From assembly GCA_964557205.1 (NCBI GenBank), contig CAZKZI010000001.1, positions 29,284-93,283 of the forward strand: a stretch of 64,000 nucleotides of DNA, read 5' to 3'. A model generated the notes under the pieces. It ran no database searches and was not told where the DNA came from. It was given only the letters and a program-made list of their open reading frames with translations. Source of the stretch: an uncultured Lentisphaeraceae bacterium (GTDB taxonomy: Bacteria > Verrucomicrobiota > Kiritimatiellia > RFP12 > UBA1067). Positions 1 through 64,000 of this stretch are shown here, piece by piece (position 1 is the stretch's first letter; the number at the start of each line of letters is the position of its first letter). Made by a program: the position numbers and the translations under genes.

Positions 1-272
1 ATAGTATGGTTAAACACTTCAGGGAGCTGAAAGAAGGGCGAGTCTCGCGGGACGGGAATTCTTCAAGATAAAGCCCGGTCGCCTCTCGGAGGTTTTCAAC
101 CCCGAATTTTTATGTGGCGGCATGATTTCTGCGCTCCCCCTGCAATCCCAGTGCATACTTATGCAATCCTAAGGCATATCCTTTGGTTTGGTTCCAGGCC
201 TATTTTCGTGGTAGAATGGTATCATAGATGTAGAAGGAATGCATGTTAATCCGTCTTGAAGGGTTGTAAACA

Positions 273-1274
273 ATGAAGAACATCGGGATCGCTGCCGGGG
301 TAATGATTTCTGTTGGCTGTGCGCAGGCGGATGCGGTTGTTTCGTCAGTGTTCCTCGGCGACCCGCTGCCGACGCCGTCGTGCCACGCCTCGACGATAAC
401 GGAGACTTCGGGGGGGATGGTGGCGGCGTGGTTCGGCGGCACACATGAGCAGCACCCGGATGTGGGCATCTGGCTGGCGCGGCAGGAGAGCGGAAAATGG
501 CTGCCCGCGCGGGAGGTTGCGAACGGTGTGCAGCCGGACGGCACGCGTCACCCTTGCTGGAACCCGGTGCTCTATACGGCCAAGGACGGGACGCTGGTGT
601 TGTTCTATAAGGTCGGGGCGGACTGCACATGGTGGTGGGGCGAGCGCATGGTCTCGCGCGACGGGGGTAAAACCTGGTCCGTGCCGGTCAAGCTGCCGAA
701 CGGCATGATCGGCCCGATCAAGAACAAGCCGCTGGCTTTGCCGGACGGGCGTGTGCTGTGCGGAGCCAGCACCGAGTTCGGTCCGTGGCTGGTGCATGTC
801 GAGACGACCGACGACGCGGGTGCGGTCTGGTCGCGCACGGGAAACCTGCACGGGCGGCACATCAACGCGATCCAGCCGAGTTTTCTGACACATCCGGATA
901 ACGTGCTGCAGATGGTCGGGCGGACAAAGGAGAAGCGGGTCTTCTCGATCTTCTCCAGTGACGGTGGCGCGACATGGGGCGAGATGACACTGCTGGAGGT
1001 GCCGAACCCGTGTTCGGGGACCGATGCGGTGACGCTCAAGGACGGACGGCACCTGCTGGTCTGCAATCCGGTGGAGAAGGGGCGTTCGCCGCTGTCGGTA
1101 ATGCTCTCCGGCGACGGCGTCAAGTGGCGCGAGGCGCTGGTTCTCGAAGACGAGCCCGGCAAGGAGTTCTCTTATCCGGCAGTGATTCAGGCGGCGGACG
1201 GCAAAGTGCATGTGACGTACACATGGAAGCGGAAAAACGTGCGGCATGTTGTGATCGATACGACGAAACTATAA
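273..1274 (+). CDS. BNR/Asp-box repeat exo-alpha-sialidase-like glycoside hydrolase (GH33-like), probable lipoprotein
   Basis: 333-aa ORF. N-terminal signal with Cys (ISVGCAQ). Asp-box motifs SRDGGKTWS and SSDGGATWG. Overall sialidase beta-propeller-like composition. Antisense ORF 345..1247 judged spurious. Confidence 0.75.
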   Translation: MKNIGIAAGVMISVGCAQADAVVSSVFLGDPLPTPSCHASTITETSGGMVAAWFGGTHEQHPDVGIWLARQESGKWLPAREVANGVQPDGTRHPCWNPVLYTAKDGTLVLFYKVGADCTWWWGERMVSRDGGKTWSVPVKLPNGMIGPIKNKPLALPDGRVLCGASTEFGPWLVHVETTDDAGAVWSRTGNLHGRHINAIQPSFLTHPDNVLQMVGRTKEKRVFSIFSSDGGATWGEMTLLEVPNPCSGTDAVTLKDGRHLLVCNPVEKGRSPLSVMLSGDGVKWREALVLEDEPGKEFSYPAVIQAADGKVHVTYTWKRKNVRHVVIDTTKL

Positions 1275-1299
1275 TGCGATACACGAAAGGAAAAGCCAA

Positions 1300-2529
1300 A
1301 TGACGACAAAACGAGCAATCAGCATGTTGATCATGTGTTTAGCGGGTATTGTGGCTGTGGGCGCACTGGCTGATACCCCGGAAATTACGGGCGTGACAGT
1401 GCGGCAGCGCTGGCCGTGGAGCCGGCTGGTGGACATTGATTATGTCCTGACCTGTAACCCGACGCAGCGGGTGGACATTGCTGTACATGCCTATAACGGG
1501 TCGGAGAAACTCTTTTTTCCCTTAGATGCTTTATCCGGTGATCTGATGAATATCGGACAGGGTGCCAAGCGCATCGTCTTGGATCCCGTTAAAACCGGCT
1601 ACACGAACGAAGCGCTCACGCAGTTCAGCGTGGAACTGACACCGACTGATCCGCCCGTTTACATGATCGTGGATCTGACCAGGGATGCGGGGACGGAAGG
1701 CCAGATCGAGTATGTGTACGAAGCGGATTTGACGAACGGCTTCTGGGGTTCCTGGGAGAGAAACCCGATTACAAATGAGACTGGAGAGGCCCTTGTCGAG
1801 TCTGTCATCTGGACCGGCGTGACGACCAATGCTATCTATAAGACGGACAAGCTCGTTCTGAGACGCGCGTCGGCGGGCTCCTTCACAATGGGAGATCCAC
1901 CCGGGACTTTGACGGAGGTAGATGAAGATTTCTACGTGAGCGTGTTCGCTGTGACTCAAGCGCAATGGGACAAGGTCACGGGAGGGAGCAGTACAGCCGT
2001 TACGCCTAAAGCGGCTTTGTCTTACAATGCCCTTCGGGGTGCGACGACAAACTCGCCCGCTGTTGACTGGCCCGAGACAGAATCCTATGTCGCGCCTGCC
2101 AGTTTCATAGCCAGGCTCCGAAATAAGACCGGTATCACCGACTTCGACCTGCCCACGCAAACGCAGTGGGAGTATGCGTGCCGGGCGGAAACAACAACCT
2201 ACTACAACGATGGCATAGAGGGGGACATCACAACCTACACCAACCGATTGGACAATCTGGCGTGGTGGAAAAACAACAGTGGTGGCGGTATAAAGGAAGT
2301 CGGGCTGAAGACCGCGAATGCCTGGGGGTTGTACGATATGCACGGCAATGTCTGGGAGTGGTGTCTGGATTGGTTTGATATATCATGCACGCAGCGCTAT
2401 ACGCGGGGCGGGGACAGACGTGTCGACTTCGATATCTGCCGTTCAGGGTTTAATGACAACGGTGGCGATCCGTCTGTCGGACAAAGCGGTTTCGGCTTGC
2501 GTCTTGTCCGAACACTGGAATGCCCTTGA
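1300..2529 (+). CDS. secreted protein with C-terminal formylglycine-generating-enzyme (FGE/SUMF1-type) domain and uncharacterised N-terminal domain
   Basis: 409 aa with signal peptide. Hallmark FGE-sulfatase motifs FTMGDPPG...VSVFAVTQAQW and GLYDMHGNVWEWCLDWF in the C-terminal half. N-terminal ~180 aa are not recognisable. Confidence 0.7.
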   Translation: MTTKRAISMLIMCLAGIVAVGALADTPEITGVTVRQRWPWSRLVDIDYVLTCNPTQRVDIAVHAYNGSEKLFFPLDALSGDLMNIGQGAKRIVLDPVKTGYTNEALTQFSVELTPTDPPVYMIVDLTRDAGTEGQIEYVYEADLTNGFWGSWERNPITNETGEALVESVIWTGVTTNAIYKTDKLVLRRASAGSFTMGDPPGTLTEVDEDFYVSVFAVTQAQWDKVTGGSSTAVTPKAALSYNALRGATTNSPAVDWPETESYVAPASFIARLRNKTGITDFDLPTQTQWEYACRAETTTYYNDGIEGDITTYTNRLDNLAWWKNNSGGGIKEVGLKTANAWGLYDMHGNVWEWCLDWFDISCTQRYTRGGDRRVDFDICRSGFNDNGGDPSVGQSGFGLRLVRTLECP

Positions 2530-2540
2530 CCTGAGCGGTT

Positions 2541-3977
2541 TTGGGGATGAATAAAAAAACCATAATGGCCTTGGGGGTTTTGTCGGCTGGGGTTTTATGG
2601 GCTAGTCCGCTCATTCACTCTGATTGTGCGAACGACCGGAAGGCGCCCTTGGTCTGGGACCGTCCGAAGGAGTTTGATCCCGGCAAGCCGCATCTCGGCC
2701 TGCCGGTACTGACAGGCGCAACCCATCGTGTGCTTTACGATCCGCTCCCGAGCGAGGCCGACAAGACCGGACGCTACGAAAGTCTGCGGCACGGCACTTA
2801 TAACCACCATCAAAGTTTTGTCCGCTACAAGGATCGGGTGATCGTACTGTGGACCAATCACATGCGGGATGAAAACGGTCCGGGAATGCGTTTTTTGGCG
2901 AAGACCGGACGACTGGCGGCAGACGAGTCGGATATCGATTGGGGCAAAGACGAGACGCTTTCGGAAATCGGCCCGTCCGCGCATCCGGTGCGGCGGCGCC
3001 GAAACAAGGACGACACTTCAGTGATCGACGGGATTTTCGTCAACTCGGGGCTGGAAGTTCTGGAAGACGGACGCCTGTTCGTCTCGACAAGTCTGAAAGT
3101 CTGCGACGGCTGGGCGGATGACATTCAATATCATGTGGGGCAGGGACTGCGGGAACCGATACCGGATGAGCATTACGAGGCTTATAAAACTGTTGGGCCT
3201 GACCGTAAGCGGGGGTTCCGCTGGGACATCTACTGGTACGTGGGGCGTTACTTGCAGCAGGTGGAGATGGATGATGCGGGCAGGATCAAGCCTGCGGGAC
3301 AGATGTATGTAGTCGGAAAACCGCCGAAGACTGAAATGCGCCTGACCCCGACAATCACCAAAAAACTCTTGCCGCTGAATGAACCCTACCGCAGCGCGGT
3401 GCCATACGGGAAGGCGCCTGAAGAGTTGCGGAGCGCCTATTCCACGGGGCGGAGGGTTGCATCCTGCGGGCGTACGCCGCGATACGCGCCCGGCACATTC
3501 AAACTGGCGGAAAACGGTAAAAACGGCTTGTTCCACAACACGGAGTTTGTTCGTCCGGACGGCATGTGGGTCGCGGTGCGGGACAATCTGCTCGATACGG
3601 AAATATATTACGCGGCAGTTAAAGGCGACAAAGACGGGTTTTATCCGCCGGGGCGCAGAACCAACATGTTCGGAGGCGTCATGCCGGTGGCAGGCGAGCT
3701 GCCGAGCGGCGCGGTCTGGCTGATCGGCAGCAACCTGAACCGCACGGAGGCCTTCATCACGCTCGCAAAGGACGGTATTCATTTCAACAAAACGTGGTCG
3801 CTGCTTTCGCTGAATCTAAAGGCCACGCTAGGCATCTGCAAGGGTAGCGGCGGCGCGCAGTATTTCAGACAGATCACTATCGGACCGAACATCTGGGTCG
3901 TGTACAGTATTGCCAAGGAACAGGTTGGGATCACGAAGATTCCAGTCGCGTTGCTGGAACAAAAATTGAAGGAATGA
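2541..3977 (+). CDS. secreted hypothetical protein, tandem paralog A (unknown fold; possibly a glycan-active beta-propeller)
   Basis: 478 aa with signal peptide. Long collinear identity with the next ORF, e.g. HRVLYDPLPSEADKTGRYESLRHGTYNHHQ and GPNIWVVYSIAKEQVGITKIPVALLEQKLK in both. No family recognised by eye. Confidence 0.6.
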   Translation: MGMNKKTIMALGVLSAGVLWASPLIHSDCANDRKAPLVWDRPKEFDPGKPHLGLPVLTGATHRVLYDPLPSEADKTGRYESLRHGTYNHHQSFVRYKDRVIVLWTNHMRDENGPGMRFLAKTGRLAADESDIDWGKDETLSEIGPSAHPVRRRRNKDDTSVIDGIFVNSGLEVLEDGRLFVSTSLKVCDGWADDIQYHVGQGLREPIPDEHYEAYKTVGPDRKRGFRWDIYWYVGRYLQQVEMDDAGRIKPAGQMYVVGKPPKTEMRLTPTITKKLLPLNEPYRSAVPYGKAPEELRSAYSTGRRVASCGRTPRYAPGTFKLAENGKNGLFHNTEFVRPDGMWVAVRDNLLDTEIYYAAVKGDKDGFYPPGRRTNMFGGVMPVAGELPSGAVWLIGSNLNRTEAFITLAKDGIHFNKTWSLLSLNLKATLGICKGSGGAQYFRQITIGPNIWVVYSIAKEQVGITKIPVALLEQKLKE

Positions 3978-4004
3978 GGAAATCCGCGGGGAAGGTAAGG
4001 ACGT

Positions 4005-5408
4005 ATGATGTTTTTCAGAAGTGGTCTTGCGGCGCTGGCCGCCGCGCTGGTTTGCGCGGAGGAGCCCCCGTTGGTCTGGAAGCAGCCTGCCGGGTTCGAT
4101 CCCGGTAAGGCGGGACTGGGCCTGCCGGTGCTTACGGGGACGACCCATCGGGTGCTTTACGATCCGCTTCCGAGCGAGGCCGACAAGACCGGGCGCTATG
4201 AAAGTCTGCGCCACGGGACGTATAACCACCATCAAACGTTTTTCCGTTATAACAACCGTGTGATTATACGGTGGACCAACCACATGCAGGATGAAAATGG
4301 CCCCGGACAACGCTGCCTGGCGAAGACCGGACGGCTGACGGAAGACGGATCGGATATTGACTGGGGCGGGGACGAGACACTCTCCGAGCTGTGTCCGCCC
4401 CCGCATCCTGTACGCCGCCGCAGGAGCGCGGACACCAATTCCGTGATAGACGGGTTATTCGCCACAGCAGGACTTCATATACTGGAAGACGGGCAGATGT
4501 TTGTTTCTGTCCAGGTGAAACTCTGTGAGGGCTGGACGGATGACCTGAAATATCACACCGGCCTTTCGGAGCCGGTTCCGGACGAACACTACAATCCGGG
4601 ACCCGACCGGAAGCGGGGTTTCAAGTGGGATATTTACTGGAAGATGGGTAATTACCTGCGGCAGGTCGAGATGGATGATACGGGCAGGATCATGCCGATT
4701 GGACCGATGTACATCATAGGAAAGCCGCCGCTTACAACGGAGTTGCAGATCACCCCGACGATCGCCAAAAAAATATTGCCTATGAACGAGCCCTACCGCA
4801 GCGCGGTGCCTTATGAGACCGCGCCTAAAGAGATCAGGGACGCCTATTCCAAGGGGCCAAGGGTTCCGTCTTGCAGACGTTCGCTAAAGTATGCACCGGG
4901 CACGTCTCTGCTGGCCGAGAACGGTAAGAACGGGTTGATGCACAGTACAGAGTTTGTCCGTCCGGACGGAAAATGGGTTGCGGTGCGGGACAACCTGCTG
5001 GATCTCAGGATTTATTACGCGGCGGTCAAGGACAAGCAAGACGAGGTTTATCCGCCGGGGCGCAGGACCAACCTTTTTGGGGCCGTGATGCCGGTCGCGG
5101 GAGAATTGCCGAGCGGCGCGGTCTGGCTGATCGGCAGCAATCTGAGCCGTACAGAGGCTTACATCACGCTCGCCAAGGACGGTATTCATTTCGAAAAAAC
5201 ATGGTCGCTGCTATCTTCACAGAATCTCAGAGCCATGCATGGCATCAGTAAGGCATCGTCCGGCATCTGCAAAGGCGGTGACGGCGCGCAGTATTTTCAT
5301 TCAGTGACTATCGGACCGAACATCTGGGTCGTGTACAGTATTGCCAAGGAACAGGTGGGGATCACGAAGATTCCGGTCGCGTTGTTGGAACAGAAGCTGA
5401 AAAAGTAA
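4005..5408 (+). CDS. secreted hypothetical protein, tandem paralog B
   Basis: 467 aa, roughly 65-70% identical to the 2541..3977 product over its full length. Signal peptide MMFFRSGLAALAAALVCA. Confidence 0.6.
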   Translation: MMFFRSGLAALAAALVCAEEPPLVWKQPAGFDPGKAGLGLPVLTGTTHRVLYDPLPSEADKTGRYESLRHGTYNHHQTFFRYNNRVIIRWTNHMQDENGPGQRCLAKTGRLTEDGSDIDWGGDETLSELCPPPHPVRRRRSADTNSVIDGLFATAGLHILEDGQMFVSVQVKLCEGWTDDLKYHTGLSEPVPDEHYNPGPDRKRGFKWDIYWKMGNYLRQVEMDDTGRIMPIGPMYIIGKPPLTTELQITPTIAKKILPMNEPYRSAVPYETAPKEIRDAYSKGPRVPSCRRSLKYAPGTSLLAENGKNGLMHSTEFVRPDGKWVAVRDNLLDLRIYYAAVKDKQDEVYPPGRRTNLFGAVMPVAGELPSGAVWLIGSNLSRTEAYITLAKDGIHFEKTWSLLSSQNLRAMHGISKASSGICKGGDGAQYFHSVTIGPNIWVVYSIAKEQVGITKIPVALLEQKLKK

Positions 5409-5416
5409 GGAGAAAA

Positions 5417-6331
5417 ATGTTGCCGAAACCTTTAAGGGGGGTGGTGCCGCCGATGGTCACCCCGTTGCTGGATAACGCTACGCTGGACGTTAAAGGTCTG
5501 GAGCGTCTGGTGGAGCATATGCTGGAGGGGCATATACACGGCCTGTTCCTGCTGGGGACGACGGGCGAGGCGCCGGACCTGAGTTACGAGCTGCGGCACG
5601 AACTGGTCAAAAGGGTCTGCAAGCTGGTGAAGGGACGCGTGCCGGTGCTGGTGGGCGTGACCGACACGGTATTCAAGGAAAGCCTGCGTCTGGCGGTCAC
5701 GGCCGCGGAGGCGGGGGCGGTGGCGGCGGTGGCCGCGCCGCCGTACTATTTCGCGCCGGGACAGCCGGAACTGGTCGAGTATTACAACCATCTGGCCGAC
5801 AGCCTGCCCTTGCCGCTGTTCCTCTACAACATGCCCTCGCACACGAAGGTCATGATCGACCCGTACACGGTCAAGGCGCTTGCGGGAAACGCGAATATCG
5901 TCGGCATCAAAGACAGCTCGGCGAATATCGTCTATTTCAACGCCGTGCGGCATATCCTGCGGGAACGCGCGGACTTCTCGGTGTTGCTGGGGCCGGAAGA
6001 GGCTTTGGGCGAAGTGGTGCTGATGGGCGCGCACGGCGGGGTGTGCGGCGGCGCAAACATCTTTCCACAGTTGTTCGTGGACGTTTACAATGCCGCGGTC
6101 GCCAGGGATGTGCGGCTGGTGCTGGAACTGCAGGAACGCGTCATGACCGTCAGCAGCTCGCTTTACGGGGTCGGCAGGCACATGTCTAGCTTCTTGAAAG
6201 GTGTGAAGTGCTCGCTGGATCTGATGGGTATATGCAGCGATTACATGGCGGATCCTTTCAGCCGCTTTCGCGAGGAGGAGCGCTCCATCATACGCGAGCG
6301 CCTGATCGCGCTGGGCGTGAAGGTGAAGTGA
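5417..6331 (+). CDS. dihydrodipicolinate synthase/N-acetylneuraminate lyase family (class I aldolase) protein, NanA-like paralog
   Basis: 304 aa. DapA/NanA-family motifs (GLFLLGTTGE, IVGIKDSS Schiff-base lysine context). A separate bona fide dapA lies at 61575..62444. Confidence 0.8.
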   Translation: MLPKPLRGVVPPMVTPLLDNATLDVKGLERLVEHMLEGHIHGLFLLGTTGEAPDLSYELRHELVKRVCKLVKGRVPVLVGVTDTVFKESLRLAVTAAEAGAVAAVAAPPYYFAPGQPELVEYYNHLADSLPLPLFLYNMPSHTKVMIDPYTVKALAGNANIVGIKDSSANIVYFNAVRHILRERADFSVLLGPEEALGEVVLMGAHGGVCGGANIFPQLFVDVYNAAVARDVRLVLELQERVMTVSSSLYGVGRHMSSFLKGVKCSLDLMGICSDYMADPFSRFREEERSIIRERLIALGVKVK

Positions 6332-6440
6332 ATAGTTAAGAGTGATAATTCTCATACGGGTTGAGAGTAGAGAGTTGAATGTTGGAAGGTGAGAGTTCAG
6401 GAAAACGTTCAACGTTCAACGTTGATTGACAGGGAGGGGT

Positions 6441-7928
6441 ATGCCGGGGTTGGCGCTGGTTGATCTTTTGGTGTTTGCGGCCTATATGGCGGGGGTGATC
6501 CTGTTCGGGTGCTCCTTCTATTTCCGCAAGGGGGCGCGGCAGGCGGCGACTTTCACGTCGGGGGCTGGCAGGCTGCCAGCCTGGGCGGTGGGGATGTCGA
6601 TCTTCGCGACTTTCGTGAGCAGCATCAGCTTTCTGGGGCTGCCGGCCAAGGCTTACACCGGCAACTGGAACGCCTTTGTCTTCAGCCTGACGATACCGGT
6701 GGCGGCTTGGATGGCGGCGCGCTTTTTCGTGCCGCTTTACCGGGGTATCGGCAGCGTTTCGGCCTACAGCTATCTGGAGACGCGTTTCGGGCCGTGGGCG
6801 CGGGTGTACGCTTCGCTCTGCTATCTGGTGACGCAGGTGGCGCGGATGGGCACGATCATGTATCTGCTGGCGTTGCCGCTGAACGCGCTGTTGGGGTGGC
6901 CGGTTCCGCTGATCATTCTGGTGACGGGCGTGGGGGTGCTGCTGTATTCAACGATGGGCGGCATCCAGGCTGTAATCTGGACGGATGCAGTGCAGGGGAT
7001 CGTACTGATCGCGGGGACGTTGCTGTGTCTGATGGTGCTGCTTTTCTCCTTGCCGGGCGGGCCGGGGCAGGCGTGGGAAATCGCGGTGGCGGCGGACAAG
7101 TTCAGCCTTGGGAGCTGGAGCCTGACGGATTGGGGCAGCGAGACCTTCTGGGTCTGTTTCATATACGGCGTGTTCATGAACCTGCAGAACTACGGTATCG
7201 ACCAGAACTACATCCAGCGTTACATGACCGCGCGGAATCAGCGCGACGCGGTGCGCTCGACGCTGTTCGGATCGTTGCTGTACGTGCCGGTCTCGTTCCT
7301 CTTTTTCGCGATCGGCACCGCGCTTTTCGCCTATTATCAGGCGCGTCCGGAGCTTCTGCCGCTTGAGGTGGCGGCGCGGCCGGACCAGGTTTTGCCGTTC
7401 TTTATCGTGCGGGGCTTGCCGAAAGGGGTTACGGGCTTGCTGATAGCGGCGATTTTCGCGGCAGGCATGAGCACGATCTCGACAAGCTTGAACAGCGGCA
7501 CAACGATCTTGTTGGAGGATTACTACAAGCGCTATGTCAACCGTGACGCGGATGACGCGCAGTCGCTGCGGGTGTTGCGTGTGGGAACGCTGGTGTTGGC
7601 GGCGTTGGGCGTGGGGTGCGCGTTGGCGATGATGCGTGTGCGCAGCGCCTTGGACGCCTGGTGGGCTTTGTCATCGGTTTTCAGCGGCGGTATGCTGGGA
7701 TTGTTCCTGTTGGGCTACTTCTCGAAAAAAGCGCGTAATTTCGAAGCGGCCATCGGCGCCGTGTTGGGGATCATGGTGATCGCCTGGATCAGCCTGATGC
7801 AGAAAATGTGGCCGCTGCCGGTCAAGATCCACACGAATCTGTCGATCGTGTTGGGCACGACGGTGATTTTTGTGTCGGGGTTCGCGCTGGCGGCGTTGCG
7901 CGGCAGGTGTCACGCAAGAAGGCAGTAG
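6441..7928 (+). CDS. sodium:solute symporter (SSS family) transporter
   Basis: ~495 aa polytopic membrane protein with SSS-family topology and composition. ATG at 6441 is preceded by GGGAGGGG RBS. The track start 6426 is a TTG. Confidence 0.8.
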   Translation: MPGLALVDLLVFAAYMAGVILFGCSFYFRKGARQAATFTSGAGRLPAWAVGMSIFATFVSSISFLGLPAKAYTGNWNAFVFSLTIPVAAWMAARFFVPLYRGIGSVSAYSYLETRFGPWARVYASLCYLVTQVARMGTIMYLLALPLNALLGWPVPLIILVTGVGVLLYSTMGGIQAVIWTDAVQGIVLIAGTLLCLMVLLFSLPGGPGQAWEIAVAADKFSLGSWSLTDWGSETFWVCFIYGVFMNLQNYGIDQNYIQRYMTARNQRDAVRSTLFGSLLYVPVSFLFFAIGTALFAYYQARPELLPLEVAARPDQVLPFFIVRGLPKGVTGLLIAAIFAAGMSTISTSLNSGTTILLEDYYKRYVNRDADDAQSLRVLRVGTLVLAALGVGCALAMMRVRSALDAWWALSSVFSGGMLGLFLLGYFSKKARNFEAAIGAVLGIMVIAWISLMQKMWPLPVKIHTNLSIVLGTTVIFVSGFALAALRGRCHARRQ

Positions 7929-8056
7929 AGATTAGTAGCCTCCCACCCGGGATTCCGGAAATGAACGAGGTGGCAACGGTTATCAACGAATTAACCGAAT
8001 GAGACGAATTATAATTAGCGTAATTCGGTGATAAAACTTGAAGTTGCCGACAAGGT

Positions 8057-10060
8057 GTGGGTATGATGAAAAAAAGAGTGTTGGCGTGCGCGGTGTTGGC
8101 GTGTGCGGTCGGTTTGTGTGCGCAGGAGGTCGGCAAGCAGAGGGTAGGCGAGCTGAAGCGTATGCCGTACAACAACCCTGGGCTGGAGACGGATTTGGGC
8201 GTTGGGCTTTGGGCATGGCCGCTACCTATGGATTACGACGGCGACGGCGATCTGGACCTGGTGGTGTCTTGTCCTGACAAGCCGTACAACGGAACCTATT
8301 ATTTTGAGAATCCGACCGGAACTACCGCGCGCAAGAAAGGGTTTTTAGGACTGGGAGGATCCGGGGCCATGCCGGTCTTCAAAGCGGGCCGGAGAATCGG
8401 GCGCGGTTTCACGAATATCCAGTTGTCGCAGGCGGGAGGGCGGACGGTGGTCACGGTTCCCGGGCAGATGTTTCCGGATTTCGCGAAATCGGTGTTTGAC
8501 CAGGGTGTGGCGATTGCAGGTGTCAAATCCAATATCCATTCCAACAACGTGCGTGGGAATGTCTGGCGGTTGGTGGATTACGATGGCGACGGCGTTCAAG
8601 ACATCGTGGTCGGTGTCGGCGACTGGAAGGCATACGGCTGGGATGACGGGTACGATGCTGAAGGCAACTGGACGCGCGGTCCGTTGCACGGCCTCGTTTA
8701 TTGGCTCCGCAACACCGGCACGGACGGGGAGCCGGTATATGCGGCGGCAAAACAGGTGCTCGCGGACGGCAAGCCGGTGGACGTTTACGGCAATCCGATG
8801 CCCATGTTCGAAGATTGGGACGATGACGGCGACCTCGACCTGATCTGCGGCGAGTTCATCGATGGTTTCACCTGTTTCGATAATGTCGGCACAAGGACGC
8901 GGCCGAGCTATGCGGCGGGGCAACGGGTGCATAGTAAGAGCGGCGCTCCGCTGGTGATGGACTTGCAGATGATCACGCCCACGGCCATCGACTGGGACGG
9001 CGACGGCGATTTAGACATAATCTGCGGTGACGAAGACGGGCGCGTGGCGTTCATCGAGAATACCGGAAGGCTGGACGCGCGGCATGTGCCGATATTCCGT
9101 GATCCGCGCTATTTCCGGCAGGAGGCCGCCGACATAAAGTTCGGCGCGCTGGTCACGCCGGTCGGCGTGGATTGGGACGGCGACGGCGACTGGGATTTTA
9201 TCTGCGGCAGCACAGCCGGGTATATCGCTTTCATCGAGAACTTGAGCGGCGCCGGGGTGGCGCATCCGAAATGGGCAGAGCCGCGACGGCTGGAGGCGGC
9301 GGGAGAGCCGATTCGCATATCGGCAGGGCCGAACGGAAGTATCCAGGGACCGTGCGAGGCCAAGTGGGGATACACGACCGTGAGCGTTGCTGACTGGGAC
9401 GGCGACGGTCTACCCGATCTGTTGGTGAACTCGATTTTAGGCAAGATCGTTTGGCACCGCAATGTTGGAACTCGGCATTCGCCGCGTCTGTCCGAGGCGC
9501 AGACCGTGGAGATCGAGTGGGAGGGCGCGCAACCGGAACTCGCGTGGGGGTGGATGCGTCCCGAGGGCAAGGCGCTGTTGACGCAGTGGCGCACCACGCC
9601 GGTGGCAGTGGACTGGAACAAAGACGGGCTGGTGGATTTGGTGATGCTGGATCATGAAGGATATCTGGCCTTTTTCGAGCGGGCGGAACGCGGCGGACGA
9701 CGTGTGCTGCTGCATCCGAAGAGAATTTTCCGCAACGCTAAAGGCGAACCTTTGCGCTTTAGCAGCGGACGGGCCGGCGGCAGCGGCCGCCGCAAGATTT
9801 GTATCGCGGATTGGAACGGTGACGGGAGGCTTGACATCCTGATCAACTCGAAAAACGTCGAGTTCTGGCGTCAGTTGGATGCTAAGGACGGACTCTGCCG
9901 CTTCGAGAACATGGGGTCGGTTTCGATGACCGTGCTGGCCGGCCACACCACCAGTCCGACCATCGTTGATTTCGACGCGGACGGGATTCCCGAAATGGCG
10001 ATCGGCGCGGAAGATGGTTATTTGTACTATCTCCATAACCCGCGTACGCCAGAAAAATAG
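8057..10060 (+). CDS. FG-GAP/VCBS repeat beta-propeller protein, secreted
   Basis: 667 aa. Signal peptide. At least 8 repeats of DxDGDGxxD(L/I)(V/I) type (DYDGDGDLDLVV, DWDDDGDLDLICG, DWDGDGDLDIICGDEDG, DWDGDGDWDFICG, DWNGDGRLDILIN, DFDADGIPEMAIGAEDG). Confidence 0.75.
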   Translation: MGMMKKRVLACAVLACAVGLCAQEVGKQRVGELKRMPYNNPGLETDLGVGLWAWPLPMDYDGDGDLDLVVSCPDKPYNGTYYFENPTGTTARKKGFLGLGGSGAMPVFKAGRRIGRGFTNIQLSQAGGRTVVTVPGQMFPDFAKSVFDQGVAIAGVKSNIHSNNVRGNVWRLVDYDGDGVQDIVVGVGDWKAYGWDDGYDAEGNWTRGPLHGLVYWLRNTGTDGEPVYAAAKQVLADGKPVDVYGNPMPMFEDWDDDGDLDLICGEFIDGFTCFDNVGTRTRPSYAAGQRVHSKSGAPLVMDLQMITPTAIDWDGDGDLDIICGDEDGRVAFIENTGRLDARHVPIFRDPRYFRQEAADIKFGALVTPVGVDWDGDGDWDFICGSTAGYIAFIENLSGAGVAHPKWAEPRRLEAAGEPIRISAGPNGSIQGPCEAKWGYTTVSVADWDGDGLPDLLVNSILGKIVWHRNVGTRHSPRLSEAQTVEIEWEGAQPELAWGWMRPEGKALLTQWRTTPVAVDWNKDGLVDLVMLDHEGYLAFFERAERGGRRVLLHPKRIFRNAKGEPLRFSSGRAGGSGRRKICIADWNGDGRLDILINSKNVEFWRQLDAKDGLCRFENMGSVSMTVLAGHTTSPTIVDFDADGIPEMAIGAEDGYLYYLHNPRTPEK

Positions 10061-10074
10061 TTAAAGGCACGGGT

Positions 10075-10101
10075 TGACCGCGTATAAACGGTGTGATAAT
10101 C
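10075..10101 (+). promoter_or_regulatory. candidate sigma70 promoter of rpmH-rnpA-yidD-yidC (TTGACC -35; extended -10 TGtGATAAT)
   Basis: TTGACC at 10075-10080 and TGtGATAAT at 10093-10101 (15-nt spacer). Sits ~45 nt upstream of rpmH ATG, which has an AGGAG RBS. Confidence 0.4.
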
Positions 10102-10145
10102 TTTAAAGTCAATTTTTCAATGAATTGAAGTAGGAGAACAAAGCG

Positions 10146-10283
10146 ATGAAAATGACGTGGCAACCATCGAAGATCAAGCGTAAACGTAAGATCGGGTTTC
10201 GTGCCCGCATGGCCACAAGAGGGGGCCGCGCGATCATCAAGGCCCGTCGCCGCAAGGGACGTGTGCGTTTGACGCAGGTTTAA
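10146..10283 (+). CDS. rpmH: 50S ribosomal protein L34
   Basis: Translates to [45 protein letters not shown] (45 aa). Not in ORF track because under 60 aa. AGGAG RBS. Confidence 0.9.
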
Positions 10284-10678
10284 TGGAAATGCCGGGGGGC
10301 GGCATGTTCGGATCGGATGAGATTGGACGCGGTCCCGTGAACAAGTCTGGCGTATGTCGGCTTGAATCTTCAAAGTACAAAGGCGTTTTTGCCGAAAGCA
10401 GGAAAGTTTACGGGCGGACTCTGGTGATATGGTTTGCGCGTAAGGAGGATGCCGGTCGCAAGGCCGGCGTTGTTGTTTCAAAGCGGGTATTTCGCAGGGC
10501 GGTTGACCGTAATCGCGCCAAGCGGTTGATGCGGGAGGCTTTCCGGCAGAAGCGGCATCTGCTGACCGGTGATGTTGATCTGATCATGGTGGCGCGCAAG
10601 GGTATTGCCGGGCGACGTTGTGTAGAGGTGGCATTTGACCTTGAGGCTGTCTTCCGGCGCGCGGGGCTGATGTCGTGA
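10283..10678 (+). CDS. rnpA: ribonuclease P protein component
   Basis: RnpA motifs (KVYGRTLVIWFARKE..., RNRAKRLMREAFR). Immediately follows rpmH. Exact start uncertain (possibly ATG at 10304). Confidence 0.85.
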   Translation: MEMPGGGMFGSDEIGRGPVNKSGVCRLESSKYKGVFAESRKVYGRTLVIWFARKEDAGRKAGVVVSKRVFRRAVDRNRAKRLMREAFRQKRHLLTGDVDLIMVARKGIAGRRCVEVAFDLEAVFRRAGLMS

Positions 10679-10699
10679 GCGCGGGGCAGTGGTCGAACG

Positions 10700-11032
10700 G
10701 TGACGGAGGCGCAGATGAAAAGGATCGTGTTAGCCGTCAGCGCACTGGTTAAGGGCGTGTTGATTTTTTTAGTCAGGGCATACCAGATGGTGCTTGCGCC
10801 GCATTTGGGGCATTGTTGCCGCTTTGAGCCATCATGTTCGGCATATTGCATTGAGGCTCTGCAAAAACACGGCGTTATCAAAGGCGGATGGCTTGCTGTG
10901 CGCAGGGTGCTGCGTTGCCGTCCGTTCGGCGCCTGCGGGCCAGACCCTGTGCCGCCGGTAAAAGACCGCGGCCAAAAAAACCGAGACTGCGCCGGAAGTG
11001 ACGCAAAGTGCCGCACCGAAAAAACAGAATAA
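10700..11032 (+). CDS. yidD: membrane protein insertion efficiency factor YidD
   Basis: Conserved YidD core LIFLVRAYQMVLAPHLGHCCRFEPSCSAYCIEALQKHGVIKGGWLAVRRVLRCRPF. C-terminal extension. Confidence 0.8.
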   Translation: MTEAQMKRIVLAVSALVKGVLIFLVRAYQMVLAPHLGHCCRFEPSCSAYCIEALQKHGVIKGGWLAVRRVLRCRPFGACGPDPVPPVKDRGQKNRDCAGSDAKCRTEKTE

Positions 11033-11051
11033 TAATTTTGGGATTAGCAGC

Positions 11052-12869
11052 ATGAATAAACAAGAGAGAATTTTTGCCGCCGTTTTGGGATTGGCCCTGG
11101 TGGCTTGGATGTTTTACAGCAACAAGACTGCGGCACAACGGGCAAAAGAGCGCGCGTTGGCTTCGCCGCCCGCCGCAACCGTGCAGCCCGCCGCAACCGT
11201 GCGGCCTGCCGCAACGCAGCAGGTTGAACTGAATGCCGCTGCGTCCGAGCCGCAGCAGCAGGCGTTCGAAAATATCCTTCCGCCCGCTCCTGCCGTTGCT
11301 GAACAGGTCATGGAACTCACCAGCGGCGCAATGAAGCTGGCGGTTTCTTCGCACGGGGCAGTGCTTAAAGGTGCCACGCTCAGCGGCTACAACTCGCACC
11401 CGGGGCATGCCGGGCCTGATAATCCTTCGGTGACGCTTGATTTCAGCGAGTCGCCGGGGTTGCAATTAGCGGGGGTTGTCGGCTTGGCTCCCAATGCCGC
11501 CTACGAGGTCGAAAGCGTGGCGGACGGTAAAACCGTGACGTTGAAAAGCGTTACTGGTGACGGGCTGGTCATTACCCGCACTATTGAACTTCAGGAAGAT
11601 TATTGCGTCAAGGTCACTGACACCCTGCGCAACGCTGGTGACAAGGTGCTGACGCTGGTAACCAACAGTGTGTCGGTCGGGGTGATGTCGCGTGGAGGAT
11701 CGAAGAACGACATACTCTCGGTTGACTCGCTGCCGGCCTTTGAAAAGGCTAAGACCCGCTATTGGGACAAGGACAAGGCGACCAAACAGTATTTGTCCGG
11801 CGCGGGCGGCGGTTTCGGCTGCGGTGGCAAGGCGTCTGCCCAGGGTATGCCGGAAAACATCACCTTGCCGGTAGCCGAACCGCAAAACTGGGTCGCGATT
11901 AAATCGCGATTTTTTGTAACGATTTTTTCTTCATCGGAGACCAACAGCGGTTTCGCGATACGGGTGTCGCGTGACACTTCCAAACCGTCATACACTTTAA
12001 GGAACGTTTCAGCCCGTGTGTTTTATCCTGGGCGGGTTTTGGGTCAGGGCGAAGCATTCAGCCGCGAATACTCGCTGTATGTAGGTCCGAAGAAACTGTC
12101 GCTTTTGCAGGCTATGGGCAACGGGATGGATGCCGTGATGCAGTTCGGCATGTTCACATGGTTCTGCAAGCTGCTGGTGCCGACCCTTAACTTTTTTTAC
12201 CGGGTGATACCGAGCTACGGCGTGGCGATAATTCTGCTGACTTTCCTGGTGCGCATCATATTCTGGCCCTTGACGCACCACAGCACCAAGAGCATGAAGA
12301 AGATGCAGGAGATACAGCCCAAGCTGAAAGAGTTGCAGGCCAAGCTCAAGGGCAACCCGCAGAAACTGCAGCAGGAGACGTGGGCGATATACCGTGAGAA
12401 CAAGGTCAATCCGATGTCGAGCTGTCTGCCGATGCTGATCCAGATCCCGGTGTTCATTGCCTTGTTCACGGTGCTGCGCAGCGCGGTGGAGCTACGCTAC
12501 GCGCCTTTCTTGTGGATATCCGACTTGAGCGAACCGGAAAACCTTTTCGCGGGGGTGTTGCCGATACCGCTGAACATTTTGCCGATCCTGATGTCTGGCA
12601 CCATGGCGTTGCAGAGTTACCTGACGCCTTCGGCCGGTGACCCGCAGCAGCAGAAGATGATGATGGTGATGATGCCGCTGATGATGCTGTTCATGTTTTA
12701 CAGTTTTCCGGCGGCTTTGTCACTGTACTGGACTGTCAGCCAGATCGTTTCCATAGTGCAGATGTGGATGATGCGGCGTAAGAGCGCGCAAAAGGCCGAT
12801 GCGTCTGGCATAACGGTTGAAGCGCCGATGACACGGCAACAACGGCGGCATGGCGCTCAACAAGAATGA
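11052..12869 (+). CDS. yidC: membrane protein insertase YidC
   Basis: Large periplasmic N-domain plus conserved C-terminal 5-TM core (YGVAIILLTFLVRIIFWPL..., PMLIQIPVFIALF). ATG at 11052 (MNKQERIF) chosen over track start 10998. Confidence 0.9.
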   Translation: MNKQERIFAAVLGLALVAWMFYSNKTAAQRAKERALASPPAATVQPAATVRPAATQQVELNAAASEPQQQAFENILPPAPAVAEQVMELTSGAMKLAVSSHGAVLKGATLSGYNSHPGHAGPDNPSVTLDFSESPGLQLAGVVGLAPNAAYEVESVADGKTVTLKSVTGDGLVITRTIELQEDYCVKVTDTLRNAGDKVLTLVTNSVSVGVMSRGGSKNDILSVDSLPAFEKAKTRYWDKDKATKQYLSGAGGGFGCGGKASAQGMPENITLPVAEPQNWVAIKSRFFVTIFSSSETNSGFAIRVSRDTSKPSYTLRNVSARVFYPGRVLGQGEAFSREYSLYVGPKKLSLLQAMGNGMDAVMQFGMFTWFCKLLVPTLNFFYRVIPSYGVAIILLTFLVRIIFWPLTHHSTKSMKKMQEIQPKLKELQAKLKGNPQKLQQETWAIYRENKVNPMSSCLPMLIQIPVFIALFTVLRSAVELRYAPFLWISDLSEPENLFAGVLPIPLNILPILMSGTMALQSYLTPSAGDPQQQKMMMVMMPLMMLFMFYSFPAALSLYWTVSQIVSIVQMWMMRRKSAQKADASGITVEAPMTRQQRRHGAQQE

Positions 12870-12928
12870 CGAAAGAACCATTTGGGAGATGCCGATAGCA
12901 ATGCCGCTACGCTACCAACGCGAAACGC

Positions 12929-12958
12929 GCGGTTCTGGTCAATGCATTCCAGAACCGC
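12929..12958. terminator. GC-rich hairpin between convergent yidC and pgl (possible bidirectional terminator)
   Basis: Perfect 10-bp inverted repeat gcggttctgg / ccagaaccgc with 10-nt loop. No clear U-tract. Confidence 0.3.
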
Positions 12959-12967
12959 ACGCAATCG

Positions 12968-14038
12968 TTAAATTGCTGCGCCGAATTTGACGCAGACGGG
13001 TCTGTACATCGCGAGCGGGTCGTGCGCGGGGGTCAGGCGCCCCGTGACCGGGTCGTAGGCGTATGACATCAGCTCGTTTGAATTCTCATGCCCCAGCAGC
13101 ACGAACTTGCCGCCCGGCATGAACTCGAAGTCACGCGGCGATTGGCCTGCCAGTTTCGAGATCGCCAGCAACGACATCCTGCCGGTCTCGGAGTCGATGT
13201 CATAGGCGGCGATGCTGTCGTGGCCGCGGTTGGAGCCGAAAAGGCGGTGTCCGTCCGGCGCGAACTTGAGTGCCGAGGCTTTGCTGTAATCTTTGAAGTC
13301 GGGCGGCAGCATGCTGACGGTCTGGATGTGAACGAAAGCGTCGCCGGTATAAATGAAAGACGAGATGGTGTTGTTAAGCTCGTGCAGGAGATAGGCTGTC
13401 TTACGGTTGGAATGAAAAACTATGTGGCGCGGGCCTGCGCCGCCGGCGCTGGTGATCGTCAGTTCCGCTTTTTCCTTCAAGCCGGAGGCACGTCCCGGAA
13501 AGTCATAAACCTTGACCCGGTCGATACCGAGGTCAACTACGCACAGGTGTCGGCTGTCCGGCGACACTTCGGCGCAATGCGTGTGCGCCTTCTGCTGTCT
13601 TTTGGGGTCGGGCCCGCTGCCGGTGTGCTGGACGGTGACAGGCGGCGTGTCGGCAATGCTGCCATCGGGATTAATTTCAAAGACGCCTGCCACAGCGTTT
13701 GTGTATTCGGCGAAAACCAGCGCCCGCTCTGCAGGATCGAGAGCCACATAGCAGGGCGGCGTGACTCCGACGGGCTTGTGGTTGATCGGTAGCAGTTTAT
13801 CGTCTTTGATGGCGTACGCGGCTACGGCTCCGTTCGTGGCGCTGGGGCCGTACTCGGCCAGACTTTGGGCAGCATAAAGAAAGGTGTTGCTCCGGTTGAG
13901 CGTCAGGTAGATGGCGTTTTGGATGCCGCTGACAACGCCGACGGGCTGGAACGTGCCTTTTTCGGCATCAGTCTCGACAATGTGGATACCCTCTTTTTTC
14001 TCGTCAGTATAACATCCCACATAGGTGATGTATTTCAT
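12968..14038 (-). CDS. pgl: 6-phosphogluconolactonase (lactonase, 7-bladed beta-propeller / 3-carboxymuconate-cycloisomerase-type)
   Basis: 356 aa. N-terminus MKYITYVGCYTDEKKEGIHIV and overall Pgl/lactonase-family pattern. Confidence 0.7.
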   Translation of the reverse strand: MKYITYVGCYTDEKKEGIHIVETDAEKGTFQPVGVVSGIQNAIYLTLNRSNTFLYAAQSLAEYGPSATNGAVAAYAIKDDKLLPINHKPVGVTPPCYVALDPAERALVFAEYTNAVAGVFEINPDGSIADTPPVTVQHTGSGPDPKRQQKAHTHCAEVSPDSRHLCVVDLGIDRVKVYDFPGRASGLKEKAELTITSAGGAGPRHIVFHSNRKTAYLLHELNNTISSFIYTGDAFVHIQTVSMLPPDFKDYSKASALKFAPDGHRLFGSNRGHDSIAAYDIDSETGRMSLLAISKLAGQSPRDFEFMPGGKFVLLGHENSNELMSYAYDPVTGRLTPAHDPLAMYRPVCVKFGAAI

Positions 14039-14147
14039 AGCGGACTTTCTTTAGAGGGAAGTTTAATTGCCGTCAGCAGAAAAATATAATTGTCGCTGAC
14101 CAGTTTGGTATGCTGGCCTTTAAAATTTTCTGGCAGTCGTCTGACGC

Positions 14148-15542
14148 TTAACGCCGTCCGCGAAGGCGGCCGTGTTTCAGGAAACCGTCGTAGTTGCGCA
14201 TCAGCAGGTGCGACTCCATCTGGCGCAAGGTGTCCAACGCCACACCAACAATAATCAGCAAGCTGGTGCCACCGAAGAATGACGCCATCTCCCAAGGCAA
14301 CTGCATCATGCCTCGCAGCAATTGCGGCACAAGCGCGATGATCAAAAGCCCCGTGCCGCCGATAAGCGTCACACGCGTCATCAAGGCGTCCAGATATTCC
14401 GCCGTAGTCCTTCCCGGACGGATGCCCGGCACATACGAACCTTCGCGCTTCAGGTTTTCCGATATCTGCATAGCGTTGAACTGTGTCGCCACCCAGAAGA
14501 AGGCGAAGAACATGATCAGGAGGGCATAGACCGTCAGATGGATCGGACTCGTCATATCCACCAGTTGCGTTCCCAGCCACTTCAACCAAGCCAGCCAAGT
14601 GTACTCGGGAGGGATACGGCTAAGAATAATCGACGGGAACTGTATCAGCGGCCCCGCGAAGATGATCGGCATAACACCGGTGTAATTCACGCGCAACGGC
14701 ATATAGGTCTGCTGCATGCCGTATGACCTGCCACCACCCCCCGCCGCCGCGGTTCGACGCGTGGAATGAATCGGCACCTTGCGCATACCCTGGGTAAGCA
14801 TGACCGTACCCATCGTGATGGCAAAGCCGAAAAGCAAAAGAAGCAAAAGCTCAATCGGACTGTGGGTGGCATTGATGCCGCCCAAGCCGAAATACCGCGT
14901 CCAAGCCTCCACGATCGCAACCGGCAAGCGCGATGTGATGTTGATCATAATGATCAGCGAAGTGCCGTTGCCGATGCCGCGCTGCGTAATCTGGTCGGCC
15001 AGCCACATCACAAACAGCGAGGCCGTGGTCATACAGATCACAGTCACTATATTGAATCCCAATCCCGGTCGCGTGACGATCTGCACATTACCCAACCCGA
15101 AAGAGGCCGGGTTCTGCAAGGCCGTCGCAAGGGCGAACGACTGGAATACACAAATGCCGATAGTGAGATAGCGTGTATAATGGGCCAGTTTCATGCGCCC
15201 CGACTCCCCTTCCCGAGACAAACGCTCAAGTTGGGGAATCACCGCCGTCAGCAACTGGATAATAATCGAGGCGCTGATGTACGGCCAGATACTCAGAAAG
15301 CCCACAGCGCATTGGTTGAGCGCACCACCGCTGAACACGTTGAACCAATCCATAAGCCCGCCGCCAGCGACCGACTGTTTGCGAATCTCGTCCAAAGCGT
15401 GCTGCAGGGTCTGCCAATCCACGCCCGGCGTAGGGATCATGGAGATCAGTCGGCTGACAAAAACCAGACCGGCCGTCAATAGTATCCTTTTTCGTAATTC
15501 AGGTATCTTGAACGTGTTCGCGAAAGTGGCAAGCATTGGCAT
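14148..15542 (-). CDS. secY: preprotein translocase subunit SecY
   Basis: 464 aa, 10-TM. SecY-family N-terminus (FKIPELRKRILLT) and conserved core. Last gene of the ribosomal block. Confidence 0.9.
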   Translation of the reverse strand: MPMLATFANTFKIPELRKRILLTAGLVFVSRLISMIPTPGVDWQTLQHALDEIRKQSVAGGGLMDWFNVFSGGALNQCAVGFLSIWPYISASIIIQLLTAVIPQLERLSREGESGRMKLAHYTRYLTIGICVFQSFALATALQNPASFGLGNVQIVTRPGLGFNIVTVICMTTASLFVMWLADQITQRGIGNGTSLIIMINITSRLPVAIVEAWTRYFGLGGINATHSPIELLLLLLFGFAITMGTVMLTQGMRKVPIHSTRRTAAAGGGGRSYGMQQTYMPLRVNYTGVMPIIFAGPLIQFPSIILSRIPPEYTWLAWLKWLGTQLVDMTSPIHLTVYALLIMFFAFFWVATQFNAMQISENLKREGSYVPGIRPGRTTAEYLDALMTRVTLIGGTGLLIIALVPQLLRGMMQLPWEMASFFGGTSLLIIVGVALDTLRQMESHLLMRNYDGFLKHGRLRGRR

Positions 15543-15553
15543 GATTCAGTTCC

Positions 15554-15994
15554 TCAAACAATTTCAACACTGCCGCCCGCAGCTTCGATCTTGGCTTTGG
15601 CCGAAGCGCTGGCACCGTTGACCTTGACCGACAATTTTTTCGTCAATTCGCCGTCGCCGAGAACTTTCACGCCGTCGTACTTGCTCGAGAACAGGCCGTT
15701 AGCGCGCAAGAGGTCAAGAGTCACCTCTGTCCCGTCCGCAAAACGCTCAAGCTCTTTAACGTTGAGCGCGAAATACTCGACGCGGTTATAATTCGTGAAG
15801 CCGCGTTTAGGCAAGCGCCGGATCAGAGGCATCTGACCGCCCTCGAAACCGAGTTTGACCTTGTGTCCCTTGCGGGCCTGTTGCCCCTTATGGCCGCGCG
15901 TAGAGGTTTTACCCGTGCCGGAAGCCCGGCCGCGCCCCACGCGTTTAGGTGCTTTGCGCGCGCCCGGCGTATTTTTCAATGATGACAGATCCAT
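15554..15994 (-). CDS. rplO: 50S ribosomal protein L15
   Basis: MDLSSLKNTPGARKAPKRVGRGRASGTGKTSTRGHKGQ... typical L15. Confidence 0.9.
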   Translation of the reverse strand: MDLSSLKNTPGARKAPKRVGRGRASGTGKTSTRGHKGQQARKGHKVKLGFEGGQMPLIRRLPKRGFTNYNRVEYFALNVKELERFADGTEVTLDLLRANGLFSSKYDGVKVLGDGELTKKLSVKVNGASASAKAKIEAAGGSVEIV

Positions 15995-16011
15995 GATTAA
16001 CTCCTAGATTC

Positions 16012-16509
16012 TTAAGCGCGGGCGGCCGCGATCTCCTCAGCCGAACGCAGATTGTTCAGCGCGTCAACAGTAGCCTTGACCACGTTCAGGCGGTTTTTGC
16101 TGCCCAGCGATTTGCCGATAGCGTCGCGGACCCCGGCGGCTTCAAGCACCGGACGCATCCCGCCCCCGACGATCAGCCCCGTGCCGTCAGGCGCCGGCTT
16201 CAATAGCACACGCCCGCCGTCACAAACCCCGGTCACCGCATGCGGTATGGTCTTGCCTGCCAGCTTGATGCGCATCATCTCCTTCTTGGCAGACTCGCCA
16301 CCCTTGCGGATAGCGTCGCTGACCTCATTGGCCTTGCCGAAACCGAAACCGACCCGTCCATTGCGGTCACCTACAACCACCACCGCGCTGAAACTGAAAC
16401 GGCGGCCGCCTTTAACGACTTTGGCACACCTGTTCACGAACACAACGCGTTCGTCCAACTCTTTCTGACCATGCCCCTCACTGCGGGGAAATTTAGCTTC
16501 TGCGCTCAC
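16012..16509 (-). CDS. rpsE: 30S ribosomal protein S5
   Basis: S5 motif [30 protein letters not shown]. Confidence 0.9.
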
Positions 16510-16886
16510 TTTGCCTCCTCTGCCACCTCAGCGGCACGCTCGGATATTTTCAGCCCCGCCGCGGTCGCGGCGTCCACGATCTGCTTGACACGCCCGTGGA
16601 ACTTGAACCCGCCGCGGTCCACGACCACCAGCGATATTCCTTTCCCCTTGGCCAAGTTAGCGGCCTGTTCCCCGACAAGTCTTGCGGTTTCCAGATTGCA
16701 TGGCTTCGACTCTTTCAGCGTGGAAGTCGAAGCTAACGTGCACATGGCACTGTCATCGATAAACTGCACATAAATGTGCTTATTCGAGATATAAATTGCC
16801 ATGCGCGGACGTTCAGCCGTCCCTTTGATGCGCTGACGCAGTCGCATATGACGGCGGGCACGTTGTGTTTTACGGTTAAAACTCAT
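16506..16886 (-). CDS. rplR: 50S ribosomal protein L18
   Basis: 126 aa. Conserved position and sequence in spc operon. 4-nt overlap with rpsE. Confidence 0.9.
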
Positions 16887-16909
16887 TTATCATCAGCTCC
16901 GTTCAGGCG

Positions 16910-17449
16910 TTAAGCGACAGTCTTGCCCTGCTTGCGGCGTATCTGTTCGCCAGCGTACTTGATCCCCTTGCCCTTGTATGGCTCGGCCGGGTAATAATTG
17001 CGGATGCGGGCGGCCGCTTCACCGACCAGCTCCTTGCTGATTCCCTCAACCGTCACGTTCAGGCCGGAAGCATCAACAGTGACTTTGACACCATCGGGTA
17101 TCAGATACTCTTTAGGCGAAGCGAACCCCAGTGACAGACTCAGCTTCTGACCTTGCAGCACGGCCTTGAAACCGGTGCCGTCAATGTTCAGCGCTTTCTT
17201 GTAGCCATTGGTCACGCCCTCGATCATATTCTTGACCAAAGTGCGGCTCAACCCGTGGCAGCTCTTTTGCATGCGCGAGTCATCCGCACGAGTGACCAGC
17301 ACTTGACCGTCTTCTACCTTGACGGTTATCCCTTTCTGGAAGGTCCGGCTCATCTCGCCAAGCTTGCCATTGACAGTCACAGCGTTATCCTGTGCCGTGA
17401 CCGTGACTCCGGCAGGGATCGCGACCGGTTGTTTACCAATTCTCGACAT
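16910..17449 (-). CDS. rplF: 50S ribosomal protein L6
   Basis: MSRIGKQPVAIPAGVTV... typical L6. Confidence 0.9.
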   Translation of the reverse strand: MSRIGKQPVAIPAGVTVTAQDNAVTVNGKLGEMSRTFQKGITVKVEDGQVLVTRADDSRMQKSCHGLSRTLVKNMIEGVTNGYKKALNIDGTGFKAVLQGQKLSLSLGFASPKEYLIPDGVKVTVDASGLNVTVEGISKELVGEAAARIRNYYPAEPYKGKGIKYAGEQIRRKQGKTVA

Positions 17450-17462
17450 TGTTGCAGCCCTC

Positions 17463-17855
17463 TTACCAGATTGTGCAGATCAACTCACCGCCAAGCTTAA
17501 GCTTGCGGGCTTCGTTACCGCTCAAGATACCGCTAGACGTGCTCACAATCGCGACACCCAGGCCGCCCAGCACTTTAGGTATATCTTGAGCCTTACAGAA
17601 TTTACGTAGCCCGGGCCTGCTTTCGCGGCGTAAACCGCGTATGGCTGGCTCGGCATCTTCGTTATACTTCAAATCGATGCTCAGAATACTCGGCACCGTC
17701 TTGGTCATTGTGAAGTCCGTGATATAGCCCTCTTCCTTCAAGACACGGGCAATCTCGCCTTTTATGCGTGAACCCGGAAGCTCGATAGCAGGATGCTCGG
17801 CCTTCAGTCCGTTGCGTATGCGCAACAGCATGTCAGAAATAGGATCCGACGTCAT
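17463..17855 (-). CDS. rpsH: 30S ribosomal protein S8
   Basis: MTSDPISDMLLRIRNG... typical S8. Confidence 0.9.
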   Translation of the reverse strand: MTSDPISDMLLRIRNGLKAEHPAIELPGSRIKGEIARVLKEEGYITDFTMTKTVPSILSIDLKYNEDAEPAIRGLRRESRPGLRKFCKAQDIPKVLGGLGVAIVSTSSGILSGNEARKLKLGGELICTIW

Positions 17856-17865
17856 TATAATCTCC

Positions 17866-18051
17866 TCACCAGCTTGCCTTAGTCACACCCGGGATCATTC
17901 CCGAAACCGCCAGCTCGCGGAAGCAGATACGACAGAGCTGGAACTTACGAAGATAAGCACGCGGGCGTCCGCAACGGGAACACCTGTAGTACTTGCGCGA
18001 AGAAAACTTCGGCGGACGTTTGGCTTTTTCTATCAGACAGGTCTTAGCCAT
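17866..18051 (-). CDS. rpsZ: 30S ribosomal protein S14 type Z (zinc-binding)
   Basis: 61 aa with CSRCGRP...CRIC zinc ribbon. Confidence 0.9.
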
Positions 18052-18066
18052 ATTGAAAAACTCTCC

Positions 18067-18606
18067 TTATTTGCCGGCGAACGGCATTCCCAGTATAGCG
18101 AGCAGTTCGCGCGCACTCTTGTCGTCTTGAGCTGTCGTCACAAAAGTGATGTCCATACCGACATCATTGCCGTGCATGCCGGAGTCCTCCAGCTCGGGAA
18201 AAATGGTGTGCTCTTTCACACCCAGCGTGTAGTTGCCGCGCCCGTCAAAACCGCGTACCGACACTCCGCGGAAGTCGCGGATACGCGGCAAGGCACTGTT
18301 TACCAGACGATCGAAGAACTCGAACATCCGTGTCCCGCGCAAAGTGACTTTCGCGGCGATAATCATGCCTTCGCGAAGCTTGAAATTAGAAATGCTCTTG
18401 CGAGCCTTGCACAACATCGGCTTCTGGCCGGACAACTTGGCAAAGTCATCCAAAATCGCCTTCTGCACATCCTTCTCGACAATGCCGAAAGCCATGTTGA
18501 TCACCACCTTTTCCAGTCGCGGCACCAACATCTTGTTTTTGACACCGAGCTTCTCCTGAAGCTGCGGCGCCAGTTCCTTAACATATTTATCTCTGAGTCT
18601 GGCCAT
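18067..18606 (-). CDS. rplE: 50S ribosomal protein L5
   Basis: MARLRDKYVKELAPQLQEKLG... typical L5. Confidence 0.9.
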   Translation of the reverse strand: MARLRDKYVKELAPQLQEKLGVKNKMLVPRLEKVVINMAFGIVEKDVQKAILDDFAKLSGQKPMLCKARKSISNFKLREGMIIAAKVTLRGTRMFEFFDRLVNSALPRIRDFRGVSVRGFDGRGNYTLGVKEHTIFPELEDSGMHGNDVGMDITFVTTAQDDKSARELLAILGMPFAGK

Positions 18607-18617
18607 TTCCGTCTCCC

Positions 18618-18935
18618 TTAGTCAAGGATCTTGCCCGAAGCCTTGGATTTACGCACCATCCTGTCGCCGTCTTTAACCCTGCTGATACGCACACCCTTTT
18701 TCGCATCAGGGTCGTACGGCATCAGATTCGAAAGGTTGATCGGTGCTTCCCGCTCCACGAACCCGCCGTTAGGCGCGGTCTCGGAGCGGCGGATAGACTT
18801 CTTAACCATATTCAGACCCTGCACAACCGCCACCCCTTTATTCGGGATAACGCGAAGCACCTTGCCGGTCTGTCCGGCGGCATCGCCGGTCATGACGATG
18901 ACAGTGTCATCTTTTTTTATTCTCGCAATACTCAT
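18618..18935 (-). CDS. rplX: 50S ribosomal protein L24
   Basis: Conserved L24 KOW core (MSIARIKKDDTVIVMTGDAAGQTGKV...). Track ORF is N-extended to 19019; trimmed to ATG at 18935. Confidence 0.85.
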   Translation of the reverse strand: MSIARIKKDDTVIVMTGDAAGQTGKVLRVIPNKGVAVVQGLNMVKKSIRRSETAPNGGFVEREAPINLSNLMPYDPDAKKGVRISRVKDGDRMVRKSKASGKILD

Positions 18936-19055
18936 GCTCTTTCCTAACCCGTAACCGTTTTGAAACCCCGCGACCGGTCCGACCGGTCTCGCAGCCTCAT
19001 CAGCGTCACGGACGCTCACTGGTGATGAAAACCTTGTTTGGTCTTGTAAGCCGCA

Positions 19056-19421
19056 TCACACGACTTCCGGCGCCAGTGAAATAATCTTCATGTAGTTCTT
19101 GTCGCGCAACTCTCGGGCCACAGGACCGAAAATGCGCGATCCTACCGGATTCATCTTGTTGTCGACTATCACACAGGCATTTTGGTCGAAGCGCACAACC
19201 GAGCCGTCACTACGGGTGATCTGCTGGCCGGTACGCACAATCACAGCCGTGCAGACCTGCCCCTTCTTGATGGCGCCGGCAGGAGCCGCCTCCTTAATGG
19301 CCACACGGATAATATCGCCAAGATGCGCATACCGCTTGCGCTGCCCTAGTATGCGGAAACACATGGCTCTTTTAGCGCCGGTGTTGTCCGCCACCACCAT
19401 TTCAGTCTGTTCCTGAATCAT
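19056..19421 (-). CDS. rplN: 50S ribosomal protein L14
   Basis: [26 protein letters not shown]... typical L14. Confidence 0.9.
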
Positions 19422-19422
19422 T

Positions 19423-19686
19423 TTACTTGACCTCCGGTTTGACGATGCGCCAACGTTTGGTCGCGCTCAACGGACGGGTCTCCATGATGGTGACTTTGTC
19501 ACCCACCTGGGCCGTGTTGTCCTCATCGTGCGTATGGTATTTCTTGAAGCTGCGCACAACTTTACCGTACAAAGGATGGCGCTTACGCCGTTCACCTTGC
19601 ACTATAACTGATTTGATGCCGCTCTTGCTGACCACAATGCCCTCTCGGACTTTGCGCGCGCCGCGCTCTTGAATTGACTCGGCCAT
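19423..19686 (-). CDS. rpsQ: 30S ribosomal protein S17
   Basis: 87 aa, typical S17. Confidence 0.9.
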
Positions 19687-19687
19687 G

Positions 19688-19882
19688 CTATTTAGCCTCC
19701 CGCTCGGCTTGCACCGTTTTCATACGCGCGATGTCACGACGCATCCCGCGCATAATGACAGGTTTGTCAACCGTGACGCCCGACCTGTGCCTGATGCGCA
19801 TGTCGTTCAGTTCCTGCGACAACTCACGCTGCTTCAGTTCGAGCTCCTCGGCTCCTAATTCTCTCAAGTCTCTTGCTTTCAT
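19688..19882 (-). CDS. rpmC: 50S ribosomal protein L29
   Basis: [32 protein letters not shown]... 64 aa. Track ORF extended upstream; ATG at 19882 verified in sequence. Confidence 0.85.
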
Positions 19883-19889
19883 CGTTACG

Positions 19890-20312
19890 TCAGGCCCCCG
19901 TTGCGTTACGCGCGACCAGCTTAGTCCTGATGCCGAGCTTCGTGTCAGCCAAACGCAGGCATTCACGGGCAACGGAATCCGGCACGCCGCCGATCTCGAA
20001 CAATATCTTGCCGGGCAGAATAACAGCCACCCATAACTCAGGGTTGCCTTTGCCGCCACCCATACGAACTTCAATCGGTTTACGCGTGACCGGCTTGTCC
20101 GGGAATATGCGAATCCATAGCTTGCCCTTACGCTTCATTTCACGATTGATCACAACACGACAGGCTTCAATCTGGGTGTTGGTAAGGAACCCGCGTCCCA
20201 GCGCCTTCAATCCAAACTCGCCGTAGGCAAGCTGATCGCCTGAAGTCGCGAATCCCGAACGGTTGCCTTTAAACTGTTTGCGGTGTTTAACCCGCTTAGG
20301 CATTAGAGGCAT
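19890..20312 (-). CDS. rplP: 50S ribosomal protein L16
   Basis: [18 protein letters not shown]... typical L16. Confidence 0.9.
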
Positions 20313-20973
20313 CTTTTCTCCTCCTCTGGCCGCCGGAACGCACCGGCTGGAAATCGTCTTTCTTGCATATCCAAACCTTGACGCCGATCAATCCCGCAGT
20401 GGTGTGCGACTCCGCGAAACCGTAATCGATGTTGGCGCGCAACGTGTGCAACGGCACCTTGCCCTGCTTGCTCCACTCCACGCGCGAAATCTCGGCCCCG
20501 TTGATACGTCCGCTGCAGCGGATCTTGATGCCGTCCACGCCCATATCCATCGCGACCTTCTCGGCACGCTTCATGGCGCGTTTCAATGCCACACGTCGCT
20601 CGACCTGCTGCGCGATACTTTCAGCCACCAGCTGTGCATTGGCATCCGGATCACGCACTTCCTGTATCTCAAGGTATATCTCTTTGCCGGTCTTCTTAGC
20701 CAACTCTTGACGAATGTTGTCCACATCCTGTCCCTTGCGCCCGATCACCACGCCTGGACGGGCGGTGAAAAGATTGATGCGCACGCGGTTTGCATAACGC
20801 TCGATCAGGATCTGTGTGATCGCTGCATTCTCGAGGCGTTTCTTAACCAGCTCACGAATCATCAGGTCTTCAGACAGCAGTTCGCCGAACTGCCGCTTGT
20901 TGGCATACCAACGGCTGCGCCACTGCTTGTCAACCGCGACCCGGAAACCAATCGGATTTACTTTCTGTCCCAA
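20296..20973 (-). CDS. rpsC: 30S ribosomal protein S3
   Basis: [24 protein letters not shown]... KH domain, typical S3. Confidence 0.9.
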
Positions 20974-21002
20974 TGTTTTGCTCCTTTAAAAAGTCGCTGG
21001 CG

Positions 21003-21338
21003 TCACTGACCGTCGGTCAGTACCACCTTGCAATGACTCATCCTCTTGGCAATCGGACTCGCACTTCCGCGGGCACGTGGCCAGAAACGACGCATGCGCG
21101 TCCCCTCATCGAACACACAAAGGCTCACCTTGAGTATGTCCACATCGAGGTTTGCGTTATTCCGCGCGTTCGCCACCGCCGACTTGAGCGTCTTGCTCAA
21201 AATCAGCGCAGCCTTGCGCGGACTGAATTCAACTACTTTCAGGGCTTCGTCCACTGGCAACCCCTGGCACTTGCGCGCCAATGGGCGGCCTTTCTGGGCC
21301 GACATCCTGACATTACGGGTAATTGCAGTCACTTCCAT
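21003..21338 (-). CDS. rplV: 50S ribosomal protein L22
   Basis: 111 aa, typical L22. Confidence 0.9.
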   Translation of the reverse strand: MEVTAITRNVRMSAQKGRPLARKCQGLPVDEALKVVEFSPRKAALILSKTLKSAVANARNNANLDVDILKVSLCVFDEGTRMRRFWPRARGSASPIAKRMSHCKVVLTDGQ

Positions 21339-21351
21339 TCTTCAGACTCCG

Positions 21352-21633
21352 TTATTTCGCGACCGCCTTGTCAGTGTGAACACCGTGAGATCTGAAAGAA
21401 CGCGTCGGCGCAAACTCGCCCAGACGGTGCCCCACCATGTTCTCGGTGATGAAGATCGGCATATGCTGCTTGCCATTGTGTATGGCGAACGTATGCCCGA
21501 CAAAATCCGGCAGAATCATGGAACGGCGCGACCAAGTTTTGATCGGCTGCTTCCTGCCAGAGGCGTTCATTTTCTCGACTTTTTCGAGCAGGCTCTTCTG
21601 AACGTAAGGGCCTTTTTTAATAGACCTAGACAT
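21352..21633 (-). CDS. rpsS: 30S ribosomal protein S19
   Basis: [19 protein letters not shown]... typical S19. Confidence 0.9.
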
Positions 21634-21636
21634 GCT

Positions 21637-22461
21637 TTACTTTCTCCGCTTCAAGATGTACCTGCTGCTGGTCTTGCGGCGGCTACGTGTCTTGCCACCC
21701 TTAGCCAGCTTACCCCAAGGCGAACGAGGGTGATTACCGCCGGAAGTGCGGCCCTCACCACCACCCATCGGATGGTCAACCGGGTTCATCGCCACACCGC
21801 GCACGGTCGGACGGATACCCAACCAGCGTTTGCGGCCGGCCTTGCCGAGTTTGATGCCACTCCACTCAGCGTTACCGACCTGTCCGACAGTCGCCATGCA
21901 GTTCGCGCGAACCAAGCGAATCTCGCCGGACGGCAGCTTCAACGTCACGAAGTCGCCGTCACGCGCCATCACTTGACAACTGTTGCCCGCCGACCGGGCC
22001 AGCTTGCCGCCCTTGCCGGGAACCATCTCAATATTGTGTACGTACAACCCCAGTGGTATCTGCGACAACGGCAGGGCGTTCCCCACACTGGGCTCAGCCT
22101 CCGGACCCGCGATCACAGCATCATTCACCTGTAATCCGGCCGGTGCCAGAATATAGCGCTTCTCGCCGTCCACATATTTCAGCAAAGCCAGGTTTGCAGA
22201 ACGGTTGGGGTCGTAAGCGATCGCCTCCACACGCGCCGGAATGCCGATCTTGTCACGCCGGAAATCGACAATGCGATACCTGCGCTTAACGCCGCCGCCC
22301 CGGTGACGCACCGTGATGCGCCCCCTGTTGTTACGGCCTGCGTTGTTCTTGCGCGCCTCGGTCAACCTCTTAAGAGGCTTGCCCTCGGTAATCTCTTCGA
22401 AGGTCGACGCAACCCGATGCCGCAGACCTTCGCTTCTAGGTTTGAATGTCTTAAGCCCCAT
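21637..22461 (-). CDS. rplB: 50S ribosomal protein L2
   Basis: 274 aa with conserved L2 C-terminal motifs ([18 protein letters not shown]). Confidence 0.9.
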
Positions 22462-22485
22462 GGCTAGTTATCCTCTCCGGCGGCT

Positions 22486-22764
22486 TTAGATTATCTCTAT
22501 GCGCTCGCCCGCTTTGACCGTGATGATCGCGCGCTTCCATGAAGGATCGCGCACCACACGGCGATTGCGCAACGTCCGCAAAACGCCCTTGTAATTCTGG
22601 GTTCTGACACCCAACACATGTACGCCGAACTGCTCTTCAACAGCCTTCTTGATCTCGATCTTGTTGGCAGCATGTGCAACCTCCAGCATGTACCTGTTTT
22701 CACAGGCCAGCCGCGTACCCTTTTCAGTGATCTGCACCCTGCGGATTATCCCGGCGTGTTTCAT
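22486..22764 (-). CDS. rplW: 50S ribosomal protein L23
   Basis: 92 aa, typical L23. Confidence 0.9.
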   Translation of the reverse strand: MKHAGIIRRVQITEKGTRLACENRYMLEVAHAANKIEIKKAVEEQFGVHVLGVRTQNYKGVLRTLRNRRVVRDPSWKRAIITVKAGERIEII

Positions 22765-23411
22765 GCGCCCACCTCCGTAGATTTGCCCTTCTGCATGCGC
22801 TTCTGCAATGCCTCGAAGCCTGCCCGTGTCGCCACCAGCGACCGGTACCGCAACAGCGAATAAACGTCAACTTCAGCCGCACTGACAACCTCGACCTTGG
22901 GCAAATTGCGCGCCGCCAGCATCACTTTATCCTCATGCTGGTCCAACACGATTAAAGTTGAGGCTTCCGCACCCAGCTTCTTCAAGAGATCCTTGATCAG
23001 CTTGGTCCTGGGCTCCGCCAAGTCGAATCGCTCGATGACCGTCAACTGACCGCCCGCGATCTTCTCGCTCAACGCTCGGTCAAAAGCCAACTGCCGTACC
23101 TTGCGGTTGATCTTCTGTGTGAAATCACGCGGCTTGGGACCGAATGCCACACCGCCGCCGCGCCACACCGGGCTCTGACGGAGACCGGCTCGAGCCCGTC
23201 CCGTGCCCTTCTGCCGCCACGGCTTCTTGTTGCTTCCCGCGACCTCGCCCTTGCTCAGGGTCGATGCCGAACCGGCACGGCTAGCGTTCCGAATCGCCAC
23301 CACCGTGTCTTTCACGGCCTGCTCGCCCTTGTCGAGCACCAGCATATCGTCCGCGACAGCTATCTCGCCCGCGGCATCTCCTGCCGGATTAAAAACCTTG
23401 ATAGCACTCAT
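22761..23411 (-). CDS. rplD: 50S ribosomal protein L4
   Basis: 216 aa, typical L4. Confidence 0.9.
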   Translation of the reverse strand: MSAIKVFNPAGDAAGEIAVADDMLVLDKGEQAVKDTVVAIRNASRAGSASTLSKGEVAGSNKKPWRQKGTGRARAGLRQSPVWRGGGVAFGPKPRDFTQKINRKVRQLAFDRALSEKIAGGQLTVIERFDLAEPRTKLIKDLLKKLGAEASTLIVLDQHEDKVMLAARNLPKVEVVSAAEVDVYSLLRYRSLVATRAGFEALQKRMQKGKSTEVGA

Positions 23412-23425
23412 CGGTTCTCCAACCC

Positions 23426-24052
23426 CTATTTCTTCAGGGCTTTCCTGATAATGACAACGCCGTTCTTCGGTCCCGGAACCGAGCCGCGCACCAGAAGCAG
23501 ATTCTCCTCGCCGCGCACCTGGGCAACCGCCAAATTGCGTCCCTTCCGGTTAACCGCGCCCATGTGACCCGGCATCCGCTTACCTTTCTCAACCCAACCC
23601 GGAAGATCACACGCGCCGATCGAACCGATGCGGTGCTTCGAGTGTCCGCCATGCGTGTGCGCGCCGCCGCCGATGCGGTAGCGGCGTATAACGCCCGCGA
23701 AACCGCGTCCTTTGGTGACGCCCGACACGTCGACGTATTTAACGCCGTCAAAAATGTTCACCGTGACTGTATCGCCAGCCTTGATCTCCTCGCCGTCGCC
23801 CCGACCAAACTCTTTGGTCACGCGGCAAGGCGTCACGCCCGCAAGCTCGAATCGCTTGGCCTGCGCCTTGGAAAGACGCGAAGCCCTCTGCTCCTCGAAG
23901 CCTAGCTGCACGGCACTGTACCCATCAGTTTCAGGATTCTTCACCTGAACCACCGGACACGGCCCCGCCTCTATAACAGTCACCGCAACCCTACGCCCCT
24001 GATCATCATAGATCTGGGTCATACCTATTTTTCTGCCGATTAAGCCTTCCAT
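23426..24052 (-). CDS. rplC: 50S ribosomal protein L3
   Basis: 208 aa, typical L3. Confidence 0.9.
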   Translation of the reverse strand: MEGLIGRKIGMTQIYDDQGRRVAVTVIEAGPCPVVQVKNPETDGYSAVQLGFEEQRASRLSKAQAKRFELAGVTPCRVTKEFGRGDGEEIKAGDTVTVNIFDGVKYVDVSGVTKGRGFAGVIRRYRIGGGAHTHGGHSKHRIGSIGACDLPGWVEKGKRMPGHMGAVNRKGRNLAVAQVRGEENLLLVRGSVPGPKNGVVIIRKALKK

Positions 24053-24065
24053 GGTGTCACCGTCC

Positions 24066-24374
24066 TTAAACCCGAATTGTGATATCCACGCCAGCAGGCA
24101 GGTTCAACTTCTTGAGCTCGTCGACGGTTTTGGCCGTCGGCCCTACAATATCCAGCAGCCGTTTGTGCGTGCGCATCTCGAACTGATCCATGGACTTTTT
24201 GTCCACGTGCGGACTCCGGTTCACCGTGAAACGCTCAATCCTCGTCGGCAGAGGAATGGGTCCCACAACCTGTGCTCCGGTGCCACGGGCCGTGTCGATT
24301 ATATCGCTCACCGCCTGATCCAGCACCCTGTGATCGTACGCTTGCAAACGTATGCGTATACGCTGACTTTGCAT
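24066..24374 (-). CDS. rpsJ: 30S ribosomal protein S10
   Basis: [29 protein letters not shown]... typical S10. Confidence 0.9.
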
Positions 24375-24381
24375 TCTAACG

Positions 24382-26520
24382 TTACCTGTTCAGTAGTTGT
24401 TCTCTAACCGTCCGCGGCACCACCGCAAATTTGCCCGGTTCCATCGTGTAACCGGCCCGGCCGCGTGAAAGCGACCGGATTGCGGTTGAATACCCGAATA
24501 GTTCTGCCAACGGCACAAGCGCGCGCACGATCTGCATGTCTCCACGCGTCGTCATATCACGCACCGAACCGCGGCGGCCGTTAATGTCCCCCATGATGTC
24601 GCCGACATAATCGGCAGGCGTCACGATGTCGAGAGACATGATCGGCTCCAGCAATTCCGGCGCCGCGGCCAGAGCCGCTTCGCGGAATCCCATCACGGCC
24701 GCGGTTCTGAAAGCCACGTCTGTCGCCGTCTCCTCATCCATAAACACGGCATCAGTGACCTTCGCCAGCACGTCCTTCATAGGGTAGCGCGCCAAGACTC
24801 CAGTCAAAATGCCGTCCGTCAATCCCTGCTCTATGCAGTCGGCCAGTTTCTCGTCCGGCAACTTGCGCCTTACGCTGGAGGATATCTCCACCGCATAGCC
24901 TTCGCCACGCTCCCGAGGAACCACCTCTACCGTCAGTTGCGCGTAATGCCGCTTCCCGCCCAGTTCGCGATCGAAGAGATATGTGCTCTTCGACGACGCT
25001 GTGACGGTCTCGTAATACGACACCATCGGACGGCCGGTGTTGGCCTCGCATTTGAACTCTCGGCGCAGGCGATCCACCAGTATCTCCAGATGTAACTCAC
25101 CCATGCCGCTCAAAATCGTCTGTCCCGTCTCTGCGTCAACACGCACCTGACAGGTCGGATCCTCTGCACCCAGCAACACTATCGACTCCTCGAGTCTTTC
25201 CTTGTCGGCGCGCGATTTGGGCTCTATCGCCATGAACATCACCGGCTCCGGCACCGTGATGCGTTCCAGATATACCGGCTGGTGCTCCGCGCAGAGAGTG
25301 TCGCCCGTGGTCGATTCTTTAAGGCCTACAACCGCTCCGATCTCTCCCGCTCCCAGCTCTTCCACTTCGGTCTGCTCATCCGCGAAAAGACGCACAATTT
25401 TCAACACGCGCTCACGCTTGCGGCTACGCGGGTTGAAAACGTTCTGCCCCTTCTTGACCACGCCGGAATAAACACGCACAAAAAACAGCCGGCCTACATA
25501 AGCGTCAGACGCGATTTTGAAGACCAGCGCCGTCAAAGGCGCCGACACACTGTGTTCGCGTGTCACCTTCTGCTCGCTCTTCAAATCAGTCGCTTCTACC
25601 GGCGGCCGGTCCAACGGCGTCGGCAGATACCAGACCACTGCGTCCAGCAACGGCTGCACACCCTTGTTCCGCAAAGACGATCCGCACAAAACCGGCACCA
25701 GCCTGCAGGCGATCACCGAACGCCGTAACGAGGCACGCAAAATATCCGCGGAAAGCTCCGGATTATCGAAATAGTCATCAACCAGCAATTCGTCAGCCTC
25801 AGCCGCCTTCTCGCACAATTTCGCACGGGCAGCCTTTGCCGCTTCTTTCAGCTCGTCCGGAATCTCAAACTCCCGCACCTCGCGCCCTTCGCTACCATCG
25901 TCAAACGCCAAAGCCTTCATCTCCAGCAAGTCGATCACGCCTCTAAAGGTCTCAGCCTGTCCGATCGGTATCTGAAGGCACACCGGATTGGCCTTCAACT
26001 TCGATCGTATTTCAGACACACATGCGTCGAAATCAGCCCCCATCCGATCCATCTTGTTGACGAAAGCTAGGCGCGGAACACCGTAACGGTCCGCCTGACG
26101 CCAAACCGTCTCGGACTGCGGCTGCACTCCGCCCACGGCACAAAAAACGCCCACGGCGCCATCCAACACGCGCAATGAGCGTTCAACTTCTATCGTAAAA
26201 TCAACATGCCCTGGCGTGTCTATCAGGTTTATACGCACGTTCCGCCAGACACAGGTTATCGCGGCGCTGGTAATCGTGATTCCGCGCTCGCGCTCTTGTA
26301 GCATCCAGTCGGTGACAGTGTTGCCTTCGTCCACGTTTCCGAGACGGTGCGTGCGCCCGGCATAGAAAAGAATACGCTCGGTCGTTGTGGTCTTGCCCGC
26401 ATCAATGTGGGCCATAATGCCGATGTTGCGTACTTCGCAAAGCGATACCGTACCGCCCGCCGGAACTTGCCCGGACGCAGTCGAACCACATTTATCTGCC
26501 TTGCTTTCCAAGACGCTCAC
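24382..26520 (-). CDS. fusA: translation elongation factor G
   Basis: G-domain motifs [28 protein letters not shown] and full EF-G domain architecture. True start may be ~20 codons downstream of track start (conserved N-terminus begins near EVRNIGI). Confidence 0.9.
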
Positions 26521-26612
26521 CCTTCACCCTGATTTTTCAAAGAACAGCGGATGGTTCGGCAATTTGCCGACTTATCCAAAATAAGGGCAGACACTGAGGC
26601 CTGCCCCTACGA

Positions 26613-27083
26613 TTACCACGCGTAATGAGCGAAAGCCTTGTTGGCTTGCGCCATCTTGTGCGTATCATCTCGCTTCTTGATCACATTTCCTTGATTGTTA
26701 TATGCATCGATCAATTCTAATGCCACTGCCTTGGGCATAGCTGTGCCGCGTCGCGAACTGGCGCAAGTTGCCATCCACCGAAGCGCCAGCGACAATTGGC
26801 GCGCCGGCCTGATCTCCACCGGAACCGGATAGGTAGTGCCGCCGACGCGGCGTGACTTAACTTCCACCTTTGGCTTCATGTTGGCGATCGCCGTGTCCAT
26901 AACCTCGACCGGGTCTTTGCCGGTTTTCTCACGCAACTCTTCAATCGCCCCATACACGATCCGCTCCGCCGTAGTCTTCTTGCCGCTCTTCATCAAAGCG
27001 CGCACAACCCGGGCAACCAACTCGCTGTTGAATTTGGGATCCGCCGGATGCGCCCGTTTAACTGCTCTACGCCGTCTTGCCAT
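26613..27083 (-). CDS. rpsG: 30S ribosomal protein S7
   Basis: 156 aa, typical S7. Confidence 0.9.
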   Translation of the reverse strand: MARRRRAVKRAHPADPKFNSELVARVVRALMKSGKKTTAERIVYGAIEELREKTGKDPVEVMDTAIANMKPKVEVKSRRVGGTTYPVPVEIRPARQLSLALRWMATCASSRRGTAMPKAVALELIDAYNNQGNVIKKRDDTHKMAQANKAFAHYAW

Positions 27084-27104
27084 ATTGTTTAGCTCCGCCC
27101 GTCT

Positions 27105-27485
27105 CTATTCAGACTTCTTTTGACGCTTCATGCCGTACTTTGAACGGCTACGTTTACGCCCGGACACGCCCAGACTGTCAAGGCATCCGCGCACGATGTG
27201 ATAACGCACACCCGGAAGATCCTTGATACGTCCGCCACGCACCAGAACAACACTGTGCTCTTGCAGATTGTGCCCCTCACCGGGAATGTAGGCCGACACC
27301 TCGTAACCCGTCGTCAAACGCACACGCGCTACCTTGCGCAACGCCGAATTAGGCTTCTTGGGTGTCTGGGTTTTAACGACAAGGCATACGCCACGACGCT
27401 GCGGACACGCTTCGAGCGCGGGCGACTTGCTCTTCTTGCGCATCGGGGTACGTCCCTTGCGCACTAACTGGTTAATCGTCGGCAT
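27105..27485 (-). CDS. rpsL: 30S ribosomal protein S12
   Basis: [24 protein letters not shown]... typical S12. 158-nt upstream leader/promoter region. Confidence 0.9.
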
Positions 27486-27643
27486 CTAATTTTTACCCTT
27501 CCAATTGGTAATAAATGGATAGATAAGTTAGCACATGAGGCTTGTCGTAAGCAAGCGTGGATTTAAACAATTTGAATATTTTTTTAAAGCGCACAAAAGC
27601 GCATCTCTGCACCGTACTTGAGCCGTCCATATACCCGCTTAAG

Positions 27644-28243
27644 CTAATCGCACTCGACACGCCCTTTGATCGCGCGCTTCAGGGTCAACGGATCGGAGTA
27701 ACCTACCCCGCTATCTGCCGGCAGGCCGAATGCCAAACGCGTCACGCGCGCCCCACTGCCCTTCAGCAGCTCTCCGACATAACCGGCCGTGGCATCACCC
27801 TCCATGTCCGTGCTCAGCGCCAGCAGCACTTCGCGAACACCACCCCGCGCCAAGCGGTCCGTCAACGCCTGCAACCGCAAATCGCCAGGTCCGATCTGCC
27901 GCGCCGATGACAGCTTGCCGAGCAACGCATGATAACGGCCTCTGAAGCCGCCTGATCGCTCAATGGCAAAAATGTCCGAGGGCTCTTCAACCACGCACAG
28001 TAACGCGCCGTCCCTGGATACGTCTGAACACAGAGCGCAAGGATCGCGGTCAACCGATGTGAAACCTCCGCAGACTGAACAGCAGCAGACCGACTCGCGG
28101 GCTTCACGCAACGCCAAGATCAACCCGTCCATCACCGTGTCCGGCCTGCGCAACAACGCCAGTGCCGCACGTTCCGCAGATCGGCGCCCGAGCCCCGGCA
28201 GCTTGGACAACGCGCGTATAAGGCTGTCAACCTGCTGGATCAT
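27644..28243 (-). CDS. recR: recombination protein RecR
   Basis: HhH N-terminus (LIRALSKLPGLGRRSAERAA), C4 zinc finger (CSVCGG...CALC), Toprim region. Confidence 0.85.
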   Translation of the reverse strand: MIQQVDSLIRALSKLPGLGRRSAERAALALLRRPDTVMDGLILALREARESVCCCSVCGGFTSVDRDPCALCSDVSRDGALLCVVEEPSDIFAIERSGGFRGRYHALLGKLSSARQIGPGDLRLQALTDRLARGGVREVLLALSTDMEGDATAGYVGELLKGSGARVTRLAFGLPADSGVGYSDPLTLKRAIKGRVECD

Positions 28244-28250
28244 GTCAACT

Positions 28251-28568
28251 TCAGCCTCCGAAGATGTCGCCCATGCCAGCGCCCTGCATCATCTTGGACA
28301 TGGCCTCTTGAGTCTGTTTCTTTACACCCTTCAGGGCACCGTTGACGACATTGCCCAGCATGGTCTCGAAACGCTCTGGCTTGCCAGCCATCGCTTCCTG
28401 CAATGCCTCCGGGGCCACCTTGAGCGACACGATCGTGAAGTCACCGCGCACCACACATGTGATTCCGCCGTTGGCATACTCGCAAGTGATCTTTTCAATC
28501 TCCGATTGTATGCGTTTGGCCTCTTTGCGCATCTGCATAGTCTGCTTCATCTGATCCAACATTCCCAT
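28251..28568 (-). CDS. ybaB: nucleoid-associated protein YbaB/EbfC
   Basis: 105 aa, conserved YbaB pattern. Directly upstream of recR as in many bacteria. Confidence 0.8.
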   Translation of the reverse strand: MGMLDQMKQTMQMRKEAKRIQSEIEKITCEYANGGITCVVRGDFTIVSLKVAPEALQEAMAGKPERFETMLGNVVNGALKGVKKQTQEAMSKMMQGAGMGDIFGG

Positions 28569-28659
28569 AAAAACCTCCTGAAATTGAAGATTGTGACAAC
28601 TTTACCGCGCTACCTTAGCGCTTCTTTGTTTTTTAGTTTATTACAACTCTGCGCCACCC

Positions 28660-30282
28660 TCAAGCTTGTTTGCGCAACTTATTGCGGACCAGACAAAAAA
28701 CCTCATGCATCTCACCGATCCGCAGACCGTAAGCCGCCGCTAGATATAGCAACCCGAAAACTCCGCCGGCCATAGCGAGGCGTAAGGCCTCGCCGACCTT
28801 GCCCCCAACACCCGCCATCAAGCCAGCTTGCAGGCTAAGCCAGGCGCCAAGAGCGGCAACCGCTGCCGCCAGAGACACCCGCGCCAGAAAAACCAGAGTC
28901 TCGACAAAAGGGAACACCGGCGCGTTTTTCTTCAACATCTCGACCAGAGTGAAACACTTGAGAACACGCGACAAAGTGAAGCCGCCGGCAATGAAGGCCA
29001 GCACCACCAGATCTCGCCCTCCGTAAAACCTGATCCCTAACCAGCTCACAATCATGCTTAACGTCGAGAACACAATCCCGATCAGAGTTACCGTTATCAT
29101 CCGCCGGTTGGCGAAAAAAGCCTGCATCACGAGCGTCTCGATCGCGGCGGCTGGCAACGCGAAAGTATAGAAAATCAATGCCACGGAAGTCCGCCGCACA
29201 GCCACATCATCGAAATACCCCCCGCCGAAAACCAGCGCGGTCAACGGAACCGCCGCCACCGCCACAAAAAACGCCACCGGCGCGAATAGCGACAGCAGCA
29301 TGCGGCCGAAACGTGTAACCAGACGGCCTAGACCGGCCGCATCCTCTTTGCTGACAAGCTCACAAAAAAAAGGGAAGGCGGCTATCGACAATGTGTAGGG
29401 CACCAGATACAGCAGCGCGCCCTGCAGCTTGCGCCCCATTGAATTGGCCTGCATCAGACCCGACCGGTCTAAAGAACTTAACAAATAGACGTGATTCACC
29501 TGATCACGCATCTTCGCCACCAGTATACCCAGCAACAAAGGCAACGCCAGCAGGCACAGGGTCTTGATCGCCGGGTGCGACAAATTCAAAGCCGGACGGA
29601 AATTACGCAGCTTGTCGCGCAAACCGAAAAGATGCGTCAGCAGCTTACATATCGAACCTGCCAACAACCCCCAAACCAGCATCTTCGAACTGTCATGCGA
29701 GAATATGGCGCCAGCCAGCAGGAAAAAAACAACGCAAAACTTCCATACCGCGTCACCGAAAGCCGCCAGGAAAAAACGCTTGTAGCTGTTAAGCAGCACA
29801 TAAGTCGTAGACCCTAGTGAAAGCCCGATCAACGCCGGCGCCAAAGCCCTCACGCTGTCCTGCGCCATCTTGTATTTATCAGGCGACGAGTTCGGGCTCC
29901 ACTGCGTGAGAAAACTCACGGCCGCCCCTGGAAAAAAGCACAAGGCGCAAGCCAACAAAACCAGCGCGAAAAACTGGAGAGTCAAGAGGGTGTTGGCGAC
30001 GACCCATGCGCTTTTTTCGCTTTTCACATTCAACTCGCGCATGAACACCGGAAGGAAAGCCGGGCCTAAAACCTCCTCCCCTATCAGGAAAAGCAGATAT
30101 ATGCAGTTCTCGAACGCAAAGACATAAACAACATCAAACGCATCCTGCGGCAGATAATGCCCCATCGCCTTGGCCTGTATCAGACCTGCCAGCTTGAAAA
30201 GCTGATGCGCTATGAGAATCAGAAAAGTGGCCTTGAAAATGCTCTTTTCCAAGGTGGGCTTATGTATACTCATTCCCCCCAT
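28660..30282 (-). CDS. murJ: lipid II flippase MurJ (MviN family)
   Basis: 540 aa, 14-TM MOP-superfamily protein with MurJ-like N-terminus and C-terminal extension. Confidence 0.8.
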   Translation of the reverse strand: MGGMSIHKPTLEKSIFKATFLILIAHQLFKLAGLIQAKAMGHYLPQDAFDVVYVFAFENCIYLLFLIGEEVLGPAFLPVFMRELNVKSEKSAWVVANTLLTLQFFALVLLACALCFFPGAAVSFLTQWSPNSSPDKYKMAQDSVRALAPALIGLSLGSTTYVLLNSYKRFFLAAFGDAVWKFCVVFFLLAGAIFSHDSSKMLVWGLLAGSICKLLTHLFGLRDKLRNFRPALNLSHPAIKTLCLLALPLLLGILVAKMRDQVNHVYLLSSLDRSGLMQANSMGRKLQGALLYLVPYTLSIAAFPFFCELVSKEDAAGLGRLVTRFGRMLLSLFAPVAFFVAVAAVPLTALVFGGGYFDDVAVRRTSVALIFYTFALPAAAIETLVMQAFFANRRMITVTLIGIVFSTLSMIVSWLGIRFYGGRDLVVLAFIAGGFTLSRVLKCFTLVEMLKKNAPVFPFVETLVFLARVSLAAAVAALGAWLSLQAGLMAGVGGKVGEALRLAMAGGVFGLLYLAAAYGLRIGEMHEVFCLVRNKLRKQA

Positions 30283-30306
30283 CCCCTCATTGTCATAATC
30301 TTGGCG

Positions 30307-32265
30307 CTATGACATCATCTGCATGTCACACAGCTTGCGGTAGGCTCCCCCGGCCGCGTAAAGCTGTTCATGCGTGCCGCGCTCCACAATCTGCCCTTTC
30401 TCCATTACCAGGATCAGACAGGCATTGCGGATTGTGCTCAAACGGTGGGCGATGGCGAACGTCGTGCGATTGGCCATCAACTTGTTTATGGCGTCTTGCA
30501 CCAAACGCTCCGTAACAGTGTCAAGGGCGCTAGTGGCCTCATCCAGCACCAGTATCGGCGGATTTTTCAGAATCGCGCGCGCGATCGCCACCCTCTGCCG
30601 CTCACCACCGCTCAAGGCAAACCCCTTCTCGCCGACCACGCGCTCATAACCTTCCGGATGCGCCACTATGAATTCGTGCGCGTTTGCCATCTTGGCCGCT
30701 TCAACCACCTGCTCCCGCGTGGCGCCCGGCGACCCGTATGCGATGTTGTTGGCGACCGTGTCGTTGAAAAGCACCGTCTCTTGCGTAACCACGCCGACCA
30801 GACGGCGCAGATCCGATATTTCAAGCCGACTTAAATCCACCCCGTCCATCGTGACTTTCCCCGCCACCGGATCGCAGAAACGCGCCAGCAGAGCCGCCAG
30901 CGTGGTCTTTCCGGCCCCCGTGCCGCCGACAACCGCCACAACCGAGCCACAGAGCATGTCAAATGTAACATCTTTGACCGCAAACTCGGCGCCGGAGCCA
31001 TAGGTGAAACATACCTGCTCAAAGCTGACACGGTCATGAAAATTCTCTTTCCTGACCGGATCCGCAGCTAACGGCAGGCTCATGTCCGTGTCCAACAACG
31101 AGAACACGCGGGCTAACGCCGCCCTGCCGCGCTCAATCTGCGCCTGGACTTTGCCCAGTTGCTTCATCGGGCGGTACGCCACAAAAAACGGCACCAGCAA
31201 CGGGGTGATGTCTTGCAACTCGATCTCCCTGAAGAAACAATACACTACAAACACAAAAATCAGCGAAATCCCGACACATTCGACCGCCGGCGTTATCAAC
31301 AGCTCCAGCCGTATGGCGCGCAACACACTCTTGACATAAAACGCGTTGACACCCTTGTACTTTTCAATCTCAAATTCCTCGGTGTGATAGGCCTTGACAA
31401 CCCGGATGCCGGTGAGATTCTCGTGTATCTTGGACGAAATGAATGAGATGCGGCGCAAGACCTTCCGCGCCCACTTGCGCACCATCGCCCCTAAAAACGC
31501 CATGGGCAGCAGAAGCAAAGGAAAACCGATCAGAACCATAACCAGCGTCTCGATCATGTTGTTCCTGACCGCGAAATATATGACATATCCCACAGCCACA
31601 ACTACTTCAAACGGTGCCCGGCACAAATCCGCCACGGTGTGCGAGATCACATAATCGATGTGCTGTGGATCAGTCGTGCAGCGGCTCATCAGTTGTCCCA
31701 CATCCGTCCGCGCGTAAAACTGCAGCGACTGCTTCTGCAGGTGGCTGAACAAATCCACCCGGAAATCCTGCACCACTTTCGCGCCAACCCATCGCAGACA
31801 ATAATTATTCAGGTACGTCGTAACCAGCTTAACCAGCATTACCAGAGGCACTATAAAGAAGGTGATCAACAGCAACTCGCCAGTCATATGGCCATGCGCG
31901 TCACGGAAACTGATGCCAGCACGGTTGGCGAAACCCTCCGCCCTCTCAAACCAAGACGGCAGCTTCTTACTCTTCGGCGAGAGTTTTTTTACGCCCGCCG
32001 CCGCTGTCGGCCCGGCAAGCTCTACAACTTCCGACACAGGTTTCTGCCCTAAACTCTCCGCCTGAACACGCGGATGATCTTCATCAATGGTCTGGACCTG
32101 CTTAAGTATCGGCTGTATCACCTGAAATATCGGAACCCATGATCCTGCGGTTATAGAGCCGGCCAACAATCCCACAATCAGCCGCACACGATATTTACTG
32201 GCATAACGGTACAACCTTCCGTAAGCCTCTTTCGCCGTATACTCTTTGTCAAAAAACTCGGGCAT
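30307..32265 (-). CDS. ABC transporter permease/ATPase fusion, MsbA-like lipid exporter
   Basis: 652 aa. 6-TM domain plus NBD with Walker A GGTGAGKTT, signature LSGGERQR, Walker B ILVLDEATSALD. Unusual ~90-aa insertion between TM1 and TM2. Confidence 0.8.
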   Translation of the reverse strand: MPEFFDKEYTAKEAYGRLYRYASKYRVRLIVGLLAGSITAGSWVPIFQVIQPILKQVQTIDEDHPRVQAESLGQKPVSEVVELAGPTAAAGVKKLSPKSKKLPSWFERAEGFANRAGISFRDAHGHMTGELLLITFFIVPLVMLVKLVTTYLNNYCLRWVGAKVVQDFRVDLFSHLQKQSLQFYARTDVGQLMSRCTTDPQHIDYVISHTVADLCRAPFEVVVAVGYVIYFAVRNNMIETLVMVLIGFPLLLLPMAFLGAMVRKWARKVLRRISFISSKIHENLTGIRVVKAYHTEEFEIEKYKGVNAFYVKSVLRAIRLELLITPAVECVGISLIFVFVVYCFFREIELQDITPLLVPFFVAYRPMKQLGKVQAQIERGRAALARVFSLLDTDMSLPLAADPVRKENFHDRVSFEQVCFTYGSGAEFAVKDVTFDMLCGSVVAVVGGTGAGKTTLAALLARFCDPVAGKVTMDGVDLSRLEISDLRRLVGVVTQETVLFNDTVANNIAYGSPGATREQVVEAAKMANAHEFIVAHPEGYERVVGEKGFALSGGERQRVAIARAILKNPPILVLDEATSALDTVTERLVQDAINKLMANRTTFAIAHRLSTIRNACLILVMEKGQIVERGTHEQLYAAGGAYRKLCDMQMMS

Positions 32266-32274
32266 ATCCCTAAC

Positions 32275-33192
32275 CTAAACGGAGTCGATGTAGCGCTCGG
32301 CCTCCAGCGCGGCCATGCAGCCGGAACCAGCCGCGGTCACCGCCTGCTTGTAAGCCCTGTCTTGCACATCTCCGGCAGCGAAAACCCCTGGCGCGGAAGT
32401 GCGAGTGCGGTCGGTAACAATGTATCCCTCCGCGTCAAGTTCCAACTGCCCTGACAGAAACGCCGTGTTCGGGACATGCCCGATGGCAATGAATACCCCC
32501 GGAACCTCAAGCTCCGAGACCGCGCCGCTCTTGACATTCTTTAAACGTAGCCCGGCGACCGCTCCAGCCTTGTCCCCTACAATCTCCTCAACCACCGAAT
32601 CCCACACGACATCAATCTTGTCCTGTCCCAAAACCCGGTCCGCCATTATTTTAGACGCCCGGAACTGGTCGCGCCTGTGAATCACCGTCACTCTTTCAGC
32701 CATGCGCGACAAATACAGGGCATCCTCCATCGCGGTGTCGCCACCCCCGACCACCGCCACTCGCTGTCCTTTGAAAAAAGCTCCGTCACATGTGGCGCAT
32801 GCTGAAATCCCTTTGCCCATAAACCGCTGTTCAGACTCCAACCCCAAATACCTCGCGCTGGCGCCGGTGGCAACAATAACCGCGCGGGTCTCCAGCTCAC
32901 CGTTCATTTCGGTCTTGATTTTTTTTACATCACCCGACAGTTCGCACGATGAAACCTCGTCCATCATGATCCGCACGCCTAACCGCTCCGCCTGTTTGCG
33001 CATGGTCTCAACCAGTACGGTGCCGTCAATCGCATTCTCGAACCCCGGATAGTTTTCCACATCCGTCGTCTGCGTCAACTGGCCACCTGGTTGCATACCG
33101 CTAACCAGCACCGGCTCCAAATTGGCCCGCGCCGCATAAATTGCAGCCGTGTATCCTGCCGGACCGCTACCGATAATCACTACGTTCTCCAC
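32275..33192 (-). CDS. trxB: thioredoxin-disulfide reductase
   Basis: GSGPAGYTAAIYAAR FAD motif, CATC redox-active disulfide, NADPH motif. 305 aa. Confidence 0.9.
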   Translation of the reverse strand: MENVVIIGSGPAGYTAAIYAARANLEPVLVSGMQPGGQLTQTTDVENYPGFENAIDGTVLVETMRKQAERLGVRIMMDEVSSCELSGDVKKIKTEMNGELETRAVIVATGASARYLGLESEQRFMGKGISACATCDGAFFKGQRVAVVGGGDTAMEDALYLSRMAERVTVIHRRDQFRASKIMADRVLGQDKIDVVWDSVVEEIVGDKAGAVAGLRLKNVKSGAVSELEVPGVFIAIGHVPNTAFLSGQLELDAEGYIVTDRTRTSAPGVFAAGDVQDRAYKQAVTAAGSGCMAALEAERYIDSV

Positions 33193-33237
33193 AACCCACT
33201 CTCCTCACTAATGCGTCAATTAAATGATGCGCTTCCA

Positions 33238-34956
33238 CTATGTGTACCTCAGCACCTCGTCAACTGTAGTGTACCCGTCCTGCACGTTCCTGATGGCGTC
33301 TTCCCGCAGCGTGCGCATTCCCAGTTCGCGCGCTCGCTCCCTGATGAACAATGTGGGCCGGCGCTCATTGATCAGATCACGGATCGGATCGGTCACCCGC
33401 AGATACTCAAACACGCCTTTGCGCCCCTTGTATCCCGTGCCGTTACACTTGGAACAGCCTCGCCCGTAATAAAAAGAACGGTCGCCTACATCTGTGCGCT
33501 TGAGTTCCATACGGGTCAAAGTCTCGTCATCCGGCATGTATGGCTCCTTGCAATTCAGACAGATCGTACGCACAAGCCGTTGTCCCAAGACCGCCTCCAG
33601 TGTTGATGCTATCAGATATGGCGCCACGTTCATGTCAACCAGACGCGTCACCGCGCCGGACGCGTCATTGGTGTGCAGCGTACTGAACACCAGATGCCCC
33701 GTCAACGAAGCCTGCACGGCAATTTCAGCGGTCTCCAAGTCACGAATTTCACCAATCATCATAATGTCAGGGTCTTGACGCAAGAACGCGCGCAAAACTT
33801 TCGGGAAGGTATTGCCGGTACTAGGGTTGATCTGCACCTGCACAATCCCGTCCATGTTGTACTCGACCGGCTCCTCGGCCGTCAATAACTTCGAGTCGAT
33901 CGTGTTGATCATCCGCAGACACGAATACAGCGTTGTAGTCTTACCCGAACCGGTCGGCCCCGTCACGATGATGATCCCGTTGGGCTTCTCTATGTCCATT
34001 GTCAAAATTTCATAGATGTCTTCCGGCAAGCCGACATTCTCTAGGTCTAGCGACACCACGCTGCGGTCTAAAACACGCAAAACCACGCTTTCGCCGTGAG
34101 CCGTCGGCAGGCACGATACACGCAGATCCACCGAGTGCCCGGCCACCGTCAGAGAAATGCGCCCGTCTTGCGGCACACGCCGCTCGGCGATATTCAAACC
34201 TGACATGACCTTGATACGCGAAATGATAGGCAAAGCCAGACGCCGCGGCGGCGGCGACATCTCGTACAACGCGCCGTCAACACGGTAACGAATCTTGAAA
34301 TCAGTCTCGAACGGCTCGAAATGTATGTCCGAGGCACGGTCCGTCACCGCCTGATACAGCACAAGGTTGACAAACCGGATCACCGGAGCGGCCGCCGCGG
34401 CCGACTCCAGGCTCTTGTCATCCGCGTCATCGACATTCAGCGAGGTGTCCAGCGCCAAATCCGACTCCAGACTGTTCAGCATGTCGGAAACCGTCGCGCT
34501 ATCATCGCCGTAATGCTCAACAATACGCTCCCTGACATCTTTCTCACGCGCCATCACAAACTGGACATCCCGCGTCAGGACAAACATCAGCTCGTCCATC
34601 ACATGAGGGTCGATCAGATCGCATGTGGCCAGCGTAATTGTGCCTGCCGTCGCATGCACCGGCAACACATTGTACATGCGCGCGACACTGGCCGGTATGC
34701 TCTGGATCACATCCGTGTCCAGCGACATCACGCCCAGATCGATCACGTCGCACCCCTGATAGGCCGCCATCATGCCCAGCAGGTCGTCCTCAGTGACATA
34801 ACCGTTGTCGACAAGCAGTTTACGCATCGGCTTCCCGGTGTTCTTGTGCTCATCGCGCATCTCTTCCACCTGCTGCTGGTCAATAATCCCGTTGCTGACC
34901 ACCAGATCGAGTAGCGGATCGTAGGATTGTGTTATCGGCACTAATGTTTCTGCCAT
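33238..34956 (-). CDS. type II secretion/type IV pilus assembly ATPase, GspE/PilB family (with N-terminal T2SSE_N domain)
   Basis: 572 aa. Walker [16 protein letters not shown], Asp box, His box, tetracysteine motif CLNCK...CSKCNGTG. AGAGG RBS. Confidence 0.85.
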   Translation of the reverse strand: MAETLVPITQSYDPLLDLVVSNGIIDQQQVEEMRDEHKNTGKPMRKLLVDNGYVTEDDLLGMMAAYQGCDVIDLGVMSLDTDVIQSIPASVARMYNVLPVHATAGTITLATCDLIDPHVMDELMFVLTRDVQFVMAREKDVRERIVEHYGDDSATVSDMLNSLESDLALDTSLNVDDADDKSLESAAAAAPVIRFVNLVLYQAVTDRASDIHFEPFETDFKIRYRVDGALYEMSPPPRRLALPIISRIKVMSGLNIAERRVPQDGRISLTVAGHSVDLRVSCLPTAHGESVVLRVLDRSVVSLDLENVGLPEDIYEILTMDIEKPNGIIIVTGPTGSGKTTTLYSCLRMINTIDSKLLTAEEPVEYNMDGIVQVQINPSTGNTFPKVLRAFLRQDPDIMMIGEIRDLETAEIAVQASLTGHLVFSTLHTNDASGAVTRLVDMNVAPYLIASTLEAVLGQRLVRTICLNCKEPYMPDDETLTRMELKRTDVGDRSFYYGRGCSKCNGTGYKGRKGVFEYLRVTDPIRDLINERRPTLFIRERARELGMRTLREDAIRNVQDGYTTVDEVLRYT

Positions 34957-34959
34957 ACT

Positions 34960-36045
34960 TTACCTCTTTGCGTGAAGTTCTTCTTTGAGCTTCTGGACCA
35001 AAGTGTCGGGGTCCTGCGACTTCGTGACCAGATCGTCATAGGAAATCAAACCCTTCAGATAAAGATCCATCAGATGCGAATCCAGTGAAATCATGCCGTA
35101 CTTGGCGCCGGTCTGGATATCCGAACTGATCTGGAATGTCTTGTTGTCACGTATGCGAGAACGGATCGACGGGGTCGAGATCATAATCTCGAAAGCCGCC
35201 ACCCGCCCGGGCTTGTCGACTCGCGACAGCAACAACTGCGATATCACCGCAACCAACCCTACGGACAACTGCGTGCGCACCTGTTCCTGCTGGTCGGTCG
35301 GGAACGCGTCAACAATACGGTCCACCGTGGCGGCAGCACCGGTGGTGTGCAATGTCGCGAACACAAGATGGCCGGTTTCAGCCGCCGTGATCGCGGCCTG
35401 CATGGTCTCCAAATCACGCATTTCACCGACCAATATCACATCCGGGTCCTGCCGTAAGGCGCGCCGGATAGCCTCTGCAAAAGTCGGCACGTCATGCCCG
35501 ATCTCCCGTTGCGTCACCACCGCTTTCTTGTGCGGATGATAATACTCGATAGGATCCTCAACCGTTATGATATGCACATCACGCTCTTTGTTGATGATGT
35601 CGATCATGGTGGCCAGCGTGGTCGTCTTGCCGGAACCGGTCGGCCCGGTAACCAGAATCAACCCGCGCGGACGGAAGAGCAATTCCTTGACCTGCTCCGG
35701 CAGACCGATCTGCTCCAAAGTCAGCAGTTTATTGGGAATCTGGCGCAACACAATGCCAAAATTGCCCCTTTCCTTAAACACGCTGACACGGAAACGCGCG
35801 AGGTCTCCAAAAGGTAACGCTAAATCCGCCCCGCCGCACTGCTCTACCTCCAGCCGTTTGTCTTCCTCTAATATAGAGAGCGCCAACGCCTCGGTGTCCT
35901 CCGCTTTCAAAGGCGGGCTGTCCAGCGGCGTCAACGCGCCGTTGATGCGGAGCATCGGCGGCACACCTACGCGTATATGCAGGTCGGACGAACCTTCATC
36001 CACCGTCGCCTGCAACAAGTCTGTCATGTTCATGTCTGTGCTCAT
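34960..36045 (-). CDS. pilT: type IV pilus retraction ATPase PilT
   Basis: 361 aa. [21 protein letters not shown], PilT-type core without N-terminal T2SSE_N domain. Confidence 0.85.
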
Positions 36046-37733
36046 CAGTCAGCATCTCCCATTGTTGCCCTTAAAACCTCTTCCAATGTCGTCATACCTG
36101 ACGCAACCTTTAAAAGCCCGTCCTCACGTAATGTCCGCATTCCCATCTCGCGCGCCCTAATCCGCAGCACGGTAGCGGGCGAACGGTCGAATATAAGACG
36201 CTGGATCGCATCGTCGATCTGGAATATCTCAAAGATGCCTTTGCGCCCTTTATATCCTGACTGACCGCATGCGGCGCAGCCTTTACCCTTATACATTGTT
36301 GAAACATTAGCCCCTTTAGAAAATGCTCCCAGCATCTTAAGCTCGCGTTCGGTCGGCGTATATTCGTCCCGGCACTTGTCACAGATGGCGCGCACCAACC
36401 GCTGAGCCATAGCCGCGCGCACGGCTGAAGCGACCAGAAACGGCTTGACACCGATGTCCAACAGACGTGTCACCGCACTTGGCGCGTCGTTGGTGTGCAA
36501 CGTGCTGAACACAAGATGTCCGGTCAAAGCCGCCTCCATGGCAATATTGGCTGTTTCACTGTCACGAATTTCACCGATCATCACAATGTTGGGCGCCTGC
36601 CGCAGAATCGAACGCAAAGCCGCGGAGAAATCCAGACCGACATCTTTATTCACCTGCACCTGATTAATGCCGGACATCTGGTATTCGACCGGATCTTCCA
36701 CCGTGATGATTTTCCTGTCCGGCAGGTTGATCTGCCCAAGACAGGCATAAAGCGTCGTGGTCTTGCCTGAACCGGTGGGGCCTGTCACCAGCAACACCCC
36801 GTCCGGCAGACCAATCAAGCGCTCAAATCTATTCTGGTCATCCGACAGAAAGCCCAGTTGCGGCAAACCCAAAGACAAGTTGGACTTGTCTAAAATACGC
36901 ATCACTATGCTCTCACCGTGGTTTGTCGGCACGGAAGACACACGGAAATCCAGATCTTTCCCCTGCACCTTCGCCTGAATACGCCCGTCTTGCGGTGTGC
37001 GCTTTTCGGATATTTTCATATTGGACATGATCTTCAAGCGACTGAGAATCGCGGCCTGCAGACGCTTGGGCGGATTGTCCATCTGACGCAGTACTCCGTC
37101 AATCCTGTAACGCACCCGGAAATGTCTTTCCATAGGTTCAAGATGAATGTCCGAAGCGCCAAGCTTGCACGCCTCTGTGATGATCATGCTTACCAGACGA
37201 ATGACCGGCGCATCAGAATCCTTGGCGTCTGACGAGCCGAGCCCCTTCTCCTTTTCGGCCACGTCAATCTCATCATCCGACATCGCACCGTAAATGTTCT
37301 CAAACTCTTGCGGGTACAATTTGTCCAGCGCGGATTTGACTTCCGCTGTCGGCGCGATTACAGCGTCAACATTCACCTTCAGCACGTACCGTAGACTGTC
37401 GACGGTGTCGTATCCCATCGGATCGCTCAAAGCCACCGTCACCGTGCCATCGTTCATGCATACCGGCACCACACCGTACTTTCGCGCGACATCCGCAGGG
37501 ATAACCTCTTTGACCGCCGGATCGATGGCATCTGCATTTACATGCACATACTCCATCCCGAACTGCGCGGCAATCATAGCCAACACGTCATCCTCGCCGA
37601 CTACCCCTGCCTGCACCAGAATGTCCAGTGTCGTCTCGCCCTCCTGCTTGATCGAGTTCAACACCGCCTCGACCTGCTCGGAGGTCACATGCCCCTGCTC
37701 CTGTAAAAGTTCCAACACATAATCATCGTTAGA
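36045..37733 (-). CDS. second GspE/PilB-family secretion/pilus ATPase
   Basis: Walker [19 protein letters not shown], tetracysteine CDKCR...CAACGQSG, T2SSE_N N-domain. GTG at 37733 with perfect AGGAGG RBS 6 nt upstream chosen. Track start 37802 would overlap gatB by 29 nt and is not a start codon in my reading. Confidence 0.8.
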
Positions 37734-37773
37734 TGTCACAGCCTGCCTCCTAAAACATTGTTCATCAGCCCCG

Positions 37774-39210
37774 TTAAGGCCGCGCCAACCTGTCCGCCAC
37801 AAGCTTGCCGACCAGCTTCGGATCTGCCTTGCCCTTGCTCAGTTTCATCACCTGCCCCACCAGAAAACCTGCGGCAGCCTTTTTGCCGGCCAGATAGTCC
37901 TCGGCCGATTTGGGATTCGTAGCGAAAGCACGGTCGATCAAAGCCTTCAGAGCCGCGCTGTCGCTGACCTGCCCTAAGCCACGCTCTTCGACCAGAACCG
38001 CTGGCATGCCGCCGCTCCGAAAAAGCTCCGGCAACAACTCTTTCGCGGTCGGACCGTTTATAACTCCGCCATCTACCAGACACACCAGCTCCGCCAGCGC
38101 GCCCGGCGTCAACGCGCATCCGTCCACAGACAAACCTGTATCGGACAACAACCGCATGACCTCTGTCATAAACCAGTTGGACACGGTCTTGCCCAATCCG
38201 GGCTTGCACGCCCGCACTGCGGCTTCAAAAAAATCGGCGTTCTCTTTAGCGTCCGCCAACACTCCCGCGTCATACGCCGGAATGCCATATTCAGCCATCA
38301 TCCGCTCGCGCCGCGCGCCCGGCGCCTCGGGCAAACGCCCCCGCCATGACTCCACCAACTCTTCGCCAAGCTCCACCGGCACCAGATCAGGCTCCGGAAA
38401 ATACCGGTAGTCGTGCGCGTTCTCCTTGCTGCGCATCGACTGCGTCTCGCCCAGCTCCGGATCCCAGCGCCTCGTCTCCTGCACCAGCGCCACGCCTCCC
38501 TTCACCGCGGCGAGCTGTCTCGCAGTCTCGTACTCCAGCGCCGCGTAAATCCCCTTGAAGGTGTTCATGTTCTTGATCTCCACCTTCGTGCCCAGCTGCT
38601 CCTGACCCTCCGGCCGCACGCTGATGTTAACATCCGACCGCATATTACCCTCTTCAAGATTGCAGTCGCTCACTCCCGCATACACGAGCGTCTGCTTCAA
38701 CGAGTGCAGATAGGCCATGACCTCGTCCGGCGAAGCCATGTCCGGCTCCGATACGATCTCCATCAAGGGTGTCCCGCAACGGTTGAAATCCACTCCGCTG
38801 CAACCGGCGTAATGGTTTATCTTGGCCGCGTCCTCCTCGATATGGATATGATTGATGCTGACCGTCTTCGCCACCTCCCGCGTCTCGATCGTCACGCCGC
38901 CGCCCAGACAGAGAGGATGCGTGTTCTGTGAAATCTGATAGTCTTTGGACATGTCCGGATAAAAGTAGTTCTTGCGGTCGAACGTGCTGTGACGGTTGAT
39001 GCGGCATCCCAGCATAAGACCGGACATGACCGTGAGACGTATCGCCTCGCGGTTTATCACCGGTAGCGCCCCCGGATACCCCAGACACACCGGACAGACG
39101 TTGGTGTTCGGCTTCTCTCCAAACATCAGGCTGCAACCGCAGAACATCTTGGTGCGGGTCTTGAGCTGGACGTGCGTCTCCAGCCCTATGGTGACCAGGT
39201 ACCTGCTCAT
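37774..39210 (-). CDS. gatB: Asp-tRNA(Asn)/Glu-tRNA(Gln) amidotransferase subunit B
   Basis: MSRYLVTIGLETHVQLKTRTKMFCGC... typical GatB. Track ORF N-extended to 39462; ATG at 39210 overlaps gatA stop (ATGA). Confidence 0.9.
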   Translation of the reverse strand: MSRYLVTIGLETHVQLKTRTKMFCGCSLMFGEKPNTNVCPVCLGYPGALPVINREAIRLTVMSGLMLGCRINRHSTFDRKNYFYPDMSKDYQISQNTHPLCLGGGVTIETREVAKTVSINHIHIEEDAAKINHYAGCSGVDFNRCGTPLMEIVSEPDMASPDEVMAYLHSLKQTLVYAGVSDCNLEEGNMRSDVNISVRPEGQEQLGTKVEIKNMNTFKGIYAALEYETARQLAAVKGGVALVQETRRWDPELGETQSMRSKENAHDYRYFPEPDLVPVELGEELVESWRGRLPEAPGARRERMMAEYGIPAYDAGVLADAKENADFFEAAVRACKPGLGKTVSNWFMTEVMRLLSDTGLSVDGCALTPGALAELVCLVDGGVINGPTAKELLPELFRSGGMPAVLVEERGLGQVSDSAALKALIDRAFATNPKSAEDYLAGKKAAAGFLVGQVMKLSKGKADPKLVGKLVADRLARP

Positions 39211-40643
39211 GCCCGCACCTCCCGCTCCACCGCCTGCCCGGCCCTCAACATCGCGCACTCGCCGAACGTCGGCCCGAGTATCTGGAGACCCACCGGCAAC
39301 CCTGCCGCCGTACTCCCGCACGGCACCGCAAGCCCGCAGACGCCGGCCAGATTGGCGGGCACCGTGAAAATGTCGCCCAGATACATCTTGAGCGGATCGT
39401 CGCACGCCTCGCCAATGCGGTAGGCCGCCGTCGGCGCCACCGGCGTCATGATCACGTCGCAATGTTTGAATGCCTCGTCAAAATCCCGTCGTACCAAGGT
39501 CCTGACCTTCTGCGCACGACCGTAATAGGCATCATAATATCCGCTGCTCAAAACGTACGTCCCGAGAATTATGCGCCGCTTGACCTCCATGCCGAACCCC
39601 TCCGCCCGGCTTCTGGCGTACAGGTCAAACACCGAATCGGGATTCTTGGCGCGGTGCCCGTAGCGCACACCGTCAAAACGCGCCAAGTTGGCCGAAGCCT
39701 CGGCCATGGCCACGATGCAGTACACTGCGACCGCGTATTCCGTATGCGGCAGGCTCACCTCGATTATCTCCGCTCCGGCCGCCGCGCACACATCCACGGT
39801 CCCGCGTATACAGGCCATAACCTCAGGATCGCTACCTCCGATGTAATACTCTTCCGGCAACCCGATCTTCATGCCCTTGATACCTCCGCCCAGTGCCGCC
39901 CTGTAGTCCGGCACCGGCGCGTCCAGCGTCGTTCCGTCACGCGGGTCTACCCCTGCCAAAACCTGCAGCAGCATTGCCGCGTCCTCGACCGTGCGGGTTA
40001 TGGGCCCCACCTGATCCAGCGAAGAAGCGAACGCCGTGACACCATAGCGCGAAACGCGCCCGTACGATGGCTTCAACCCCACGCAGCCACAGAACGAGGC
40101 CGGCTGGCGGATCGATCCGCCCGTGTCCGTGCCCAGAGCCGCGATTGCCTCGCCGCCAGCCACCGCCGCCGCAGAGCCTCCGCTCGAACCGCCTGGAACC
40201 CGGCGCAGATCATGCGGATTGCAAGTGACCTTGAAGGCCGACCTCTCGGTCGAAGAACCCATCGCGAACTCGTCCATGTTGGTCCGGCCCGCGAAAACCG
40301 CACCGGCCTGCCGCAGCCGCGCCGATACCGTCGCGTCATACGGCGAGACATAACCCGTCAATATTTTGGATGCGCACGTGCAAGGCTGCCCCTCGACATT
40401 TATCAGATCCTTGATTGCCACTGGAATACCAGACAGTTCGCCGACAACTCCGACAGAACGCGCCGCATCCGATGCCGCCGCCTGCCGCAAAGCGTAATCG
40501 GCGTCAACACTCAGGTAGGCTTTCAACTTGCCGTCCTTGGCGTTGATCGCCTCCAGCACAGCATGCGTCAACTCAACGGACGAGAACTCTTTATGCTTGA
40601 GCCCTTCCGCCGCCGCGCATAGTGTCAATCCCGAAATATCCAT
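39207..40643 (-). CDS. gatA: Glu-tRNA(Gln) amidotransferase subunit A
   Basis: Amidase signature GGSSGGSAAAVAGGEA and GatA-like N-terminus. ATG at 40643 with GGAG RBS preferred over TTG at 40679. Confidence 0.9.
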   Translation of the reverse strand: MDISGLTLCAAAEGLKHKEFSSVELTHAVLEAINAKDGKLKAYLSVDADYALRQAAASDAARSVGVVGELSGIPVAIKDLINVEGQPCTCASKILTGYVSPYDATVSARLRQAGAVFAGRTNMDEFAMGSSTERSAFKVTCNPHDLRRVPGGSSGGSAAAVAGGEAIAALGTDTGGSIRQPASFCGCVGLKPSYGRVSRYGVTAFASSLDQVGPITRTVEDAAMLLQVLAGVDPRDGTTLDAPVPDYRAALGGGIKGMKIGLPEEYYIGGSDPEVMACIRGTVDVCAAAGAEIIEVSLPHTEYAVAVYCIVAMAEASANLARFDGVRYGHRAKNPDSVFDLYARSRAEGFGMEVKRRIILGTYVLSSGYYDAYYGRAQKVRTLVRRDFDEAFKHCDVIMTPVAPTAAYRIGEACDDPLKMYLGDIFTVPANLAGVCGLAVPCGSTAAGLPVGLQILGPTFGECAMLRAGQAVEREVRA

Positions 40644-40665
40644 CTTGCCGACTCCACACCCAGAA

Positions 40666-40732
40666 GCTTGATGCATCAAGCCCCTACTCTTTCACTCTTC
40701 TCTCTTCACTGTAGGGGCTTGATGCATCAAGC
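40666..40732. repeat. 22-bp perfect inverted repeat (itself containing the 16-bp palindrome gcttgatgcatcaagc) with 23-nt pyrimidine-rich loop, between gatC and gatA
   Basis: Left arm gcttgatgcatcaagcccctac (40666-40687). Loop tctttcactcttctctcttcact. Right arm gtaggggcttgatgcatcaagc (40711-40732), exact reverse complement. Loop motif recurs at 47131-47160. Confidence 0.7.
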
Positions 40733-40740
40733 CCCTGCCG

Positions 40741-41031
40741 TCAGGCGTCCTCGACGATCTTGGGCAACCTGAACTCATCGCCGCTGAGGTCAGGCGCGTT
40801 AGCAAGAAACCGCTCGCGCGCAACGGAAGGCACAACCTCATCCTCACGGAAAACATTGGTCAGAGGCAGCCCGTGCAATGTGGCCTCAATGCCGGAAACG
40901 TCAACGCCGCCGATCTTATCGACATATTCGACAATGGTTTCCAACTGCCCCTGGAACAGCAGCTTTTCGTCTTGCGTCAAATCCAGACGCGCAAGTTCCG
41001 CCACGTATGAAACATCGATCTTTTGTCTCAC
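40741..41031 (-). CDS. gatC: Glu-tRNA(Gln) amidotransferase subunit C
   Basis: (V)RQKIDVSYVAELARLDLTQDEKLLFQGQLETIVEYVDKI matches GatC N-terminus. GTG start at 41031 inferred; track ORF extends to 41103. Confidence 0.75.
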   Translation of the reverse strand: MRQKIDVSYVAELARLDLTQDEKLLFQGQLETIVEYVDKIGGVDVSGIEATLHGLPLTNVFREDEVVPSVARERFLANAPDLSGDEFRLPKIVEDA

Positions 41032-41211
41032 CCTGAAAACTCCCGGCCGAACCGACTCCAGCCCTTTTAAACAAATGGTTAAAGTGTACTCCTCTGACAC
41101 CAATGACTCAATTCAAATCTAGCCTGCGCCAGGACAAAAATGCCCGACATAAAACAGAACGGGCACGGCTGACGCCGCGCCCGCCCACAAGATTTTTTCA
41201 AAGACCTCGGC

Positions 41212-41880
41212 TTATTCGCGCCCGTAGATCTCCACTTCCGTGTAGTGGTTCATCTCGTTCGAGGTGTTGCCGCGGCTTGAGAAGCGCACATAGCGCCCCT
41301 TTACGCCGGAAATTGCGAACGGACGACCGTAGTGCTCTTCGATATACTCCTTGTCCTTGCCCTCTCCCAGCTTAGACGAGTTGTCGTGGTCGTTGTTGAA
41401 GACTGTCACAACCCCGTCAATGAAGTCAGGGTCATTCGATATCTGGCAGATCACATCGCGGTAGACACGCGCCTCGCCGTGATAATGCCAGACGCACGCC
41501 GCGTGAATCTCTTTCTCCGCGCCAAGATCGACCTGCACCCACTGGGTGTTGGGTCCGAGTTCTACATACGTGGCGGCATCGTGCTCTTTGTCACCGTCCG
41601 TGATGTACTCAAGCTCGCCGATGATCGGCTCTGGGTCGCTCGATGTCACCTTGCAATCACGCGACAGAACCTTGTCCGCTCCAGCCGGCACATCTACCGG
41701 CGGACGCGGTTTGCCACCCCTGGGCGGCTCAAGATTCGGGGAGCGTATGTCCTTTGGCGTTCCCGTGAACTGCGGCTTAGGCAGTTCGATCTTCAACTGC
41801 ACTTTGCCCGCCTCCTGCGCCCCGGCCACAACGGCCAGTCCGGCCAGCACGGCCAACATCGTCATTCCTGTTTGTTTCAT
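41212..41880 (-). CDS. secreted F5/8 type C (discoidin/galactose-binding-like) domain protein
   Basis: 222 aa. Signal peptide MKQTGMTMLAVLAGLAVVAGA. Pro-rich linker then discoidin-like domain (WVQVDLG...VRFSSRGNTSNEMNHYTEVEIYG). AGGAGAG RBS. Confidence 0.65.
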   Translation of the reverse strand: MKQTGMTMLAVLAGLAVVAGAQEAGKVQLKIELPKPQFTGTPKDIRSPNLEPPRGGKPRPPVDVPAGADKVLSRDCKVTSSDPEPIIGELEYITDGDKEHDAATYVELGPNTQWVQVDLGAEKEIHAACVWHYHGEARVYRDVICQISNDPDFIDGVVTVFNNDHDNSSKLGEGKDKEYIEEHYGRPFAISGVKGRYVRFSSRGNTSNEMNHYTEVEIYGRE

Positions 41881-41911
41881 GTTTCTCTCCTTTGTTGCTT
41901 GGTTCGTTTTT

Positions 41912-41956
41912 TTCAGACCTGTCCAACCTATCAGACCTGTCCGACACGTCAGACCC
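41912..41956. repeat. tandem CAGACCTGTC(C) repeats in 5' leader of the discoidin-domain gene
   Basis: cagacctgtcc at 41914-41924 and 41932-41942, gtcagaccc at 41948-41956. Same decamer family recurs at 45675-45714. Confidence 0.6.
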
Positions 41957-41969
41957 TAAACACCTCATG

Positions 41970-42926
41970 TCAATAAACGGCCGGAAACACTCCGAAAGTG
42001 CGCACCGGACTACGCAGCCGATCCAGCCATTCCGCCTGCCCGCGCGCCACCATCACGCCGCTTCCCTCCAATTCCGAACAAGCCCGCTCTATCTCACCCG
42101 GCGTCATAGCCAGGCTCGACGTCGAAAGCGCGTCCGCAACTGCCGCCGTCGGCGCGTATGCCCATGCGGCGCTGTGTCGCACTGCCGCATAACCTCTGCG
42201 CACGTCCACCACATGCGCGCCTTTGACCTCATACCCGGAACCGCTCAAGGCTCCGCCGGCCAACCTCACCGTTTCAAGTCCGGCACGCTTACGCCAGTCG
42301 CCGCCAACATCAACCGGCCAACCTTCAATTCCGTCCTCCATCGATCCTCGCGCAACAACCGTGCTGGTCCCTCCGTGGATCAGGAAATCTTTAAAATCCC
42401 AGTCACTTTCAAGCATTTCACATGCCATGTCCAAAGCGTAGCCCTTGGCTACCGCGCCGAAATCCATTTCCAGCGGCGCTGCCCGCCCAAGCCGATCCGG
42501 CTTGACCGACACCAACAGATTCTGCGTGTCGATGACCAGCCTGTTCATGCCGCACGCCGCCAACGCGCTCTCGCGCTCCTGCCCGGTCAGCGCCTGCCAG
42601 CGGTGCTTGACCTCGCGCAACGCATCCATCACCGTCCCGACCGTCACATCAAAGCAGCCGCCGGTTGCAGCACAAACCCGAGTCGAAATCAGCAGCAGCT
42701 CCAGCATCTCCGGCGCCACCCGGAAGGTTTCCCCGGGTTTCAGCCGACTGATCAGCGCCACCTCGCTGGCGTCAAGAAACCGACTGCACAACTGTTCAAG
42801 CTTGTCCACCTTCTGAAACACGGCGTGCGCCGCGCTGCCCGCCAACTGCCGGTCGGCGGCAACCACCAGCAATTCAAACACCGTCGACATCGCCTTGTGC
42901 TCAAACCGGCGGACGCGATCTGTCAT
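41970..42926 (-). CDS. apbE: FAD:protein FMN transferase (ApbE family)
   Basis: ApbE motifs AMSTVFELLVV (MGT-like), DFGAVAKGYALD, HGGTSTVVARG. ATG at 42926 (10 nt after cytochrome stop) chosen over track GTG 42953. No obvious signal peptide. Confidence 0.8.
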   Translation of the reverse strand: MTDRVRRFEHKAMSTVFELLVVAADRQLAGSAAHAVFQKVDKLEQLCSRFLDASEVALISRLKPGETFRVAPEMLELLLISTRVCAATGGCFDVTVGTVMDALREVKHRWQALTGQERESALAACGMNRLVIDTQNLLVSVKPDRLGRAAPLEMDFGAVAKGYALDMACEMLESDWDFKDFLIHGGTSTVVARGSMEDGIEGWPVDVGGDWRKRAGLETVRLAGGALSGSGYEVKGAHVVDVRRGYAAVRHSAAWAYAPTAAVADALSTSSLAMTPGEIERACSELEGSGVMVARGQAEWLDRLRSPVRTFGVFPAVY

Positions 42927-42936
42927 AGAACAACTC

Positions 42937-45663
42937 TTATTCCTTGCGGCCACCGGTCAGCAACATCCAGACCGACACGGCAAGGAACGCCATGGAGGAA
43001 CAACGGTGCAACCAAAGCATCGCCACCTGCCACTCCGTGCCAAACCATGTCATCATCGGCGCGACCGCCGAGACAATCACCAAAGCTCCAAGGATCATGG
43101 TGACCATCCACCAGCCGTTGCGCCGCATGTTCGACAGCCTGCGCCCGCCGCGGAACCAGATCAAGGCCACCAGACAGGCAGCGAAAAGACCGCCCGCCAC
43201 CATGTGGAAGACCAGCACATATCCGGTCATCAGATGGAACAGCCAGCCGGCCAGCCCCGAAAGACCCAGATAACCCCCGGCCAGACCCAGCCCGATCGCC
43301 GCCAGCTTGTCCAGAGTCATCATAAGCTTTTCGGACGAACGGCCGTACGGTATCCCGCCCTTCGACAAAACCGCAGGCAAAGCCACCGACACAAACGCCA
43401 CCGAAACCAAGGCGAGCAGCGCGCATACCGCCCACAGGAATATCTTGAAGAACGGGCGCATCAGGAAGGTGGTGCCGAACACCTTGTTGTAGCTGCCGCT
43501 CAATTCCATAAACGCATGCTGTGCCTTGACCAGCGTATGGGATGTCAATAGCGGTCCAGTGGAAGCTACCTGCGTAAAGAAAAACGCGGAGTCAATCGTG
43601 TGGCAATCGTCGCACTTGCTCGGTGCCGCGCCGCGCGCCATGCGCGCGGGCCGCACATCATGCCCAACCGCCCACGACACCGCCGCCGCCGCCGGCTCTT
43701 CGTGCGCGACCAATTTCGCATCCTGACCGAGTTCCCATACCTGACCGTGCGCCACGTAAACCGCGCGCTTTGTTCCAGCCTCACTCAGCCGCTTCAAGCC
43801 CGCCGCCACCATCTCTTCGGTCAGGGTGCAATCGCTGTCGCCCAGTTCTTTGACGTTGCGCACAACATACTCTGACAACAACGGCGAGAAAGTGCCGTTC
43901 TTATACCAGCCCGCCTGCGGTTTGGCGCACTCGACCGGCGAGTTGGTGCTTGTCATGGTGTCGCCGCTGCCGCCGCGGTAGAACAGCTTGCCGCCATACA
44001 CCACCGCACCGTATCCATTGGTCACCGCCATCGGCGACGCATCCAATGTCTGCAAAAGGTCTGACAGCTTCCTCTCTGCCTCATTGCGTGCGACAAGCTG
44101 GTCGTCTTCCATCTTCTCAGTGTCCGCGCCCGGCTCATACGCCGGAATCACGGCGAACAGATTGGTGTCGGTCTTGTAGAACCATCCGTCGGCAGACACT
44201 TTCCCGACGACCGGCTCCGCGACATTGTCCACGTTGCTCTGAAACAGCTTGCCGCCTACCGCCAGCACTGGCTTGCCTGGAATGTTGGCGTTGCTCGCGA
44301 GACCCGCCAGCATCCCCCCGACCTGTTCGCGCACATCCAACAGACCCGAGCAAGCCTGATGCACCGCCTCCGGCAACAGCGGGGTGACCTTGGCCGCGTC
44401 ATCCGAATCCCGCGCGCCCCAGAAAGCCGGCCAAACCATGCGCCGCGGCTCGATCTTGCCTTGGCTGTTGCGCACGAAAACCGGTTCGAGTATGAACGGC
44501 TGAGGCGTCACCCAGCGCGCCCGCCCGTACACACCCATGCGGTTGGCCCGCGAGGTGCGCACCTGCGCCAGTTTGCCCTCTTCCGTCACGCCGGAATGGC
44601 AAGCCGTGCAGCTCAAATTCTCGAAGTGGCTGACCGGTATGCCCACATGGCGCGGCAGCGGAGAGCCATGCCGACCGGCCTTGACCTTGTCCGTGCCCGA
44701 ATGACACCCCGCGCAACTGGCCGTCGCGCGTGTCTTGTCCATACACCCAGTCGTGTCGCCCTCATAGCCCCGCGCGACCGCGTGATCCAACCCGGCCGCA
44801 TGGCAGTCCGTGCAGGACATGCCAGCCCGCAGATGCACGTCGCCATCGATATCCTTATTCGCCATACCGGCCTGCGAGGTCGAATGACAGTTGAGGCAGT
44901 TCTCGGATTTCGGCTTGCCGACCTCCAACACCACACGATTCTTGGCGTCGAACTGACGCTGGTCGTATATCACATGCGGCGGCACGGCATAAATCGCATC
45001 GTCGCGGTTGATGCCCTTCAACAACCCCCAGTAGTCGGCCACGCGAAAGCCCATGCCGCGAATCTCGCCGAGCCCCAGCGCACCGGTCGCTGCCCAGCGG
45101 TAGTTCTGCCGCAGGATCAGCCGCACCCACTCGCTGTGGTCATAAGCCTTGCTGTGGCTGTGGCAGGCAAAACAATTGATCTCGACCGGTCCAGAAACCT
45201 CCCAGCGTGCCTGCGAGCCGCCCTCTGCAAACAGGTCTTCGGGCTCGGCTATGTCGCCGCCGGGCAGATGTCGCCCGAACGCATACACCCACTCCCAGTC
45301 GGTCATTCCCAACTCGCCCGGCTTGTGCGTCCCTGACCAGTCGCGCAGGCTCATCGGTATCTGCGATCCGCTCACCGGATCAACCAGAAACCACGGCTGT
45401 GCCGGACGCCCCGGCTCCTGCGCCGAAGACATGTTGGAATGCCAACCTGACGCGATCGTATCGTAGTCGTGGCACTGACCGCAGGTCGTGCGTGTGCTCA
45501 TAGGCAAGGCGTTCGGTGCGCCGGGCACTATCGGGTCGCCAAATTCGTCATTCAGCGCCAGACGGTGTACCGGCACATTGCGTCCGCCGTTCCAGTGCGA
45601 CTCTACCTTGGCCAGCGCCGCGACCGCCGCAAGCGCCAACATCATTGTCAAAAGTCTTTTCAT
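42937..45663 (-). CDS. multiheme c-type cytochrome (7 CxxCH) fused to C-terminal ~5-TM His-containing membrane (cytochrome b-like) domain; CbcL-like quinol oxidoreductase candidate
   Basis: Signal peptide MKRLLTMMLALAAVAALA. Heme motifs CGQCH, CFACH, CLNCH, CTDCH, CAGCH, CTACH, CDDCH. C-terminal hydrophobic helices with conserved His (WLFHLMTGY, VFHMVAGG, LWLHRCS). Track start 45723 trimmed to ATG 45663. Confidence 0.8.
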   Translation of the reverse strand: MKRLLTMMLALAAVAALAKVESHWNGGRNVPVHRLALNDEFGDPIVPGAPNALPMSTRTTCGQCHDYDTIASGWHSNMSSAQEPGRPAQPWFLVDPVSGSQIPMSLRDWSGTHKPGELGMTDWEWVYAFGRHLPGGDIAEPEDLFAEGGSQARWEVSGPVEINCFACHSHSKAYDHSEWVRLILRQNYRWAATGALGLGEIRGMGFRVADYWGLLKGINRDDAIYAVPPHVIYDQRQFDAKNRVVLEVGKPKSENCLNCHSTSQAGMANKDIDGDVHLRAGMSCTDCHAAGLDHAVARGYEGDTTGCMDKTRATASCAGCHSGTDKVKAGRHGSPLPRHVGIPVSHFENLSCTACHSGVTEEGKLAQVRTSRANRMGVYGRARWVTPQPFILEPVFVRNSQGKIEPRRMVWPAFWGARDSDDAAKVTPLLPEAVHQACSGLLDVREQVGGMLAGLASNANIPGKPVLAVGGKLFQSNVDNVAEPVVGKVSADGWFYKTDTNLFAVIPAYEPGADTEKMEDDQLVARNEAERKLSDLLQTLDASPMAVTNGYGAVVYGGKLFYRGGSGDTMTSTNSPVECAKPQAGWYKNGTFSPLLSEYVVRNVKELGDSDCTLTEEMVAAGLKRLSEAGTKRAVYVAHGQVWELGQDAKLVAHEEPAAAAVSWAVGHDVRPARMARGAAPSKCDDCHTIDSAFFFTQVASTGPLLTSHTLVKAQHAFMELSGSYNKVFGTTFLMRPFFKIFLWAVCALLALVSVAFVSVALPAVLSKGGIPYGRSSEKLMMTLDKLAAIGLGLAGGYLGLSGLAGWLFHLMTGYVLVFHMVAGGLFAACLVALIWFRGGRRLSNMRRNGWWMVTMILGALVIVSAVAPMMTWFGTEWQVAMLWLHRCSSMAFLAVSVWMLLTGGRKE

Positions 45664-45674
45664 CGTTAGTTCCC

Positions 45675-45714
45675 TGTCTGTCAGACCTGTCAGACGCGTC
45701 CGACCTGTCAGACT
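45675..45714. repeat. tandem CAGACCTGTC-family repeats in 5' leader of the multiheme cytochrome gene
   Basis: ctgtctgtcagacctgtcagacgcgtccgacctgtcagac. Same motif family as 41912-41956, same orientation relative to the downstream (minus-strand) gene. Confidence 0.6.
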
Positions 45715-45725
45715 TTTGCGCACTC

Positions 45726-47069
45726 TTACACGTGGAAGTCTTCAGGCTTGAAATGGATCGTCTTGCCCTCGGCCACTGAACGGTTGGCCGCCAACACCGC
45801 CACCGCCGACTCATAAGCCAACTCCGCCGGACAGGTCAGCAATTCGGGCTTGTTGCGACGCACCGCCAGGAAGAAGTTCTCCAGATGCGGCATGTGCGCC
45901 GGCTTGAGCAAGTCAACCGGCAGCGGCCAGCCGTCGGCCTCGGCCGTCACGCGCACGTCCAGCGCCACGTTGGAGGTCACGGCCGCCGCGACCGGTTTTT
46001 TGACCGGCAGCACCAGCCCCTGCTTGGCGAAAATGTCCCAGTTCGGCACGCCGTCACGCACCTCGCGCTGTACCGCGTTGCCGCGCGCCGCAATCTCCGA
46101 GATGGTCAGTGAGCCGTTCTCTCCCATGAACTGCTCGTAAAAGCCGCCGCGGCTGGAGGTCGTCAGCACCTGATAGTAGGCGCGGTTGACAACCCCCTCC
46201 TTGGTCTTGAACTCGTAAATCGTCATAACGTTGTCATTCATCTGGCGGTTGTAGTAATCGTTGCCGCCGATGGCCGTGACCGTTATCGGCGCGCAATCCC
46301 ACACCCAGAAGAAGAGGTCGATCTGATGCGAGCCCAAGTCCACCATCGGGCCGCCGCCGTACTTGTCGAACCAACGCCAGTTGAGAAACTGCTCCATGTT
46401 CTCGTAGCCGTACTTCTGCAAGGTCTCGGTCGGAATGTTCAGCCTTTCGCGCACGGTCAGGAACGGCGCCACCGAACGGTTCCATTGCCCATAGGCGTGA
46501 GTCACGCGGCCTAGCATCTTCGCCTCGCGGATCACGCGGTTGATGGCGTGCATATAGCGCGGATTGGATCGGCGCTGATGCCCGATCTGAAAGATTTTGC
46601 CGGTGCGGCGCTGCCCTAAAACCATCTCCCTGGCCTTCTCCATCCGGTTTGACATCTCTTTTTCGCAATAGACGTTCTTGCCCTTCTCCATACAGTAGAT
46701 GCTGTGCTCGGCATGCATCCAGTCCGGCGTCGCGACGATCACGCAGTCGATGTTCTTGTCTTCCTTGTCCAGCATCTCGCGGTAATCTTCGTACACGTTG
46801 ATATCGTGACCCAGCGCGCGCAGACGTCCACGCGCCATCTTGCGGCGGTAGCCCCAGATGTCACAGACCGCCTTGAAACGGACTCCCGGTATCTTCATCG
46901 CCGCATCGGTCAGAATCTCGCCTTCGGCACCGTACCCGATCACAGCCACGTTCACCTGGTCATCCTTCGGACCGATCGTGTTCTTGTCGTCACTCAGGAT
47001 ATTGAAAGTCGGCAGAATGGCCGCCGCGGCAGCGGTATTCTTGACAAATTGCCTGCGATTGAATTTCAT
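45726..47069 (-). CDS. Gfo/Idh/MocA family NAD(P)-dependent oxidoreductase with twin-arginine (Tat) signal peptide
   Basis: MKFNRRQFVKNTAAAAAILP Tat motif. Rossmann VAVIGYGAEGE. Gfo/Idh/MocA C-terminal domain. ATG 47069 with AGGAAAAGG RBS. Confidence 0.85.
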   Translation of the reverse strand: MKFNRRQFVKNTAAAAAILPTFNILSDDKNTIGPKDDQVNVAVIGYGAEGEILTDAAMKIPGVRFKAVCDIWGYRRKMARGRLRALGHDINVYEDYREMLDKEDKNIDCVIVATPDWMHAEHSIYCMEKGKNVYCEKEMSNRMEKAREMVLGQRRTGKIFQIGHQRRSNPRYMHAINRVIREAKMLGRVTHAYGQWNRSVAPFLTVRERLNIPTETLQKYGYENMEQFLNWRWFDKYGGGPMVDLGSHQIDLFFWVWDCAPITVTAIGGNDYYNRQMNDNVMTIYEFKTKEGVVNRAYYQVLTTSSRGGFYEQFMGENGSLTISEIAARGNAVQREVRDGVPNWDIFAKQGLVLPVKKPVAAAVTSNVALDVRVTAEADGWPLPVDLLKPAHMPHLENFFLAVRRNKPELLTCPAELAYESAVAVLAANRSVAEGKTIHFKPEDFHV

Positions 47070-47130
47070 GTCCATAACCTTTTCCTCTGTTCTATACCTT
47101 GCACTTTCAGCCTCTAGCGAAAGCGAGCAC

Positions 47131-47160
47131 TCTTTCACTTTTTCACTCTTCCCTCTTCAC
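47131..47160. repeat. pyrimidine-rich 30-nt element related to loop of the gatC-gatA palindrome
   Basis: tctttcactttttcactcttccctcttcac shares a 21/22-nt core (TTCACTCTTCyCTCTTCAC) with 40688-40710. Lies between ETF-QO stop and Gfo/Idh/MocA start. Confidence 0.45.
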
Positions 47161-48801
47161 TCACATGCGCGTGTAGCGCGGCCCGTCCCCGCCCTGCGGG
47201 AAGGTCCACTCGATGTTCTGGAACGGGTCCTTGATCTGACACGTCTTGCAGTGCACGCAGTTGGAGAAATCCACATGTATTTGGCCATCCTCCAACCGGT
47301 ACACCTCGGCGGGACAGAACCTTTGACAAGGAGCGCCGTAAAGGTTAATGCATTTTTCACACACTTTACGATCCAAAATTTTGAGGTGGCAAGGCTGATC
47401 CTCGTCATGGATCGTGCCTGACATGAAGACGTCGGTCAAACGGTCGGGCGAGAGCGGGCCGCTTTCGAGTTCCTCCGGCTCCGGCAACCTGCCGCCTTTC
47501 AGCGGCAACATCTCCTCGTGGTCCGGTGCCATCGGCACCTGCCAGAACGGGAACTTGCCGAAGGTCGCCCAGGCGGCACCCGCGCTCATCACACCCAGGA
47601 TCAGATTCGTCGAAAACGGCGCGCGCACGTTCTTGACCCGCTTCAACTGCTTCCAGCCCTCGGTTTTCTTCAGACGCTCACTATAAGGTTTCAAAGCTTC
47701 CAGCGAAAAATCGTCTTTGTTAAAGCACTCCGCCAGGGTCTCGGCCGCCGCCCGCCCGGACTGCGCCGCAATGTGAATGCCCTTGATGCGCAGCGTGTCG
47801 AGCAGACCCGCGCCGTCACCCACGATCAGCACGCCGTCGGCCACCACCTGCGGCACAGAATAATACCCGCCTTCGGGAATGACCTTTGCCCCGTAGGCCA
47901 CCGCCTTGCCGCCCTTGATGTGTTCCGCGATCACCGGATGCGCCTTGAACTTACGGAAAAGCAGGTGCGGGTCAGCCTCCGGCCGCGCATAATCCAAAGC
48001 ATACGCGAAACAGATCATAACCTGCGTCGGTGACACATGATAGACGAAACCGCCGCCGTAGGTGCTCCAGTCTGAAGGATAGCCGAAGGTGTGCGCGATC
48101 TCACCCGCCCGCGACTCGTCGGCCGGCACCTCGATCACCTCTTTTACGCCTACGGCATAAGACTGCGCGCGACTCCCCGCCAGCCCCTTGCGCGCGATCA
48201 GCTTCTCTGTCAGGATTCCGCACCCGCCCTCGCCGAGCACGACGACCTTGGCGTATATCTCCTCGCCGGCCGTGAAGTTCGTTTGGGGCTTGCCGTCACG
48301 GTCCACACCCTTGTCACCGGTGCGCACGCCGATCACGCGCCCCTTGGCGTCCTCGATCAGCTCGACCGCCGCGAACCCGGTGTAGACCTCGGCACCCTCT
48401 TTCTCACAAAGCTGCGCCAAGTACTGCGTCAGCCGGGTCAGCGACCCCACCGGATACCCGTGCGCCTGCATCATCGGCGGTACCCAGGGTATCCTCATCG
48501 CATGCTTGGCGTCGAAAAACATGTGGAACGCCTCTTTGCTCACATGCGCCTCGACCGGCATCTTGCCGATCTCTTCCTCCGTCAGCAAACCGGCAAACCC
48601 GCTCATGTCGATCACCGCGCCGGAAAGCACATGACTGCCGATATTACGCCCCTTGTCAATCACCGTCACACGCGGCACAGACTTGCCCTGAGCCTTCAGC
48701 GTACGCAAAAGCGCCAGCGCCGTTGACAGCGAGGCGACGCCTGCCCCAACGCACAGTATATCGGTTTGTATCGGCTGTTTAGTTTTGTTCGCCATAAACA
48801 C
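47161..48801 (-). CDS. electron-transfer flavoprotein:quinone oxidoreductase (ETF-QO, FixC-like with C-terminal 4Fe-4S ferredoxin domain)
   Basis: 546 aa. FAD motif ILCVGAGVASLSTA. C-terminal CPAEVYRL...CVHCKTCQIKDP iron-sulfur motif typical of ETF-QO. Confidence 0.85.
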   Translation of the reverse strand: MFMANKTKQPIQTDILCVGAGVASLSTALALLRTLKAQGKSVPRVTVIDKGRNIGSHVLSGAVIDMSGFAGLLTEEEIGKMPVEAHVSKEAFHMFFDAKHAMRIPWVPPMMQAHGYPVGSLTRLTQYLAQLCEKEGAEVYTGFAAVELIEDAKGRVIGVRTGDKGVDRDGKPQTNFTAGEEIYAKVVVLGEGGCGILTEKLIARKGLAGSRAQSYAVGVKEVIEVPADESRAGEIAHTFGYPSDWSTYGGGFVYHVSPTQVMICFAYALDYARPEADPHLLFRKFKAHPVIAEHIKGGKAVAYGAKVIPEGGYYSVPQVVADGVLIVGDGAGLLDTLRIKGIHIAAQSGRAAAETLAECFNKDDFSLEALKPYSERLKKTEGWKQLKRVKNVRAPFSTNLILGVMSAGAAWATFGKFPFWQVPMAPDHEEMLPLKGGRLPEPEELESGPLSPDRLTDVFMSGTIHDEDQPCHLKILDRKVCEKCINLYGAPCQRFCPAEVYRLEDGQIHVDFSNCVHCKTCQIKDPFQNIEWTFPQGGDGPRYTRM

Positions 48802-48840
48802 TGCCCCCTAAAAAAATTATGAAATCAGGTTGCCGTCGCC

Positions 48841-50043
48841 TCAACGCCCGTTGCCCTTGTTTGCAAGCGCCTCGATCAGCATCGGCAGCACCTCAAACAG
48901 ATCTCCCACAATTCCCAGATCGGCAATGTTGAAAATCGGAGCGTGCGTATCTGTGTTGACCGCGATGATCGTGTCTGAAGAGCGCATTCCCTCCAGATGC
49001 TGTATCGCGCCCGAGATGCCGAAAGCCAGATAAATCTTCGGACTCACGGTCTTGCCGGTCTGCCCCACCTGATGCGCGGCAGAAATCCAGCCCGCGTCGA
49101 TACAAGCGCGCGAGGCACCCACCACGCCTCCCAGCAGATCCGCCAATTTCTGCAACTGCGCCAGATTCTCGGCCTTCTTCAAGCCGCGCCCGCCAGCAAC
49201 GATGATCTCAGCCTCGGCGATGTTGACGCCGCCAACGTTACGCTCGGCCTTGACAATCCTGCTCCTGGCCGACACCAGCTTCAGCGTCTCGTGCAACATC
49301 TCGCCCTTGCGCCGCGGATCAGGCGTGTTCATCTTAAAGACTTTCGGGCGCACCGTGGCCATCTGCGGCCGATGGTGTGGCGTCATGATCGTGGCCATGA
49401 TGTTGCCGCCGAACGCCGGACGAGTCTGGTGCAGCAGGTGGCTCTCTTTATCAATCGACAGTGCCGTGCAGTCGGCCGTCAGCCCCGTGCGGGCACGCAC
49501 CGCCACCTTCGCGAAAAACGCCCGACCGACTGCCGTGGCGCCGGCCAGGATGACCTCGGGCTTGTATTTGGCGATAAGCTGGTTGAGCGCGTCAGTGTAA
49601 ACGTCTGCCGCGTACTCCGCCAAAGCCGGCTGGTCAACCACATACACCTTGTCGGCTCCCGCCGCGATCAGATAGTTCGCCGACTCTGTTATATTGTGAC
49701 CAAGTATCACTGCCGCCAACTCGCAGCCGCGGTCCTTGGCCAGACGCCGCCCCGTCGAAAGCAGCTCGTAAGCCACCTCCAGAACCTTGCCGTGATGCTG
49801 CTCGGCGAAAACCCAGATGCCCTTGAAAGCCGAAAGATCAACCTTCACCACATTTTCTTCAGCGGTGGACGAGATGGCTTTGAAAGGACACGCTTTGATG
49901 CAGGCGTTGCACGCGCGGCACTCTTCAGGTTTCACCACCGCCAGCTTGCCTTCCATATAAAGAGCATCAAACGGACAGGCGGGTATGCACTTTTTGCAAC
50001 CGCGGCACTTCTCGGGATCAATGTAAATCGGTGCGTCAGCCAT
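48841..50043 (-). CDS. etfA: electron transfer flavoprotein alpha subunit with N-terminal 2x[4Fe-4S] ferredoxin domain
   Basis: CRGCKKCIPACP and CRACNACIKACP ferredoxin motifs followed by EtfA/FixB-like FAD-binding domain (IYLAFGISGAIQHLEGM). Confidence 0.85.
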   Translation of the reverse strand: MADAPIYIDPEKCRGCKKCIPACPFDALYMEGKLAVVKPEECRACNACIKACPFKAISSTAEENVVKVDLSAFKGIWVFAEQHHGKVLEVAYELLSTGRRLAKDRGCELAAVILGHNITESANYLIAAGADKVYVVDQPALAEYAADVYTDALNQLIAKYKPEVILAGATAVGRAFFAKVAVRARTGLTADCTALSIDKESHLLHQTRPAFGGNIMATIMTPHHRPQMATVRPKVFKMNTPDPRRKGEMLHETLKLVSARSRIVKAERNVGGVNIAEAEIIVAGGRGLKKAENLAQLQKLADLLGGVVGASRACIDAGWISAAHQVGQTGKTVSPKIYLAFGISGAIQHLEGMRSSDTIIAVNTDTHAPIFNIADLGIVGDLFEVLPMLIEALANKGNGR

Positions 50044-50046
50044 AAC

Positions 50047-50838
50047 TTACGCCACCCCCTTGTCTTGCAACAGCTTGACTATCGCCTGGACCGCAGCTTC
50101 CGGCGCCTCACGCCCGTCCATCTTCAAGCCCCCCGTCTTCGTCGGCGGCGCGAAAATCTTGACCACCTTGGTCGGCGAACCGTCCAGACCGCACATCTCC
50201 GCCACCGCCCCCACGTCCTTGGCCCCCCATCGCGGGATCTCGGCGCTCTTGGCCGACATCCAGCCGCTCAAACTCGCAAAACGCGGTGTCGAAGCCTCTT
50301 TAACCACCGTCATCACAGCCGGCAGCCGCCCTTCGAGCACGTCCACGCCCTCGTCCATTAGCGTCTCGGCCGTGAAAACCCCGTCGCTGACCTTGACACT
50401 CTTGACATAGGTAACCAGCGGCATGTCCAGAAACTCCGATACCCCCGGACCCACCTGCGCCGTGTCTCCGTCAATCGCCTGCTTACCGAAAAGCACCAGA
50501 TCCGGACGGGCGTTGATCTTTTTGATGGCTTGCGCGATGGCATAGGAGGTCGCCAGCGTGTCCGCCCCTGCAAAAGCGCGATCCGTCAAAAGCACCCCGT
50601 CATCCGCGCCGCGCGCCATAGCCTCGCGCAGCACCACGTCCGCCTGCGGCGGCCCCATGCTGATTACCGTCACACGCGCTCCCGTGACGTCCTTCAGGCG
50701 CAACGCCTCCTCCAGCGCATACTCGTCAAAGGGGTTCATGATACTCTCGACCCCCTCGCGCATCAAAGTATTGGTCTCCGGATTGATGCGCACGTTCGTC
50801 GTGTCCGGAACCTGCTTCACGCAAACAACAATATGCAT
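50047..50838 (-). CDS. etfB: electron transfer flavoprotein beta subunit
   Basis: MHIVVCVKQVPDTTNVRINPETNTLMREGVESIMNPFDEYALEEALRLKD is a canonical EtfB/FixA N-terminus. Confidence 0.85.
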   Translation of the reverse strand: MHIVVCVKQVPDTTNVRINPETNTLMREGVESIMNPFDEYALEEALRLKDVTGARVTVISMGPPQADVVLREAMARGADDGVLLTDRAFAGADTLATSYAIAQAIKKINARPDLVLFGKQAIDGDTAQVGPGVSEFLDMPLVTYVKSVKVSDGVFTAETLMDEGVDVLEGRLPAVMTVVKEASTPRFASLSGWMSAKSAEIPRWGAKDVGAVAEMCGLDGSPTKVVKIFAPPTKTGGLKMDGREAPEAAVQAIVKLLQDKGVA

Positions 50839-51217
50839 GGCTCTCCCCGTTTTATAAGCCCGCTCACAGGCCTGATACCTGTTTCATGCTGACTATTAAA
50901 CCAAAAATACGATACCCTGTCATGTCCACCATTTGGTTATATTTTTAGCAACCGCTCAGAAGTCAGTATTCACAAGGAAAACCCAGCCGGCCAAAAAGGA
51001 ACACCAAGCGAGAATGTAGATTGGGGATTTTCAATTTGCGATTTAGACTGGGTCTTGCGTCTTGGGGTCCTGAGTCCGAATAGCATGACCCTGAGGACGG
51101 TTCTGGGAACTATCCGCTCCAACATCTGCGATCCGCATGGTAGGGACGCATCCCCTGTTTTTCCCCTCTCCATTGCGTCCACTTGGTGGTCGCAATAACT
51201 GGTTCCTTAGTTTTCTC

Positions 51218-52363
51218 TTACGGGAGCTTGGTATTGGGTTTAACCGCATCTTGGGGCCAGGGATTCTTAGCTCCAAATACAAGCATCTGCGCACGAGTCT
51301 CGCTCACAAAAAAAGATTCGTCGATTTTTCCATCAACCTCGGTCACCCTGCTGAGATCCAGCTTTAAATGCTTTGCCAGAAAGGGGTAGGCTGCCATCCG
51401 TTTGGAAACGCCGTAATCATGCTTCTCCTCAGCAAAGTGGGCATTCTCAACTTTATCACCCGCATCGTAAAGCTCATAGACCTGCTTCACATAAGGATAT
51501 TCAACCTGCGGGGTGTTCACCGTCCAGTCATGTCCATTCGAAATCATCAGCATTGGACGTGGAGCGGCCATTGCGGCAATTTCAACATTGCTGGTTTTAT
51601 GCGTTTTGCTCCAGTGAATCGGCATACCGCTCTCGCATACACAGCCGCCAAAGAAATGGGCGGATATCTGGCAGACCGGAACACTCACCGCAATGCGAGG
51701 ATCAATCGCAGTCAGAATAAAAGTTTGTGTCCCGCCCCCTGAACAACCGGTCATTCCAATTCGCTTTGGATCGACATCCGGCAGCGTGAGCATAAAGTCC
51801 AGAACCCGAATGCTGTTCCATGTCATCAGCCTAAGAACCTCCGGTGTGTCTGCGTGTGACCAGCCAGCCTCCTTGGAATCGCCATAGCCAACCATGTCAT
51901 AAAGAAATACCGCCGCGCCCATCTTTGCCAGCACCGCGCAACGGCATTGGCGCGAATCTCGGAAACGTCCCCCATGTCCATGAGGGCAGAGAATACCGGC
52001 CAGCGAACCACTGAAATCGGCAGGACGGTAGAGAGTCCCCGTGACATAAAAACCAGGCGAACTTTGAATAGCTACGCTCTCGACAATATATCCGTTATAT
52101 GCACGCTTATTGTAAAACTGTGGCTTGAGATCAGTTCTCGCGGGAAGCTCTGTCAGCCTTGCACCTGCTAAAATGCCTGCCAATAAATTCGCCCGTCGTT
52201 TTTTCCATCCCGCCAAATCCGAGTAGGTGCTTTTAAACTCCGCGAGCTCTTTGACAGCTTCCTCCGGTGTCTGCGCATATCCCACCCGCAACTGAAGTTC
52301 ATCGGCATTGGCAGACACACAGAACAATAGTGATACAAACAAGAGAAACGTAATTTTTTTCAT
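51218..52363 (-). CDS. secreted alpha/beta-hydrolase esterase (acetyl-xylan-esterase/dienelactone-hydrolase-like)
   Basis: Signal peptide [20 protein letters not shown]. Nucleophile elbow TGCSGGG. GHGG oxyanion-like motif. GC content (~50%) lower than surrounding genome. Confidence 0.6.
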
Positions 52364-52492
52364 GTGCCAAAATATCTTTGTTTAATGGGAGTTTGTCAAG
52401 AATGTTAACTGGCGTGAGTTTATTTTAGGTTGTTTGTGTTTATATTTTTTGATTGTACTATCCCGCCCGTAAAGCTGATAATCTTTTCCACT

Positions 52493-53515
52493 ATGAAAAA
52501 AACATCTTTTGCATTCGTCGTCAGCGGTAGACTCTTGTCCGCCATCATCCTTGCGTTCACCACACTTGAAGGCACCGCCGCGCCATGTTGCGCTAACCCT
52601 TATATCGGCCGATGGGCCTTGACCATCCCCGGCGGAGGCGCGGGCTGGCTCGGCATCGAACAACAAGCCTGCGGCGCGCTCAAAGGCTCGATCCTCTGGG
52701 GCGGCGGTAGCGTCGTGCCCGTGAGCGAAACCAAGCTTGAAGGCAACACGCTGCTGATCGTCCGCAACCACAATCGCAAGAAGGACGGCAAGAGTGTGCA
52801 GTATGTCGAAACCATCACCGCCCGCCTCGATAACAACAAGCTGGCCCTGTCCACCCGCACCGTGGACGAGACCGGCAAACAGATCGGTCAGGCTGACTTC
52901 ACCGGCCAGCGCATTCCCGACCTTCCGTCGCGTCCGGATCTCGCCAAACTAAAGTTCGGTGCACCCGTCAAACTGATCGCCTCCACCGATCTCTCCGGCT
53001 GGAAGGCCATGAACGCGAAAGCCCCCAACTTCTGGTCGGTCGCCGACGGCACCCTCGGCAACCGTGTTCCAAAAGGCCCTGACAACAAAAAACTGCACGG
53101 CACCAACATCCGCACCGAGGCCGAGTTTGAGGATTTCAACCTCAAGACTGAAGTGCGCGTGCCCAAAAACGGCAACAGCGGCATCTACCTGCGCGGCATC
53201 TACGAGGTGCAGGTCGCGGAAACCTTCGGCAAACCTTGCGACTCCCACAACATGGGCGCGCTCTACAGCCGCATCACCCCCTCCAGTGCCGCCGAGAAAC
53301 CGGCCGACGAGTGGCAGACCCTCGACATCACCCTCGCCAACCGCCACCTGACCGTGATCCTAAACAACACCGTCATCATCGACAACCAGCCCGTGCTCGG
53401 CTGTACCGGCGGTGCCATGACCTCTGACGAATTCCGCCCCGGCCCGATCTACCTGCAAGGCGACCACACCAATGTCGACTACCGCAACATGATCCTGACT
53501 CCGATCGTCAAATAA
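52493..53515 (+). CDS. DUF1080 (3-keto-disaccharide hydrolase / LamG-like jelly-roll) domain protein, secreted
   Basis: Signal peptide. Duplicated jelly-roll with GIYLRGIYEVQVAETFGK and IYLQGDHTNVDYRNMIL motifs typical of DUF1080. ATG 52493 chosen. Confidence 0.65.
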   Translation: MKKTSFAFVVSGRLLSAIILAFTTLEGTAAPCCANPYIGRWALTIPGGGAGWLGIEQQACGALKGSILWGGGSVVPVSETKLEGNTLLIVRNHNRKKDGKSVQYVETITARLDNNKLALSTRTVDETGKQIGQADFTGQRIPDLPSRPDLAKLKFGAPVKLIASTDLSGWKAMNAKAPNFWSVADGTLGNRVPKGPDNKKLHGTNIRTEAEFEDFNLKTEVRVPKNGNSGIYLRGIYEVQVAETFGKPCDSHNMGALYSRITPSSAAEKPADEWQTLDITLANRHLTVILNNTVIIDNQPVLGCTGGAMTSDEFRPGPIYLQGDHTNVDYRNMILTPIVK

Positions 53516-53550
53516 CCGGTTTCCCCATCCGGTCAACTTGGTCAATTGTT

Positions 53551-53567
53551 AACTAGGGGACAGGTTG
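53551..53567. repeat. direct repeat copy 1 (aacTaggggacaggttg) immediately 3' of fucosidase gene
   Basis: 16/17 identical to 55401-55417 (aacCaggggacaggttg). The pair brackets the low-GC fucosidase gene plus its AT-rich upstream region (~1.85 kb). Confidence 0.55.
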
Positions 53568-53570
53568 AAA

Positions 53571-55034
53571 TCACTTTACCTCTACCTTTAAGGCAAAACC
53601 CGGAACATTGTTTCTGTTAATGACAGGCAGACTGATGTCAATCTTATCGCCTGAAATTTTCCATTCCAGCCTTCCCTTTTCGCCCAGTAGTCTTACACTC
53701 TTGATCTCGTGCCGGAGATCGTAAAGTGCTTTAACGCTTACCTTCCGGTTCACATTGGAAGCAATGGATATAACATAAACATTGTTGCCCTTCCTGGTAA
53801 ACCAGAAATCATCTGACGTAAAAACAGTATTAAACCCATGTTCTTTCCTGTCGGCAGTGCCTTTCATATCCAGGGTGGTAGATCCTTCTTTCCGAGTTGT
53901 CCAGCTGCCGGTGCCATAAATAGCCTCTCCGTTAATCTTCATCCAGGCCCCTATATCCTTTAATATTTTAACACTGGCCTCCGGTATTACCCCATTTTCG
54001 TCTGGCCCGACATTCAGCAGGTAATTTCCTCCCTTGCTGGCAATCTCAACAATCCAGAAAAGCATTTCATTTAATGATTTCCAGTCTTTATCATAGCTCT
54101 TATACCCCCAGGTGTTATTCAATGTTCCCGGGGTCTCCCATATTTTGTATCTACTGTTTATGGCAGTTGGAATCTGGTTGTCTCCAGCAGTAAGCAGATC
54201 CCCGAATCCATTTCCCACACGACTGTTTACAAGGCATTCGGGTTGATATTCATATACAAGCTTATAGAAATCAAAACTCTGCTGCCTGTTCATGTACCTG
54301 GGGAAATCGTACCATATTTCAACCAGGTCGGGAAATCTGGCGAGTATCTCCCTCATCTGTGGTTTTGCTTTGTTTTCAATATATTCATCGTATGATACCG
54401 GGGATGGATCCCATGTATTGGATGCATGTGTGTCATTCATCTTCGGATTAGCCTTTTTAGCCTGTGCTATTCCGGCATCACCCCCGTCCATCCAGTCAAT
54501 TGAATGGGAATAATATATACCGAATCTGATTCCGTATTTCTGGCAGGCCTTGTAAAGCTCCTCCATAGGATCGCGTTTAAAGGGAGTCAGATCATAAATG
54601 TTATAATCTGTAACCTTTGAATGGTACATGGCAAAGCCGTCATGATGCTTTGGCATGGCGACAATATACTTCATTCCAGCATCTTTAGCCAGCTTAACCC
54701 ACTCTTCCGCATTGAATCCCACTGGATTGAATGTTTTTGCAATTTCCCGGTATTCATCCCGCGGTATCTGTGCACTGTACATTATCCATTCACCTATTAT
54801 GGCCTGTCCTCCATGCGTTTCAGGAATGATATTTACTCCCTTATATATTCCACCAAGCTTTGAGTAAACGCCCCAGTGTATGAACATACCAAATTTAAGT
54901 TCATTATAACTCTTAAACTGATCCTTCTTTGACGAATACATCTTTCCCCATTCTGACTGGATCATGTCTTCTTCCTGTGAAAAAGCAAATCCAAAAGAAC
55001 AAAGACAGACTACAGCAAACACTATTTCTTTCAT
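53571..55034 (-). CDS. alpha-L-fucosidase, glycoside hydrolase family 29
   Basis: GH29 hallmarks FGMFIHWGVYS, KYIVAMPKHHDGFAMYHSKVTDYNI. Signal peptide MKEIVFAVVCLCSFGFAFSQ. Markedly low GC (~45%) versus ~62% flanks. ATG 55034 chosen (track start 55043 is TTG). Confidence 0.85.
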   Translation of the reverse strand: MKEIVFAVVCLCSFGFAFSQEEDMIQSEWGKMYSSKKDQFKSYNELKFGMFIHWGVYSKLGGIYKGVNIIPETHGGQAIIGEWIMYSAQIPRDEYREIAKTFNPVGFNAEEWVKLAKDAGMKYIVAMPKHHDGFAMYHSKVTDYNIYDLTPFKRDPMEELYKACQKYGIRFGIYYSHSIDWMDGGDAGIAQAKKANPKMNDTHASNTWDPSPVSYDEYIENKAKPQMREILARFPDLVEIWYDFPRYMNRQQSFDFYKLVYEYQPECLVNSRVGNGFGDLLTAGDNQIPTAINSRYKIWETPGTLNNTWGYKSYDKDWKSLNEMLFWIVEIASKGGNYLLNVGPDENGVIPEASVKILKDIGAWMKINGEAIYGTGSWTTRKEGSTTLDMKGTADRKEHGFNTVFTSDDFWFTRKGNNVYVISIASNVNRKVSVKALYDLRHEIKSVRLLGEKGRLEWKISGDKIDISLPVINRNNVPGFALKVEVK

Positions 55035-55400
55035 GGTATGCAACCTTTCCGGGGCAACCTCGATACGCCCGGTAGTTTTCAGACAGGGAAGAGCGCGAAG
55101 AACGGCCCTTTATGCCTGTACGTTACCTTTTCCCCACCTGCACCTGCAGACAGTCCAAAACTAATCCTTTAAAGCGCCAAGATTATCGCCTTTGCCAATT
55201 ACCGGCAAGTGTAATTAATTGGATGTGGGACAAAAAAGTGACTTTACCTTGTAAAGCGGTTCATGCGGCCTTCTTACGAAGAGTCGCCCATCTTTTTTAT
55301 GACTGGTAATGCCTCAGTTATTGGCAGGTAATTACTTCTAATTCCGTAGATCAATAATTATGTGATGAAAAAAATAAGGCTCCTCGGCAGAATTTGTGGG

Positions 55401-55417
55401 TAAACCAGGGGACAGGT
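55401..55417. repeat. direct repeat copy 2 (aacCaggggacaggttg) upstream of fucosidase cassette
   Basis: See copy 1 at 53551-53567. Confidence 0.55.
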
Positions 55418-55547
55418 TGTTTATGTTACCATACCACTGACAGCCGCGCGGACGCGTCTGCACCCGCCGCCTCCCAAACGCGGGCTTTGCGGTGTTCCGG
55501 CGATGTGTTACAGTACATCTATGCTTTATAGGTGAAGAGAATGTGAC

Positions 55548-55850
55548 ATGCCCACACTGCAATGGTTGGACGACGACCAGGCCCGGAGAACCGTCGAAAA
55601 GGTGCCGTACCGGATGCTCCGGCCGGACGATGCGCTCTCGTGCGGTGACACTGACATTGTCACCATGCTCATTCTGGGCGACAAGCGCACGGCCAGCGGG
55701 AACGTGCTCAATTCTACGGTTTACGCCGGCCTGCCGCCGTTTGACGGGCCGAAGGTGATTTACGGGGAGTGGTGCCAATGGGGCACGGAGCGGCTCAAGC
55801 GTGAAAAGGTGGCGTTCAAGCAGACGCCGTATGACATCCGCGTGCGATGA
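55548..55850 (+). CDS. hypothetical protein (100 aa)
   Basis: GC-consistent ORF with purine-rich RBS-like sequence upstream. No recognisable family. No signal peptide. Confidence 0.35.
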   Translation: MPTLQWLDDDQARRTVEKVPYRMLRPDDALSCGDTDIVTMLILGDKRTASGNVLNSTVYAGLPPFDGPKVIYGEWCQWGTERLKREKVAFKQTPYDIRVR

Positions 55851-55915
55851 GAAAAAAGAGCGAAAGAGGTTTAGCCGCAAAGAGCGCAGAGAACGAAAAG
55901 AAGGGAGAGATGGGT

Positions 55916-56323
55916 ATGAAGACCATGAAAGAGTTGTGCGATATCGTGCGGGAAACGGCGTATGCGATACACGTCTATCATGGTCAGGGGCATTTGGAGA
56001 AGGTTTACGAGAACGCCTTAGCCCATCGGTTGCGTAAGGCCGGCGTTGAGGTGATGCAGCAACAGCCGCTCACCGTGTATGACGAGGACGGAACGGTGAT
56101 CGGCGAGTATTTTGCGGATCTGTTTGTGGACGGCCGGCTGATTGTCGAGTTGAAGGCGTGTCGCGCGTTGGCGCCGGAACACACCGCGCAGACGCTGGGA
56201 TACTTGAAATCTGCGAGGATTGAGGATGGGATGCTGATCAACTTCGGGAGCTTCAGGTTTCAGATACAGAAGTATGCGTTGCGTGATGCGGTAAGGCCGA
56301 AAGAGGGAATTGAAGAGGTTTAG
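55916..56323 (+). CDS. GxxExxY family protein (PD-(D/E)XK-like small protein family)
   Basis: ~135 aa. VYENALAHRLRKAGVEV...YFADLFVDGRLIVELKA...HTAQTLGYLKSARIEDGMLINFG matches the GxxExxY family pattern. ATG 55916 with AAGGGAGAG RBS. Confidence 0.75.
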   Translation: MKTMKELCDIVRETAYAIHVYHGQGHLEKVYENALAHRLRKAGVEVMQQQPLTVYDEDGTVIGEYFADLFVDGRLIVELKACRALAPEHTAQTLGYLKSARIEDGMLINFGSFRFQIQKYALRDAVRPKEGIEEV

Positions 56324-56790
56324 CCGCAAAGAACGCAGAGAACACAAAGAAGAGGGAGTAGTCAGCCGGTGACAGATTGTCACCGACTGGATTGATTCAA
56401 TCTCTGCGGTCCTTGCGTTCTTTGCGGCCAAATGAATTGGAGAGGTTTAGCCGCAGGGAAAGCAGAGAGTGCGAAGGAGCAAAGCGCATTAAGAAGGAAG
56501 GAAGCCAATCGGTGACAAATTGTCACCAGTTGAAAATGGAGGCCGAAGCCGGCAAGCTGCGTCTCACAAAACGCTGTTTGTGAGACGCAAATCAATTTGA
56601 GACGAATAGGTGAGACTCAAGCGGGACCGCTCAGAGAGAAAAGCGGGAGTCAAGTCAATCGGTTACAAATTGCAACCGGCTGGAATTCGGACACTGCTCC
56701 AATCTCTGCGATCCTTGCGTTCCTTGCGGCCAAATGAATTGGAGCGGTCTTAGCCGCAGACAGGGCCAGCCTGCGCGAGCAGGTGGCGCT
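56305..56790. repeat. array of three or more related structured repeat modules; first copy of the leader at 55862-55909 precedes the GxxExxY gene
   Basis: Each module has three parts: a leader motif gaggtttagccgca(a/g)ag..gcagagaac...aagaagggag; a perfect palindrome cggtgaca(g/a)attgtcacc (56366-56384, 56507-56524; variant caatcggttacaaattgcaaccgg at 56655-56680); and the reverse-complement motif caatctctgcgrtccttgcgttcyttgcggccaaatgaattggag (56398-56443, 56700-56745). Also a separate 11-bp-stem hairpin cgtctcacaaaacgctgtttgtgagacg (56557-56584). Confidence 0.65.
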
Positions 56791-56963
56791 TTCTATCCCG
56801 ATTTCGTCGCGCTCTTGAAAGATGGCCGTCGAAAATGACGAGTTCGGTCGTTCTGTGGAGGCTCAAATCAAAGCCGTATTAAAGAGCTGAATCGCACCCC
56901 GCGTCGTACTTTAAATCATTTCAGGCTTCAAATGCGCGCAGACGTAGAGTATAGTTAAAAACC

Positions 56964-58355
56964 ATGTCGAAAGCATACCTTTGCCTAATTTTTTGTTTTG
57001 TTTTCAAGCTTCTTCCGGTGACTGCGGATTGCGTCTCCTCTGATTGCGGCGGAGCTGCTGCCTGGCGCACGTTGCAACATGTGCAAAACGCCGTCGGCAC
57101 AACCAACTGCTTCTGGAACGGTGACTCGATATGTTTTTCCAACGCCCGGCAATCCGTGCGCTTCTACCTCAACCGCCGCAAGTCTGAAATTAACGGCGTG
57201 ACTGTTTGGCTCAACGCCCCGCCGGATGGCTCGGTGCCTAAAGGTGATTGGAGGCTGGCTGGAATCGATCTGGACTTGCTGCACCTGGCTGTGCTGCCGG
57301 AAACCGAAGGCCCGTTCAAACGCCTGCATGTCATGCTGGATCCCGGACACGGCGGCAGCGATAACGGCGCCAGCAGCCTCGACCCGCCGCTCAACGAGAA
57401 GGATCTGACACTGAAACTATCCCGCAAAATCGGCGCCGGCCTGAAAAAAATGGGGTTCAAAGTCAGCTACACACGAACCGGCGACTCCACCCTCACGCTG
57501 GACGAGCGTTCGCGGCTCGCCCGCAAAAAAAAGGCCGACCTTTTCGTAAGTATACACGCCAACCACGCCCGCAATAAAGCCGCCCAAGGTGTTGAGACCT
57601 TCGTGCTCCCGCCAAGCGGCTATCCGGGGACCGCCGCAGGCAGCCGCGTGCGCGGCTGGCAGATCGGCAACCGCAACGATTACCACAACACCCTGCTCGG
57701 TTTCTCGATCCACCGAGAGCTTACCGTACTGGCCGACTCAATAGACCGCGGACTCAAAAGGCAGTCGTTTTTTGTGTTGCGCGAGACAAGTTGCCCGGCC
57801 GTACTGCTCGAATTCGGATTTCTGTCAAATAAAGAGGAGACCCTGCGCATGCTGGATCCGGATTGGCAAACCCAAAGTACCGCTGCTGTGGCTGCCGGAA
57901 TAGCGTCATACGCCAAAAAAGTGGCAATTCTGGACCAATCTGTGGCCGCCAAGCGGGAAAGAGATGCCGAGACTAATGAGCGTTGGCGCAAACACTTGAC
58001 GGAACGCGGCGCCCAAATGACAAACGACCAACCGTCGATAATCGTCAGCGCGGCTAAAACACCATGCGTTTCAGAAAACGAGGCGGCTCCTGTGCCGATG
58101 ATTGCGAGCGCCCGGAAACCTTTGCCGGCTTATGCCGACGTACCTGATCCCGATCCTGTAACCGTACATGTGCCCGACCCGATGCCATCCTCAGCAACCA
58201 GATTCCCGGCTGCAGAGTCGCCTCCTTCTATAGAACTTAATAAAAAGTCTTCAGCACCACCTAAAGTCACGATCATAACCGGCACCAACACCGCACCGGT
58301 CCAGATCGACGCTCTGTTTGATTTTTATGAAACCGGCAAGGTACAACAACCATGA
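56964..58355 (+). CDS. N-acetylmuramoyl-L-alanine amidase (Amidase_3, AmiC-like) with N-terminal and low-complexity C-terminal extensions
   Basis: Catalytic-domain motifs VMLDPGHGGSDNGA, DLFVSIHANHA, GVETFVLPP. Signal-like N-terminus. Confidence 0.8.
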   Translation: MSKAYLCLIFCFVFKLLPVTADCVSSDCGGAAAWRTLQHVQNAVGTTNCFWNGDSICFSNARQSVRFYLNRRKSEINGVTVWLNAPPDGSVPKGDWRLAGIDLDLLHLAVLPETEGPFKRLHVMLDPGHGGSDNGASSLDPPLNEKDLTLKLSRKIGAGLKKMGFKVSYTRTGDSTLTLDERSRLARKKKADLFVSIHANHARNKAAQGVETFVLPPSGYPGTAAGSRVRGWQIGNRNDYHNTLLGFSIHRELTVLADSIDRGLKRQSFFVLRETSCPAVLLEFGFLSNKEETLRMLDPDWQTQSTAAVAAGIASYAKKVAILDQSVAAKRERDAETNERWRKHLTERGAQMTNDQPSIIVSAAKTPCVSENEAAPVPMIASARKPLPAYADVPDPDPVTVHVPDPMPSSATRFPAAESPPSIELNKKSSAPPKVTIITGTNTAPVQIDALFDFYETGKVQQP

Positions 58356-60133
58356 AACATACCTCCAATAACAACACCTCTCACGATGACGACTCACGGA
58401 TGAAACGGCAACAGCTCTTGCATACGGCACTTTTGTCTGTCGCCGTGCTGTTGATCCCGGTGCTTATGGGTATCCTGCTCGTGCTTGCGGCACATAAACT
58501 GCGGCCGCCTGCCGCTCCACCAGCAGCAGCAGAGAGCACCGTGAGCGTGGCCAACCGCCTTTACGAACTAGGCACCGCCACCAACAAGCATAGATTGGCG
58601 CGTCTGCGCCACGACCTGCGCGCGAAAGGCATGCCTTTCGAGGAGGTCAATCTGCGGCTGTGGGCCACGGAAATCACGGAACCGGAACGGCTTTTCCATG
58701 TGACTCCGCCCGACGCCGATAAAACGTGGGACTGGCATCTTTCACACGACGGATTATACGCGGTCGCGGTTACGGTCCAAAAAGACGAACTTGACCGGCG
58801 CAAAGTCGGACTCTATGACCTCATAAAAGGCAAGTGGCTTTGGCAAAACAAAATTCTTTGGCCAGATTCACATGGGCAACCATATATATTCAACGGTCAT
58901 CTGATTCTTCGCTACGCCAAAAACGCCGTGCGCTTCGCGCTCGAACTGGATGACGCCGGCCGTATAATCAGCATTGACACACTCGGGCCCGGCCAAGGAG
59001 AGGTCGTTCCGCGACCTCCGCTTGACCCTATGCTGCCCGGTCTGCCGGTGGCGGTCAAAAACGGCATAGTCTTCACGGTTAACCAAAAAAACTGTGATTT
59101 GTCTGGCTATGCCGCCGAGCGACTGCCCGGCCTGCGCTATGCCGGAAAAGGCGACGAAAACACCATCTTTCCCGGTAACGGGCTTTTGAAATTCGATGCC
59201 AAAGATGGCAATATATTCGTATATGACAGCTTGACCCAAACCCTGCTGCAGCGGATTGACGCTTGGCGCCACAACGCCAACACGAAAGTTACGGGAATGT
59301 GGACCGATCTAGAGGGCTCGTATCTGTCGGTTTTCTTTACCACGGAATTCGCGGTGGTCCCGCCTGTCAGACGCAACTGGCAAATCAACGTCAACATATA
59401 TACAGGACAAAAAGAAACGATCTTTAATCCAGATTCCGCCAGCCCTGAGCGTCAGTCCAACCATCAGGCGCAGTCACCTGACGGACGCTGGACGTTCTAC
59501 GTGACCGCCGACAACGCGCTGACGCTGTCGTGCGCCGAATCCGACCGCATCGCGGCGCAATTGCCGCTAAGCGCACTGGGCATCAAAGGCGCTGTCAACG
59601 CCATATCTTTTCTGAAAGGCGGACGCCATCTGCGCATAAGGCAAGACGACAATTTATGGCTGCTGGATTTTGCCGTTGCCCGCAGCTATGGTGACCTGCT
59701 GGCCCGTTGCGCCACAAGTGCAAATCCTGCCGACTGTGACGCGCCGGTTCCGTCCAACCACAGGCTCTTACAACCGCAACCGCTCCATGACAACTCGTTT
59801 GAGATCGATCCGGACACTTTGGCATATATAAAAGAGTCGAACAGCCCGTTGCCCTCCGCGTTGGCGCTCAAGGCAGAGCTGCTGGCAGCCAATCAGGCGT
59901 GGGGCTATGCCGCCGGCCTGCTCGAGAGGGTCGCCACTCTGCAGGAGTACGACCCCAGGGCGCCACATGTGAACCTGCTGCTGCTGGCCCGCTGTCAGAT
60001 TCTAGCGGGCAACCAGACCAAAGCCCGCCACACCTGCCGCACCGCACTCAACAAACTGATCGCCGACCCCACCAAGTATAACCGCATGATCCGCTACCAC
60101 CTTCAAGGCTTGTACTTTGCGGAAAGTTTATGA
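58352..60133 (+). CDS. membrane-anchored hypothetical protein with TPR-like C-terminus
   Basis: 593 aa. Single N-terminal TM (LLSVAVLLIPVLMGILLVLAA). ATG overlaps amidase stop (ATGA), implying translational coupling. No family recognised. Confidence 0.5.
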   Translation: MKHTSNNNTSHDDDSRMKRQQLLHTALLSVAVLLIPVLMGILLVLAAHKLRPPAAPPAAAESTVSVANRLYELGTATNKHRLARLRHDLRAKGMPFEEVNLRLWATEITEPERLFHVTPPDADKTWDWHLSHDGLYAVAVTVQKDELDRRKVGLYDLIKGKWLWQNKILWPDSHGQPYIFNGHLILRYAKNAVRFALELDDAGRIISIDTLGPGQGEVVPRPPLDPMLPGLPVAVKNGIVFTVNQKNCDLSGYAAERLPGLRYAGKGDENTIFPGNGLLKFDAKDGNIFVYDSLTQTLLQRIDAWRHNANTKVTGMWTDLEGSYLSVFFTTEFAVVPPVRRNWQINVNIYTGQKETIFNPDSASPERQSNHQAQSPDGRWTFYVTADNALTLSCAESDRIAAQLPLSALGIKGAVNAISFLKGGRHLRIRQDDNLWLLDFAVARSYGDLLARCATSANPADCDAPVPSNHRLLQPQPLHDNSFEIDPDTLAYIKESNSPLPSALALKAELLAANQAWGYAAGLLERVATLQEYDPRAPHVNLLLLARCQILAGNQTKARHTCRTALNKLIADPTKYNRMIRYHLQGLYFAESL

Positions 60134-60157
60134 ACGGGCAAACAGGAGAGACCGCCA

Positions 60158-61510
60158 ATGGACAAACAGACTCTGATAAACACCCTTTGCGATTTTAATG
60201 ATGACACGCGTCGCCACGCGCTGCAACAGTTGGCGGAGAAGACCCCTTTCCCGGCCCCCGACGCCAACTTCAACATGCACTGCCACTCGTTTTTCTCTTA
60301 TAACGCCGAGGGCTGGTCGCCTTCGCGCGTAGCTTACGAGTGCCGCGCGCGCGCGCTCTGCGCAGCGGCTTTGTGCGACTTCGACGTTCTGGACGGCTTG
60401 GACGAGTTTTTGGAAGTAGGCCGTCTGCTGGCGCTTCCTGTCGCAACGCATCTGGAAACACGAGTTTTTGTTAAAGAGTTGTCTGCCGTGGAGATCAGCT
60501 CGCCCGGTGAACCAGGCGTCGCTTATATCATGGGCTGCGGGTTCACAGGCATACCGACACCTGAGAGCGAGCAGAGTATAGTCTTGGCGCGTCTGCGCCA
60601 AGGCGCGCAAGACCGCAATCTGGCACTGATCGCGCGCATCAACGCCGCCTTGCCCGCGATTGCCTTGGATTACAATCAAGACGTGTTGCCGCTTACACCT
60701 AAAGGCGTCGCCACCGAGCGCCACATCGTCAGAGCCTATAACAAGCAGGCCTGTAAAGCTTTCCCGGATCAGGACGCGCGAGCAGCCTTCTGGGCGCCAC
60801 TGCTGAAATGTGCCCCGGAAGCATTCCCGGCAATCGAGGCGGATGTGCCGAAAATGGAGGACCTGATCCGCAACGCCCTGGCCAAACGCGGCGGTCTCGG
60901 CTACAGCCAGCCAGACGAAAAGACGTTTCCGCCCGCCGAAACCTTTGTCAAATGGGTCCGCGCCTGTGGTGCGATACCGACCATCGCCTGGCTTGACGGC
61001 ACCAGCGGCGGAGAGTCCGACTCCGATAAGCTGCTGGAGTTGATGACCGGCATGGGCTGCGCCGCCTTGAACATCATCCCGGACCGTAACTGGAACCTGA
61101 AAAAACCTGAAGAGGCCGCCCGCAAACAGGCACTGCTGGATGAGGTCGTTCAGGGATGTGTCAAAAGAAACCTGCCCATAAATGTCGGCACTGAAATGAA
61201 TAAGGGCGGCCTGCCTTTCGCCGATGACATCACCAGCGGCGTCCTCAGTAAATATGCCGAGCCTTTTACCCACGGCATGCGGGTCATGGTAGGCCAGACC
61301 TTGCTGGGCATCTATGCCAATATGCCTTACTTGGGCGAACGTGCCGCATCGGAATTCAAGGATGTGGCGCGGCGCAACGCCTTTTATGCGGCTATCGGCG
61401 CATTGCCGGCGCTGACCAACTGCCAAGCCGACAGCCTGATCGAGGCCGGTTACGAAAAAGCCTTCACCATGCTAGCCGATGCCGCGAAGGCCGAAGGCTG
61501 TGACCGTTAA
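60158..61510 (+). CDS. PHP-domain-like metal-dependent phosphoesterase (tentative)
   Basis: N-terminal NFNMHCHSFFS resembles PHP (HxH) metal-binding motif. 450 aa. AGGAGAG RBS. Assignment tentative. Confidence 0.45.
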   Translation: MDKQTLINTLCDFNDDTRRHALQQLAEKTPFPAPDANFNMHCHSFFSYNAEGWSPSRVAYECRARALCAAALCDFDVLDGLDEFLEVGRLLALPVATHLETRVFVKELSAVEISSPGEPGVAYIMGCGFTGIPTPESEQSIVLARLRQGAQDRNLALIARINAALPAIALDYNQDVLPLTPKGVATERHIVRAYNKQACKAFPDQDARAAFWAPLLKCAPEAFPAIEADVPKMEDLIRNALAKRGGLGYSQPDEKTFPPAETFVKWVRACGAIPTIAWLDGTSGGESDSDKLLELMTGMGCAALNIIPDRNWNLKKPEEAARKQALLDEVVQGCVKRNLPINVGTEMNKGGLPFADDITSGVLSKYAEPFTHGMRVMVGQTLLGIYANMPYLGERAASEFKDVARRNAFYAAIGALPALTNCQADSLIEAGYEKAFTMLADAAKAEGCDR

Positions 61511-61574
61511 ACAAAGTTGACCGTTCGGCGGCTTATGCTTCATACTTGAACCCGAAAACAACAAAGGTATTTTT

Positions 61575-62444
61575 ATGACACTTTCAGGAACTTTTACCGC
61601 TTTAGTAACGCCGTTTAACAATGATGGCAGTGTCGATTACACCGCCCTGCGTAATCTGGTGCAGTGGCAGATTGCGAATGGTGTCGAGGGTTTTGTGCCA
61701 ACGGGCACAACGGGCGAATCCCCCACACTGAATTTCGATGAGCACATCAAAGTGATCGAGACCACAATCGAAGCTGCTGCAGGAAAAGCCAAAGTCATAG
61801 CGGGCACCGGCGCAAATTCGACATCCGAGGCCTTGGGACTTACGCGCGCGGTGCTTAACTCGGGTGTCGACGCCTCGCTGCAGGTGACACCCTATTATAA
61901 CCGTCCGAACGCCGAAGGCCTTTACCGCCATTTCGCGGCAGTGGCCGACCTCGGACTTCCCGTAGTCCTGTACAATGTTCCCGGGCGCTCCGGACGGGAA
62001 ATACCTTTGGATGTGGTTGTGCGCCTCTCGGCGCACGAGCAAGTGGCGGCCATAAAAGAGGCCGCTGGAAGCGTGGACCGCGTTAGCGCCATTCGCGACG
62101 CGTGTGAGTTGCCGGTACTCTCGGGTGACGACAGCCTGGCCCTGCCAATGATCAGCGTCGGCGCCTGCGGCGTGATCAGCGTGGCATCCAATGTCATACC
62201 TAAAGAGATGTCGGCCATGGTGCGCCTGGCGCTGACTAACGACTTCCCCGCAGCCCGTGAACTGCACCGTAACTGGTACCCGCTTTTCCGCGACCTTTTC
62301 ATTGACACCAACCCAGTGCCTGTTAAAATGGCGCTGGCCATGATGAACCGTGTCGGCCCTGATTTCAGGTTGCCGCTGTGCGAGACTACCGAAAAGGTCA
62401 GAGAACAACTCGCCCACACCTTGCGCAGCTTCGGTCTTATCTAA
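61575..62444 (+). CDS. dapA: 4-hydroxy-tetrahydrodipicolinate synthase
   Basis: TALVTPF...GFVPTGTTGESPTL...YNVPGRSG... canonical DapA. Followed by dapB. Confidence 0.9.
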   Translation: MTLSGTFTALVTPFNNDGSVDYTALRNLVQWQIANGVEGFVPTGTTGESPTLNFDEHIKVIETTIEAAAGKAKVIAGTGANSTSEALGLTRAVLNSGVDASLQVTPYYNRPNAEGLYRHFAAVADLGLPVVLYNVPGRSGREIPLDVVVRLSAHEQVAAIKEAAGSVDRVSAIRDACELPVLSGDDSLALPMISVGACGVISVASNVIPKEMSAMVRLALTNDFPAARELHRNWYPLFRDLFIDTNPVPVKMALAMMNRVGPDFRLPLCETTEKVREQLAHTLRSFGLI

Positions 62445-62467
62445 CCCTTGGTAAAAAAAGACACAAT

Positions 62468-63280
62468 ATGAAAATCGCGATTCTTGGAGCAGCCGGACGC
62501 ATGGGGCAGAATCTTTTGCGCTGTGCCGGCAGGATAGAAGGATGTGAAATAGTAGCCGTGACAGAGCGTCCCGACCACCCTGCCATCGGTAAAAGCGTAA
62601 ACGCCGCTAGCAATACGCGGTTTGACACCCTGCCAGACAACTTATGCTATACTTCGGAGTGGCCTGAGACAGCCGAGGCAATAATCGACTTTACCTTTCA
62701 TACAACGACCCCCTCTAACCTGACTAATGCGGTCGCCTGCGGGCAAGCCTATGTGCTGGGCACCACCGGCCTCACAGAAGCTGAAAAATCTGCCGTGCGC
62801 GAAGCCGCCAAGAAAATCCCGATAGTCTGGGCGCCTAACATGAGTCTGGGCATCAACCTGCTGATCGAGCTGGTCCGCCGCTCAGCAGCCGTCTTGGGGC
62901 CGGAATACGACGCGGAGATTGTCGAGGTCCACCACCGTCTGAAAAAGGACGCCCCCAGTGGCACTGCTCTTGGTCTCGCCGAAGCCCTTGCCGACGGACG
63001 CGGCGTGAAACTCGATGAAGTCGCGTGTTACGGACGCGAAGGCATAACCGGTGAAAGACCCAAAGGTGAGATCGCGATACATGCTTTGCGCGGTGGCGCG
63101 GTGGTCGGTGACCATACTGTAATGTTCGTGGCCGACGAAGAGCGCGTCGAGCTTACCCATAAAGCCGGCAGCCGTGAGGCGTTCGCCTCTGGCGCCCTGC
63201 GTGCCGCACTCTGGCTGGCTGGCCGTGCGCCGGGCATCTATAACATGCGGCATGTGCTAGGCTTTGAGCCCGTGTGCTAG
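62468..63280 (+). CDS. dapB: 4-hydroxy-tetrahydrodipicolinate reductase
   Basis: MKIAILGAAGRMGQNLL Rossmann N-terminus. DapB C-terminal motifs (EVHHRLKKDAPSGTA). ATG 62468 chosen within track ORF. Confidence 0.9.
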   Translation: MKIAILGAAGRMGQNLLRCAGRIEGCEIVAVTERPDHPAIGKSVNAASNTRFDTLPDNLCYTSEWPETAEAIIDFTFHTTTPSNLTNAVACGQAYVLGTTGLTEAEKSAVREAAKKIPIVWAPNMSLGINLLIELVRRSAAVLGPEYDAEIVEVHHRLKKDAPSGTALGLAEALADGRGVKLDEVACYGREGITGERPKGEIAIHALRGGAVVGDHTVMFVADEERVELTHKAGSREAFASGALRAALWLAGRAPGIYNMRHVLGFEPVC

Positions 63281-63318
63281 ATCGGAGGGCCGCAGTGCCA
63301 GCCTGCCAACCTTGCCGA

Positions 63319-63849
63319 ATGCCCGCAACCGAAGCCGCGCTTTCCTTGGGCAGCAACTTGGGTGACCGCCTGCAATGGCTTGAGCAAGCGTGCGCCTTGA
63401 TCGCCAGCAACCCTGATATCCGCATCATTGCGACTTCCCCTGTCTATGACACTGAGCCGTGCGGCGCTCCAGAAGCTTTCTCCGCTCTTAATTACCTAAA
63501 CATGGTTGCTATCGTCGAGACTTCGCTGACGTCCCTTGTCTTCTCCGATGCCATTCATGCGATTGAATTTTTACTGGGCCGATGCCGTTCCGGCAAGCCT
63601 AATCATCCGCGCAACATCGATATCGACATCATCTGTTACGGCAGCCTCTCGATGCATACCCCCTCCCTTATCCTGCCACACCCGCGCGCCCATCTGCGCC
63701 GCTTTGTGCTTCAGCCACTCTCGGATCTCAGGCCGAACATGGTACTAGCCGGCCAAACCAGCACCGTTACGGAGTTGCTGAGCGGTCTGCCGGAAACACC
63801 GCGTGTCAAACACCTCGAGCAGGGACTTGCCGCCAGACAGCCGCTGTGA
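63319..63849 (+). CDS. folK: 2-amino-4-hydroxy-6-hydroxymethyldihydropteridine diphosphokinase (HPPK)
   Basis: LSLGSNLGDRLQWLEQA..., PVYDTEPCG, NIDIDIICYG, LPHPRAHLRRFVLQPL are typical HPPK motifs. Start between 63274 and 63319 uncertain. Confidence 0.8.
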   Translation: MPATEAALSLGSNLGDRLQWLEQACALIASNPDIRIIATSPVYDTEPCGAPEAFSALNYLNMVAIVETSLTSLVFSDAIHAIEFLLGRCRSGKPNHPRNIDIDIICYGSLSMHTPSLILPHPRAHLRRFVLQPLSDLRPNMVLAGQTSTVTELLSGLPETPRVKHLEQGLAARQPL

Positions 63850-63863
63850 TATTCTAATAAGTT

Positions 63864-64000
63864 ATGAAGACCTTGGTTAAATACTCTATGGGCATCGGCG
63901 ACCGCTTCGGTCAGCAAGGCCGAGCCCAGCTAGAAGCTTTCCGACTTTTAAACCTGAACGAGAAGGTGCTGGCGGCTCCAGTCTGGAACAAATCCAACCG
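63864..64000 (+). CDS. 5' end of a CDS of unknown function (truncated by window edge)
   Basis: ATG at 63864 (MKTLVKYSMGIGDRFGQQ...) open to the window end. No family call made. Confidence 0.3.
   Translation, partial: MKTLVKYSMGIGDRFGQQGRAQLEAFRLLNLNEKVLAAPVWNKSN

Follow-up and report, generated by a model that had tools for sequence, protein, structure and literature searches.

Protective RNA structures at the 3' and 5' sides of cistron boundaries occur several per operon and are conserved between species, and intercistronic stem-loops that protect or process polycistronic mRNAs have been surveyed for malE-malF, papBA, puf and menBCE (PMC5927463). Two tandem arrays in the window analysed here, a stretch of 64,000 nucleotides from an uncultured Lentisphaeraceae bacterium (GCA_964557205.1 CAZKZI010000001.1:29284-93283), resemble these elements in pairing a stable (here predicted) hairpin with a short spacer between co-directional cistrons, right past a stop and/or right before the next ribosome-binding site, in occurring several per operon, in being conserved in related species and in having different hairpins at the same junction in other relatives; each is a stable predicted RNA structure at a cistron boundary within one transcription unit. 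They differ in that the stem consists of tandem copies of one self-complementary 9-nt unit, in that the same sequence is used at two junctions, and in that sequence is conserved and not the fold alone.

Three further systems invite comparison. The REP and BIME elements of Enterobacteria are likewise imperfectly palindromic, lie in transcribed extragenic spacers (often no more than ~15 nt from a stop) and can stabilise upstream mRNA or affect translation termination; the operon-internal sense-strand hairpins described below share this stem-loop character. REPs, however, are scattered through a genome in hundreds of copies, at the 3' ends of unrelated genes, and move by means of RAYT transposases, whereas the arrays are built from 9-nt tandem units at two sites in 64 kb and, in 895 kb of related Kiritimatiellae loci, at the same two orthologous junctions only (27 arrays, none elsewhere). 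The genes called in the examined loci include no RAYT (IS200/IS605-like) transposase, and a dispersed REP-like element is ruled out by the restriction to two junctions in ~0.9 Mb. Secondly, tandem short-palindrome operators (MetJ metboxes, AGACGTCT x 2-5; TrpR tandem half-sites; omega heptads; NarL/NarP 7-2-7 heptamer pairs) share the head-to-tail arrangement of short palindromic units in fixed phase, with unconstrained bases separating the conserved half-sites; the trinucleotides GAC/GTC are reminiscent of the MetJ metbox, and the heptamer with its 2-nt spacer has the NarL/NarP 7-2-7 geometry. Such operators overlap promoters, whereas the arrays are operon-internal with no promoter detectable in a sigma-70-like scan, and their period is 9 (not 8 or 7) with another sequence; we know of no cognate protein for GTCNGAC arrays. 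Finally, VNTR and contingency loci also place short tandem repeats ahead of secreted-protein genes with copy numbers that differ between species, but the present arrays are invariant in three same-species assemblies, show unit-by-unit orthology and core conservation across species, and lie in a spacer where a 9-nt change would switch no reading frame.

Both arrays are formed by a 9-nt unit, the palindromic heptamer GTCNGAC followed by a 2-nt spacer, and the repeats are real, non-random and common to both sites (Table 1). Written as the minus (mRNA) strand, the units of array 1 are GTCTGAC gt GTCGGAC ag GTCTGAT ag GTTGGAC ag GTCTGAA (41954 to 41912) and those of array 2 are GTCTGAC ag GTCGGAC gc GTCTGAC ag GTCTGAC (45713 to 45680). 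Tandem Repeats Finder reports array 1 at 41913-41955 with period 18 and an extra period-9 row (41913-41938), and array 2 at 45678-45713 with period 9 and 4.0 copies. The sequence-only reading had described tandem decamers at these positions; its coordinates hold, and so does its finding that both sites share the repeat, but the unit is a nonamer, and exact decamer copies lie 18 nt apart (CAGACCTGTC exactly at 41914, 41932 and 45682, with a one-mismatch copy at 45700). The two-unit pattern GTCYGAYNNGTCYGA, with at most one mismatch, gives 10 matches against 0.48 expected from shuffles, 8 of them inside the two blocks, and unit pairs at 9, 18 or 27 nt spacing are absent from the rest of the 64 kb. 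The two blocks are thus one shared, non-random cis element in the same orientation, as had been proposed, confined to these sites in the window and found at no other position in the related loci.

Table 1. Positions of the two arrays and of the operon features around them
Feature	Coordinates	Strand	Description or basis
Array 1	41912..41954	(-)	Five 9-nt units, core GTCNGAC; Tandem Repeats Finder, pattern counts, orthologous arrays
Array 2	45680..45713	(-)	Four 9-nt units, core GTCNGAC; Tandem Repeats Finder, pattern counts, orthologous arrays
F5/8 gene	41212..41880	(-)	Downstream of array 1; 222-aa secreted F5/8 type C (discoidin / NedA-like galactose-binding) protein
ApbE flavin transferase gene	41970..42953	(-)	Stop codon precedes array 1
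Cytochrome gene	42937..45663	(-)	Downstream of array 2; 908-aa multihaem c-type cytochrome, signal peptide, C-terminal membrane domain
GFO/IDH/MocA-family oxidoreductase gene	45726..47075	(-)	Stop codon precedes array 2
Operon promoter region	50895..50934	(-)	Conserved box AAATGGTGGACATGACAG; upstream of ETF-beta (ATG 50838)
Intrinsic-terminator-like hairpin	41157..41186	(-)	13 pairs (10 G-C), then T-rich tail; past F5/8 gene

The surrounding genes form one minus-strand operon in the order ETFb-ETFa-ETF:QO-GFO/MocA-(array)-multihaem cytochrome-ApbE-(array)-F5/8 protein. Array 1 begins 15 nt past the ApbE stop and lies 31 nt ahead of the F5/8 ATG, and array 2 begins 12 nt past the GFO/MocA stop and lies 16 nt ahead of the cytochrome ATG; since both start this close behind a co-directional gene, they are intercistronic spacers and not, as had been supposed, the 5' leaders of separately transcribed genes. 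The F5/8 gene has the Shine-Dalgarno (SD) sequence GGAGAG (41890-41885), and an SD-like AGGGA (45675-45671) directly adjoins array 2. The longest ORF (928 aa), which opens at the GTG at 45723, over-extends through array 2, and the true cytochrome start is the ATG at 45663; gene calls in the same-species assembly L001 and in L123 also give a 908-aa cytochrome. The conserved promoter box has a -35 ATGACA (50923-50918) and a -10 TTTAAT (50900-50895) separated by a 17-nt spacer, lies 5.2 and 9 kb upstream of the arrays, and has a core (AATGGTGGACATGAC) found once per operon start in 21 related loci. The terminator-like hairpin near 41.17 kb, the only strong one, is the end of the transcription unit. 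A scan for sigma-70-like promoter sites found none near either array, and because both arrays lie within one transcription unit, the RNA-level half of the earlier suggestion of a transcriptional or RNA-level role fits better and the transcriptional half less so.

The element is conserved well beyond the species of the window. Orthologues of array 1 (F5/8 site) occur in 15 related loci and of array 2 (cytochrome site) in 12, presence at one junction being independent of presence at the other, and arrays persist in relatives with cytochrome identity as low as 60-64%. In the 895 kb, GTCNGAC is the sole palindromic heptamer that forms 9-nt arrays (22 instances; no other core exceeds 1). Across 119 aligned units the core positions carry 1.1-1.9 bits and positions 4, 8 and 9 only 0.35-0.58 bits, while the 9-nt phase is almost unbroken by indels. 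In the F5/8-site clade that includes the window, the unit centres T, G, T, G are kept unit by unit in 5 of the 7 members listed (L139 and L133 deviate at unit 3), and in the closest subclade the 34-36-nt array is nearly invariant, with both flanks differing. The sequence-only reading had counted absence from close relatives as evidence against a shared element; conservation at orthologous positions in many species means that this is not the case. No Rfam 15 family matches the window at gathering score, and with E values up to 10 only two chance-level matches appear in 41100-47300, neither at the arrays.

These patterns bear directly on the view that the arrays are functionless minisatellites, kept by replication slippage and homogenisation in tolerant spacers and, at the cytochrome site, continually reseeded by duplication of a 9-nt block that contains the Shine-Dalgarno sequence. 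Several observations are in its favour: unit number varies from 3 to 6 among species; the GFO-cytochrome spacer shows a turnover of unit types by lineage (GTCNGAC, NGGACNNAT, GTCNGAT, CCTCGATRA) that resembles concerted evolution, with the last unit in register with the SD block (GACAGGGAA, GATAGGAAA); the clade's non-coding tandem repeats are rich in periods 7 (42) and 9 (50) compared with 8 (15) and 10 (5); and a second shared repeat, clearly young, is present in the window. Neutral homogenisation would nevertheless produce the opposite of what is seen, namely cores that stay alike across species while the N positions differ within arrays, and the unit-by-unit orthology, the near-invariant subclade array between diverging flanks and the confinement to two junctions also argue against it. 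Array 1 is identical in three independent same-species assemblies (the window, L001, ENA ERZ27248937, and L002, JGI 3300028299) and array 2 in the window and L001, so that these three samples contain no copy-number polymorphism. We consider a minisatellite quite improbable, and the strain-specific slippage form of the idea, which the sequence-only reading had left open, is ruled out by cross-species core conservation with drifting positions 4, 8 and 9.

The reading that we favour, with a probability of about 0.4, is that the arrays form an intercistronic RNA stem-loop built from self-complementary tandem units. Self-complementarity of the heptamer GUCNGAC lets four or five units in a row fold back on themselves, and each sense-strand array is predicted to adopt one dominant hairpin whose minimum free energy structure accounts for 64-76% of the ensemble. 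The sense strand of array 1 folds at -17.9 kcal/mol (z -2.95, 3/200 shuffles) and that of array 2 at -16.0 kcal/mol (z -2.61, 4/200 shuffles), compared with -6.4 (z -0.37) and -9.1 kcal/mol (z -0.25) for the antisense strands. In the predicted mRNA hairpin of array 1, unit 1 pairs with unit 4 and unit 2 with unit 3. Of 23 orthologous arrays, 18 have a sense strand whose fold is surpassed by no more than 3% of mononucleotide shuffles, and in none of the 23 is the antisense strand the more stable one. Two arrays with several mutated cores (L133 and L123) still fold at -19.4 and -25.5 kcal/mol, and some relatives that have no array show strong, unrelated hairpins in its position (both sites of L165, z -3.4 and -2.3; L129, -2.5; L176, -5.3; L124, -4.8). 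Hairpins of other sequence also occupy the neighbouring cytochrome-ApbE spacer (z -4.5 to -6.5). The folding signal is not uniform: whole GFO-cytochrome spacers that bear arrays show modest structure, with a median z of -0.95 against dinucleotide-preserving shuffles (3/12 below -2), first folds that included the flanks gave z -1.3 and -1.1, F5/8-site arrays with good cores and mismatched unit centres fold poorly (L149, L137 and L125, z ~ -0.9), and in ~12 relatives the GFO-cytochrome spacer is short, unstructured and composed of (A/C)GGACNNAT units (z >= 0), so that a hairpin is not required at that junction.

Substitutions within the stem are mostly compatible with pairing, while formal covariation is weak. 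In a 12-sequence in-register alignment, pairing holds in 94.9% of the cells of both helices, most deviations from the consensus are wobble-compatible (G-C to G-U, U-A to U-G), and one double change is found (columns 11-24 in L133, U-A to C-G); neither covariation score nor percent paired exceeds the shuffle control (58/500 and 101/500 shuffles). Counted across all units, 31 changes are of the wobble-compatible types C3>U, A6>G and C7>U and 11 are incompatible transitions; given the strong G>C skew of the coding strand, this C>U and A>G bias may have a mutational origin. The fold is not weakened when positions 4, 8 and 9 are permuted or randomised (mean z -0.1 and -0.3), and these free positions show no covariation; any array of GTCNGAC units yields the hairpin automatically.

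That same core is what a protein might read. A serious, if unlikely, rival holds that the arrays are multivalent platforms for a sequence-specific, probably dimeric, nucleic-acid-binding protein that recognises GTC/GAC half-sites at 9-nt phase, either in double-stranded DNA as an operon-internal operator or roadblock, with cooperative tandem binding like that at MetJ, TrpR, omega or NarL 7-2-7 sites, or in folded RNA; on DNA or RNA it would co-regulate the cytochrome and the F5/8 protein. A conserved palindromic core with a free centre and spacer is the usual footprint of a symmetric dimer, and the N positions are without pairing constraint. A hairpin alone leaves unexplained that one core is long kept at two separate, independently occupied sites and that the 9-nt phase holds in nearly all units despite saturated N positions, and arrays with good cores and poor hairpins persist (L149, L137, L127) in an element confined to one operon. 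Against this, both arrays lie inside a transcription unit with no promoter-like site beside them, no regulator gene conserved beside the operon was found among the related loci examined, arrays are replaced in some relatives by unrelated hairpins or by a non-palindromic GGAC repeat, L133 and L123 mutate cores and keep pairing, and the folding is strand-asymmetric.

A single-strand reader is harder to accommodate. On this account a factor that reads GGA or SD sequences (a CsrA-like protein or the 30S anti-SD) would bind the arrays as single-stranded RNA, and the repeats would serve as tandem decoy or standby sites through which initiation at the neighbouring start codon is controlled. The relatives with two to four (A/C)GGACNNAT copies have the SD as their final copy, F5/8-site arrays are mostly GTCGGAC with a conserved GAGGATTTGGG ahead of them, and the clade is rich in TTAGGAK heptamer arrays in UTRs (up to 11 units). 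CsrA/Rsm binding sites each contain GGA, with one of the sites over the SD. GGA is nevertheless present in only 3 of the 9 window units, the remaining 6 lacking it, and all five units of the L130 array are without it, GGA there being found only in the adjoining Shine-Dalgarno element; most window units and the L130 array are of the GTCTGAC type, and the earlier emphasis on GGA richness is not borne out. Coupled with a palindromic core unexpected for such a reader and a distance from the start codon of 31 nt for array 1 and up to ~70 nt in relatives, this makes the proposal very doubtful; no csrA gene is present in the 2.86 Mb examined, which is uninformative for the whole genome.

We regard as extremely improbable that the array is a translated, short Ser-Asp-rich upstream ORF (frame TCN-GAC-NNG), whose translation and not sequence would control the downstream gene. 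One clade does have GTG or TTG before the first Ser codon in 7 of 7 members, with AGGA 6-9 nt upstream in 4 of them; 6 of the 7 give ORFs of 14-24 codons such as (M)SDVSDVSDRSDKR, the frame in L128 staying open for >100 codons. L130 has ATG-(SDx)5-TAG ahead of the cytochrome gene, and the same DNA pattern elsewhere is mostly coding, as (Ser-Asp-X)n. A start codon is lacking, however, in most of the window's own clade and at its cytochrome site, the reading frame varies with respect to both neighbouring genes, L143 and L123 differ (sequences compared by reading) by 3 synonymous and 7 non-synonymous changes, and coding does not account for the conservation of position 1, which falls at the third place of a codon in this frame.

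Returning to the intercistronic stem-loop, the arrays would be cis-acting RNA elements within one polycistronic mRNA that extends from the promoter at ~50.9 kb to the terminator at ~41.17 kb, and we infer that the spacers are transcribed and that the hairpin forms in vivo and affects mRNA stability or translation. With 4-5 units the result would be a single, imperfect stem-loop with ~13-15 base pairs (unit 1 with 4, unit 2 with 3), in which the 2-nt spacers would form small internal loops and G.U pairs would fall at the unit centres. Placed right past the upstream stop and right before the ribosome-binding site of the secreted-protein cistron, it may act like other intercistronic protective or processing hairpins, as a barrier to 3'-5' exonucleases and/or as a structured 5' end following endonucleolytic cleavage, and would so set the relative stability and translation of operon segments. 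With tandem palindromic units the stem could grow or shrink in 9-nt steps by slippage and stay foldable, and the core may be frozen because every unit must pair with several possible partners. On this model the hairpins most likely tune expression of the two downstream secreted proteins, and such arrays at two junctions of one electron-transfer operon, kept in many species, are unusual, not revolutionary.

Both repeat blocks lie where the sequence-only reading had placed them, but they are not built of decamers as it had proposed; Tandem Repeats Finder returns a period of 9 (or 18) for each. All neighbouring genes are encoded on the minus strand; read in that direction, each unit consists of a palindromic heptamer (GTCNGAC) and two further bases. 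A two-unit pattern with one mismatch permitted has 10 matches against 0.48 expected, eight of them inside the two arrays, and no further unit pairs spaced by multiples of 9 nt are present elsewhere in the 64-kb window. Array 1 occupies the 89-nt spacer between the ApbE and F5/8 type C genes (from 15 nt after the stop codon to 31 nt before the ATG), and array 2 the 62-nt spacer between the GFO/IDH/MocA oxidoreductase and multihaem cytochrome genes (from 12 nt after the stop codon to 16 nt before the ATG).

The arrays had been taken for the leaders of separate genes. Since promoter prediction gives no sigma-70-like site close to either array, the sole strong terminator-like hairpin lies 3' of the F5/8 gene (41186-41157) and a single predicted promoter box (AAATGGTGGACATGACAG) stands at the operon head, they are better described as intercistronic spacers within one operon. 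The 15-nt core of this conserved box recurs in 21 related loci, one copy per operon start, and a dedicated regulator probably binds the box. A second copy of the core precedes the F5/8 gene in three of the loci compared with the window (L124, L147 and L155), precisely where the GTCNGAC array is absent. Roles for the arrays as promoter, ECF promoter or terminator were rejected, as the sense strand lacks a U-tract and nothing resembling a sigma-70 site was matched. For annotation, array 2 leads to a 20-codon over-extension of the cytochrome ORF from GTG 45723 (minus strand; longest ORF), and a spurious 403-aa antisense ORF opposite ApbE (41892-43103, plus strand) starts just upstream of array 1 and crosses it.

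Coordinates of the arrays, the operon and the other repeat and hairpin features, in the window unless a locus is named
Feature	Position	Strand	Remarks
ETF-beta; ETF-alpha (with ferredoxin domain)		minus	Pfam
ETF:quinone oxidoreductase (ETF:QO)		minus	Pfam
GFO/IDH/MocA oxidoreductase		minus	Pfam
Multihaem cytochrome, 908 aa	ATG at 45663	minus	Pfam
ApbE		minus	Pfam
F5/8 type C protein, 222 aa	ATG at 41880	minus	Pfam
GatCAB genes	next after F5/8 type C gene	minus	Pfam
Array 1	41954 to 41912	minus	GTCTGAC gt GTCGGAC ag GTCTGAT ag GTTGGAC ag GTCTGAA
Array 2	45713 to 45680	minus	GTCTGAC ag GTCGGAC gc GTCTGAC ag GTCTGAC
Predicted promoter box AAATGGTGGACATGACAG	50895-50934	minus	upstream of ETF-beta; -35 ATGACA, 17-nt spacer, -10 TTTAAT
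Purine-rich repeat GTGAAGAGRGAAGAGTGAAA	47141-47160 (ETF:QO-GFO spacer); 40690-40709 (GatC-GatA spacer)	minus	shared intercistronic pair
Low-GC (0.47) non-coding stretch	55860-56760		three hairpin-element copies ~145 nt apart
Period-7/9 repeats, examples	L135 10467-10541; L138 10458-10490; L159 8837-8968; L128 1544-1747
GGCTTC-NNNN-GAAGCC hairpin	L125 13830-13850; L128; L129; L130; L153; L157-L160		upstream of F5/8

Array 1 is identical in the window and two metagenome contigs of the same species, from ENA ERZ27248937 (L001) and JGI 3300028299, and array 2 in the window and L001, the only one of these two contigs that reaches the cytochrome junction. Cytochrome homologues carry the source label Kiritimatiellae, and gene order is kept on contigs whose cytochromes have 83-64% identity. 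The locus set was enlarged by 80 through one metagenome scan. A search of 895 kb of related loci for runs of three or more units, allowing up to two mismatches, places 12 arrays before the cytochrome gene, 15 before the F5/8 gene and none at any other position, so that the absence from relatives named beforehand as grounds for doubt does not apply to them. It does apply to the purine-rich repeat GTGAAGAGRGAAGAGTGAAA, which unlike the GTCNGAC arrays is found in the same species only and in no relative, and was therefore copied recently. When all 64 possible palindromic heptamer cores were compared over the 895 kb, only GTCNGAC was seen to make arrays (22, versus at most 1 for any other). The cytochrome-site array reaches distant relatives (L130, 5 units, 64%; L153, 4 units, 60%), L130 being a locus of the complete genome OW818680.1. 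Some loci have an array at the cytochrome site only (L147, L155, L130, L153) and others at the F5/8 site only (L143, L128, L142); the presence of one does not depend on the other, which makes long-range pairing of the arrays, or looping of the DNA between them, unlikely. A dispersed REP-like or mobile element was rejected on the restriction to two orthologous sites within the window and the 895 kb of related loci. No known RNA family in Rfam was matched, and the literature yielded nothing relevant on the repeat sequence or on 9-nt repeats in PVC bacteria. In sum, the GTCNGAC arrays are a genuine cis element, conserved and specific to this operon, with no counterpart catalogued in Rfam.

The pattern of variation bears on what the element may be. 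Over 119 aligned units the core carries 1.1-1.9 bits and positions 4, 8 and 9 carry 0.35-0.58 bits, while in the closest subclade of the window the array is near-invariant and the flanking spacer on either side differs. Conserved cores with drifting N positions are hard to square with a neutral minisatellite, which we consider improbable even though unit types turn over at the cytochrome junction and the clade is generally rich in period-7 and period-9 repeats. A fixed palindromic core, a free centre and spacer and an unbroken 9-nt phase are what would be expected of a platform for a symmetric, sequence-specific binding protein, as is consistent with the same sequence standing at two sites that are each gained or lost independently; such a platform is a lesser candidate, rather unlikely but ahead of neutral drift.

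The self-complementarity of GUCNGAC makes an array fold back on itself. For array 1, the sense strand is predicted to form a single dominant hairpin (-17.9 kcal/mol, z -2.95 relative to dinucleotide shuffles) in which unit 1 pairs with unit 4 and unit 2 with unit 3, and array 2 folds comparably (-16.0 kcal/mol, z -2.61, dinucleotide shuffles); folding of the antisense strands of both arrays is no different from that of shuffles. A majority of the orthologous arrays show like sense-strand folding. When 12 arrays are aligned in register, 94.9% of the cells of both helices are paired, departures from the consensus being mostly G-U wobbles with one pair changed from U-A to C-G, and L133 and L123 retain a good fold with several cores mutated. 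In relatives without the array its position is taken by a strong hairpin of unrelated sequence (at both junctions in L165, and also in L129, L176 and L124), and the cytochrome-ApbE spacer holds hairpins of different sequence, often composed of a tandem array and its inverted copy. In architecture the array hairpins match the protective structures that malEF and papBA carry at cistron boundaries and that are widespread in E. coli operons (PMC5927463).

Other results weaken the hairpin reading. The fold loses no strength when the bases at the free positions are permuted or randomised, and the hairpin thus follows automatically from the core; no covariation is seen at these positions, and pair counts in the 12-array alignment do not exceed shuffle controls. 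Folding of whole spacers gives modest z-scores, and poor folding is seen in some F5/8-site arrays whose cores are perfect but whose centres are mismatched. In about a dozen relatives the GFO-cytochrome spacer is short and unstructured and consists of 2-4 NGGACNNAT units, the last of which forms the Shine-Dalgarno block, and hence this junction needs no hairpin. Over the units C>U and A>G changes are in excess (31 versus 11), which may stem from the strong strand bias of the genome. On balance, a predicted intercistronic RNA stem-loop formed from tandem self-complementary nonamers is the best description of the arrays, with a probability of roughly 0.4.

Two further readings concern how the arrays might be read in the mRNA. 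Recognition by a CsrA- or Shine-Dalgarno-type factor is very doubtful, as the GGA motif is not general and arrays without it exist; no csrA was found in the 2.86 Mb of DNA examined. A small Ser-Asp ORF, well formed in one clade, is missing from most of the window's own clade, is not conserved and evolves without protein-level constraint, leaving this the least credible of the proposals.

Outside the clade, a three-unit scan over 185,579 genomes had many PVC and Bacteroidales loci among the matches listed, and three-unit matches were likewise frequent among those listed from a viral scan. About half of the listed matches lie inside long ORFs in the Ser-Asp-X frame and encode (Ser-Asp-X)n, and the remainder lie beside unrelated genes or within other repeat scaffolds; with the hits about half coding and the flanking genes unrelated, no cross-phylum element or common family is claimed. 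Of the 22 intergenic cases flanked by co-directional genes, 13 have a better-folding sense strand and 6 a worse-folding one, an excess that is suggestive only. In the loci from other phyla and viral contigs (L003-L122 and L211-L290) three or more copies of GTCNGACNN are common and mostly encode (Ser-Asp-X)n, and an (SDx)4 insert is shared by orthologous proteins of Verrucomicrobiales in L059 and L062. Arrays in Lentisphaerae and Verrucomicrobia are embedded in other repeat scaffolds (L072 700-1740; L080 1-600; L099 5250-5700). One Lentisphaerae genome has several copies of the scaffold ggcgtggcgc-[array]-ggtgcgcc, four with a GTCTGACYT array; another copy, as well as one more site whose left flank differs, carries four units of ACGGTAACTA or TCTCATAAT instead of the array. 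In two Verrucomicrobia genomes GTCGGACAR arrays of 17-31 units adjoin a dispersed repeat of ~65 nt. Motif mining should allow for the same DNA pattern being mostly coding (Ser-Asp-X)n elsewhere.

Several other repeats and hairpins were observed in the window and its relatives. The copy of GTGAAGAGRGAAGAGTGAAA at 40.7 kb is flanked on both sides by copies of a 20-nt direct repeat (AGGGGCTTGATGCATCAAGC), the second of which contains the GatA start. The hairpin arms in the low-GC stretch are themselves 9-nt repeats (three of CGCAAAGAA versus three of TCTTTGCGG, with an inner hairpin GGTGACAGATTGTCACC); this element has no Rfam match at gathering score and could be MITE-like or a small-RNA gene cluster. 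Periods 7 and 9 are strongly favoured among the clade's non-coding tandem repeats (42 and 50 cases; period 8 has 15 and period 10 has 5). Many arrays are accompanied by an inverted copy that creates a long hairpin, and TTAGGAK heptamers, which contain GGA, are frequent, reaching 11 units in the F5/8 3' UTR. The GGCTTC-NNNN-GAAGCC hairpin adjoins the Shine-Dalgarno sequence and shows compensatory variants (GCTTCgcgaGAAGC, GGCCTCacaaGAGGCC); it is kept in most relatives and lost in the window's clade.

A broader and more speculative proposal, which we think unlikely, is that the arrays serve as the platform of an undescribed operon-specific Kiritimatiellae regulator and that the clade's period-7 and period-9 spacer arrays form a general post-transcriptional layer in PVC bacteria. 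This putative regulator, itself improbable, would be symmetric and polymerise at the 9-nt phase on operon DNA or folded mRNA; with equally long odds it would co-ordinate the output of the extracytoplasmic multihaem cytochrome and its F5/8-domain partner. The general layer, no more probable, would take in GTCNGAC, NGGACNNAT, TTAGGAK and arrays paired with inverted arrays in untranslated spacers. We know of no repeat-based post-transcriptional regulators of such a type in PVC bacteria.

The arrays illustrate a simple evolutionary path to RNA stems, in which tandem duplication of a self-complementary unit yields a hairpin able to grow by 9-nt steps. To our knowledge almost nothing is known of how genes are regulated in Kiritimatiellae and other free-living PVC bacteria. 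A cis element confined to two junctions of a conserved ETF/multihaem-cytochrome/ApbE operon, and maintained in a family-level clade, offers a concrete, testable handle on how such organisms balance cytoplasmic against secreted redox components.

Follow-up and report, generated by a model that had tools for sequence, protein, structure and literature searches.

The DNA considered here raises the question of how a single low-GC glycoside hydrolase gene came to stand among the core genes of a Kiritimatiellia chromosome, and whether the short direct repeat at its edges marks the joints of its entry. Horizontally acquired CAZyme genes, also termed 'genomic islets', are known, for example from transfers involving Bacteroidota. 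The sequence-only reading had proposed that a cassette with one gene, Bacteroidota-like in type, was acquired horizontally, a view borne out by foreign codons and k-mers, by the Bacteroidota affinity of the protein and by a 17-mer at the edges that is not frequent in the DNA examined. The window denotes the whole 64-kb stretch of DNA analysed.

The fucosidase gene and its origin

The cassette and the gene that it carries are located as follows:
53568..55399, minus strand: 1,832 bp of Bacteroidota-like foreign DNA enclosed by the repeats, 42.8% GC
53571..55034, minus strand: GH29 alpha-L-fucosidase gene, 487 amino acids plus stop, ATG at 55034, intact
54978..55034, minus strand: signal peptide, residues 1-19 (MKEIVFAVVCLCSFGFAFS), with Gln20 as first mature residue; putative cleavage site

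The protein matches the Pfam family PF01120 over profile positions 15-345 of 345 (E 5.9e-77; 259.9 bits, cut-off 25.2), possesses the C-terminal beta-sandwich domain PF16757 (32.6 bits, cut-off 25.6) and aligns over its full length, residues 31-485, with PDB 9s0x_A (E 2.8e-151). Its residues D243 (in IWYDF) and E300 (in IWETPG) align with D200 and E274 of AlfC, which we take to be the catalytic nucleophile Asp and the general acid/base Glu, respectively. The family domain, the C-terminal domain and the catalytic residues place the protein in GH29 on sequence grounds, and the enzyme gene of the cassette is intact. The N-termini of the 15 closest homologues end in ..FSQ, YSQ, FAQ or PQ; the signal peptide is conserved with the Bacteroidota orthologues and has Gln at +1, the pattern described for Bacteroidota as the Q-rule (PMC5837995).

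The surrounding DNA is of another kind:
52493..53515, plus strand: left host flank, 3-keto-disaccharide hydrolase (DUF1080) gene, 60% GC, GC3 0.79
55548..55850, plus strand: right host flank, ORF of 100 amino acids (ORF100), the remnant of a collapsed DNA methylase, host-like in its codons

The cassette occupies the spacer between these two, among core genes, and the window also encodes ribosomal proteins, SecY, EF-G, YidC, GatA/B, ETF and DapA/B. Orthologues of the DUF1080 hydrolase with 71-87% identity are found in Kiritimatiellia MAGs, and the flanking genes can, by their affinities, be assigned to a Kiritimatiellia or PVC-like core chromosome. The gene for a neighbouring CE15 esterase, likewise on the left flank, is a low-GC3 outlier (0.52); its relatives are PVC bacteria, on which grounds a second Bacteroidota import was rejected.

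With respect to composition, the DNA between the repeats differs from the window as a whole (56.8% GC) and from the left neighbour gene (approximately 60%), such that surroundings of 62% GC, as initially described, are encountered locally but not across the window. Both codon usage and k-mer deviation mark the cassette as foreign. The GC3 of the fucosidase gene is 0.45, 3.7 standard deviations lower than in 43 other ORFs (0.69 +/- 0.065) and the same as in the Bacteroidota orthologues (0.38-0.46). By codon likelihood, the gene is better explained by a Bacteroidales table (-1.02) than by the host table (-1.25), while the host table is favoured by the DUF1080 gene, ORF100, a GxxExxY gene and an amidase gene, with the CE15 esterase gene being neutral. 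The protein affinity, for which a BLASTP-type comparison had been suggested, points to Bacteroidota: the closest homologues share 76-80% identity, the best 120 protein matches are all at least 60% identical, and the named ones in both sets are without exception Bacteroidota. The orthologue contigs have 39-43% GC and the DNA identity over the gene is 76%.

That the gene is native to Kiritimatiellia, of atypical composition and vertically inherited, hardly merits credence, although the CE15 esterase gene demonstrates that a PVC-related gene of this locus can also be low in GC3. Besides the exclusively Bacteroidota identity of the named close relatives, the 90% identity cluster of the fucosidase comprises this organism alone, the gene matches the donors in composition, with an abrupt shift of composition at the repeats, and the other Kiritimatiellia loci fetched are devoid of a GH29 relative. 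Composition, codon usage and homology establish the foreign, Bacteroidota origin of the cassette.

Upstream of the gene, the foreign DNA continues:
55035..55399, minus strand: 5' non-coding region, 365 bp of donor-like composition without ORF remnant, taken to have arrived with the gene
55156..55163, minus strand: single TAnnTTTG motif (TAGTTTTG), candidate promoter, 121 nt upstream of the ATG

Stop codons occur in all six frames of this region, which has no similarity to any of the sequences fetched, orthologue flanks included. A sigma-70-type promoter was not found on the gene strand; the TAnnTTTG motif corresponds to the -7 promoter consensus of Bacteroidota, as in Bacteroides promoters. 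The palindrome highlighted earlier is present at 55195-55222 with perfect 7-nt arms, but as the regional fold is no better than that of shuffled sequences (z -0.44), it was treated as chance. An Rfam search of the cassette and its vicinity detected no structured RNA, the single sub-threshold match being located elsewhere.

The direct repeat at the boundaries

Compositional change-points were located at 53445-53568 and 55375-55447, 19 consecutive 100-nt bins are donor-like, and donor-versus-host Markov segmentation delimits a maximal Bacteroidota-like segment from 53510/53535 to 55433/55440. By this segmentation (approximately 53510-55440), the edges of the foreign block coincide with two copies of a direct repeat:
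53548..53567, no strand assigned: left 20-nt repeat copy, GTTAACTAGGGGACAGGTTG, lying 3 nt past the fucosidase stop codon
55400..55419, no strand assigned: right 20-nt repeat copy, GTAAACCAGGGGACAGGTTG, straight after which GC climbs to 62%

The copies, spaced 1852 nt start-to-start, are identical at 18 of 20 positions, with the 3' 13 nt (AGGGGACAGGTTG) exact and five of the other seven positions matching. The sequence-only reading had described a 17-bp repeat, the left copy of which, AACTAGGGGACAGGTTG, is indeed at 53551-53567, while the right copy, AACCAGGGGACAGGTTG, is found at 55403-55419 and not, off by two, at 55401-55417; in register, the repeat extends to the 20 nt given above. With up to three mismatches allowed, these two copies are the only ones in the 64 kb, where 0.13 are expected. 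Across the window and 415 kb of related loci, the 17-mer occurs infrequently, the related loci containing none. Of its two matches in IMG/VR, the one inspected (L045) lies within a sigma-factor-like ORF. The 17-mer as a widespread element is ruled out by its lack in the related loci and the chance nature of the inspected match.

As 38 exact 13-mer direct pairs at most 3 kb apart occur in this window, mainly in paralogues and low-complexity DNA, the repeat by itself is unremarkable; it is its placement at the boundaries that is remarkable. When the two boundary zones are compared, their best direct match has a score of 14, which is reached by none of 4000 shuffles and, with the geometry kept, by 16 of 4000 random placements (0.4%), some of these on the true repeats of the window, which can score so high. 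It is thus doubtful that the repeat is a coincidence and the foreign DNA was joined at each end by unrelated illegitimate end-joining, with both copies situated within narrow boundary zones and matching at 18 of 20 positions; in favour of such a coincidence, approximately a dozen of the exact 13-mer pairs fall outside true repeats, and the repeat was spotted post hoc.

An insertion by transposition or a similar staggered cut, which would have doubled approximately 13 nt of host DNA and left five of seven additional matches to chance, had also been envisaged. The exact doubling of 13 nt right at both edges agrees with such a target-site duplication. On the other hand, neither a transposase ORF in the cassette nor terminal inverted repeats inside the repeats were found, the inner ends AAATCACTTTACC... 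and ...GCAGAATTTGTGG not being inverted repeats of each other, and the additional matches would arise by chance with an estimated p of ~0.01-0.03. A 13-nt duplication is also unusually long for known insertion sequences. Furthermore, the sequence following the stop codon, TGATTTCAACCTGTCC, is similar to the 3' flanks of orthologues (TGATTTTAAACTGATC in L036 and TTTCAACCT in L001; a short stretch in two loci), which suggests that the gene-proximal repeat copy is in part donor DNA. As the copies differ at two of 20 positions, recombination of two similar pre-existing sequences fits better than a fresh target duplication, which we regard as unlikely. A transposon or insertion sequence as such is ruled out by the missing transposase and inverted ends.

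Junctions and empty site

The source sequence is a MAG contig and the only one among the assemblies compared that spans both junctions, while contigs of other assemblies end within or near the cassette, at 52344, 53699 and 55309-55333. A chimera, in which the metagenome assembly mis-stitched a Bacteroidota fragment between Kiritimatiellia pieces, would produce such a picture. However, two further contigs, one of Logan SRR8437217 and one from ENA (k141), also contain the left junction, and another Logan contig contains the right one. Identity to the window is 100% in all three, although these assemblies may share reads. The recovery of each junction in other assemblies makes a chimera unlikely. 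A shared sequence of 13 nt is, in addition, too short for a mis-join in a de Bruijn graph at usual k values, and overall we give this explanation very little weight.

The empty site is predicted to read ...CAATTGT[T/A]AAC[T/C]AGGGGACAGGTTG joined straight to TTTATGTTACC. The comparison with relatives that had been advised was carried out and did not yield it: an exact metagenome scan gave 0 matches, the DUF1080 orthologues of GTDB representatives show no synteny past the gene itself, no DUF1080 relative from metagenomes exceeds 83% identity and the contigs of CE15 orthologues are not syntenic with the window. A second insertion of the cassette was not found in the data searched either. Thus, insertion at this position, as opposed to rearrangement, is not seen directly.

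Mode of entry and relation to known systems

With moderate confidence, we propose that Bacteroidota fucosidase DNA was inserted by one crossover at similar short sequences. Approximately 1.83 kb of DNA whose donor belonged to Bacteroidota, being Bacteroidales or Prolixibacteraceae-like, would recently have entered the Kiritimatiellia chromosome as a piece composed of one intact gene for a secreted GH29 alpha-L-fucosidase and its own 365-bp 5' region. A short sequence on this incoming DNA, which was probably circular or circularised, would have made a single crossover with a similar chromosomal sequence and left two hybrid, attL/attR-like copies, so that the imperfect repeats with their identical core at the edges of the foreign block would represent the recombination joints. 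As the cassette is without a recombinase, the crossover would have been catalysed in trans or have occurred by short-homology (illegitimate) recombination. We infer this crossover mechanism and the circular intermediate, as well as expression of the gene and a benefit of an extra fucosidase for the polysaccharide-degrading host. If the crossover was guided by homology, CAACCTGTCCCC is expected after the stop codon in the donor.

RecA-type recombination normally requires more than 13 identical bases. The 13-nt identity observed here is short for it, which counts against the crossover explanation. There are precedents for recombination at short homologies, namely the formation of lambda bio transducing phages at homologies of 9-13 bp and the homology-facilitated illegitimate recombination of foreign DNA in Acinetobacter. 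The present case resembles these in having approximately 13 identical bases between unrelated DNAs and an insert without a dedicated recombinase, and one crossover with a circle would yield exactly these hybrid repeats. The known cases are, though, laboratory selections and not natural cross-phylum events, and here the circular intermediate and the pre-insertion sequences are deduced from the final sequence.

The att-like insertion proposed initially is retained as far as the repeats at the boundaries are concerned; the cassette encodes no recombinase, and neither a tRNA target in the window nor an empty site in the relatives and metagenomes searched was found. Short att cores are common to phages and ICEs, at attL and attR, and to Bacteroides NBU1, which has a 14-bp common core. 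As in these elements, the direct repeats at the exact edges share a core of approximately 13-14 identical nt and diverge in their outer positions. The cassette differs in that its cargo is a single gene, the fucosidase being the only gene between the repeats, in that an integrase or recombinase domain was found neither in it nor in those large ORFs of the window that were scanned, and in that no tRNA or tmRNA was found in the window. It is nevertheless conceivable, if improbable, that a larger Bacteroidota island with its own integrase and the 13-nt core as att has decayed, with all lost but the fucosidase and the att sites. The attL/attR-like repeats agree with this, debris might account for the 365 bp of non-coding DNA and the collapsed methylase gene alongside indicates that deletions do occur at the locus. 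Against it stand the lack of an integrase fragment or ORF remnant in the 365 bp and of a tRNA target, as well as the unameliorated composition, which leaves little time for several precise deletions. Phages gave no match to the cassette DNA either and plasmids only weak coding-sequence matches, results by which carriage on a plasmid or phage is ruled out.

Integron cassettes are alike in that one gene, unaccompanied by a recombinase of its own, is flanked by a short repeated sequence, while the fucosidase cassette differs by its long 5' region and by only 3 nt from stop codon to boundary. The attC site expected 3' of such an ORF is imperfectly palindromic and spans 57-141 bp. Here, neither junction folds better than shuffled sequence on either strand (z +0.70 to -1.28), none of the potential GTTRRRY core sites at the boundaries fits (plus strand, GTTGAAA and GTTGTTT; minus strand, GTTAACA and GTTTACC) and no IntI domain was found in the ORFs scanned; an integron cassette is thus ruled out. 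An Xer/dif element (IMEX), for which a 28-bp dif-like site with inverted inner arms would be expected, was equally rejected: the right junction contains TTATGTTA, which agrees at 8 of 11 positions with the XerD arm of E. coli, assumed here as consensus for a host whose own dif may differ, but no inverted CATAA is present in ACCAGGGGACA, where the XerC arm would be, and palindromic arms are missing.

Far less probable than the single crossover is that an as yet undescribed recombination system, acting in trans, recognises the 20-nt repeats and moves single promoter-bearing CAZyme genes, as cassettes without a recombinase, across unrelated phyla. Such a system would be functionally like that of integron cassettes, but without attC, and further islets of deviating composition, both in this genome and in those of Bacteroidota donors, should then be bounded by the same core.

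As a CAZyme islet, the cassette conforms to what is known in being a lone accessory glycoside hydrolase gene with composition, codons and signal peptide of the donor type within a core chromosome, and it plausibly broadens the range of glycans on which a polysaccharide-degrading host can feed. It differs in that the transfer from Bacteroidota to Kiritimatiellia (PVC) is cross-phylum, in that only 1.83 kb were acquired, without a mobility gene, and in that both junctions are kept, with a 20-nt repeat that has an exact 13-nt core. Recent cross-phylum transfer is a kind of event already known, of which this is an ordinary though clean case that exposes no new kind of element or enzyme. Its value resides in having been caught early, with donor composition, 5' region and both insertion joints surviving; preserved joints are rare and offer a handle on how foreign DNA without a recombinase enters a chromosome. 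Ecologically, it documents that fucosidase genes are shared by two bacterial groups which both degrade polysaccharides anaerobically, and Kiritimatiellales are known to degrade fucoidan and other sulfated glycans (PMC6388578).

Repeats and edges of the foreign block

The fucosidase gene is the sole open reading frame in 1,832 bp of DNA located between two direct repeats of 20 nt, with a GC content of 42.8% versus 56.8% for the window.

Features at and around the cassette (window coordinates)
51218-52363, minus: CE15-like esterase gene (glucuronyl esterase or acetyl-xylan-esterase type), next after the DUF1080 gene
52493-53515: 3-keto-disaccharide hydrolase (DUF1080) gene, left neighbour; orthologues 71-87% identical in Kiritimatiellia MAGs
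53548-53567, direct orientation: left repeat copy as read, GTTAACTAGGGGACAGGTTG
53571-55034, minus: fucosidase gene, 487 aa, ATG at 55034
55035-55399: 365 bp of 5' non-coding DNA upstream of the fucosidase gene
55400-55419, direct orientation: right repeat copy as read, GTAAACCAGGGGACAGGTTG
55548-55850, plus: ORF100, a collapsed DNA-methylase gene to the right of the cassette

The two repeat copies are identical at 18 of 20 positions with the final 13 nt exact, and the left copy lies 3 nt from the fucosidase stop codon. The 365-bp 5' block has stops in all six frames and no open frame. The 17-bp pair described in the sequence-only reading exists, with the first copy at 53551-53567 as proposed, while the second is located at 55403-55419, 2 nt beyond the figure given. 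With up to 3 mismatches allowed, the 64-kb window holds no further copy (0.13 expected).

As 38 pairs of exact 13-mers recur within 3 kb in the window, mostly in paralogues and low-complexity DNA, the repeat by itself would mean little. A two-state GC change-point fit places the edges at 53445-53568 and 55375-55447. Comparison of a Markov donor model, trained on Bacteroidota loci minus the fucosidase orthologues, with a model of the remaining window gives 19 consecutive donor-like 100-nt bins (53500-55399), with the sign flipping sharply at either side, and, with model orders 0 to 3, a maximal donor-like segment that starts at 53510/53535 and ends at 55433/55440. Within the resolution of these methods, the repeats sit at the edges of the foreign block. 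The best direct match between the boundary zones scores 14. None of 4000 shuffles attained this score and 16 of 4000 placements of the same geometry at random did, where placements on true repeats of the window can score as high; we take the coincidence of repeat and edge as real, with a chance probability of roughly 1e-3.

Two further contigs encode the identical DUF1080 protein and cross the left junction: L013, a Logan contig from SRR8437217 (window 51170-55333), and L014, an ENA k141 contig (52344-53699). A second Logan contig (L016; 55309-60114) crosses the right junction. Each of the three matches the window at 100% identity and covers one junction, none covering both, and these assemblies may derive from common reads. 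A 13-nt overlap is below what mis-joins de Bruijn graphs at usual k. These assemblies end in or near the cassette, the ENA contig at 53699 and the Logan contigs at 55309-55333 (25-nt overlap), perhaps through low coverage or strain variation. A 20-50-kb contig is reported to carry the right-flank genes, and strain heterogeneity at the locus is possible.

Origin and predicted function of the fucosidase

The GC3 of the fucosidase gene is 0.45 compared to a mean of 0.69 (sd 0.065; 3.7 sd lower) over 43 other open reading frames of the window and falls within the range of four Bacteroidota orthologues (0.38-0.46), so that no drift toward the host is visible. In per-codon likelihood, a Bacteroidales codon table (-1.02) scores better for the gene than the host table (-1.25), whereas the host table is favoured by the DUF1080, ORF100, GxxExxY and amidase genes, with the CE15 esterase gene neutral. 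The top non-self protein matches are 76-80% identical, and all organism-named matches among the 120 best belong to Bacteroidota (Bacteroidales, Prolixibacteraceae, Chitinophagaceae, Ginsengibacter, Maribellus). Contigs with Bacteroidota orthologues have a GC content of 39-43%, one with 76% DNA identity across the gene, and the 90%-identity protein cluster comprises this organism alone. Composition, codon usage and protein affinity, which are among the checks called for in the sequence-only reading, give good support to its horizontally acquired single-gene cassette, and its observation stands as a whole with small corrections. Recent cross-phylum acquisition of a carbohydrate-active enzyme gene is a known phenomenon, of which this is a tidy example; unusual is that both insertion joints are still preserved.

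By sequence, the gene encodes a complete GH29 alpha-L-fucosidase, with a Pfam Alpha_L_fucos match covering the full profile (E 5.9e-77), a C-terminal fucosidase domain and end-to-end alignment with the solved GH29 enzyme 9s0x_A (E 2.8e-151). D243 and E300 align with D200, the nucleophile of AlfC, and with E274, its acid/base. The protein starts with MKEIVFAVVCLCSFGFAFS|QEED, a likely Sec signal peptide with Gln as the first mature residue at the putative cleavage site, and 15 of the 15 closest homologues examined share the pattern ...FSQ, YSQ, FAQ or PQ, in keeping with the proposed Bacteroidetes-like signal peptide (FAFSQEE). Gln at +1 constitutes the 'Q-rule', reported to be Bacteroidetes-specific (PMC5837995). 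The enzyme should be exported via Sec and cleave terminal alpha-L-fucose, and is plausibly useful to the host, as the degradation of fucoidan and further sulfated glycans is known from Kiritimatiellales (PMC6388578).

A sigma-70-type promoter was not found upstream of the gene. A single TAnnTTTG motif, the Bacteroidota -7 consensus, lies in the co-transferred 5' region as a candidate promoter element 121 nt upstream of the ATG. At the window start (273-2529, plus), a BNR/sialidase-like gene and a gene with an FGE-sulfatase (sulfatase-maturating enzyme) domain are consistent with a sulfated-glycan-degrading lifestyle.

Proposed mode of insertion at the repeats

The att-like or duplication mechanism suggested in the sequence-only reading is an inference. 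As 13 nt are perfect but the neighbouring positions only 5/7 identical, we argue that the repeat copies would be hybrids of two similar pre-existing sequences and not a fresh duplication; attL/attR, or a crossover within a short shared stretch, display the same pattern of perfect core and diverged flank. The post-stop sequence TGATTTCAACCTGTCC is similar to the 3' flanks of Bacteroidota orthologues (TGATTTTAAACTGATC at locus L036; TTTCAACCT at locus L001, seven bases farther), which suggests that the gene-proximal copy is probably in part donor DNA. A single crossover between a circular donor molecule carrying ...TGATTT-CAACCTGTCCCCT-GGTTTAC-CCACAAA... and a recipient chromosome carrying ...ACATAAA-CAACCTGTCCCCT-AGTTAAC-AATTGACC... 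would create exactly the observed arrangement, and could have been driven by a trans-acting enzyme or be short-homology illegitimate recombination.

In ORF100, about 40 N-terminal aa run at L-I-(L/Q)-G-D-(K/N) directly into the C-terminal 60 aa, which are conserved. The gene appears to have lost its interior between two short, similar stretches of this motif, which hints that short-homology events occur at the locus; relatives include other truncated forms (98-165 aa).

An integron cassette was rejected, with no space for attC, GTTRRRY sites absent, no IntI domain in the open reading frames scanned and folding at the junctions no better than shuffles. An insertion sequence was equally discarded, as neither transposase nor inverted ends are present, as was a dif-like site, where the right junction resembles the XerD arm over 8 nt and the palindromic partner is missing. 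No tRNA target was found in the window, no Rfam family at the cassette, no integrase or transposase domain in the large open reading frames scanned across the window, and no plasmid or phage relative past weak coding similarity. The 17-mer has two matches in IMG/VR, of which the one inspected lies inside a sigma-factor-like open reading frame and is therefore due to chance. DUF1080 and CE15 esterase orthologues are in differing neighbourhoods in every relative fetched, providing no syntenic empty site; the metagenome collection lacks the sequence predicted for an empty site, and no contig of the same species was found to lack the cassette.

Host chromosome and other features of the window

Elsewhere the window encodes core chromosomal functions (ribosomal proteins, SecY, EF-G, YidC, RecR, MurJ, GatA/B, ETF, DapA/B, a cell-wall amidase). 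The CE15 esterase gene likewise stands out in composition (GC 50%, GC3 0.52). Its relatives are found in Kiritimatiellia, Phycisphaerae and Akkermansiaceae, with the nearest 82-89% identical and every named one a PVC bacterium, so that it is no second Bacteroidota import. The divergent spacer between the CE15 esterase and DUF1080 genes (52364-52492) is very AT-rich (28-33% GC) and the second-best donor-like segment of the composition scan; most simply, it is a shared promoter region.

Around and past the GxxExxY (PDDEXK_3) gene, a dense short-repeat cluster (55860-56760) comprises a 46-nt unit in three copies (55864, 56313, 56440) plus an inverted copy (56401-56432), a 54-nt unit in two (56393, 56695) and the palindrome GGTGACAnATTGTCACC in three with ~145-nt spacing (56360, 56503, 56653), and may be REP- or MITE-like. 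Tandem paralogues at 2547-3977 and 4005-5408 (plus; 476 and 467 aa) have many exact 13-20-mers in common, with no Pfam match for either. GC skew flips near 14,000 (region 13000-14100), where the genes change from the plus strand (1-12.9 kb) to the minus strand (13-55 kb); this may be a replication-related switch or a mere gene-orientation effect.

What the first reader, a model, noticed from the sequence alone, without database searches (positions are those of the whole stretch)
55862..56790. Array of nested-palindrome repeat modules anchored on a GxxExxY-family gene
- The GxxExxY gene's 5' leader (gaggtttagccgcaaagagcgcagagaac...aagaagggagag-ATG) reappears twice downstream (56312, 56440) without an intact gene behind it.
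- Each reappearance is followed by a perfect palindrome cggtgacaNattgtcacc and by the reverse complement of the leader motif. These can fold into ~110-nt hairpins with an internal palindrome at the apex.
- A third module (56650-56790) has the same parts.
- This is neither CRISPR-like (no constant repeat or spacer periodicity) nor a known IS.
- It could be a family of gene-remnant or REP/MITE-like structured elements, a set of ncRNAs, or protein-binding operators (GTGACA-N4-TGTCAC).
- The adjacent 100-aa ORF (55548-55850) is also unassigned.
Basis: seen in the sequence. Interest (0 to 1): 0.65.

Follow-up and report, generated by a model that had tools for sequence, protein, structure and literature searches.

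The report
Nuclease gene with conserved flanking repeats
A small, intact nuclease gene sits with its repeat "arms" in the wreck of a restriction-modification operon, and the same arms flank relatives of this gene in at least eight bacterial phyla, which points to an undescribed nuclease-plus-repeat element.

Summary
The repeats are real and far beyond chance, but the parse needs correcting.

- **The "leader" is a ~31-nt arm.** Its consensus is TTAGCCGC followed by three 9-nt units. It occurs three times forward and twice inverted.
- **The arm is a family-wide feature.** At least one arm was found in 77 of 80 genome loci carrying close GxxExxY homologs, across at least eight phyla. The commonest layout is arm–gene–inverted arm. 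Gene-less hairpins and solo arms also exist.
- **The arms are conserved as sequence, not as a paired structure.** There is no wobble asymmetry, no covariation at the variable positions and no Rfam match.
- **The GGTGACA..TGTCACC palindrome is not part of this family.** Together with a stem-loop, it belongs to the leader upstream of res in a Type III restriction-modification operon.
- **That operon is dead in the window.** The "unassigned 100-aa ORF" is an internally deleted mod gene, and res survives only as three fragments.
- **The GxxExxY gene is intact.** It is under strong purifying selection (dN/dS 0.03–0.07).

My best reading, which is inferred rather than shown, is that the arms are the cognate DNA sites of the GxxExxY PD-(D/E)XK nuclease. 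The system would then resemble REPIN–RAYT, but with a different enzyme. The ncRNA reading is not supported.

The parts
55548..55850 (+). Remnant of a Type III DNA methyltransferase gene (mod). The N-terminal ~35-48 aa (the junction lies within the repeat) are fused to the C-terminal ~60 aa, and about 1.25 kb is missing.
   Evidence: It aligns to both ends of the intact 506-508-aa mod genes of L043 and L082. Those genes hit PF01555 and PADLOC MTase_III at 3e-169. The deletion junction lies between two imperfect direct repeats, CATYCWGGGCGACAA.
55644..55664 (.). GGTGACA-N7-TGTCACC palindrome inside the mod remnant. Unexplained.
   Evidence: Relatives L082 and L043 carry an unrelated 21 nt at this position, while their flanks are about 90% identical to the window.
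55864..55909 (+). Forward arm 1 (core 55871-55901) plus the Shine-Dalgarno-like GGGAGAG, directly upstream of the gene.
   Evidence: Repeat family D1. nhmmer arm hit at 55871+.
55910..56323 (+). Intact GxxExxY gene encoding a minimal PD-(D/E)XK nuclease. An alternative start lies at 55916. The last ~15 codons read into the junction and forward arm 2.
   Evidence: PF13366 at 1.2e-30 and TIGR04256 at 2.3e-32. G25, E28, Y31, D68, E78 and K80 are invariant in alignment A3. dN/dS against L082, L002, L043 and L004 is 0.03-0.07.
56320..56350 (+). Forward arm 2, the left arm of hairpin module 1.
56363..56389 (.). Palindrome P1 (cagccGGTGACAgatTGTCACCgactg) at the apex of module 1.
   Evidence: Inverted repeat I16. 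It is absent from the equivalent hairpins of L043.
56401..56431 (-). Inverted arm 1, the right arm of module 1. It is followed by the 15-nt junction 56432-56446 (atgaattggagaggt).
   Evidence: Inverted repeat I3 is 81% complementary to 56319-56350. nhmmer hit at 56401-. Fold.
56447..56477 (+). Forward arm 3, a diverged copy (67% identity to the reference copy over the 46-nt repeat).
   Evidence: Repeat families D1 and D4.
56506..56532 (.). Palindrome P2 (caatcGGTGACAaatTGTCACCagttg).
   Evidence: Inverted repeat I17.
56533..56650 (+). Segment homologous to the leader upstream of res in related Type III operons. It includes a perfect 13-bp stem-loop at 56558-56589.
   Evidence: Inverted repeat I11. 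Alignment A5 with L205 and L203. The same leader is present in L206.
56660..56679 (.). Palindrome P3, a degenerate copy (CGGTTACAaatTGCAACCGG). It occupies the native position of the palindrome in the res leader.
   Evidence: It aligns with the palindromes of L202, L203, L205 and L082 in A5.
56703..56733 (-). Inverted arm 2. In intact relatives this arm lies between the palindrome and the res start codon.
   Evidence: Repeat family D3. nhmmer hit at 56703-. The arm is present in L202, L205 and L082 and absent from L203 and L206.
56744..56890 (+). Three fragments of the Type III res gene: roughly aa 527-542, 796-814 and 851-871, followed by the stop codon.
   Evidence: tblastn with the res proteins of L202 and L203, E = 2e-13. 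The "fourth leader copy" at 56750-56766 falls inside the first fragment.

Best explanation
**Shown.**
- The region is the former mod-res spacer of a Type III restriction-modification operon that carries a GxxExxY cassette.
- The repeated "leader" is a ~31-nt arm, TTAGCCGC followed by three 9-nt units of the form CRCARAGAA. This arm is the characteristic flanking repeat of this GxxExxY subfamily across many phyla.
- The window reads, in order:
  1. mod remnant
  2. forward arm and intact gene
  3. junction
  4. forward arm, palindrome, inverted arm
  5. junction
  6. forward arm, palindrome, res-leader segment, palindrome, inverted arm
  7. res fragments
- The palindrome and the stem-loop belong to the res leader, not to the arm family.

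**Inferred.**
- The arms are the cognate DNA sites of the GxxExxY PD-(D/E)XK nuclease. Three iteron-like units spaced about one helical turn apart would be read as sequence.
- Gene plus arms would form a selfish or semi-domesticated nuclease-repeat system that behaves like REPIN-RAYT.
  - The gene-carrying unit (arm-gene-arm, about 480-510 nt) would be the autonomous form.
  - The 72-144-nt hairpins and the solo arms would be its non-autonomous derivatives or landing sites.
- The local array probably grew by unequal recombination between arm-containing units.
- Microhomology deletions then destroyed mod and res, while selection kept the nuclease gene.
For: **The arms go with the gene.**
- An arm model seeded from the window finds 271 arms in 646 kb of gene-centred loci (the 80 genome loci, the window and L001); 77 of the 80 genome loci have at least one arm.
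- The nearest arms are forward upstream and inverted downstream in 39 of 76 loci.
- The outer span of arm pairs is bimodal, 72-144 nt or 454-624 nt.

**The arms are constrained as sequence.**
- In eight orthologous nuoJ-[arm-gene-arm]-nuoK loci, arm identity is 0.84 and 0.81.
- In the same loci, third codon positions score 0.52-0.66 and the tail between the gene and the inverted arm scores 0.61.

**The unit that duplicates is arm-gene-arm.** Two paralogs in one MAG (L062 and L079) share only 478 nt at 94% identity.

**Different GxxExxY subfamilies carry different arms of the same design.**
- L207 has AACCGCAAATGGACGCCAATGGACGCGAATGGA on one side of its gene and an inverted copy on the other.
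- Divergent representatives show read-through peptides of periodic repeats: TENTGFTDNTEK, ATEHTEHAEK, NADERR.

**Gene-less derivatives exist.** In an arm-centred metagenome sample of 119 loci and 206 arms, about 11 loci have the gene beside the arm, about 45 hold gene-less hairpins and about 35 hold solo arms.

**Indels coincide with arm boundaries.**
- The inverted arm in front of res is present in L202, L205, L082 and the window. It is absent from L203 and L206.
- In L207 and L208, mod and res abut with no spacer at all.

**The nuclease is maintained.** The catalytic residues are intact and dN/dS is 0.03-0.07, although the flanking R-M genes are dead.
Against: - There is no direct evidence that GxxExxY binds or cuts the arms.
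- No target-site duplications were found at the ends of 106 isolated arm pairs.
- No clean empty versus filled site was found for the gene-carrying unit itself.
- L002 carries the same block in another genomic context. It also carries a fragment of the Bro-N cargo gene of the same R-M island, so it is not independent evidence of transposition.
- The element is stably inherited at one site within the nuo operon in eight species. That fits a domesticated or host-useful role as well as it fits a selfish one.
- Close relatives are absent from viral contigs. Relatives are nearly absent from plasmids.
- A hydrolytic PD-(D/E)XK enzyme of about 125 aa is not a known transposase type.
- The arm model was refined iteratively on the same loci it was then used to score.
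Confidence: 0.55

Rival explanations
1. The arms act in RNA. The forward and inverted arms pair in the operon transcript. They would form processing sites (for example for RNase III), stabilising hairpins, or a switch that hides the ribosome-binding site. The gene-less hairpins would be cis-regulatory RNA elements.
For: - The predicted hairpins are very stable, with z = -5.5 to -12.2.
- The gene is co-directional with its upstream neighbour in 51 of 69 loci. Both neighbours are co-directional in 31 loci, against 8 where both are opposite.
- The forward arm ends at the Shine-Dalgarno sequence just before the start codon.
- The inverted arm ends about 8 nt before the nuoK start codon.
Against: - G.U and A.C mismatches are balanced: 121 vs 122 in gene-less hairpins and 54 vs 80 in gene-bracketing pairs.
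- At the variable inner positions, partner arms match at or below the permuted expectation.
- Overall pairing is 86.3% against 84.5% after shuffling. Double changes are concentrated at the outer pairs 1-4 (20 of 48 cells), which vary by lineage.
- Solo arms without a partner are common.
- The gene can sit between arms in any orientation combination: 39 forward/inverted, 9 inverted/forward, 5 inverted/inverted and 4 forward/forward.
- There is no Rfam match.
Confidence: 0.15
2. The arms are binding sites for a host protein, acting as iteron- or operator-like sites or as nucleoid or replication-associated sites. GxxExxY would merely be a frequent passenger next to them.
For: - The arms have three units spaced about one helical turn apart.
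- They are conserved as sequence rather than as a paired structure.
- Most arms in the arm-centred sample have no GxxExxY gene nearby.
Against: - Arm sequence type changes together with GxxExxY subfamily.
- The duplicated unit within one MAG is arm-gene-arm.
- The same arm sequence occurs in phyla as distant as Kiritimatiellota, Nitrospirota, Chloroflexota and cyanobacteria, always together with this gene subfamily. A shared host factor would be hard to reconcile with that spread.
Confidence: 0.12
3. In this window the modules are inert debris. They would be local tandem duplications of the gene's flank in a decaying locus, with no present function.
For: - The surrounding R-M operon is dead.
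- Forward arm 3 and palindrome P3 are degenerate.
- The number and position of hairpins differ between the close relatives L043, L082 and L002.
Against: - The arms flanking the gene are well preserved: 89% identity between arms 1 and 2, and 91% between the two inverted arms.
- The same arms are constrained in vertically inherited loci.
- The gene is under strong purifying selection.
Confidence: 0.12
4. The array is an integron-like cassette array, with the hairpins serving as attC sites.
For: Promoterless small ORFs are followed by imperfect hairpins of 70-140 nt. Different cargo genes (Bro-N, Fic, GxxExxY) occupy the same mod-res spacer in related operons.
Against: - No integrase lies near the array.
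- The arm ends read TTAGCC...GGCTAA, not RYYYAAC...GTTRRRY.
- The arms are sequence-conserved across phyla, unlike attC sites. This last point rests on my own knowledge of attC.
Confidence: 0.02

Closest known systems
REPIN-RAYT systems and BIME clusters of REP sequences (PMC3116915, PMC3337134)
   Same: - A short conserved repeat occurs singly, as inverted doublets that can form hairpins, and in clusters of alternating orientation.
- The associated enzyme gene is itself flanked by the repeats in inverted orientation.
- Inheritance at a locus is long and vertical, and the enzyme gene is under purifying selection.
   Different: - The enzyme is a ~125-aa PD-(D/E)XK nuclease, not an HUH/Y1 transposase.
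- The arms are built from three 9-nt direct units and show no compensatory stem evolution.
- Several gene copies can occur per genome (L042 has two; L062 and L079 come from the same MAG).
- The same arm sequence is shared across phyla.
MITEs and their autonomous IS partners
   Same: - There are inverted terminal arms.
- A bimodal population consists of gene-carrying units (about 480-510 nt) and gene-less units (72-144 nt).
- Units cluster and nest next to each other (L023, L073, L076).
   Different: - No target-site duplication was found.
- There is no recognisable transposase.
- Solo arms are common.
- The gene can sit in either kind of spacer between arms.
Homing endonuclease genes, and the ORF-bearing intervening sequences of 23S rRNA (the latter from my own knowledge)
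   Same: A small free-standing nuclease ORF is bracketed by inverted repeats. It is inserted co-directionally into host operons without an evident promoter of its own.
   Different: There is no intron, intein or rRNA context. No reconstituted target site has been demonstrated. PF13366 is not a known homing endonuclease family.
Controller (C-protein) operators of restriction-modification systems (own knowledge)
   Same: The palindrome CGGTKACA-N3-TGTMACCG lies 25-75 nt upstream of res. Its two halves change together: GGTGACA/TGTCACC in L203, L206 and L082, against GGTTACA/TGTAACC in L202 and L205.
   Different: No C-protein gene was identified beside it. The sequence is not the published C-box consensus. 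It occurs only in the operons that carry a mod-res spacer.

Membership tests
GxxExxY / PDDEXK_3 (PF13366, TIGR04256) | Profile match above the curated cut-off | tested here: met
   PF13366 scores 106.7 bits against a cut-off of 22. TIGR04256 scores 111.8 bits against a cut-off of 35.
GxxExxY / PDDEXK_3 (PF13366, TIGR04256) | G-x-x-E-x-x-Y motif plus the D and E-x-K residues of the PD-(D/E)XK core | tested here: met
   G25, E28, Y31, D68, E78 and K80 are invariant in 26 sequences that include the window protein.
REPIN-RAYT | The associated gene is a RAYT (an HUH/Y1 transposase of the IS200/IS605 type) | tested here: not met
   The gene is PF13366, a PD-(D/E)XK nuclease. It has no other Pfam hit.
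REPIN-RAYT | Repeats occur as inverted doublets and flank the enzyme gene in inverted orientation | tested here: met
   About 54 doublets of 72-144 nt and about 42 gene-bracketing pairs were found. The layout is forward/inverted in 39 of 76 loci.
REPIN-RAYT | The hairpin stem is maintained by compensatory change | tested here: not met
   There is no wobble asymmetry. Partner match does not exceed the permuted expectation at the variable inner positions.
REPIN-RAYT | Tens to hundreds of repeat copies per genome with a single-copy enzyme gene | not testable with these tools
   Only 64 kb of this genome is held, and it contains a single locus.
MITE / IS with terminal inverted repeats | Terminal inverted repeats | tested here: met
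   The arms are 79-82% identical to their inverted partners over 28 nt.
MITE / IS with terminal inverted repeats | Target-site duplication flanking the element | tested here: not met
   No direct repeats were found at the ends of 106 isolated pairs. The outer 4 nt vary as inverted complements, not as direct repeats.
MITE / IS with terminal inverted repeats | Presence/absence polymorphism with exact element boundaries | tested here: inconclusive
   A 42-44-nt solo-arm indel separates L203 and L206 from L205, L202 and L082. No such pair was found for a hairpin or for the gene-carrying unit.
Structured non-coding RNA | Match to a curated RNA family, or covariation-supported pairs | tested here: not met
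   Rfam at gathering thresholds gives 0 hits in the window. With the E-value threshold only chance-level hits appear, E = 5-8. Covariation tests are negative.
CRISPR array | A constant direct repeat with unique spacers of similar length | tested here: not met
   The arms alternate in orientation. The segments between them are 15, ~50, ~225 and 418 nt long.
Integron cassette array | attC core sites (RYYYAAC / GTTRRRY) and an intI gene nearby | tested here: not met
   The arm ends read TTAGCC / GGCTAA. The tested ORFs nearest the array are a fucosidase, an amidase and a 3-keto-disaccharide hydrolase.
Type III restriction-modification operon (the context) | A mod gene (PF01555, MTase_III) followed by a res gene (PF04851) | tested here: met
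   The operon is intact in L082, L202, L203 and L205-L208. In the window only remnants of both genes survive.

The most novel reading that the evidence does not exclude
GxxExxY (PF13366) genes and their iteron-built arms form a previously unrecognised, cross-phylum class of nuclease-driven repeat elements. A minimal PD-(D/E)XK nuclease would recognise its own three-unit arms. It would propagate or maintain arm-gene-arm units, hairpin doublets and solo arms in chromosomes, including inside essential operons and in frame within genes.
Probability: 0.4. Interest if true: 0.8.

Novelty: new variant of a known kind. Interest (0 to 1): 0.62.

Why it matters
PF13366 is a large family of unknown function. 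This search found 8,687 clusters at 50% identity, and the few papers that name the family give no function.

Linking the family to a conserved, sequence-constrained DNA repeat gives it a concrete and testable substrate. It also suggests a second, enzymatically unrelated solution to the REPIN-RAYT lifestyle.

There are practical consequences for annotation:
- The arms generate spurious N- and C-terminal extensions on GxxExxY gene calls.
- They can be translated in frame as parts of other genes.
- They cross-match the NuoM coding sequence.

For this window specifically, the analysis converts an "unassigned ORF plus odd repeats" into a dated story: a Type III R-M operon that died while its passenger gene survived.

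Tried and rejected
**Searches that found nothing**
- Rfam at gathering and at permissive thresholds gave nothing usable.
- The PDB sequence search gave no hit. PADLOC gave no hit for GxxExxY.
- Close relatives are absent from viral contigs. Only two distant hits were found on plasmids. No transfer vector was therefore identified.
- Literature searches for the arm sequence, GxxExxY, PF13366 and TIGR04256 gave no description of the repeats.
- The promoter and terminator scan found nothing inside the array.

**Analyses that did not work**
- The AlphaFold2 model of GxxExxY, built from a shallow 26-sequence alignment, had a mean pLDDT of 49.7. It was too poor for a fold search, so none was run.

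**Readings I rejected**
- Target-site duplications: none were found.
- "L002 shows transposition of the block": L002 also carries the 5' end of the Bro-N cargo gene of the same R-M island.
- "A fourth leader copy at 56750": this is res coding sequence.
- "The apex palindrome is part of the hairpin family": it is restricted to the window's own lineage and to the related Type III mod-res operons. It is native to the res leader.
- "The gene always sits inside the hairpin loop": all four arm orientation combinations occur.

Full report
**1. The observation**

- The 46-nt stretch upstream of the GxxExxY gene (55864-55909) recurs at 56313-56358 (89% identity) and at 56440-56485 (67%).
- Two inverted copies lie at 56393-56446 and 56695-56748 and are 91% alike.
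- A 24-mer from the leader matches twice in the 64-kb window, against 0 expected.
- GGTGACA-N(1-9)-TGTCACC matches three times against 0.00 expected. A degenerate fourth copy lies at 56660-56679.
- Module 1 folds into the predicted long hairpin: -55.6 kcal/mol with z = -5.5 on the + strand, and -65.6 kcal/mol with z = -12.2 on the - strand.
- The gene is a true GxxExxY / PF13366 member and the only one in the window.

**2. The leader is a family-wide arm**

Homologs of the protein are very numerous and unusually conserved. More than 7,000 proteins were found, and the best 120 listed are 73-100% identical to the query. The wider family holds 8,687 clusters at 50% identity. Many gene calls carry odd extensions such as ...ERTQGTQR... 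or ...LSLFSAFFAFLCG. These are translations of the same DNA repeat in either orientation.

I fetched 80 genome loci from Kiritimatiellia, Verrucomicrobiota, Planctomycetota, Nitrospirota, Anaerolineae, cyanobacteria, Lentisphaerae, Fibrobacteria and Trichlorobacter. An nhmmer model seeded with the window's leader converged on the consensus TTAGCCGCAAAGAACGCAGAGAACACAAAGA. That is TTAGCCGC followed by three 9-nt units.
- The model found 271 arms in the 646 kb of gene-centred sequence searched. At least one arm occurs in 77 of the 80 genome loci. In the window it found arms only at 55871+, 56320+, 56401- and 56703-.
- Adjacent forward/inverted pairs have a bimodal outer span. Pairs of 72-144 nt are gene-less hairpins, and pairs of 454-624 nt bracket a GxxExxY gene. 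In arrays, successive hairpins are joined by 13-21-nt junctions.
- The nearest arms are forward upstream and inverted downstream in 39 of 76 loci. The other three orientation combinations also occur, in 9, 5 and 4 loci.

**3. Sequence versus structure**

An arm and the reverse complement of its partner are 79-82% identical. The mismatches are mostly transitions, and they show no wobble bias.
- G.U against A.C on the + strand is 121 vs 122 in gene-less hairpins, and 54 vs 80 in gene-bracketing pairs.
- At the variable inner positions, partner arms agree no more often than randomly re-paired arms.
- A formal count on 47 arm pairs gives 86.3% paired cells against 84.5% after shuffling. Double changes are concentrated at the outer pairs 1-4 (20 of 48 cells), which vary by lineage.
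- Rfam has no match.

The arms are nonetheless constrained. In eight orthologous Verrucomicrobiota loci the unit arm-gene-arm sits exactly between nuoJ and nuoK. Arm identity there is 0.84 and 0.81. Third codon positions score 0.52-0.66, and the tail between the gene and the inverted arm scores 0.61. The conserved property is therefore the arm sequence, not its pairing.

**4. Derivatives and spread**

An arm-centred scan of metagenome contigs returned 119 loci holding 206 arms.
- About 11 loci have a GxxExxY ORF beside the arm.
- About 45 loci hold gene-less hairpins.
- About 35 loci hold high-scoring solo arms with no detectable partner.
- About 8 loci are false positives inside NuoM coding sequence.

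Further points on spread:
- No target-site duplications were seen.
- Two paralogs in one MAG share only 478 nt, which corresponds to arm-gene-arm.
- L042 carries a second bracketed paralog.
- L023 has four arm units upstream of the gene, mirrored by three or four downstream.
- A divergent GxxExxY gene in L207 is flanked by a different arm of the same design, AACCGCAAATGGACGCCAATGGACGCGAATGGA on one side and its inverted copy on the other.
- Divergent family representatives show other periodic read-through peptides.

Arm type thus tracks protein subfamily.

**5. The local context**

Close relatives resolve the rest of the region.
- L082 is an intact Type III operon. Its order is mod, a hairpin, forward arm and GxxExxY gene, a second hairpin, then res.
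- L043 has a full-length mod gene followed by two hairpins and the GxxExxY gene.
- The window's 100-aa ORF aligns to both ends of mod. About 1.25 kb was lost between two imperfect direct repeats.
- res survives as three fragments at 56744-56890.

Related operons carry other cargo in the same spacer, or none.

| Locus | Content between mod and res |
|---|---|
| L203, L206 | A Bro-N-like ORF |
| L205 | A Fic gene |
| L202 | A 98-nt spacer |
| L207, L208 | No spacer; the genes abut |

Alignment A5 and the sequence of L206 show that two of the window's features belong to the leader upstream of res. These are the stem-loop at 56558-56589 and the palindrome. The palindrome's half-sites change together, GGTGACA/TGTCACC against GGTTACA/TGTAACC.

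The inverted arm between the palindrome and the res start codon is present in L202, L205, L082 and the window. It is absent from L203 and L206. That is an indel of 42-44 nt whose ends coincide with an arm.

The hairpins of L043 lack the palindrome. Among the 201 loci then held, it occurred only in L001, L002 and L082. It was later found in L202, L203, L205 and L206 as well.

**6. Interpretation**

Shown:
- the anatomy listed under "parts";
- the family-wide link between arms and the gene;
- constraint on arm sequence without structural covariation;
- a dead R-M operon around a gene under purifying selection (dN/dS 0.03-0.07).

Inferred:
- The arms are the cognate DNA sites of the GxxExxY nuclease.
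- The whole behaves like a REPIN-RAYT system built on a different enzyme (PMC3116915, PMC3337134).
- The extra modules in the window arose by unequal recombination between arm units.

The RNA-hairpin reading remains possible but lacks the expected signatures. The host-factor reading struggles with the co-variation between arm type and protein subfamily, and with the cross-phylum identity of the arms.

I found no description of these repeats in the searchable literature. That is not proof that none exists.

**7. Limits**
- The arm model was refined on the same loci that it scores.
- The metagenome sample required an exact 21-mer match, so it is biased towards well-preserved arms.
- Only 64 kb of the source genome is available.
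- No experiment bears on nuclease activity.
- The structural model was too poor to use.

Noticed in passing
window 55644-55664: A GGTGACA-N7-TGTCACC palindrome sits inside the mod remnant. Relatives L082 and L043 have an unrelated 21 nt at this spot (about 10 of 21 differ), while the flanks are about 90% identical. It could be a conversion patch from the leader palindrome, or chance.
   Followed up: partly
L203 5538-6392; L206 5040-5900; L205 1641-2759; L207 and L208 mod-res junctions: The mod-res spacer of this Type III operon family is a cargo slot. It holds a Bro-N-like ORF, a Fic gene, the GxxExxY cassette, or nothing (the genes abut, with 7 nt or 1 nt between them). The stem-loop and palindrome leader appears only where a spacer exists.
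   Followed up: partly
L020, L024, L028, L041, L046, L053, L059, L063 (about 3955-4470 in each): The arm-gene-arm unit sits exactly between nuoJ and nuoK of complex I in eight Verrucomicrobiota species. The TAG of the arm's TAGCC serves as the nuoJ stop codon, and the inverted arm ends about 8 nt before the nuoK start.
   Followed up: yes
L018 and L025 about 4400-4460; L035 about 4400-4450: The inverted arm is read in frame as the hydrophobic core of an N-terminal signal-peptide-like segment (...KLLSLLFAFFAIFCGHSSAAS...). The segment belongs to the large downstream protein, which looks sulfatase-like by motif. There is no stop codon between it and the GxxExxY ORF.
   Followed up: no
L136 about 536-760: A solo arm lies in frame inside a DNA methyltransferase gene (...WGNL-LAAKNAENAK-IGFDYIMGNPPF...). 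A second arm-like stretch (ATKNTENTK) lies 192 nt away in the same ORF. Other solo arms lie beside methyltransferase genes (L143, L160).
   Followed up: no
L089, L106, L119, L132, L164, L194: The 21-nt arm core also matches conserved NuoM coding sequence (FFAFFAA just before VKVPMWPVHTWLPDAHVEA, on the opposite strand). This is a source of false positives in any search for the arm.
   Followed up: partly
L178, L179, L197, L199 (around the arm); L190; L169; L116: Other short periodic repeats with the same design lie directly next to the arm. Examples are TTAACCGCGAATGATGCGAATTGTCGCGAAT, TTTCATGAAGTTTCATGTGTTTCATGG, TTAACCACAGATGGACACGGATTGACACGGA and AGCCACGAAGGGCACGAAG. Several arm families therefore seem to cluster together.
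   Followed up: no
L023 1-1200: Four ~100-nt units, each an arm plus about 70 nt, lie upstream of the gene. Three or four inverted copies mirror them downstream. This gives a nested or mirrored palindrome of several hundred nt around one GxxExxY gene.
   Followed up: partly
L002 2010-2050: Immediately after its hairpin array, L002 carries the first ~40 nt of the Bro-N cargo ORF (ATGACAAGCGAGACGTTGGCC...). L002 is therefore a relic of the same R-M island sitting in a different genomic context.
   Followed up: partly
window 56927-56955: The only sigma-70-like promoter match in 55300-57100 lies just upstream of the amidase gene (56964-58355). No terminator-like site occurs in the array.
   Followed up: no
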